Below, piece after piece: positions 1-27,940 of a stretch of DNA of 27,940 nucleotides (positions are counted from its first letter, which is position 1; each line of letters opens with the position of its first letter). The stretch covers positions 1 through 27,940 of IMG/VR virus record IMGVR_UViG_3300030332_002465. One strand, given 5' to 3'. The notes under the pieces were generated by a model, which was not told the origin of the DNA, ran no database searches, and saw only the letters and a list, made by a program, of their open reading frames with translations. This stretch comes from a virus. Taxonomy: Duplodnaviria; Caudoviricetes. A program made the position numbers and the translations under genes.

Positions 1-195
1 GTCTCGGGACACGTTCAGCGTCGCGTTGGTATCCCCGGTGATGTAGTAAAGCGTATCGCCCAGGGCGGCCATGATCGGGTTCACCACATCTGACAGGTTC
101 TCGCGGCCTACCGGCTCCCACTGAGGAAATCCGTCTACCGGGGCGTTACTGGAGATCTGGCCGGCGCCAAGTTCTAACGGTCTGATGATCTTCAT
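1..195 (-). CDS. Tail protein following the tape measure (5' part only; MKIIRPLELGAGQISSNAPVDGFPQWEP...)
   Basis: ATG at 195-193 overlaps the tape measure stop (ATGA). Frame stays open to the window edge. Function inferred from position. Confidence 0.7.
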   Translation of the reverse strand, partial: MKIIRPLELGAGQISSNAPVDGFPQWEPVGRENLSDVVNPIMAALGDTLYYITGDTNATLNVSRD

Positions 196-3100
196 TCGCG
201 CACCTCGATGCCGTCGATTTCCAGGCGCTCAAGGATCCGGGCTGTGCGCTGGGTGTGCTTGGCAATGGAGCGCTGCGAACCCTGAATCTCGCTTCTGAGC
301 TGGCGCACTTCCATCAGCAACGCCTGGTTGCTGGCGCTGGACGCGCTGGACGATGAGCCAGACGCAACCGCTGCGGCCGCCGCCGGTACCGCCTGGGTGG
401 CGGCCGTGTTCTGGTCGACGGACGTCTGCAGATCCACCAGCGCCTGCAGCTGCTCGGCATTGCCTTTTTCCAACGCTTCCAACTGGCGGTCCAGGCTGTC
501 CAGCATCCGCTGTTCCACGGTCACCTGTTCCTGGGTGATCGCGTCCAGGTCAGACAGCAGTCCGCCTGTCGCGCCCACTTCCCGGATGTAAGCCTCAAAG
601 CTGCCGTACTGGTTGGCGTTGATATTGGAGGCCGTGCCCAGCGCTGAATTAAGAGCGTCACCAGGGCGGACCACGCCGGCGCTTGCCATCTGGCGCAGGC
701 TGGCCAGTGCCGATTCACGGCGGGCCTGGCTGAACGCCTCGGATTCGACAGACAGGCCACTGATAGCATCGCGCACGGATCGGGCTGCGTCTTCGGCATC
801 GCGCAGGCTGTCGACCACCAGCGTGCGCTGGCCCTGGATCAGCTCTTCCTGGGCACGCAGCGCCTCGGCCTGGTAATCCTCCAACCTGGTGTAGTAGTCG
901 TCCGCCACTTGCTGCAGGCGCAACAGCAGCGCGACATTGTCAGCGCCGGAGGCGGTGGCCGCGTTCTGGGCTTGCAGCAGGTCGTAAAATCCCTGCCTAG
1001 TGTTTGGCAATTGCAGCCCGGCGCGTTCCAGCGATCGGGTCAGGTCGGACTGCGCCAACTCGAACTGGCGGGCGTCCGTGGCGAAGTTGCCAATGAAACC
1101 CTGCATCGAGTTGATGAACTGCTCGATGCCGCCGGAGGCTTCAATCAGGCGCTCAGACGCCGCCACCAGGTCACGCCCCGCCAGCTCGCTGAACTGCAGC
1201 CCCAGGCGGTTGACCGCTTCCTCGGTGATCTGCACGAAGTTGGCCACCCGCACCAGGGTTTCACCCAGACCTTCGCCGGCTTCCTGGAACTCTTCCAGGA
1301 ACGGGAACAGGCCGCCGGCCGCATCGTCCAGTACCTGACCAAAATACGCCTCAAGTTCCTTTTGCTGCTGGGCCGGTGACAGATCCTCCAGGCTGATTCG
1401 GGCGGTGCCCACACGGCCCCGGCCCAATGCGTCCATCAGGGACTCTTCCTGGTAACCAATGGCCAGGCCGGCTTCCAGAACCGTATCGAAAATCGATGCA
1501 AACACGGCGCTGAACTGGCGCTCCACGTCGCCGCCAATACGCTGGAACCGCTCCTTGGTGTCGTAGTCATCAAAAGCGTGTTTCTTCACACGGAAGGTGG
1601 CGTAGGCATTAACAATCGTCTCGTCGATCAGGTCGCTCATATAGCCACCAATGATCTGCACGCCCTCGTCTCGCTTCTTCGATTTGCCGCCCAACAGGTC
1701 GCCCAGGTCGACAAGGCCCAGGGTGAGAATGTTGGTGGCCTCGTCCCAGAAATCGAACGCAAGGCCCAGGGTCTCGTCGAAGATCGGCAGCAGCCCGCCG
1801 GTGGCATCGGCAAAGAGGTCACCGCCGCTCATCACGCCAGGTGATCCGATGGAGATACCGCCACGGCCTCGGGCTATCCGATCGCTGGCGCCGGAAATGC
1901 CGGATTGCAGATTCTGCAAGGCGTAGAGCATGCCCTGGTTGATGCCAATCAGCTGGCCAATTCCGCTTTCAGAGGCTTCCACCGCCCGGCGGATGCTCTC
2001 GGATTTGGCGTTGATATCGCCGAGTACGGTACCGGTGCCCTGGGCGGCTTGGCGGTCGGCCGTTGGGTCCCAGTCGTCGCTGAAGTAGTCATCCAGTTCT
2101 TTGATGGCCAGTTGGACGGCGCCGCCGGCCACAGCGCCGAGCATTGGCCCGGCGAAGGCGGCGGCAAGCTGCTGACCAACGCCGCTCTGGGCGGTCAAAT
2201 CCTTCGCCAGGCTTTTGGTGACGGTGTCGTCAATGATGGACGATATGGAGGCGGCAAGGGTGTTGCCGATCGCATCGCCGATGGTGTCCCACTCGCCGGA
2301 AGCGATGGCGTTCTGCACGGCCTGGGAGACGCGGGCGGCGGCATCTTCGAATGGGTTTACGAACCGCTCTGCGGATTCCTCGCCAGCATTGGCGAAGGAC
2401 TGAACCAGGGCATCCATCGCACCCTGAAACTTCTCAGGAGTCAGGTCACCTTCGGCTAATGCTTCGCGGAGAAGATCGGCGTTCTGGGCAAACTGCTCAA
2501 ACTCGGAACCGACGGGATCTAGCTTGGTAAGCAGGCTATCAAGACTCTGCTCATATTCCCTCTGAGCCTTTTCCGCTTCCTTGGTCGCGATGGCATTCTT
2601 TTCGTGGGTGTAGATCTGCTCGTAAGATGCGCGAATTGAGCGTATCTGTGCCTCAGTTGCATCGTTGTCCCTGGCCGTTTTAATGTCCGCTGCTTCGTTA
2701 TAGCGGATCATTTCTAACGTATTCTTCCCAAGAGTTTCGGCCTGTACTTCAAGTTTGCTGACAAGCTCATTGACTTTCTCAGCTGCTTCGCCGCCTGAAA
2801 CAGATCCAAGATCATCAATGATTGACTTGAGGAATTGTGCCCGTTCTTCCGCTGTGCGCGCAGCGTCAAAGAACTCGCCCAGGCTACCTACCAATGGCTG
2901 GAGCGCATCGCTGTCTGACCCAACTCCGGTCGATATTTCGGCGATCACTCTTTCCAGTTCACGGATATTCTCGATGGCAGGATCCGCGTCAACGCGACGT
3001 AGTGCTATGAATATCTTTCTCGCTGCCTCCGTGCCAGCATCCCCGGTCAACTCCAATGAGTCGCGAAGGTCGGCGATCGCGCCAGCTGTCACCCTTCCGA

Positions 3101-3770
3101 TGGTGGGGTTACCTTCGAAGAAATCAGAGAGATTGGAAAAGCCAACGGTATCGGCAATGTCATCAAAGGAATCCCGAATCGAATTCGCGGCGCTTTTAGT
3201 CGCCTGCTCGGCGGCTTGCATCGCTGAAACGATCCGCGCTCTGGCAGCAATCTCGCTTTCCCTCGCAAGATCGCGGATTTCCTTGGTAAGGGTGGGTATA
3301 CCGTCATTTTCTTCAATGGTGTTTTCCAGACGCTCCATTGCTTTGTCCAGAGCTTCGGCAGCGTCTGCACCATCCATCATGGAACTGGCAAATAGCCCGC
3401 CTACAACACTGCCAATCGCAACTACGGCGCCCAATAGCGCTCCACCAGGGCCCAGAATGCCAAGCAACTGCGAACCCTGCTGGCCAATGGCCACAAACGC
3501 ACTGGTACCGGAACCGATCTGCACCGCCAGGTCTTGGAACTGGAAGCCCGCCTGTTGCAGCGAGCCCTTCTGCAGCTTGAACATCCTTGTAGCCTCATCG
3601 CCGGCTGTGGTGAGTCCAGACATTCCGGACGCTGTGCCACGGGTTCTTGATGAGGTAGTGCCCAGGGTTTCGTTCAGGCCCCGAACCTCATTTTTGGTAT
3701 TGCGAACGGTGCCGGCCACACCCTGGTTGGTGGCGGTCAGTCGCAATCTCAAATCGAGGTCTTTACTCAT
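192..3770 (-). CDS. Tail tape measure protein
   Basis: 1192 aa, Ala-rich and helical. Lambda-like TMP N-terminal motif (GFQFQDLAVQIGSG...QQGSQL). Follows tube and chaperone genes. Confidence 0.92.
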   Translation of the reverse strand: MSKDLDLRLRLTATNQGVAGTVRNTKNEVRGLNETLGTTSSRTRGTASGMSGLTTAGDEATRMFKLQKGSLQQAGFQFQDLAVQIGSGTSAFVAIGQQGSQLLGILGPGGALLGAVVAIGSVVGGLFASSMMDGADAAEALDKAMERLENTIEENDGIPTLTKEIRDLARESEIAARARIVSAMQAAEQATKSAANSIRDSFDDIADTVGFSNLSDFFEGNPTIGRVTAGAIADLRDSLELTGDAGTEAARKIFIALRRVDADPAIENIRELERVIAEISTGVGSDSDALQPLVGSLGEFFDAARTAEERAQFLKSIIDDLGSVSGGEAAEKVNELVSKLEVQAETLGKNTLEMIRYNEAADIKTARDNDATEAQIRSIRASYEQIYTHEKNAIATKEAEKAQREYEQSLDSLLTKLDPVGSEFEQFAQNADLLREALAEGDLTPEKFQGAMDALVQSFANAGEESAERFVNPFEDAAARVSQAVQNAIASGEWDTIGDAIGNTLAASISSIIDDTVTKSLAKDLTAQSGVGQQLAAAFAGPMLGAVAGGAVQLAIKELDDYFSDDWDPTADRQAAQGTGTVLGDINAKSESIRRAVEASESGIGQLIGINQGMLYALQNLQSGISGASDRIARGRGGISIGSPGVMSGGDLFADATGGLLPIFDETLGLAFDFWDEATNILTLGLVDLGDLLGGKSKKRDEGVQIIGGYMSDLIDETIVNAYATFRVKKHAFDDYDTKERFQRIGGDVERQFSAVFASIFDTVLEAGLAIGYQEESLMDALGRGRVGTARISLEDLSPAQQQKELEAYFGQVLDDAAGGLFPFLEEFQEAGEGLGETLVRVANFVQITEEAVNRLGLQFSELAGRDLVAASERLIEASGGIEQFINSMQGFIGNFATDARQFELAQSDLTRSLERAGLQLPNTRQGFYDLLQAQNAATASGADNVALLLRLQQVADDYYTRLEDYQAEALRAQEELIQGQRTLVVDSLRDAEDAARSVRDAISGLSVESEAFSQARRESALASLRQMASAGVVRPGDALNSALGTASNINANQYGSFEAYIREVGATGGLLSDLDAITQEQVTVEQRMLDSLDRQLEALEKGNAEQLQALVDLQTSVDQNTAATQAVPAAAAAVASGSSSSASSASNQALLMEVRQLRSEIQGSQRSIAKHTQRTARILERLEIDGIEVRE

Positions 3771-4121
3771 GTTTGGTCCTGTTTTTCAGCCAAGGCAGCT
3801 AACACTTCGGATTCGATTTGCTGCAACCGCCAGAAGGCGTCCTGAGGGTCTTCAATATCAGTGCGGCGCATCACCACATCCACGCCCGAGTAATCCCCGC
3901 CATTCCGGCATGCCGCCACTGGGTACAACACTTCAAAAAGAGCGTTACGGCTTCCCAGTTCTCCGGCAGCACCGGGTAATCCTGGGCCTCTTCGGCGACA
4001 AATCGGGCGGCGTCCGGCATGTCGATGCCAAAGGCCGCCAGATCCGATTCCAGCCCGCCTGGGTCAGCCTTGCGGCCCTCTACCCAGAAGCGCCCCGCGC
4101 CCCTCAGGTTCGCGGTCGGTT
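3767..4121 (-). pseudogene. Tail assembly chaperone GT extension (DUF1799-like), interrupted by a frameshift near 3891-3897
   Basis: The -1 frame after the slippery site reads ...VLPENWEAVTLFLKCCTQWRHAGMAGI and stops at 3873-3871. The expected C-terminus (DYSGVDVVMRR...RLQQIESEVLAALAEKQDQT) is in another frame and ends overlapping the TMP ATG. Confidence 0.7.
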
Positions 4122-4427
4122 CTTTTTTGTGATGCTCTCCTGGTAGGCGGCGACCATGGCGGCGCTGACAGATGGATCATCCTTTAGCGTTTCCACAAGC
4201 GCCTCGCCTTGTAGAGGCTTGCCGTCGTCGCCTGGCACTTCGACGCCTTCGACGTTGACCAGAACCAGATCCAGCAGACGCTTGTCCGCATTGCTTTCAT
4301 CGCGAAGAGCGCTGTTGGGCATGACTTTAAAGGTCGCAGTGAAGCGCCCGGTCTGTTCCTTTTCTCCGTCAAAGATCGTGACGGATACCGGGTACTGGTA
4401 GCAGCGGTTTTTGTTCATTTTGAACAT
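4104..4427 (-). CDS. Tail assembly chaperone (G-like)
   Basis: 107 aa between tube and TMP. RBS upstream. Ends at a slippery site. Confidence 0.8.
   Translation of the reverse strand: MFKMNKNRCYQYPVSVTIFDGEKEQTGRFTATFKVMPNSALRDESNADKRLLDLVLVNVEGVEVPGDDGKPLQGEALVETLKDDPSVSAAMVAAYQESITKKNRPRT
4122..4128 (-). other. Programmed -1 ribosomal frameshift site A AAA AAG
   Basis: In-frame ACA AAA AAG near the end of the chaperone gene. The -1 frame is open into the DUF1799-like sequence. Confidence 0.8.
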
Positions 4428-4440
4428 AAGGGAGGGTTCC

Positions 4441-5379
4441 TTATTTGACGGTGACTACCAGCTCGTCGTTGCCGGTGTCGGGGTTGATAGTCAGCGGTAC
4501 AGACAGCATCTGTACGCCGTTCAGGTCCTGCTCGGTGGGGCTACCGCTGCCGATCTTCGGCGCTGCGAACTCCACGATGTTGCCGGCCACGGTGCCGTGG
4601 GTAACGGCCAGGGTGCCCTGTGACGCATCCTTGGCCTTGGTGTACAGGTCCAGAGTGGCCAGCTCGGGTTCCTGGATAACGGCAGTACCGGACGGCGCCC
4701 GGTCAACGATCAGGATGGAAGAACCGGCGCCAACCACCTGGTGCTTCACCGACTCCACCGCCATGTCCAGGGTGAGCTGGCTGAAGCTCACCGCTGCACC
4801 GTGCAGGGTCAGCGCGGTGGTGTTGGCGTTGGTGACCGGCAGCGGCGTCAGGAAGCCGGAATAGTCTGCGGTTGTTGGCATCGCCTCGTTGCTGATGGTG
4901 CCCAGCAGGCCCATGAAGTTGAACGTCATGAACGGAATGTTGTTGACGTCCAGGCGGAAGCTCACAGAGCCACGGCCACCGGTGAACTTGTGGAGTACTC
5001 CATCGCGGTGGATCCAGCAGCTGATGGATTCTTCCGAATCGGTGATGGGGTTGTAGACTACATCCGTGCCAGGCGTGAGCGTTTCGGCGAATCCACAAGC
5101 GCGAAGCAGTGGCCCCCAGGCGGGTGCATCGCCTGCGGTACCGGAACCGGTCAGCTCCACTTCCAGTTGCAGCTCAACGTGCTTTTCACCCGCGATGGAC
5201 TGGGTGTTGCCGTAGTAGCTGCGCAGCAGGTTACGGTCGATATCGGCGCCGGCCAGCGGCGTGACGCTGACAGACCTGGTTAGAATAGAATTGGCCGCCG
5301 GCGTCGGTGCTGGATCGGTGCCGTAGGTGGTCTCAATTGCCGCCAGGATCAGCCGGCGGCGCATCTTGAATCCGTCCAT
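4441..5379 (-). CDS. Major tail tube protein
   Basis: 312 aa, beta-rich, with ETTYGTDP and LLRACGFAET motifs typical of siphoviral tube proteins. No sheath gene nearby. Confidence 0.82.
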   Translation of the reverse strand: MDGFKMRRRLILAAIETTYGTDPAPTPAANSILTRSVSVTPLAGADIDRNLLRSYYGNTQSIAGEKHVELQLEVELTGSGTAGDAPAWGPLLRACGFAETLTPGTDVVYNPITDSEESISCWIHRDGVLHKFTGGRGSVSFRLDVNNIPFMTFNFMGLLGTISNEAMPTTADYSGFLTPLPVTNANTTALTLHGAAVSFSQLTLDMAVESVKHQVVGAGSSILIVDRAPSGTAVIQEPELATLDLYTKAKDASQGTLAVTHGTVAGNIVEFAAPKIGSGSPTEQDLNGVQMLSVPLTINPDTGNDELVVTVK

Positions 5380-5385
5380 AATGGT

Positions 5386-5520
5386 TTACTCCTTTACAGA
5401 GGTTGGCTGATCGGCTTTCTTTGGCTCAGCCGTTTTGGGCTTGCTACGGGGAACTGGATTACCCTTGCTGTCCCGCTGGTACTGGCCGCCGGTCTGCGGC
5501 AGCTTCCGTTTTTTGGTCAT
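5386..5520 (-). CDS. Small basic protein (44 aa, MTKKRKLPQTGGQYQRDSKGNPVP...)
   Basis: ATGA overlap with the upstream gene. Fills the gap before the tube gene. Below the ORF-track cutoff. Confidence 0.65.
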   Translation of the reverse strand: MTKKRKLPQTGGQYQRDSKGNPVPRSKPKTAEPKKADQPTSVKE

Positions 5521-5930
5521 AAGCTCCACCAGTAATCGGTTTTGAACGCATCAACCCAGTAAAGGGCGTTGCTTTTAAGAGCCATAAGCTGGCCCCCCTG
5601 CCAGGTAACTTCGATATCGGAGCCAGTCGGCAGCCAGTTGATCAGTTGCTGCAAGGTCGGCTCTCTCAGTGCCTTGAGTTCGTCCACCATTTTGGCGCCC
5701 AGCGGCTGGTTTCCCCTGGGCACGGCGGTGACCACGAGTACTTCAGCCACGATTCGATGGCGGGAGCCGGCCCCGGCGCTCAAAGGCGCGGTAACGACCG
5801 TTTCCCGCCCCGGAACCACCACCAAAGCGGGCAACGTGCGCGACTGCTGGGCCGCATCAACATCAGCGGCCATGACGGCCTGTTGCTCCGGCGTTGAGAT
5901 CCGGTTTACCCACTCGACCAGGTCCAACAT
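5517..5930 (-). CDS. Tail completion/terminator protein (Mu gp37-like)
   Basis: 137 aa directly after the gp36-like gene. Assigned by size and synteny. Confidence 0.65.
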   Translation of the reverse strand: MLDLVEWVNRISTPEQQAVMAADVDAAQQSRTLPALVVVPGRETVVTAPLSAGAGSRHRIVAEVLVVTAVPRGNQPLGAKMVDELKALREPTLQQLINWLPTGSDIEVTWQGGQLMALKSNALYWVDAFKTDYWWSL

Positions 5931-6352
5931 CAGATGTATCCCTTGCTGTCGTTCCGATCCCAGATCCGGCCACCGGAAGTGATCTCCGCGCCATCGTTAG
6001 AAGTGGGTGAATCACCGGTATCGCTAACGCCTACCGAAACTCGCCCCATCGACACCTGGCGCAGGAGATCAACGGCGGCTTTATAGCGGATTTCCACCGG
6101 CTCCGGGATGTTGTCGTCGTGTAAGTGATACCTGGCGATGTCCGCGCACACCCGAACCAGAACGGTTGGGGTTGTGCTGAGCGGCAGTTGGTACCGCGAA
6201 GCCAGGTAACCATCAATTTCGGCAGTGGCGTCAGCCAGGGCACGGTCCAGAACCGTGACGTCGATCGCCCCGGTATGGTCGCGGTCGGTGAGCTGGATCA
6301 GTTCCTGCTCGCCGAACCGCTGTTCCATGTCGACCTGGCTGGCGTAACTCAT
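5930..6352 (-). CDS. Head-tail adaptor, Mu gp36-like (DUF1320)
   Basis: MSYASQVDMEQRFGEQELIQLTD...EIDGYLASRYQLPL...CADIARYHL signature. Confidence 0.9.
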   Translation of the reverse strand: MSYASQVDMEQRFGEQELIQLTDRDHTGAIDVTVLDRALADATAEIDGYLASRYQLPLSTTPTVLVRVCADIARYHLHDDNIPEPVEIRYKAAVDLLRQVSMGRVSVGVSDTGDSPTSNDGAEITSGGRIWDRNDSKGYI

Positions 6353-6834
6353 TTGCGCGTTGCCGAGATGTGCGGATCCGCCTCGATGAGTTCTGCGACC
6401 TCTTCAGTCACAGCCACCTCGCGCGGCTCCTGGGTGACAATCACACCGCCCCTAATACGGCGCGGCAGACGGGTGACCACTTCCAGGGTGATCTCGCCTT
6501 CCGAGGCGTCCTCACTGGGATCCTCGGAAAGGTTGCCTTCCGTGGCAGGCCCCCGCTCCTTGCTCTGGTCGTCACCTTCTTCCGATTTTGTCTCAGGCGC
6601 TCCAGGCGCTGTCACAGACTCATCACCGTTAGAAGGTGGGTTGTTGGAATCCTTGGCAGCGTCACCAGTGCCAGAAGCCTGCGCCTCAGTGCTGGTGTCG
6701 GGCTGGCCCGGCGTTGCAGCTTCTGCCGCTTGCTGAGCGTTTTCCTGCGCCTTGGAGTCCTCCGGCTTGCTAGCCGGCTTCTTGGCCGCAGGCTGCTTTG
6801 CAGCAGCCTGGGCAGTCGTTTTTTTTGCAGCCAT
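6349..6834 (-). CDS. Mu gp35/HI1506-like protein with long low-complexity N-terminus
   Basis: Lies between capsid and gp36. AK-rich then acidic disordered region, followed by a ~45 aa domain ending LIEADPHI. RBS GGAGG. Confidence 0.65.
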   Translation of the reverse strand: MAAKKTTAQAAAKQPAAKKPASKPEDSKAQENAQQAAEAATPGQPDTSTEAQASGTGDAAKDSNNPPSNGDESVTAPGAPETKSEEGDDQSKERGPATEGNLSEDPSEDASEGEITLEVVTRLPRRIRGGVIVTQEPREVAVTEEVAELIEADPHISATRK

Positions 6835-6845
6835 CAGTTACCTCC

Positions 6846-7757
6846 TTAGCTCAGCCAGGGTGTTACCAGAAGATTTGCAGTGTTCTGGTAAACGTTGGTG
6901 GCACCGGCAGCGTCGCGTCCCGCTTTCAATACCTCGAAAGCCGATTGCTCTAGCGTGGGCGGTACCACCAGCAGCGTTGGACGAACACCCATCGGGCGGC
7001 CACCATCGGCCTTGAAGTTCATCATCGCGGTACGGGCGGCGGCGTAGTTGGCGGCGTTCAACGGTTGCTGTGACTTGTACGCCATCTGCCAGAAGCCAAA
7101 GCCGACGTTGGAGCGGGCACGCACGCCGTAGCGGTATTCGTCCGCCGTGAATACATGCTCGTCGTCGTTCTTGGTCATCTGTTGCAGGTCCGCAGGGATG
7201 CGTTCCTGGTAGATGATGGGCTTGATCGCCCGGCTCACATCCAGCAGGTACCAGGCGGCACCCGGATCGGTAGCCGGAATGTCTTGGTTCGCGACCGTTG
7301 CCGGTGTGCCGGTACCGTCCACGTTCGGGTAGACCGGGTGATCGGTATCGAAGAAGTTCTGGCCGTCGTAGCACAGCGTGGAACCACCAGCCGCCAACAG
7401 GGTGAACACCAGCTCGTCCGGATGGATTGCCGCTGCGCGGCCCATTTCCTGGAACAGCATGGCGTAAGCGCCGATGTTGTCGTCTTCGATGTCGGTGCGG
7501 GCTACGCCCACGGTGGACTCGAACAGCTTGTTCGTGATCTCGTAGCCATGCGCCTGCATGTCTTTGATCACCCGGTCACCTACCCACTCGCGGAAGGTCG
7601 GGAACTGCCCCAACCAGCCGTAGGTGTTGGAACGTGAGCTGCTCCCCACACGGGAGGCCACCTGGTCCCATTGCGGCTCTGCCATGGTTTGACCAGCCTG
7701 ATATTCCTTTTTGTAGCTGGTCATCAAGGCAACTAGAAGTGCCGGAGTAATAATCAT
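6846..7757 (-). CDS. Major capsid protein, Mu gpT-like
   Basis: NTYGWLGQFPTFREWVGDR, CYDGQNFFDTDHPV and GFGFWQMAY motifs. Confidence 0.95.
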   Translation of the reverse strand: MIITPALLVALMTSYKKEYQAGQTMAEPQWDQVASRVGSSSRSNTYGWLGQFPTFREWVGDRVIKDMQAHGYEITNKLFESTVGVARTDIEDDNIGAYAMLFQEMGRAAAIHPDELVFTLLAAGGSTLCYDGQNFFDTDHPVYPNVDGTGTPATVANQDIPATDPGAAWYLLDVSRAIKPIIYQERIPADLQQMTKNDDEHVFTADEYRYGVRARSNVGFGFWQMAYKSQQPLNAANYAAARTAMMNFKADGGRPMGVRPTLLVVPPTLEQSAFEVLKAGRDAAGATNVYQNTANLLVTPWLS

Positions 7758-8278
7758 GCGTTGGTCTCCTCAACCTTGACGCCTTTGGCCTTCAGGAACT
7801 CTTCCGGCGTCTGGTTCATTGCACGGCAAACAGCCAACTCTTCGTCCGTGAGGTGGTTGTCACCTTCGGGGGGCTTCTTGCCATCGGTTTGTTGGCGGCT
7901 CAGCGCAGCGATCGGCTGGGCGTTGTCCAGGTAACTGCGCAGCGCAGCCACATCCTTCGTGCCCAGATCGCGCGCCCAGCCTTCCATGCTCTTCACCAGG
8001 CGGCCGTCATCCAGCCCTTCCTTCACCAGCTGGTCCACTTCACCGGTTTGGATCTGGGTAGAGAGCGCGGCGACTTGGGTCTGCAGCTCGCTCATGGCGG
8101 AGACCGGAACAAACTTCTCCGGGTCCGGTTTTTCGATCTGGGTGCGCAGGGCAGCCACATCGGCCTCGGCTTTGTCCGCTTTATTGGCCTTTTCCATCAA
8201 TGCCTGGATGGCCGCGCGGATCTGCTCGGGGGTGGCGTCAGCCTCCAGCCCGAGCATCTTCAACAGTTCTTCGTCCAC
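7754..8278 (-). CDS. Nested scaffolding protein (Mu gpZ-like), in-frame internal start
   Basis: GAGGAGG at 8293-8287, then 8 nt, then an in-frame GTG at 8278. Coiled-coil C-terminal half, as in Mu I/Z. Confidence 0.65.
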   Translation of the reverse strand: MDEELLKMLGLEADATPEQIRAAIQALMEKANKADKAEADVAALRTQIEKPDPEKFVPVSAMSELQTQVAALSTQIQTGEVDQLVKEGLDDGRLVKSMEGWARDLGTKDVAALRSYLDNAQPIAALSRQQTDGKKPPEGDNHLTDEELAVCRAMNQTPEEFLKAKGVKVEETNA

Positions 8279-8788
8279 GGGTGTTGCCTCCTCGTGTGGG
8301 TGGTGCAGATAACGGGCAGCCGCCACATCGGCGATCCCATCAATGGCCGGGTTATTGGTGACCGCTGCCATCAGCAGCTCTGTCACCGCACCGGATTTGT
8401 CGAACTTGAAAACAGGGGAGAGATAGCGGTATTCGTCGCCTTCGATCATGGCGGCCGCCTTGGCGGTCCATTCCACATCTACCGCATACAGGCCGTCGCC
8501 TTCTCGCCATTCCAGGTTCTGGAACCAGGCAGCGGCCGGGGCCGGGTTGCCGGAGTCCGGAGCGCTCAGGGTCTGGTGCTCGTAGTCAACAACGAAAGGC
8601 GTTTCACGCTGTGTGGCCAGGGCTACAATGCGGCGCGCAATGTCTGCGTCGGTGCGCCAGCCTTTGATGCCATGGGGCCGGCCATCGCGAGCACGGAAGA
8701 CGCCAGCCGGAAACAGCTGGATCTCGGATCCGGCTTTCCGGAGCCTGGTGGTGCAAGCGGCAATCTGAAGGCGAAGTGATGTTTTCAT
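7754..8788 (-). CDS. Prohead protease, Mu gpI-like
   Basis: VVDYEHQTL, APAAAW, YRYLSPVF and TNNPAIDG motifs. ATG at 8788 preferred over the track start at 8815. Confidence 0.92.
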   Translation of the reverse strand: MKTSLRLQIAACTTRLRKAGSEIQLFPAGVFRARDGRPHGIKGWRTDADIARRIVALATQRETPFVVDYEHQTLSAPDSGNPAPAAAWFQNLEWREGDGLYAVDVEWTAKAAAMIEGDEYRYLSPVFKFDKSGAVTELLMAAVTNNPAIDGIADVAAARYLHHPHEEATPVDEELLKMLGLEADATPEQIRAAIQALMEKANKADKAEADVAALRTQIEKPDPEKFVPVSAMSELQTQVAALSTQIQTGEVDQLVKEGLDDGRLVKSMEGWARDLGTKDVAALRSYLDNAQPIAALSRQQTDGKKPPEGDNHLTDEELAVCRAMNQTPEEFLKAKGVKVEETNA

Positions 8789-8844
8789 GGGGCCAGTTTG
8801 GGCACTGGCACGCACAGCCGGAACGCGAATGGATTCGGGTGTTG
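8789..8844 (-). promoter_or_regulatory. Putative activator-dependent late promoter (P-I)
   Basis: CAACACCCGAA-N9-GTTCCG-N18-CAAACT-N6-ATG. Same architecture as at 16540-16595. Confidence 0.7.
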
Positions 8845-9027
8845 ATCAGGGGGAGGTAAAACCGGATTTCGGGGAGGCGTGAACAGGAGAATACCTTTTC
8901 ACGTTGTGCCTGCTCAAGTCTATAGCGTTAGAAGCGCGTTAGATTCTCCTACAGTCGTTGAAACGGATTTATCCGGCATGGTTGGGTGCCTCACAGGTCA
9001 GAATCGATTACAGGCGATCTGAGGCGG

Positions 9028-9513
9028 TCATTCAAAACCGCCCGACAGGAAGCGGCTGGCGATGTCCAGGATGTCGTCTTCGTCAGCTGGCCCAATACCG
9101 AGAAATGGCCGGGCCGGGATATCGCCCCAGGGGATGGGACCACCGCGTGCCGTCCTGCCATACTCGCCCTGCCTGGCGCCGAAGAAATGGGTAGGCGCTG
9201 CCGGGTGGTTGGTGCCGATCGCGGCAAAGTCTTTTCCGTAGTCGGTTACGATGGACGCGGCCATGATGCCACTGTCCTGCAGGATCTGGCCGCCTTGGCG
9301 TTCCGGGCGCAGTGCAAGCGTGACTGCAGACAGCGGATCCCAGGCGATGCCCGTTTCCGGATCCGACTCCGTGGAGAACGCCCGTTCGCTGGCATCGGCC
9401 ATCACGTCCGCGATCTCGCGCATGGCGTTGGCTGGCTCCGCCACACGGCGTAACAGTTGATCGAGGCTCTTCTGCACGTCCTCGTGGTTCAGTGTGATCG
9501 AAATGTCTGCCAT
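9028..9513 (-). CDS. Virion morphogenesis protein, Mu gpG-like
   Basis: WDPLS, ILQDSG, IGTN...HFFG and IPARPFLG motifs. Sits between F and I. Confidence 0.9.
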   Translation of the reverse strand: MADISITLNHEDVQKSLDQLLRRVAEPANAMREIADVMADASERAFSTESDPETGIAWDPLSAVTLALRPERQGGQILQDSGIMAASIVTDYGKDFAAIGTNHPAAPTHFFGARQGEYGRTARGGPIPWGDIPARPFLGIGPADEDDILDIASRFLSGGFE

Positions 9514-9542
9514 TGCGGCGTTTCTCCGTTGTTCGCTATACT
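9513..9542 (+). promoter_or_regulatory. Putative sigma70 promoter for the tRNA-like RNA
   Basis: TTGCGG (9513-9518), 18 nt, TATACT (9537-9542), ending 9 nt before the tRNA-like stem. Confidence 0.6.
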
Positions 9543-9551
9543 GAAGTCCTC

Positions 9552-9631
9552 GGATGGGCGTAAGCCTCAGGGGTAGAGCGGCGGGCGCAACGCGTCGGCG
9601 TGTCGCGGGTTCGAATCCCGCCGCCCATCCA
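9552..9631 (+). ncRNA. tRNA-like RNA with degenerate anticodon arm
   Basis: Closing stem GGATGGGCG/CGCCCATCC. Perfect T-arm GCGGG-TTCGAAT-CCCGC. D-arm-like GCCTCAGGGGTAGAGC. Ends in CCA. No canonical anticodon loop. Confidence 0.75.
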
Positions 9632-9641
9632 GATTCCCTTT

Positions 9642-10967
9642 CTAAAGCGCCCCTTCCACCAGCTCGTACTGGCTACCCAGCAGATCCGATGCCCGCACCT
9701 GGTACGCGTTGACCACCACATCCAGCGGTACCGGCTCACTCTTTGCCAGCCTGTACGGAGCATTAACAACCACCTTGTAGGCGGAGTCCTCCGCCGCATC
9801 GGCCACATAGACCAGGTTCTTCTTCACCTTGTCCCACAGCACGGCCTGCGGCTTGGCCATCAGGCGTGGCAGTTCCTGGTACAGCGCCAGCGGAAGCGCG
9901 ATGCCGGAATCCTGATGTTTCTGGCTGTCCGCGTGCATCAGCTGCTTCTCACCAATGACCAGCAGCCGGCTGGGCGCCTTGCCGGTACGCTGGAACACCG
10001 CGCTTGCCAGCGCCTCGGGCAGGAAGCCAATGGAGGCCAGGCCATGGCCGGCCCGGCGGTTGGCCAGTACGTCCTGCGCCCACTGGGCAAACTGTTCCTG
10101 GCGCAGCTCTGAGTTATTCAGGCTCTGGATGACCTGGCTTCTCAACTCCGTACTGCGCACCTGGCCCAGCTTCTGGGCAATGCCGGCATCCACACCGAAT
10201 GCGGCCGCGCCGGGATTGTAGGCCCAGCCCACGTCCGGGCTCATGGATGCCCCTCCAGGCAGGTTGACCACAGCGTGGTCCATGGTGATCACTTCGCCAG
10301 TCTGGAAGTTGGTACCCGCCTCGCGCTGCACCTGTTCGATGTAGTCCGCACCGTTTTCAACCGTTAGGCCTTCGCGCTCCACCTGGCGTTCCGTCAGGTT
10401 TCTAACGCGGCAGCGACAGCCCCAGCCGTTGGGCGGGTATAGGTATTGCCAGATTGGATCGTCCCACCGGAACACGCGGCCGTTCATCGCCCGATGGCTG
10501 GGCCGGGTGCGTGAGTCGATCACAGCGACGTACTGCCAGTAGGGTCGGGTTGATACCGATGCCAGCTGCCGGCGATACCGGCCGGCCATATAGGCCGTTT
10601 GCAGGTTGGTGCGGTAGATGGTCTTCAGCCGCCAGGGGCTGCCCAGTTGGACCTCCCGATCGTTGCCCTGGGCATCCTTCCAGGTTTCCTTGCCCCACCA
10701 GCCCTTGGCTTTGAGTTTCGGCGCCAGGCGTTTGGTGAAATCCCGCTCGGTCACACCCTCGGCCAGCGCCTCGTCCACGGCATTACGGATATCCTGCAGG
10801 ATGTCCATGCGCATGGCTTTGGCTACGGTGAAGGCGTTGGCATGGCTTGCGCCGCGTATTTCCTGCCACTGATCGCTGATCTGGTAGCCCTTGGAGCGGA
10901 AATAGGCTACCGCGTCCTTGGGCGCCATCTTCATGGCGGCCCGCAGGTCCACGTTATTGCTGGCCAT
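9642..10967 (-). CDS. MuF (gpF) minor head protein with C-terminal extension, probable PBECR-type nuclease fold
   Basis: MuF motifs RLKTIYRTN, DSRTRPSH and PPNGWGCRC. About 180 extra C-terminal residues (HADSQKH...LPRLMAKPQAVLWD...NLVY...KVVVN...VVNAY). The nuclease assignment is from recalled similarity only. Confidence 0.85.
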   Translation of the reverse strand: MASNNVDLRAAMKMAPKDAVAYFRSKGYQISDQWQEIRGASHANAFTVAKAMRMDILQDIRNAVDEALAEGVTERDFTKRLAPKLKAKGWWGKETWKDAQGNDREVQLGSPWRLKTIYRTNLQTAYMAGRYRRQLASVSTRPYWQYVAVIDSRTRPSHRAMNGRVFRWDDPIWQYLYPPNGWGCRCRVRNLTERQVEREGLTVENGADYIEQVQREAGTNFQTGEVITMDHAVVNLPGGASMSPDVGWAYNPGAAAFGVDAGIAQKLGQVRSTELRSQVIQSLNNSELRQEQFAQWAQDVLANRRAGHGLASIGFLPEALASAVFQRTGKAPSRLLVIGEKQLMHADSQKHQDSGIALPLALYQELPRLMAKPQAVLWDKVKKNLVYVADAAEDSAYKVVVNAPYRLAKSEPVPLDVVVNAYQVRASDLLGSQYELVEGAL

Positions 10968-12528
10968 GGATCTGCCCCCACAGCTCCGCGACGAACAGGG
11001 CGCGCGTCAGGCGCTCTTCGGCCTTGGCGTCGTCCATGTCCGGGAACAGTTCATCCAGGGCATCGCGCAGCGCTTCCGGGCCCTCAGCAGCGATGGCCAT
11101 CACGGGTTCCAGGATGGGCAGCATCTGTTCGTTCAGGTCGCCATCGGTGAAAGCCTCCAGGGCCTCGTCTATCGCTGCCTGGTCCGGGAAGTCCTCCAGG
11201 CCGTCATTGTCCGGATCCGCTCGCAGCGCGGCGGTTCGCGTTGGCTGGGGTGGCATGGCGGTTGGTGCCGGCTGCGGGGTGAAGCTCAACACTTCTTCCC
11301 CCTCTTCGGGCTGTGGAATGCCCAGCTTGTTGTGGGCCCATCTGATGGGGATCTTCATACCACTGCGCACCAGCCTTGGCAGGGCATCGGCGAACAGCTT
11401 GATGTCCTCCGGCTGCTCTGTCTCGAACACGAACTGGGGCATACGCCGCAAGGGGGTATTCAGCCGTGCCAACGGCGAGACCAGGTCCCGCGTCATCGTG
11501 CGGGCAATCTGCTTTGCATCGCTGGTCAGGATGTCGTGGCGCACTTCATTGTGCACCTCGCCCAAGGCATAGGCACCGCCGCCGCTGGCGCTGGTGTCGC
11601 TGGTGAGCGTGCCACCCAGTATGGCCTTGCTCATGCTGGATTCCGCCCAGCGCATCATGGACATAAACGGGTCGGAACTGCCCTTGGCCGCTTCCTGGAA
11701 GTCGATCTGCATGCCCTGGGGGATGATGCCAGCCGCCGCGTGGCCGATGTTGACCACCGCTTTCATCAGTGTGGATTTCTCGGTGTCGCTGGCGCCGGCT
11801 GGGTATTTGCCCAGGCGCAGCGGCAATCCGTGGATCTCCAGGAACTCTGCCAGATCACGGGCGGAGTAGTTGCGGAACAGGTAGGGCCAGGCGAGGATCC
11901 GCGCCAGCCCGCCTCGGGTGAGGTAACCTGACTTGGCCTTGTGCACATGAGACAGCCAGCCCCATTCGCGCAGCTCTTCACCCAGGCCGTCCAGGGTGCG
12001 CAGTACCAACTGGTTGCGGTTGTGGGCCGGGGTCATGAACCAGTCCGCCGGGCGATAATCCGCGGATTTCAGGCTCCACTGGCCCTCGCTGCGGTCCCAG
12101 TCGTATTCCAGGTTGGCGTAGCCGTAGAGGATCGCGGCGGAAGCGTCGTAGACCATGTCCTCCCAGTCCAGCTCACGGAGGAGGGCTTCCAGGCGGCCGG
12201 TCCATTCCTTCTCCAGCGGCGTTGCATCCTTGGGCGGGCGCAGGTTCCAGTCCAGGCCCAGTAGCGCACGGCGGCGCTTGGACAGCTCTGCGAACAGGTG
12301 TGCGTCCTTCTCTTCCATGTCTTCCGCCAGGCGTGCCTGGTTCTCCAGGCGTCCCTGTTCGGCGTCTTCCAGGATGCTGGCCAGCTTGGCCGGCGTCAGG
12401 CCCCGGCTGGGGTGCTCCGAGAACTCACGGTAAAGGTAACCCACGCTTGCGGTTTGCGGCTCTGTGGCCGGGCCCGGCGTGGCTTTCTTGGGCATTGGCA
12501 GCCCACGGTGATCAAGGATATCTACCAT
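10954..12528 (-). CDS. Portal protein, Mu gp29-like (DUF935)
   Basis: GLTPAKLASIL, EDMEEKDAHL, GLPLRLGKYP, SKAILGGTLT and ALGEVHNEVR motifs. Confidence 0.93.
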   Translation of the reverse strand: MVDILDHRGLPMPKKATPGPATEPQTASVGYLYREFSEHPSRGLTPAKLASILEDAEQGRLENQARLAEDMEEKDAHLFAELSKRRRALLGLDWNLRPPKDATPLEKEWTGRLEALLRELDWEDMVYDASAAILYGYANLEYDWDRSEGQWSLKSADYRPADWFMTPAHNRNQLVLRTLDGLGEELREWGWLSHVHKAKSGYLTRGGLARILAWPYLFRNYSARDLAEFLEIHGLPLRLGKYPAGASDTEKSTLMKAVVNIGHAAAGIIPQGMQIDFQEAAKGSSDPFMSMMRWAESSMSKAILGGTLTSDTSASGGGAYALGEVHNEVRHDILTSDAKQIARTMTRDLVSPLARLNTPLRRMPQFVFETEQPEDIKLFADALPRLVRSGMKIPIRWAHNKLGIPQPEEGEEVLSFTPQPAPTAMPPQPTRTAALRADPDNDGLEDFPDQAAIDEALEAFTDGDLNEQMLPILEPVMAIAAEGPEALRDALDELFPDMDDAKAEERLTRALFVAELWGQIHGQQ

Positions 12529-14087
12529 GCGCCTGTCTCCTGAATGGCCAGATCGTCGTCATCTGCCCAGTTGTCTGGTGAGGCGTCCCAGCGGCTTTTC
12601 ACGCTGGGGGCCGGTGTGTATTCGATGGGGGCCGGGTCCATCCGGCTGGCGTAGTAGGCCAGTGCCAAAGCTATCGCCGCATCGCCGTGGCGGCCTTCAT
12701 TGCGGCTGTTGTTGGGCACCTTGGCCACGCCATTGATCAACTGAACCGCCCGCAGATCGTCCACGATGAAACTGTCGGCCGGGATTTCCAGCGTGCCGTC
12801 TTCCAGGGCGGCCTTCAGCGGCGGCATGTTTTCCCGGTACCAGGTTTCCGACAGCATGATTTCCTGCACGCGGTGGCCACCGTAGGCCTGGGCCGTCACC
12901 TCCGCCAGATAGGCACCGTTACCGGTGGCGTCCATGGCGCCGCCCTGCAGGCGCGGCACTCTGTCCAGGATGTAGTGGAGGATCTGGCGCTGCTGCTCAA
13001 ACGGTACGTTGGCCAGCTCCACCACAAACGGTGTGCGGCGCACCAGGTCCTGGCCGATGATCAACGGGGCGATGACGGTTAAATCCACCTTGCGGGCGAA
13101 ATCTTCGCCGAAGGCCAGCCACAGGTTTTCCGGTAGGTCCATCAGCAGCGGCTTCAGGTGCTCTTCGCACCAGTCCCGGATTTCCGCCTCTCGCATGGCC
13201 GATGGCCATTGCTTGAACTCGTCATCCTTTTTCAGGCGCAGAACAGGTATGCCTTGGCGGGTGCGGGCTTCAATCAATGCCCTGGGCAACCAGTTGCCGG
13301 AGCCTTCCGCCGGTACCGCGTCCAGTTCCTCTGCGGCCGCATCGCCGTAGAAGTCGTAAACCTCCTGCACCCAGGCGTCCTGCGCTTCCTTGGTCCATTC
13401 CCGGCCCAGGCGCAGGCACACGCGCTCGTACAGGCCCTGGGCAACGGCTTCCTTGAACGTGATGCGCTGCACGGAGCCCTTGCGCCGGCCCGATCGCAAA
13501 TCGTTGATCAACTGGTTGAACGGGTTCTGGTCGCCGTTGTGGGTGCTGATCACGCGCACCTTGCCGCCCCAGATCAGCAGGGCCAGCGCGGCCTTCAGCA
13601 GCTCACCCAGCTTGTCGTGGAACGCCGCTTCGTCGATCACCACCACACCCTGTTTACCCCGAAGGTTTGCGGGCCTGCTCGACAGCGCCACGATCCGGTG
13701 GCCACTGTCCGGAAACTTGATGGTGAACGTCTTGATGTTCTTGTCGTCGCTGTCGTCTTCCCACAGCCCCTCTTCCACGGCGCTGGCTGCACGGTTGAAC
13801 ACGCGGGCCCAGAGGGCACAGGCTTCCACGTACTCGATGGCCATGTCCTGGTTGTAGCCGATGTAATACACGTTCATGCCGCCGGCGTTCTTGGCGGCGG
13901 CGGCAATCAACACGTCGTCGGACGCTTCGGCCCAGGTGAGGCCGGTTCGCCGGCTCTTCTCGCTGACCTTGAGCTGGCTGTCATCGGCCAGCCAGGCCTG
14001 CTGATAAGGCAGCAACACCGGCGGCGGGGCGTCGGCGTTGGCGGCTGGCAGTGTTTGAAGCGGGTTGTTTGGCACTGTTTCTGTCAC
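12522..14087 (-). CDS. Terminase large subunit, Mu gp28-like
   Basis: EKSRRTGLTW (Walker A region), VVIDEAAFH (Walker B), and nuclease motifs GEDFAR, DATGNG and HGDAAIA. Confidence 0.94.
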   Translation of the reverse strand: MTETVPNNPLQTLPAANADAPPPVLLPYQQAWLADDSQLKVSEKSRRTGLTWAEASDDVLIAAAAKNAGGMNVYYIGYNQDMAIEYVEACALWARVFNRAASAVEEGLWEDDSDDKNIKTFTIKFPDSGHRIVALSSRPANLRGKQGVVVIDEAAFHDKLGELLKAALALLIWGGKVRVISTHNGDQNPFNQLINDLRSGRRKGSVQRITFKEAVAQGLYERVCLRLGREWTKEAQDAWVQEVYDFYGDAAAEELDAVPAEGSGNWLPRALIEARTRQGIPVLRLKKDDEFKQWPSAMREAEIRDWCEEHLKPLLMDLPENLWLAFGEDFARKVDLTVIAPLIIGQDLVRRTPFVVELANVPFEQQRQILHYILDRVPRLQGGAMDATGNGAYLAEVTAQAYGGHRVQEIMLSETWYRENMPPLKAALEDGTLEIPADSFIVDDLRAVQLINGVAKVPNNSRNEGRHGDAAIALALAYYASRMDPAPIEYTPAPSVKSRWDASPDNWADDDDLAIQETGAW

Positions 14088-14635
14088 TACGCAATCCCCA
14101 ACAGTTCACGGCGCAGGTCGTTGACGACGTCAGCGGACAGCCCGCCGCGCTTGGCCACTTCCGCCGCCTTGTCGGCCGCTTCGCGCATCACTTCCTTGCG
14201 CACCTCCTGGGCCCATTTCTTCTGGTTGATGGTCATGCGCCCTAGATCGGCCAGGGCATGACTGACGGTGGCCATGTGCTTGGCGGCCTTCTCCGGTTCA
14301 TGCTCAGCCCGGCCCAGCGCCAGTGTGATCTGCATCAGCTGCTGCTGGACCATCTGAGAGGTTGCGCCCATCAGTGCGCCCTGGGTATCTTCGTCCGATT
14401 CCGCCCAGGCCTTGGCCATTTCCGTGCTTTTGCGAACCGCGCCCATGGCTTCATCGAACTCTTCCTGCAAGGCGCTGCCATAGCGGTGCACCGCCGATCG
14501 GGACAGCTTGAAGCCGTTCTCTTCCAGCCATTTGGTCAGGCCTTCGTAGTCCTGGAAGCCGTTGGTGACCAGCCGTTCGTTCAGCTCGTCGCGCAGCTCC
14601 TGGGGCAGATCGTAGATCTTTGAACGCGGTGGCAT
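14087..14635 (-). CDS. Terminase small subunit, Mu gp27-like (DUF3486)
   Basis: MPPRSKIYDLP...LSRSAVHRYG signature. Directly upstream of the large subunit. Confidence 0.88.
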   Translation of the reverse strand: MPPRSKIYDLPQELRDELNERLVTNGFQDYEGLTKWLEENGFKLSRSAVHRYGSALQEEFDEAMGAVRKSTEMAKAWAESDEDTQGALMGATSQMVQQQLMQITLALGRAEHEPEKAAKHMATVSHALADLGRMTINQKKWAQEVRKEVMREAADKAAEVAKRGGLSADVVNDLRRELLGIA

Positions 14636-14638
14636 GGC

Positions 14639-14938
14639 TTAGGCTCCCGGCTGTGGCGCGGCAACACCTGGTGTTTTGGCCCGGCCTTCGGCCACGTCGC
14701 TGCCACGACTGGTCAGGGTGATAATCCAACCGGCGCGGGGCTGCTGGATAATCACCAGGCCCTGCTCTTCCAGCCAGGCCAGATCGCTGTGCAGCAAATC
14801 CTTGCTGATGATATGGCCATAGTTGCCGCCCAGCTCATCGTTCAGGCTGTATTCGTTCGAAGTGAACATGTTGCGCCGGGCGAGAATCCGCAGAATCCCC
14901 AGACGGCGACCTTCCGTTTGAAAGTCCTGGTAGCTCAT
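14639..14938 (-). CDS. Mu gp26-like winged-helix protein
   Basis: RRLGILRIL...LAWLEEQGLV...LTSRGSDVAEGRA..PGV signature. Confidence 0.82.
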   Translation of the reverse strand: MSYQDFQTEGRRLGILRILARRNMFTSNEYSLNDELGGNYGHIISKDLLHSDLAWLEEQGLVIIQQPRAGWIITLTSRGSDVAEGRAKTPGVAAPQPGA

Positions 14939-15321
14939 CGGCCTTGGTCTCCCTTGTTGTTCAGCAGGTACTGGTTAACCAGCGTCAGTTGGTGAGATAG
15001 CGCGCTCATCTGCCCCCGAGCGCCGGAAAGATCCTCTGCCACGTCGTTCAGGCGGTCGTACATCTTCGATAGATCACCGTGCGTGGGGGCTCCTTTTTGC
15101 TGGCCTTCCAGAAAGTCCTGACGCCTCTCACAACGCACAACTCGCTCCTCCAGGTGGTCGTAGTCGCTTTCCAGGTCTTTACGCACCGTGTTGATGGCGC
15201 TGGCGTTGGCTTTGCTCTTATTCGTCACATGGGTGTAGATACCCAGCGCTACCAGGCCCAATAGCTGCAGGAGGCCCATCCAGAACTTCGCGGCGCTATA
15301 ATCAAATTGCGACAACTCCAT
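14935..15321 (-). CDS. Mu gp25-like membrane protein (DUF2730-like)
   Basis: N-terminal transmembrane segment, coiled coil and PT..DL motif. Synteny. Confidence 0.72.
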   Translation of the reverse strand: MELSQFDYSAAKFWMGLLQLLGLVALGIYTHVTNKSKANASAINTVRKDLESDYDHLEERVVRCERRQDFLEGQQKGAPTHGDLSKMYDRLNDVAEDLSGARGQMSALSHQLTLVNQYLLNNKGDQGR

Positions 15322-15545
15322 TACTTACCCCTGCGGTCGTGATCGTTCTGGCAGTCCACGCAGCGCACGGCGCGTGGGTTGGCATCCATTCGGGCAAAGC
15401 TCAGCTCGTCAGCGCAATCCAGGCAAAAGCGGCGGCCATGGTGTTCCAGGGGCGCTTCCAGGTGACACTGCAGCGCCTGCTCGATGCCTGCACGGGTGAG
15501 GCGCTCCGTTAGCGCTTGGGCCTGTTCAAACTGTTTCTCGTTCAT
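15321..15545 (-). CDS. TraR/DksA C4-type zinc finger protein
   Basis: CLDC...ARMDANP.AVRCVDCQ. Confidence 0.85.
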   Translation of the reverse strand: MNEKQFEQAQALTERLTRAGIEQALQCHLEAPLEHHGRRFCLDCADELSFARMDANPRAVRCVDCQNDHDRRGK

Positions 15546-15547
15546 CG

Positions 15548-16048
15548 TTATTGCTTGCCACGGTTCATGAGTTTTTGGATGAGCCCACTGCCAGTGGCGG
15601 TCTCGGTGATCTTTTCGGCACTGCGGCCGATGACGTAGCCGCCCAGCCCCAGCTTCATCAGACTGAACAGCGCCAGGATGGCGTCTTCTGACAGGTTTGG
15701 CGGGGTATAACCGAACCAGTAACCGCCGATCAGGAAGCCGAACCAGATCATGGTCAGCGGTCGCCAGTTGCGCTGAAGCCAGCTCTCGCCCTTGGCTTCC
15801 GCCTGCACTACCTGGCCACGTGTTTCAATGCGCGCCCGTTCCAGGTCCGCTTCAAGGCCTTTTAGCTTCAGCAGTGCGGTAGGGTCTTTGCGCAGTTCGG
15901 CTTCGATAGCCTCCGGGGTTTCCTCAACGCCCAGGGCCTGGGCGATGAGACCACCCACCGCGCCGCCGGCAGGGCCACCCAAAGCCGCGCCCAGCATGGG
16001 CGCGGTGTTAGATAGCAGGCTTTTAACGCCGTCCCAGCTCCAGTCCAT
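15548..16048 (-). CDS. Holin, 3TM family
   Basis: APMLGAALGGP, ESWLQRNWRP and GGYVIGRSAEK motifs. Directly after the endolysin. Confidence 0.8.
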   Translation of the reverse strand: MDWSWDGVKSLLSNTAPMLGAALGGPAGGAVGGLIAQALGVEETPEAIEAELRKDPTALLKLKGLEADLERARIETRGQVVQAEAKGESWLQRNWRPLTMIWFGFLIGGYWFGYTPPNLSEDAILALFSLMKLGLGGYVIGRSAEKITETATGSGLIQKLMNRGKQ

Positions 16049-16539
16049 CAGCTCAGCCTCTCCAGCGCTTCCTCAATCGAATGAATGCCGAGCACGTAGC
16101 GAGTTTTCCCAGGCTTACGAACGGCGGTCAGCAGCTCACGACGGGGCTCTGTTCCAGGCTTCGCCAGGCCCACATGCACCCACTGGCCGAACTCATGGAT
16201 GACCTGGTCAAACGGAATGTCGCTGGCCTCGAACCACTGCGCGACTTCCAGGGGGCTATGGCCCACCACGGAGATATCCGCAGCCAGGCCGTAGACGTGG
16301 GCGCTGGTACGGCTTCCGCCAATGGCGGTGTTCAGGTGTTTGGGGCGGTAACCAGAGCTGATGAAGATCGGCCCGAGCGCTTCCCGCGCCGGCTGCAGGG
16401 CGGTGCTTGCCAGTTGCTTGATGTTTGAGAACACCTGGCTGTCCTCGGCAACGCTGATATCAATGCCATGACGCGCAGCCGCCTGCGAGCGGGTGAACTC
16501 GTGAAGGTAAAAATTGGGAGAGAGCTGTATTTTTTTCAT
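16048..16539 (-). CDS. Endolysin, peptidase M15A family
   Basis: LSPNFYLHEFTRS, ISSGYR, SAHVYGLAAD and WVHVG zinc-peptidase motifs. ATG at 16539 preferred. Confidence 0.88.
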   Translation of the reverse strand: MKKIQLSPNFYLHEFTRSQAAARHGIDISVAEDSQVFSNIKQLASTALQPAREALGPIFISSGYRPKHLNTAIGGSRTSAHVYGLAADISVVGHSPLEVAQWFEASDIPFDQVIHEFGQWVHVGLAKPGTEPRRELLTAVRKPGKTRYVLGIHSIEEALERLS

Positions 16540-16595
16540 GCTCCCAGAGTATGGAGCGGGCCGGGAGGGCGGAACCTGCAAGGGTTCGGGTGTTG
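16540..16595 (-). promoter_or_regulatory. Putative activator-dependent late promoter (P-lys)
   Basis: CAACACCCGAA-N9-GTTCCG-N18-TACTCT-N6-ATG. Matches 8789-8844. Confidence 0.7.
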
Positions 16596-16642
16596 GTTAT
16601 TCGGTGGGCAAGGAAACGATACGGTAGGTAGGAGATGTTGGC

Positions 16643-16664
16643 AAGGGGCGGGTTCCGCCCCCTT
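16643..16664 (-). terminator. GC-rich hairpin, possible terminator
   Basis: GGGGCGG-AAC-CCGCCCC stem right after the stop of 16664-17164. U-tail is weak. Confidence 0.4.
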
Positions 16665-17164
16665 CACTCCTGGATCATAGTCAGTATGCCGTTCTCGATG
16701 TAGGCGATGCGATCGTCATAGATAATCTGCTCCGCCACCATGTCCTCGGTGGTCGTGCGCCTGGTATCGCTCGGCTTTCCCCACGCCAGATACACCGCCG
16801 CTTTGGGAGCGCCAATCGGGGCACCACCGTTTAGCAACAGTTCCCTACGTTCTTCATTCATCGATTCCATGGCATTTTCGGCAGCGGCAATAGCTTCCTT
16901 GACTTCCGGGGTTTTGCGAACCTTCCTGCAAAGGTCCTCGATCTCCGCCTTCTCCTCAAATCTCCCGCCGGCCAGCACCATAGCGCAGGCGTGACCAAAA
17001 GCCGGTTTATCCTTCTGGATCTTCCAGTAGAAACGATCTTCTTCGGTCATATTGTCCCAGTCGATACCTCTATCCTGATAACGATCTCCGGATTGGCCCT
17101 CCTGCGCCGTAGCCGGAACAGCGAGGACAAAGCTGAGAAGAATGATTGACAGGTGCTTTTTCAT
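16664..17164 (-). CDS. Exported accessory protein (moron-like)
   Basis: Signal peptide MKKHLSIILLSFVLAVPATA. C-terminal G.PK..V...WGKP...EQ..Y....IENG motif resembles SmpA/BamE-like small domains. Confidence 0.75.
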   Translation of the reverse strand: MKKHLSIILLSFVLAVPATAQEGQSGDRYQDRGIDWDNMTEEDRFYWKIQKDKPAFGHACAMVLAGGRFEEKAEIEDLCRKVRKTPEVKEAIAAAENAMESMNEERRELLLNGGAPIGAPKAAVYLAWGKPSDTRRTTTEDMVAEQIIYDDRIAYIENGILTMIQE

Positions 17165-17225
17165 GGGCTGATCTCCGTTTCAGTTTTTAGCGCCATTAGC
17201 TTTACTTCGTGCCAATGTTATCAAA

Positions 17226-17612
17226 TTACCCGAACATATCCTGCTGGCGATCATCCGCCGGTTCGGCGTTCAGGATATTCAACACCTGGCGATCGGTGAT
17301 CCGGTACCGCAAGGCCAGCTCCGCCAATTTGGCGCCGTCCTGGCGTTCCCTTCGGATTGCCTGGTTGCGTACTTCACGGGTAATGCCAGCGCCACGGGGT
17401 ACCTTGATTCGTTCTCGGGCCATGTACTCGCAAAGCGTTTGAGCCGCTTCCGCGCCGATCGCATCCACCAGTGGGTGATGGTGGTGGAGTTTCTCGGGCA
17501 CCCAGAATTCGGTACCGCCAAAGGCTTCCATCATCTTTAGGACGGAAGGCAGGCCAATGATGTCGACCAGGTCGGCCATGGATTCGGGCAGCAGTTCGGT
17601 TTCAACGCTCAT
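17226..17612 (-). CDS. Mor/C family transcription activator
   Basis: LPESMADLVDIIG...FGGTEFWVP...RNQAIR...LALRYRITDRQVLNIL signature. Confidence 0.88.
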   Translation of the reverse strand: MSVETELLPESMADLVDIIGLPSVLKMMEAFGGTEFWVPEKLHHHHPLVDAIGAEAAQTLCEYMARERIKVPRGAGITREVRNQAIRRERQDGAKLAELALRYRITDRQVLNILNAEPADDRQQDMFG

Positions 17613-17615
17613 GGA

Positions 17616-18122
17616 TTACCCCTTGTTGACCTTGTACTTACTGGTGTCCACGCCCAGCTTGCGCATGTGTGCTTCCCATTTGCGCTGGGCTTCCTCGGGG
17701 CTTTCCTCCATGCCCTGCTTTTTCTCAGTGACGTTCGGGCGCCGGCTGTCGGCTTCTGCCGCCGGCTTACGGGCGTCAGGGGCAACGCTGGCCATCACCT
17801 GCTTCAGGTAGTTGTGATTCTTCAGCGGCTTGTTCTCCCCTCGCTGGCGCTTCTCGTGCAGGCTGCGGATGGTGTCCTGCAGGGCGGCTATCAGGCTGTC
17901 TCGGTCTGCAAGATCCAGGGTTTCCTGTGCCAGCTTCAGGGCGCGGGCGTTGCTTAGGTCGCTCTTTGCCGGCCGGAACAATGCCAGGTACTGCACCAGC
18001 GGCCGCGCCAATGGGCGGCCAAGGCCAGCCAGAACGCCCAGCAGCTCGCTGCCGGCGTCGTCCTGGATGAGTGCGTCCAGGTGCAGGTGGCTGTGGCAGA
18101 TGGGGCAGCGGCCTAGTTTCAT
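17616..18122 (-). CDS. Conserved Mu-like phage protein with N-terminal CxxC
   Basis: CPICH, YLALFRP.K..L and PLKNHNYL motifs. ATGA overlap with gemA. Confidence 0.75.
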   Translation of the reverse strand: MKLGRCPICHSHLHLDALIQDDAGSELLGVLAGLGRPLARPLVQYLALFRPAKSDLSNARALKLAQETLDLADRDSLIAALQDTIRSLHEKRQRGENKPLKNHNYLKQVMASVAPDARKPAAEADSRRPNVTEKKQGMEESPEEAQRKWEAHMRKLGVDTSKYKVNKG

Positions 18123-18718
18123 GCGCCGGGCTCCTCTTTATGGACCTGAAGCCAAGCCTCCGGCTCCATGTACCTTGAGCACAACGCAACCAACGCCTTC
18201 CGATTTCGCTGCCAGTTCTTTGGCAGATTCGGATGAAAACACACCATGTCTTCCAGCGTTAGATCTTGCTCTTTGAGAGCCGTTTCTAACGATGACAACA
18301 AGCTGCGCTTGGTAAGTTCGACGTCCAGGGCAGCAATCACCGCCCGGAACTGCTCAACCGTTCTCAGCCAGGCCACGCGCTCGATGCGGTACTGGCGTTT
18401 GGCGATGGCATCGGCGTAGCTCCACGGGGCTTTCAGCTCGGCCAGCAGGGCTTCGATCTTCTGCAGCATCGGCTCACTATTCAGGTTGTGTGGCGTGCCT
18501 GGGTGCTGAGCCACGCGCTTCCGGGGCTTCGCCTTGAACCCGCGATTCTTCAATCCCTGCAGGACCTGGTGCAGCTCTGCCACGGAGCAATCCTTACACG
18601 AACGCTTGCCGCCTGTGGTGGTGGCGATCATCTGGCGGTAGGTGTCGTCGTCCAGGCCCAGTTCTTTCTTCGCGATGTGGATCTGGGCCTGGACGCCTTT
18701 GCGGTTGTCGTGTTTCAT
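18119..18718 (-). CDS. gemA: GemA / Mu gp16-like regulatory protein (DUF1018)
   Basis: IHIAKKELGLDDDTYR...TGGKRSC...KIEALL...WSYADAIAKR signature. Confidence 0.88.
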   Translation of the reverse strand: MKHDNRKGVQAQIHIAKKELGLDDDTYRQMIATTTGGKRSCKDCSVAELHQVLQGLKNRGFKAKPRKRVAQHPGTPHNLNSEPMLQKIEALLAELKAPWSYADAIAKRQYRIERVAWLRTVEQFRAVIAALDVELTKRSLLSSLETALKEQDLTLEDMVCFHPNLPKNWQRNRKALVALCSRYMEPEAWLQVHKEEPGA

Positions 18719-19122
18719 GCTTTGGGCTCCTTTGGCTCCAGGATCTCCAGGTCCGGGAAGTGTTTCTTCAGGTGTGCGACTGCGGCGCCTTCGGTACCGA
18801 AGTCCGGTACAAAACCGATAACCCTGGGAGTGACCATTCTGTCTGCTTCTTTCTTACCCAGTGCGCGTTTAGCGCTGGTATAGACTTTCTTTGGGTAGGC
18901 TGCCCGCTTCATGGGGCGCCAGAAGCGCCCTTCAGAATGCACGGGCTGTTCGTCCTTGGCTTCGGTCCACTCCATCTTCACCAGGTCGTCGACGTATACC
19001 CGGACAAAAATCCTTTTCCTGTCATGTAGCTTCATCAGGCTAAGCTTGTGACCACCTGCCAGCAGCTCTACCGACCCGCCCAGGTGTTCCAGGCGGCTCT
19101 TAATCTCGTCCCATTTACTCAT
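18715..19122 (-). CDS. Hypothetical phage protein
   Basis: 135 aa, AAGGAG RBS, overlaps both neighbours in operon fashion. Confidence 0.7.
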   Translation of the reverse strand: MSKWDEIKSRLEHLGGSVELLAGGHKLSLMKLHDRKRIFVRVYVDDLVKMEWTEAKDEQPVHSEGRFWRPMKRAAYPKKVYTSAKRALGKKEADRMVTPRVIGFVPDFGTEGAAVAHLKKHFPDLEILEPKEPKA

Positions 19123-19285
19123 CGTCGCTTATCTCCTTTGAAGGGGATTCTTCGTAAGCAATTGCGAGAACAACGCCGGTGAGCTTGGCGCCCTGGTGAG
19201 CGCCGAGCATCCCGAAGAAGCCCAGAACCCAGGCGGCTGAAGCGACCATGAATAGAGGTTTCAGTTCTTTATAAAGTTTTGTCAT
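19115..19285 (-). CDS. Small membrane protein (56 aa, MTKLYKELKPLFMVASAAWVLGFFGMLG...)
   Basis: ATGA overlap with the upstream gene. Hydrophobic stretch. Below the ORF-track cutoff. Confidence 0.6.
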   Translation of the reverse strand: MTKLYKELKPLFMVASAAWVLGFFGMLGAHQGAKLTGVVLAIAYEESPSKEISDDE

Positions 19286-19464
19286 GCTCTCGCTCCCGCC
19301 CTTCGGGCCACTCTGGATGGCAAATGCGCATAGCAGGCCTTACAGGGCTGCTGGGTTTTGCCTTTTTTGGTGTAGAAGAACTCGGCATCGTCCGGCCAAT
19401 ATTCGCCGCACCTGGTGCAGCGCCGCTCGGTGCCAAGCTCTGTGTCTTTGGTCTTGGGGGCCAT
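19282..19464 (-). CDS. Small C4 zinc-finger protein (60 aa)
   Basis: GGAGGA RBS and ATG at 19464. CTRC...EFF...CKAC. Confidence 0.72.
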   Translation of the reverse strand: MAPKTKDTELGTERRCTRCGEYWPDDAEFFYTKKGKTQQPCKACYAHLPSRVARRAGARA

Positions 19465-19473
19465 AAGTCCTCC

Positions 19474-19533
19474 TGGCTGCTCATCAGTACCAGGCAACCA
19501 CGCCTGGCAGACGCCCCGGCTGGGGCGTTTCGC
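19474..19533 (-). ncRNA. Hammerhead ribozyme, type II
   Basis: GC-GAAAC-GCCCC(AGCC)GGGGC-GTC-TGCCAGGC(GTGGTT)GCCTGGTA-CTGATGA-GC-AGCCA. Full catalytic core, stems I and III, 2-bp stem II, and a loop I/3' tail pseudoknot. Confidence 0.92.
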
Positions 19534-19644
19534 TTAGTTCCGATTTACCTGGAGCAATTGGAAAGAGCGGCCAGCCTGGACAATCAGCCAGTCGCTCGGC
19601 CGCTCCTTTCGCTCTCTCGCAAACTTCGCCTCGTAGTAGTTCAC
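19534..19644 (-). CDS. Small hypothetical protein (36 aa)
   Basis: GTGA overlap with the DUF3164 stop. Its own stop abuts the ribozyme. Confidence 0.45.
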   Translation of the reverse strand: MNYYEAKFARERKERPSDWLIVQAGRSFQLLQVNRN

Positions 19645-20273
19645 AGCGCAGCCACGTCCAGGGAGATCTGCCGGTGTGGGCCGTCTTCTCCCTGCCGCTC
19701 GTAGAACCGCAGGTAGCTCTTGCTGCCGGTCACCTGGATGGAATCCATGATGGCCTGCATGGCCTTCTGCCATTTTCCGTCCTGGATATTCAGGGATCGC
19801 AGGCCCAGCACTCGGGCGGTGGAAATCTTGCCTTCCTTGTCGGTTTGAAACGCATGCTCTACCAGGGCCTGAACCTCCGAACTGCTTCCGGCCGTCCACT
19901 GGTGAATGCATTCGTCTATCAGTTCCTTGGCCACCTGCAGGCGCTCATCGAACGCCAGGTGATCGGCTACGGCCCGCTTTACCTGGTACATCCCGTCAAA
20001 GCTGCTTAGGGTTACGTTGCCCTTCTTGCCGCCATATTCGGTGTCGTACTCGCGGGCGGACAGGTTCAGGAAAGCTTCCACTTCTGTGGCGATCTCGGCT
20101 TTCACCCGGCGCATTTCTTCCTGCAGCGCGGTTACCTTGCCGATCACTTCCAGCACCAGGTCATCGCGGAGCTTGTCGATGTCCTTGATCTGGTCCACGG
20201 GCACCAAGTGCCCTTTCGCATTGCGCCGAAACTGTTCTGGTTTGTGTGCAGTGTTCATAGGGCTTGGCCTCAT
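19641..20273 (-). CDS. DUF3164 family protein
   Basis: NAKGHLVP...IKDIDKLRD...GGKKGNVTL.SFDG...FDERLQVAKELIDEC...SKSYLRFYER signature. Confidence 0.88.
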   Translation of the reverse strand: MRPSPMNTAHKPEQFRRNAKGHLVPVDQIKDIDKLRDDLVLEVIGKVTALQEEMRRVKAEIATEVEAFLNLSAREYDTEYGGKKGNVTLSSFDGMYQVKRAVADHLAFDERLQVAKELIDECIHQWTAGSSSEVQALVEHAFQTDKEGKISTARVLGLRSLNIQDGKWQKAMQAIMDSIQVTGSKSYLRFYERQGEDGPHRQISLDVAAL

Positions 20274-20623
20274 GTCGTCTGGGGTTTGGTGGATTGCAGC
20301 GAGCGGTTACGGCAGCTCGCAATGCCACGGCGTTTGGGATGGCGCTGGTGGCGCAGCGGCTCGAACGGCCGCACGTTGTTTCGTGGCAGGCCGTCCAGCT
20401 CCTCGGTGATCTCATCCGCGCGGACCTGCAGGGCTTCGTCCCGGATCAGGCGCACGCGCACAGAGGTCTGGGCCGGTGTCAGCGGGAACGGGGCGGTCAG
20501 CAGGTGCTCATACCGGGCCGGGTCGGCCAGGTAGGCATCCAGCTTTACGCCGTGTTTGTAGAGCATGTTGGCCGCGTAGATATCGGCGTAATGCTCCAGA
20601 TAAGCCGTTGGGTGCATGTTCAT
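20270..20623 (-). CDS. Hypothetical phage protein
   Basis: 117 aa with ATGA overlaps on both sides and GGAGG RBS. Confidence 0.7.
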   Translation of the reverse strand: MNMHPTAYLEHYADIYAANMLYKHGVKLDAYLADPARYEHLLTAPFPLTPAQTSVRVRLIRDEALQVRADEITEELDGLPRNNVRPFEPLRHQRHPKRRGIASCRNRSLQSTKPQTT

Positions 20624-20979
20624 GACTGGCCTCCGTTCGGGTTATGGGCGCAGTTTTGGCACACGCGCCAAACACGCATGGCCATGGGGTTGTGAGTCGG
20701 CGCCGGCCGCTCCCGGTAGGCCCGGCACTGCTCGGTGCTGATCATTTCGTTGTGGGCCGGGCACTTGATGCCATCCAGGGCCGCCAACACGCGGCGTTCC
20801 ATTCCAGCGGTGCTGGGGCTGGAATACCGGTTGGCCAGCAGCAGGGAAACGGCTGTGCGGCTGATGCCAATCTGTTCGGCCGCCTTGGTGCGGTTGGATG
20901 ATTCAACCTCGTTGGCCAGCAGCTTGATCCACTGCGGGGGCTGTTCGCCCCAGTTGGAGATATCGACTTTGCGGCTCAT
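20620..20979 (-). CDS. HTH protein with Cys-rich C-terminus
   Basis: RTKAAEQIGISRTAVSLLL helix-turn-helix. CP...C...CQNC. Confidence 0.78.
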   Translation of the reverse strand: MSRKVDISNWGEQPPQWIKLLANEVESSNRTKAAEQIGISRTAVSLLLANRYSSPSTAGMERRVLAALDGIKCPAHNEMISTEQCRAYRERPAPTHNPMAMRVWRVCQNCAHNPNGGQS

Positions 20980-21611
20980 TCGTCGCCCCCCTCTGTTTGC
21001 GGGTTGCGGCGGAACACCACTTCCCCGGTGTTTGGGTCGTACAGCTGCTTCAAGCGCTGAATCATGGGGGCACGTGGGCCTGTCCAGCGGCTGAGCACCA
21101 GTCGATATCGGGCGGGAGTGCCGGGGCTACCCTTACGCGTAATGGTCAGGTAGCCGGCCCCTGCCAGCATCATGCAGTAATCTTTGGCAGTGGTTTCGGC
21201 CACTTGAAAGTCCGGCGTGGACGCCGCCTGGGCCAGATCTCGGCAGGCGAACTCGCCGACGATCTTGATGGTGCGCCACATTTGTTCCCGCCCCCGGCCC
21301 TGGGTCACTTCGGTGCCATCTTTGCGAACGCGGGGCGCTTCCAAGCCGCAGTCTTTCGCCAGCTCGTACTGGACGGTTTTTCCGGGCTCCGCCGATACCG
21401 GCCGCAGGTAACCGGCGGCCACCAGGCCGGTCACGTAGTCGCGAACACGGCCCTTCGGCGCCCACTCGGCGCCGAGCATCCAGACATCCAGCACGGTGAT
21501 TTTCTGCCCGGCCTTGTGCAGCTTGCGCATCACTTCCCACATGGACTGGCGGTCGCCTTTGGGGCCCTGGGCTTCCAGGTGTACGGGTTTGCGTGTTGCC
21601 TTGCTGGTCAT
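20976..21611 (-). CDS. Conserved Mu-like protein with two winged-helix-like repeats
   Basis: ATG at 21611, 2 nt after the ATPase stop. Repeated R..MW...Y...L..AGYL pattern. Confidence 0.75.
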   Translation of the reverse strand: MTSKATRKPVHLEAQGPKGDRQSMWEVMRKLHKAGQKITVLDVWMLGAEWAPKGRVRDYVTGLVAAGYLRPVSAEPGKTVQYELAKDCGLEAPRVRKDGTEVTQGRGREQMWRTIKIVGEFACRDLAQAASTPDFQVAETTAKDYCMMLAGAGYLTITRKGSPGTPARYRLVLSRWTGPRAPMIQRLKQLYDPNTGEVVFRRNPQTEGGDE

Positions 21612-21613
21612 AC

Positions 21614-22333
21614 TCAGGCCCTCCGCGCCGGTGGCTGGCCGGTGTGGATGGTGCGATCGCCCCAGGTGTCCATATCCACCCGCTCCCAGTTGTTGGCCAG
21701 CGCTTCGCTGTGGATGCGGTAGAGGTTGACGGCGATGCGGCGCAGGCAGCCTTTTACGCGGTGGCGCACTGTGTCCAGCAGGTCGCGGTCGATTTCGACA
21801 TCGGGGTAGCTGGATTGCGCCAGCTCCTGGACGTCGTCCAGGCTCGCGGCCTGGGCGGGCACCCATTCGAGTACTCGGTTGTGCAGGCGCTCCAACCGGG
21901 CCATGGAGGCCGGCACACGCTCTTCACCAATCAGGATCAGCGTGCCCTGGCTGGCGTTGTAGATGTCGGTCAACACGTTGGCGGCGGCCTTGTCGATCAC
22001 GTATTGCACGTCATCAATGATTATTGGGCGGCCGGAACGGCTCAGCTGCTCCGCCACCTGGTCGACCATCTCGCTCAGGGTTTTCATGGGGATGATGCCC
22101 ATCTCCCGCAGGATGGCGACCAGGAAGGCTTTCTTGGTCCAGCTCTCGCGGCACTCCACGTAATAGGCCCGGTGAAGGTTGGCGGAATAGGCCGCTGCCA
22201 GGCTCTTGCCGTACCCACTGGGGCCGTACATCACAACCAGCCCCGGCAGTTCCGGGGGCCGGTTGGCGGCACTTTCTACCGCCTGGGCCAGCAGCGAGAC
22301 GTTGGTCAGTGGTACAATCGCGTTGACGCTCAT
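21614..22333 (-). CDS. MuB-like AAA+ transposition ATPase
   Basis: Walker A GPSGYGKS and Walker B IIIDD. Follows the transposase. RBS before ATG at 22333. Confidence 0.92.
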   Translation of the reverse strand: MSVNAIVPLTNVSLLAQAVESAANRPPELPGLVVMYGPSGYGKSLAAAYSANLHRAYYVECRESWTKKAFLVAILREMGIIPMKTLSEMVDQVAEQLSRSGRPIIIDDVQYVIDKAAANVLTDIYNASQGTLILIGEERVPASMARLERLHNRVLEWVPAQAASLDDVQELAQSSYPDVEIDRDLLDTVRHRVKGCLRRIAVNLYRIHSEALANNWERVDMDTWGDRTIHTGQPPARRA

Positions 22334-22376
22334 AGAACTTCCTTCTGGTTTTTGCTTGGGTGTCATGGCCATGCGC

Positions 22377-24488
22377 TCACATGGCCCTGCGGGCGCTAAC
22401 GGTTTTGCCGTTGGCGCTCGCATCCATCACGCGCTTAATGGCGCGATATCCGGGTGTTGATGGGTAGGTTTCCCACCACTTCTGTTCTTTCTCGCTCAGG
22501 TCTTCACCTGCGCTTACTCGCTTGTCGAGCTTCTGCCACAGGCGATAACGGGCCGGGCCGTCTTCTGGAATCTCGAATGCCTCGGCCTTGGCGGCGGCCA
22601 GCTGCTTGGTTTTGGCCTTGCCTTGCTCGATCATTCGCTGGATGTGGTCGTCGTTACTGGCGGCTTCCGGTTCGATGGTGCGGATCTCCACATCCTTGCC
22701 GGTGATCGTCTTGGCCTTGGTGGTCATTCGCTTCAGTTGGCCTTTCTCGCGCTTGTCTGCGGCGCGCTGAATAACAGAGACCGGCATGGCTGGTGTGGCG
22801 TTGCCGTCCAGTTCAGCCTCTCCGATCCACTCGCCCTCCAGGGTGTAGGTGCCAACTTTGCTGGCGTCTCGATAATCCCAGGCCACTTTGATTTCCTCGC
22901 CGTGGAAGTCGCGCAGCGCATCCATGAAGTAGATGCCGCCGTTGATGCGGACTTCGCCACGGTGGGTTTTGCGGATTTCCTGCGGGCGGGTGAGCGACGC
23001 GACCAGGTCGGCATCCGCGCTGATGGCTTCGAAGCCTTCGGCTTCCGCACTGGCCCAGGCTTCCATGGGGCTTTGGTGTCTCAGGCGGCCTGTTTCCAGG
23101 TCCCGAATCTTGCGCAGGCCCGCATGCGGTACATGGTTGTACCGCTCAACGGCAGCGCTGAGGCGGTCGTAGAACTCCTGGAATGTCGGGATGTGCGAAG
23201 GCTTCAGGCCCTCTTTGATCGCCTTCCGAGAGAGCTTGTGGGCGCGGGTGGCCGCTTGCTTGTCCATATCCACGCCGATGTAGCTGTCGAAATCCTTGGC
23301 CAGGGCCACGAATGTCTTGTGGGCGCGCTCCACCACACCACGGGCCTGGGAGTTGTAAGGCAGGGAGTGGGTAATGGTGCCGCCCAGGCGATCCACAACT
23401 TCATAGATGTCTGCGTTCTTGAAGCCGGTGCCGTTGTCGACATAGAAGACGTTGAACATGCCAGCGTTGGTAATGCCATGCCGCAGGGCGTCCAGGGTGG
23501 CCACCGTGGATTCCGCCAGGTTCAGCGCAAAGCCGGTAATGCGGCGGGTGTACCAGTCCAGAACCACGGTGATCTCCGGGCGGAAGGCCTGGCCCGTATG
23601 GGGGTTGATCACCTCGGCATCGAAGGTGTGGCCATCCGAAACCCACACATCATTCGGCCACATGTGGTCGGTGTGGCGGCGCTTGAACGGCTGGAGAGAT
23701 TTCAGTTCCTGGTGTCCCATGCGGCCCTTTTCGCGGGCTTCCGGGCTCAGCTTGTTCAGCCAGCGGCGCACCTGGTCAATGGATGGGTGATCGCCTTCCG
23801 TCCGCTCAACCATCATTTGGTAGGCGGCAGCAATGCTCGGCTTCTGAGGACGCTGGTAGAACTTTAGAAACGTGGGGCCCCAGGGCGGAACGGACATATC
23901 AGCCTTACGCCGGCGAGGTGCCAGGGCGCGTTCGCCGTGCTTTTTGAAGTCGGATATCCAGCGCTTCAGCGTTCGTTCCGAAAGAGTGCGGGTGGCCGTC
24001 TTGCGATCATTGGCTCGAACTACCCGCTCCGCCAAATATGGCGTTAGATTTTCCAGCTTTGCATTGGCGACTAACGTTAGGATGGCCTTCTGCTGGCTGG
24101 TGACTTTGCTCAGCCGTTGGATCTCGCGGACGAAGGCCACGCGGGCGGACATAACGGACAGTTGATCATCGTTCAGATCTTCGTATTTCAGGGGCTGGCG
24201 CTCTGGTTCCGTGGTTTCAGGCGAAGGCTCAAGCGCTTCAGCACCAGTTCCCGCATTGGATAGCGACAAATTGATAATCGCATCCTGAGTTACCTGTGGA
24301 AGGCTCGCGAACGCGTACTCAGTTGCCTTGCTGCCCTGCCGCTTGCGGCCGTCACATGATTTACTTAGAAAGTCCCTGGCTCTTCTGTCAGAACTCGGAA
24401 CCTCCGGTATGCCGAAAGATTTCGCCATCTCGGCCAGTTCCGCCGCCGTGTAATACTCCTGAACTGGCAACGCATTCCGACAGCTCAT
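22377..24488 (-). CDS. MuA-like DDE transposase
   Basis: N-terminal Mu HTH (YTAAELA). Catalytic WVSDGH, YVDNG and GVVER. Mu transposase C-terminal beta region. Confidence 0.95.
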   Translation of the reverse strand: MSCRNALPVQEYYTAAELAEMAKSFGIPEVPSSDRRARDFLSKSCDGRKRQGSKATEYAFASLPQVTQDAIINLSLSNAGTGAEALEPSPETTEPERQPLKYEDLNDDQLSVMSARVAFVREIQRLSKVTSQQKAILTLVANAKLENLTPYLAERVVRANDRKTATRTLSERTLKRWISDFKKHGERALAPRRRKADMSVPPWGPTFLKFYQRPQKPSIAAAYQMMVERTEGDHPSIDQVRRWLNKLSPEAREKGRMGHQELKSLQPFKRRHTDHMWPNDVWVSDGHTFDAEVINPHTGQAFRPEITVVLDWYTRRITGFALNLAESTVATLDALRHGITNAGMFNVFYVDNGTGFKNADIYEVVDRLGGTITHSLPYNSQARGVVERAHKTFVALAKDFDSYIGVDMDKQAATRAHKLSRKAIKEGLKPSHIPTFQEFYDRLSAAVERYNHVPHAGLRKIRDLETGRLRHQSPMEAWASAEAEGFEAISADADLVASLTRPQEIRKTHRGEVRINGGIYFMDALRDFHGEEIKVAWDYRDASKVGTYTLEGEWIGEAELDGNATPAMPVSVIQRAADKREKGQLKRMTTKAKTITGKDVEIRTIEPEAASNDDHIQRMIEQGKAKTKQLAAAKAEAFEIPEDGPARYRLWQKLDKRVSAGEDLSEKEQKWWETYPSTPGYRAIKRVMDASANGKTVSARRAM

Positions 24489-24691
24489 GCGCCACCTCCG
24501 TTGGATTGGCGGGGGCTCGCTGCTCCGCTATGGTTAGAGGTGCCAACCAAACCAACCGACAGAAAAGGAGCCCCCATGGCAAACCGTGACGAAAAATCTG
24601 TATATGAAGAAGGCATGAGAGACTTGCCCCCCATGGCTCGGGCAGCGATTGACCAGTTGCGCGAGATAACCAATGCCCAAACCGATTTCAT
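24485..24691 (-). CDS. Small ORF coupled to the transposase start
   Basis: AGGAGGT RBS. ATGA overlaps at both ends. Overlaps an antisense gene. Confidence 0.45.
   Translation of the reverse strand: MKSVWALVISRNWSIAARAMGGKSLMPSSYTDFSSRFAMGAPFLSVGLVGTSNHSGAASPRQSNGGGA
24506..24534 (+). promoter_or_regulatory. Putative sigma70 promoter of the antisense gene
   Basis: TTGGCG-N17-TATGGT upstream of the AAGGAG RBS. Confidence 0.45.
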
Positions 24692-24863
24692 TGCGCACCT
24701 CCTGATTGCGCTTGAGCGCAGTTCAGCTCTGAGTGATGCCCAGATTCGTTCGATGCTTTCGCGCTGGCATCGCAGTTACGATCCCGCTCCTCAATTTGAC
24801 GAGCACGGTCAATTAGCCGATTCAATTGAGAGCGTTCGCGACGGTCTGCGTGCGCTTGAATAG
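24576..24863 (+). CDS. Antisense accessory protein (95 aa, MANRDEKSVYEEGMRDLPPM...)
   Basis: AAGGAG at 24565-24570 before the ATG. Natural-looking helical sequence. Candidate promoter upstream. Confidence 0.65.
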   Translation: MANRDEKSVYEEGMRDLPPMARAAIDQLREITNAQTDFIAHLLIALERSSALSDAQIRSMLSRWHRSYDPAPQFDEHGQLADSIESVRDGLRALE

Positions 24864-24885
24864 TTGACTGATCAAGCTTCTTCAT
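24688..24885 (-). CDS. Small ORF in the coupled early chain
   Basis: ATGA overlaps with both the upstream and downstream ORFs. Confidence 0.45.
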   Translation of the reverse strand: MKKLDQSTIQAHADRRERSQLNRLIDRARQIEERDRNCDASAKASNESGHHSELNCAQAQSGGAQ

Positions 24886-25319
24886 TCTTCTTCTCCCATC
24901 AATCGCTTTAGTTCTCGCATTTCCTGTTGCAGCCGGTCTTTCATCCGGTGCATCTTCCCGTACTGTGCCGCCAGGGCTTCACGTCCATAGGCCACCCGGC
25001 CACCACGCAGGTGCACCAGCCAATCTGTGAAGGCATGGCTCTGGCAAACCTCTTCAAGTAGTGGAACGCGGTATAGAGGGATGTTGTGTTCTGAGCGGCC
25101 AGGGCTGGACCAGGCATCCAGCATGTGTTTTGAGACGTCGTCACCAGACAGCCGGCTCATTTGTGCGGCAATCTCATATCGGTCATGCGGGGAGCTTTTG
25201 AGGATGCTGCCTACTAGCTCACTCACCTGCGCCGCATAGTTGCCACTGCCAGGTGCAGGGACTACAGGCTGGGGCACCTCAAAGATGTCAATTGTGGCGG
25301 TGTCTTTGACGCGTCTCAT
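24882..25319 (-). CDS. Conserved early phage protein, probable DNA-binding regulator
   Basis: RYEIAAQMSRLSGDDVSKHMLDAWSSP HTH-like motif. Directly after ner. Confidence 0.75.
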   Translation of the reverse strand: MRRVKDTATIDIFEVPQPVVPAPGSGNYAAQVSELVGSILKSSPHDRYEIAAQMSRLSGDDVSKHMLDAWSSPGRSEHNIPLYRVPLLEEVCQSHAFTDWLVHLRGGRVAYGREALAAQYGKMHRMKDRLQQEMRELKRLMGEEE

Positions 25320-25321
25320 GG

Positions 25322-25657
25322 TTATGCGCTCCGCGCCATTTGACAGTGCGCAATAGCGTTAGATTTTGTATCCTGCACGTTGTTGGCGTGCTTTATTTCT
25401 CCCGCATTGGGCCGGTCTCGTTTGGGAGAGCCGTCCGGATTCCAGCGGTCGGGCCAAATATTCCGGGGAGCCATGTCCAGCTTCCTGGCAATGGCCCGCT
25501 CTATACGCGGGTATCGAACGCGCTTCACGTTATTGGCAGCGTTCCTGCCAACACTCAGCTCCTGGGCAACTTGTGCAAGGGAGGATCCACGAACGCGGAG
25601 CTGGTATTTAATCCACTCCCAGCGCAGTTCTGGATCGGTAGGAACTTTGGTTTTCAT
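25322..25657 (-). CDS. ner: Ner-like transcriptional regulator
   Basis: WIKYQLRVRGSSLAQVA...YPRIERAIA..L....IWPDRW. GAGGTG RBS before ATG at 25657. Confidence 0.9.
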   Translation of the reverse strand: MKTKVPTDPELRWEWIKYQLRVRGSSLAQVAQELSVGRNAANNVKRVRYPRIERAIARKLDMAPRNIWPDRWNPDGSPKRDRPNAGEIKHANNVQDTKSNAIAHCQMARSA

Positions 25658-25695
25658 GGCGTCACCTCGGTGGCGTTTTTTTGGGTTGTCTAGCG

Positions 25696-25885
25696 TGTTC
25701 ATGAACATAAACATAGCGAATATATATTCGCACTGCAACAGGAAATATACGCGTCCGTTTCTATTTTTCTCGCGGTCTGCGAAAATTTACTAACCTTGCG
25801 AGGTAATTCAATGAGTTACGGAGAAACGGACGCAAACGGACACAACGCGGAGGAACGTCCGTTTCCTTCTAATGGAATCGGACGC
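25696..25885. promoter_or_regulatory. Repressor/ner divergent control region with palindromes and repeats
   Basis: Palindromes TGTTCATGAACA (25696-25707) and GCGAATATATATTCGC (25716-25731). Five GCGTCCGTTTC-like copies between 25751 and 25885. Confidence 0.7.
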
Positions 25886-26518
25886 TTTAAAGAACGACTA
25901 AGGGAAAGTATTTCCTCGCACAGCTTGCGTGGATTTTCAAAGCTTTGTGGTCTGTCGGAGGCTACTCTGCGCAGTTATCTGTCAGGAGACACCTTTCCCA
26001 CCCTGGACAGGCTCGGGCTTATCTCCTCTGCTGCCGGTGTCGAGCCACAGTGGTTGGCTTTTGGCGGGAACAAAGACGGCAGATCAGCCGAGCCCGCCGG
26101 CATGGAAGACTATGCGTTTGTTCCACTGTATGACGCGCAGTGCAGCGCAGGGGATGGCTCCTGGAACGAGAACAGCAGAGTGCTGACTCATCTCAGCTTC
26201 ACCAGGTATAGCCTCAGAAAGCAGGGCCTGACGCCAGATCACCTCTCAGCGATCCGTATAGATGGTGACTCTATGGAGCCGGTGCTTAATAGTGGGGATA
26301 CAGTCTTGATCGATCACACCAGGACAACGATTGAAGGGGAGGGAATCTATGTGCTGCGCTTTGAGGACCACCTATATGCCAAGCGCCTGCAGCGCAACTT
26401 CGACGGCGTGGTGATAATCAGCGCAAATAAGGAATACGCACCGGTGACAGTGCCTAGAGACAGGTTGGACGAGTTACAGGTGGTTGGTAGAGCGGTTTGG
26501 TCTGCGGGCTGGCTGTAA
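25811..26518 (+). CDS. Phage repressor, XRE HTH plus S24 peptidase domain
   Basis: HTH SLRGFSKLCGLSEATLRSYL. Ala-Gly cleavage site (CSAGDG). Catalytic Ser (GDSMEP) and Lys (AKRL). Divergent from ner. Confidence 0.92.
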   Translation: MSYGETDANGHNAEERPFPSNGIGRFKERLRESISSHSLRGFSKLCGLSEATLRSYLSGDTFPTLDRLGLISSAAGVEPQWLAFGGNKDGRSAEPAGMEDYAFVPLYDAQCSAGDGSWNENSRVLTHLSFTRYSLRKQGLTPDHLSAIRIDGDSMEPVLNSGDTVLIDHTRTTIEGEGIYVLRFEDHLYAKRLQRNFDGVVIISANKEYAPVTVPRDRLDELQVVGRAVWSAGWL

Positions 26519-26539
26519 GGCGTCGTCCTGGGCCTTACA

Positions 26540-26740
26540 TGTTGGCACGGTGGCTATGCCAAATACCCCGCTTCATATAGTCATTGATGGTGTTTAATGC
26601 GCTTTTCCGATCTTGCGCGACATTTGGCACTTATTTTCTCGGCCGCTCCTCTCAATCCCTTGTCTCATCACGGCTTCGCTCGATTAGACCCGCTTCTTCC
26701 CACTTTCTTTTCCCTGTGCCATATCTAGTGCTAGTTCACA
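26540..26740. repeat. Probable prophage left end with repeated transposase-binding-like motifs
   Basis: TGCCA(A/T) motifs in both orientations at about 26540, 26557, 26621 and 26716, plus GTGCTAG near 26728. Terminal CACA at 26737-26740 reads TGTG on the minus strand. Confidence 0.6.
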
Positions 26741-26935
26741 TATTGATTCCCTTTTTTTTTGCTTCCCGTAACTCTCTGATTTTCCTGAATTTGGAAAAAT
26801 TCGGTAAAACCAGTCACGACAACATCACGACTGCACGTCCTATTTCCTAATATTCCTCCGGCCGTAATTTTTGGGCGTACGAGCCCAACCACTGGCTCGT
26901 CGCATTCGAGTTTTCCGATGCATGGAGGAATATCA

Positions 26936-27940
26936 GTGGCTAGCTTCAAGAAAACCGCCACCGGTTGGCGAGCGGATGTTTTCAAAAAAGGTATCCGGCG
27001 GTCCAAGACCTTTCGCGCCAAGCGAGAAGCCGTTGCCTGGTCGAACCAGATCGAATACGAAATCGAACAAGGCCACCACGACACAGGCGCAGCGCCACCC
27101 AGTGCGACCATGTATCACATACTGGAGCGCTACCGGGATGACGTCTCCCCCAAAAAACAAGGGGCAAGATGGGAGGTGATCCGCCTGAATCAAATGATGC
27201 GGGATCCGTGGCTGGCCGACGTAAAACTATCAGACATTGGCCCCAGACATTTCTCAGCGTGGCGTGACAAGCGATTGAAGGAAGTTTCCGGTTCGAGCGT
27301 GAATCGAGAGTTCAATCTTCTGACACACGCCTGCAAACTCGCCTGGCGGGAATGGCAGTGGCTCAAAGAACACCCGATGGCCGGGGTTTCACGACCGCCT
27401 GAGAATAAACCGCGAGACCGAGTCATTACTGATGCCGAAATCGACGCTTACGTCGAGTCCAGCGGTTACAGTTTCACAGCACCACCAACAACTGTCCTCA
27501 GCCGGGTTGGCGCCATGTTTTTATTTGCCTCAGAGACGGCGATGCGGGGTGGCGAAATCTGCAAAATGAAAAAAACAGATATCGATTTCAACAAACGCGT
27601 GGTTTATATCCCTGAAACCAAAACAGGTGTACCAAGGTGGGTTCCGCTATCGACAAAAGCCATCAAGATACTCAACCATGTAATAAACTACACCAAAGGC
27701 ACGCCAACAGTGTTTAGCGTGACTGCCAGGCAACGAGACGCTCTCTCACGGAAAATCATGAAGAAGGCAGGCCTTGACGGCATCAACTTTCACGACACCC
27801 GCAGAACGGCCCTAACACGAATGTCGCGAAAGTTTGGGCCGATGGAGCTGGCCAAAATTTCTGGTCATCAGGATCTGAAAATTCTGCAGTCGGTTTACTA
27901 CGCACCCGATCCGTCCGATTTGGTGCAAAAACTCGACTAG
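26936..27940 (+). CDS. Tyrosine recombinase/integrase of a separate element
   Basis: GGAGG then GTG at 26936. Catalytic R (TAMRGGEI), K (TKTG), HxxR (FHDTRR), H (SGH) and Y (SVYY). Stop at the window end. Confidence 0.92.
   Translation: MASFKKTATGWRADVFKKGIRRSKTFRAKREAVAWSNQIEYEIEQGHHDTGAAPPSATMYHILERYRDDVSPKKQGARWEVIRLNQMMRDPWLADVKLSDIGPRHFSAWRDKRLKEVSGSSVNREFNLLTHACKLAWREWQWLKEHPMAGVSRPPENKPRDRVITDAEIDAYVESSGYSFTAPPTTVLSRVGAMFLFASETAMRGGEICKMKKTDIDFNKRVVYIPETKTGVPRWVPLSTKAIKILNHVINYTKGTPTVFSVTARQRDALSRKIMKKAGLDGINFHDTRRTALTRMSRKFGPMELAKISGHQDLKILQSVYYAPDPSDLVQKLD

Follow-up and report, generated by a model that had tools for sequence, protein, structure and literature searches.

A tRNA-like RNA gene of Mu-like phages accompanies an intact predicted RNase domain of the MuF head protein and probably acts as its allele-specific antitoxin

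Mu-like phages carry, between head genes F and G, a gene for a predicted tRNA-like RNA that faces the gene for the MuF protein (F) and goes together with an intact predicted RNase domain at the end of that protein. As judged from the comparison of loci, this RNA-protein pairing is real and widespread. We give a probability of about 0.65 to the reading that the RNA confers allele-specific immunity to the virion-borne predicted RNase, acting like a type III antitoxin and lying outside the described families.

Results

A tRNA-like element between F and G

We analysed a single record of a Mu-like phage, a stretch of 27,940 nucleotides (the window) encoding a transposase, Mor, portal, MuF, G, protease I and capsid T; the Mu transposase was identified among the window proteins by a profile search. 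MuF (gpF) is a minor head protein of 441 aa (9642–10967, minus strand), with a Phage_Mu_F domain at residues 58–188 (PF04233, 105.9 bits) and a C-terminal, MuF-C/PBECR-type predicted RNase, and the position of this PF04233 gene between portal and G indicates a MuF domain plus C-terminal extension within the head module. Gene G (phage virion morphogenesis, 9028–9513, minus strand; PF05069, 106.2 bits) flanks the RNA gene on the other side. The G start (9513) and the F stop (9642–9644) delimit a gap of 128 nt, and G and F abut directly in relatives without the RNA. We found no small immunity ORF 3' of F in the window, where the next gene on the same strand is G. A 90-aa frame (9536–9808) overlaps F.

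The preliminary description placed an 80-nt tRNA-like element in this gap on the strand opposite F, and its layout was borne out by the sequence and by the RNAalifold consensus and pair counts from 19 relatives. The gene (9552–9631, plus strand; type 1 below) comprises a closing stem of 9 bp (9552–9560 with 9622–9630), a D-arm (about 9564–9579) with the D-loop-like GGTAGAGC at 9572–9579, a variable arm (9581–9601) and a T-arm (9605–9621, GCGGG TTCGAAT CCCGC), ending 10 nt from the F stop. As described, the anticodon arm is degenerate and closes on a 3-nt loop (AAC). A predicted sigma-70-type promoter (9513–9542, plus strand) lies where it had been reported, with TTGCGG at 9513–9518, overlapping the G start codon, and TATACT at 9537–9542, separated by 18 nt. 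Conversely, the terminal CCA attributed to the element did not hold up: both C's are paired in the stem, the discriminator base is absent, and 0 of 19 relatives have a CCA at the canonical place, the window alone having one a base earlier. Because it is stem-paired and has no counterpart at the canonical place in relatives, this CCA is most likely a product of chance; CCA may be added to the RNA post-transcriptionally.

A pseudo or undetermined tRNA call had been anticipated; ARAGORN gave no call, and the only Rfam match of the element was to the tRNA-like domain of tmRNA (24.9 bits, under the cut-off of 47). Blastn against phages returned weak matches only, to assorted tRNAs. The fold of the lone sequence was unremarkable (z −1.88; 12 of 200 shuffles equally good), the opposite strand folded with z −3.1, and a consensus promoter scan of the window returned 0 sites, the promoter of the RNA not being called. 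Since neither the lone fold nor the promoter scan was significant, the case beyond chance rests on the relatives. The element scores 62.6 bits with RNA model R1, the window being among the rows from which R1 was built.

Four contigs from RNA libraries overlap the element (X13, 9559–9709; X10, 9607–9784, covering the last 25 nt only; X2, 9191–9689; X5, 9566–10464), and four of the eight contig runs (X11, X8, X12 and X9) miss it. These contigs, chosen together with the window, give no strand, ends or level and were not counted as evidence of transcription. They bear on a role in cis, in which leaky F expression in the lysogen would be silenced from the convergent promoter, by antisense transcription or by transcriptional interference, and the tRNA shape would only stabilise or process the transcript. 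The convergent layout, X13, X5 and X10 spanning the element into F (strand not given) and the lack of a called terminator between element and F in the window agree with such a role, which would likewise be required only if the nuclease were active. Nevertheless, a hairpin with a T-run, identified by eye, separates the RNA from the F stop in L004–L010 and L013–L017, and action in cis would explain neither the matching of RNA arm to protein loop nor the tandem copies with different arms described below; we hold it to be improbable.

The RNA belongs to a conserved family whose cloverleaf covaries

Relatives were retrieved with the C-terminal 182 residues of MuF (52 viral, 12 genomic and 16 metagenomic loci, with more from genome samples), and they form two classes, with either an F–G gap of about 100–160 nt or F abutting G. 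When 19 gap sequences were aligned with MAFFT for covariation, RNAalifold recovered a cloverleaf unaided, with pairing in 93% of 430 cells and compensatory changes in 19 of 23 pairs. This level of pairing was reached by 0 of 500 shuffles, a test that kinship inflates, and slid partners gave 36–52%. The compensatory changes occur in all four helices, indicating selection on structure, and the predicted RNA is thus a conserved family with a covarying cloverleaf, the kind of conservation that the preliminary description had proposed to seek in F–G gaps.

The invariant positions are those of the elbow (UA following the stem, D-loop GGUA and T-arm GGUUC-A), and the family has both the D-loop GG and the T-loop UUCRA of a tRNA cloverleaf. 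At the anticodon position, the arm varies freely in length and loop, its tip often being UUCG or GCAA, and a free hairpin replaces the anticodon loop; a 7-nt anticodon loop of the tRNA type, with U33 on a 5-bp stem, was found neither in the window nor as a fixed feature in relatives. The possibility that the arms are copies of anticodon loops, raised by the CUGUAAA that some contain, was dropped because most do not. The closing stem measures 6–13 bp across relatives, as opposed to the 7 bp of a tRNA acceptor. Thus, the earlier view that elbow and acceptor are kept while decoding is lost stands for the elbow and for decoding, and fails for the acceptor, given the variable stem and the unconserved CCA.

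The excess of G-U over A-C cells (37 versus 6) places the RNA on the plus strand, opposite F. In 13 of 18 loci, a −10 hexamer with at least five of six matches occurs at the same place, 12–21 nt ahead of where the 5' strand of the stem ends (shuffle mean 2.3; 0 of 2000 shuffles had as many), as compared with 2 of 72 upstream windows and 4 of 18 loci on the other strand; the −35 is weak and variable among relatives. All matches to the type-1 model above 50 bits lie downstream of F on the opposite strand. Own-loop complementarity was equalled in 0 of 2000 shuffles, yet it hardly exceeded that of cross pairs (9.4 versus 8.7), and a kissing loop therefore stays a suggestion.

More distant loci contain a second RNA (type 2) with the same T-loop, for which a 27-row alignment gave 18 pairs, 10 of them compensatory, and a 12-row alignment of type 2 only six consensus pairs. 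A third form (type 3), called by eye, has a different 3' loop, and a DNA-pattern search for it yielded no match. By T-loop count, about 72 of 78 type-2 loci have a single copy; two or three different RNAs stand in a row in L104, L156, L158, L168, L235, L238, L253 and L221. Polymorphic toxins are known for stacked immunity genes, and the stacked RNAs of Mu-like loci resemble them.

RefSeq annotates the Escherichia coli copies between F and G only as tRNA-OTHER (162 of 5426 genomes match). The copy in prophage Sp18 of strain Sakai scores 79.5 bits, and the accessible part of a published catalogue of small RNAs from E. coli prophages (PMC4104026) has one Sp18 entry, at a different place. This annotation, together with 3 of 13 loci that narrowly pass the Rfam tRNA cut-off (29.6–35.6 bits) and ARAGORN calls in 4 of 45 loci, might point to a genuine tRNA that is decayed or unusual, or to the remnant of an integration site. 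The ARAGORN calls are, however, discordant (Val, Ile and two undetermined), and compensatory changes in four helices, the lack of a fixed 7-nt loop and the lack of CCA all speak against a tRNA. As to a remnant, Mu-type transposing phages do not use tRNA sites, and the window encodes a Mu transposase. Both versions are largely refuted, and we regard them as the least probable of the readings considered.

The MuF extension as a predicted RNase

PF18819 matched the window MuF with 23.8 and 26.8 bits, below its cut-off of 27.6, and matched 33 of 41 aligned family members (E ≤ 0.01); Pfam searches of the family returned only MuF_C and PBECR3. The window domain is about 40% identical to the C-terminus of Mu gp30. 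In its structural model (pLDDT 96), a helix (51–57) precedes strands (86–135), and a fold search (VIA) was headed by BrnT (Z 4.8, rmsd 4.3, 76 aligned) and the colicin D tRNase (Z 4.8, rmsd 3.1, 81 aligned), the top 20 rows being mostly of RelE, colicin D or CdiA type with weak Z values of 3.8–4.8. BECR proteins lead the fold-search lists, in which ToxN was not seen; Foldseek with two models of the domain and a PDB profile search with the domain gave no match.

His345 is conserved across the family and lies in the N-terminal helix; with His351, it belongs to a HADSQKH motif (9915–9935, minus strand) that is kept in RNA-bearing and lost in RNA-less loci. We predict, on the basis of the accessible text of PMC5512222, that it serves as the catalytic residue contributed by the N-terminal PBECR helix. 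The Ser/Thr of the last PBECR strand is replaced by Asn420 in the clade of the window, with Thr or Ser in distant RNA-bearing members; this last core strand and the hypervariable segment that follows it (about residues 422–432) correspond to 9672–9710 on the minus strand. We infer, from a prediction that is itself weak, that MuF-C is a BECR-type RNase, probably with a tRNA target. The literature naming PBECR yielded no toxicity experiment on MuF-C.

The RNA goes with an intact MuF-C site

All close relatives with the RNA retain H-x5-H and N[ATV]Y[KR], and those without it do not. Among 50 representatives (44 dereplicated at 90% plus L131, L109, L067, L116, L001 and L065, added by hand), 32 had both RNA and the predicted catalytic His, three RNA without His, one His without RNA, and 14 neither; the His is therefore kept in 32 of 35 RNA-bearing representatives and lost in 14 of the 15 RNA-less ones, phage Mu included. 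The 35 RNA calls consist of 24 model matches, many of them rows that also built the models, and 11 calls by eye (type 3). On a tree from which the nuclease part was excluded, the RNA state changes 10 times, and eight independent pairs gave an average of 7.0 agreeing and 0.2 disagreeing (median p 0.016, range 0.016–0.070). Before dereplication, the corresponding counts over 107 of 136 loci were 61, 2, 1 and 43; the other 29 were left out for a short ORF, a frameshift or a flank under 200 nt, with L050 and L136 removed by hand. The RNA models had no match at the F–G site of His-less, gap-less loci.

The nearest relative, L001, is 93% identical over the first 324 residues, yet neither His residue remains in it (MDASSPTS for MHADSQKH), and the gap is gone entirely. 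Phage Mu has the extension and lacks both His and RNA; consequently, the appropriate contrast is between intact and degenerate MuF-C, and not, as first proposed, between extended and short MuF proteins. By these comparisons, the predicted RNA goes with an intact MuF-C/PBECR site rather than with an extended MuF as such.

The exceptions are few. Among RNA-bearing loci, L052 and L109 keep the second His, and L107 has Arg, which one PBECR family allows in place of His according to the available text of PMC5512222. L115 keeps both His residues without an RNA match, and has a 265-aa foreign ORF in the gap and no YK/YR after the Asn. L130, left out of the counts, keeps the His, and a repeat array stands where the RNA would be. 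The association is asymmetric, as an intact-looking domain without the RNA is rare, and the RNA persists beside broken or truncated F genes in L102, L125, L132, L135, L199, L229 and L272.

Searches that started from the RNA gave the same picture. The type-1 D-arm motif occurred in 16 IMG/VR stretches, three of them contigs already in our set, and in all 16 it faced an intact H..H..N domain. The type-2 motif had at least 120 matches; among the 120 matches listed, 117 face a MuF-C domain, two an apparent remnant of the domain tail, and one is an orphan (L167), with no nuclease gene within 2.1 kb of sequence. The His was present in 76 of 78 readable domains among the type-2 matches listed. In a sample of 27 MuF loci drawn by PF04233, the RNA was found in 5 of 5 MuF-C loci and in 0 of 15 short or non-BECR MuFs, the other seven being PBECR2 or PBECR3 fusions. 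The co-occurrence with extended MuF that had been suggested was thus seen in every MuF-C locus sampled, although extension alone is insufficient, as Mu lacks the RNA.

The preliminary description left a choice between an antitoxin and a decoy of host nucleases. A decoy of host tRNA-targeting defence nucleases or uncharged-tRNA sensors, placed beside F by synteny only, would fit a kept elbow with lost decoding, and the orphan copy as well. It offers no reason why the RNA should disappear almost exactly with the phage's own His motif, be absent in 15 of 15 non-BECR MuF loci or track the phage's own protein loop, and we consider it highly improbable, more so than action in cis. The antitoxin alternative, in turn, gained strong comparative support from the co-loss with the His, from the RNA-first matches and from the arm-loop matching.

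The variable arm changes in step with a protein segment

In 57 distinct single-copy type-2 loci, many of which are close relatives, similarity of the RNA arm followed that of the hypervariable protein segment (11–17 residues) after the last core strand, here called the loop, with a partial r of 0.43 that 0 of 300 permutations attained; it did not follow that of the core, the preceding 55 residues (−0.06). The closing stem behaved in the opposite way (stem to core 0.69, stem to loop −0.10); half of this stem sits between arm and loop on the DNA. Not one of 366 type-2 pairs with like core and unlike loop shares an arm, and clusters of arms agree with those of loops (ARI 0.83; 4 of 5000 within-core permutations as high) far more than with those of the core (0.20). 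These separations appeared only with the cut at the last strand, which was chosen after the table had been seen; a first arm-versus-tail test with coarse segments showed none (partial r 0.14–0.20).

In 40 type-1 loci, from the clade of the window, the separation was weaker (arm to loop 0.38, arm to core 0.31), and the stem tracked the core only. Because arm and loop are about 50–70 nt apart, part of the agreement can be put down to block recombination. The copy whose arm fits the loop type in L253 is the distal and not the adjacent one. Our comparisons indicate that the variable arm of the predicted RNA is changing in step with the variable protein segment, which is new here.

A positive cofactor of the nuclease (a scaffold, specificity subunit or co-packaged partner) would account for co-loss and arm-loop matching as well as an antitoxin does, and Y RNAs offer a parallel, as they tether Ro60 to a nuclease; no Ro60 gene was found among the 32 window proteins scanned. 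However, a cofactor role does not explain why alleles diversify on a single core (6 of 15 loop types occur in core cluster 10) or why two or three different RNAs are stacked, and it leaves a predicted RNase without an immunity gene. Loss of the RNA should, moreover, often precede loss of the His, and this is rare (1 of 33 His-bearing representatives). We regard a cofactor as unlikely, if less so than the other alternatives.

Discussion

Under the antitoxin reading, MuF-C would be an active BECR-type RNase, probably directed at tRNA, made late and carried by the head into the next cell. The RNA in the F–G gap, facing the MuF gene, would bind this predicted RNase and block it. Being made from its own promoter, apart from the late operon, it would be held by the lysogen in advance. 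Its D/T elbow might dock in the manner of a tRNA and, as its arm presents no anticodon loop, the RNA would be a substrate mimic that is cleaved slowly or not at all. Immunity would be specific to the allele, through contacts of the variable arm with the variable segment next to the last core strand, and extra RNAs, whether stacked or orphan, would cover other alleles. Once the His was lost, the RNA would become dispensable, and F and G would close up, as in phage Mu.

A broader proposal, to which we give slightly less than an even chance, is that of a polymorphic toxin system with an RNA immunity factor, in which the arm of the tRNA mimic must match the loop of the toxin, extra RNAs form an immunity archive, and the same principle operates with other RNA folds in PBECR2 and PBECR3.

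Bacterial tRNA mimics such as the tRNA-like domain of tmRNA and the Y RNA YrlA keep the D/T-loop elbow without decoding. Unlike these, the phage RNA has neither CCA nor a tag reading frame and is tied to a phage nuclease domain.

Type III antitoxins, in the available text of PMC12373285, are short tandem repeats upstream of the toxin and co-transcribed with it, for which direct binding is proposed. Judged by that text, the phage system resembles type III systems (ToxIN, AbiQ, CptIN and TenpIN) and AbiF/RCd22 in pairing a structured non-coding RNA with an adjacent gene for a predicted RNase, and it differs in that its RNA is usually single, tRNA-shaped, downstream, on the opposite strand and equipped with its own predicted promoter. 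The protein partner in the phage is a predicted BECR-type domain that forms part of a virion protein.

A parallel on the protein side is that of MuF polymorphic toxins, 89.4% of whose 191 genes are followed by a small same-strand immunity ORF, the proteobacterial Ct_MAD extensions being left open (Jamet et al. 2017, PMC5576092, accessible text). Insofar as this text describes them, these toxins share with our loci an N-terminal MuF, a toxin-like C-terminal extension with a variable tip, a place within the head module of a temperate phage and a cognate factor directly after the gene; in the Mu-like loci, however, the immunity slot holds an opposite-strand RNA gene instead of a small protein. 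The account of PBECR and MuF-C by Iyer et al. (2017, PMC5512222) mentions no RNA partner in its available portion, unlike what we find at Mu-like loci, and the accessible part of a 2026 preprint on BECR classification (10.64898/2026.08.28.747851) mentions neither noncoding nor tRNA-like RNA. Mu gp30, unlike the window MuF, is the His-less, RNA-less form.

The RNA motifs associated with DUF3800 (Weinberg et al. 2017, PMC5737381, available text) likewise combine several RNA folds with one protein family, in either orientation, and include some terminators. They differ in the protein family concerned, and the DUF3800 families of Rfam had no match in the window or in the relatives scanned. No description of the RNA-nuclease pairing was found in the literature listings and abstracts searched; structured-RNA screens may list the motif without interpreting it. 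Type III antitoxins are a precedent for the proposed mode of action, and the system may become a new class of them.

If our reading is correct, a tRNA mimic would act as an antitoxin, and a polymorphic toxin would be met by RNA-based, allele-specific immunity; we found no described case of either. Natural pairs of matched and mismatched alleles exist, as do natural dead variants, and they allow a direct test. The reading, if correct, would also settle whether proteobacterial phages carry toxins in their MuF extensions and why no immunity gene accompanies these, explain the inert look of the gpF extension of phage Mu, and give a function to the element annotated as tRNA-OTHER in E. coli.

Further RNAs in the F–G gap and elsewhere

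Besides the tRNA-like RNA of the window (type 1) and a second type with the same T-loop from more distant loci (type 2), we distinguished by eye a third type, which carries a GUGGCG-like loop in the place of the T-loop and could pair through it with a CGCC-like 5' loop. Type-3 RNAs occur in loci of related phages at L089:2446-2551, L067:1108-1204, L116:1402-1500 and L108:1404-1502 (positions inside each locus), as well as in six further loci. The two loops are altered jointly in L116 and L108, and this loop pair is possibly a kissing-loop stand-in for the tRNA elbow.

Three dissimilar tRNA-shaped elements were found within the single F–G gap of locus L221 (1310-1670); a separate -10-like hexamer accompanies the element nearest to F. 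An orphan type-2 RNA (L167:1478-1561; 85 bits) is flanked by genes that, from the look of their sequences, were named primase-like and Mor-like, and no nuclease gene was found in the 2.1 kb of locus sequence covered.

On a marine metagenome contig (L074), the encoded C-terminal domain matches that of the window with 100% identity, and the same RNA is present. Separately, the G–I gap of the window (8816-9027) lies at the position of the gyrase cut site in Mu.

Replacements and insertions at the place of the RNA

In three decayed prophages (L130, L126 and L136), a short-repeat array (GGAATCAGTGATCGG-like) occupies the place of the RNA, just beyond the end of F. In L115 (605-1402), an ORF of 265 aa, which had no Pfam match, is inserted in convergent orientation at the place expected for the RNA, and a T-loop-like remnant is left; this ORF may represent a moron, or its protein may have taken over from the RNA. 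Several type-2 phages, including L097, L098, L153 and L165, contain additional small genes between the RNA promoter and G, indicating that their F–G gap doubles as a moron site.

Fusions of MuF to PBECR2 and PBECR3

Directly beyond the MuF stop, MuF-PBECR3 and MuF-PBECR2 fusions have convergent structured elements preceded by a -10-like hexamer. One of these, L274:683-784, scored 16.9 bits (E 0.027) with the type-1 model, and those just beyond the MuF stop in L285, L286, L287, L291, L301 and L302 were recognized by eye. The gap is absent from L297 (PBECR2), whose last-strand motif looks degenerate. The rule that the RNA is kept almost only beside a MuF-C domain with an intact predicted catalytic His may extend to further PBECR families.
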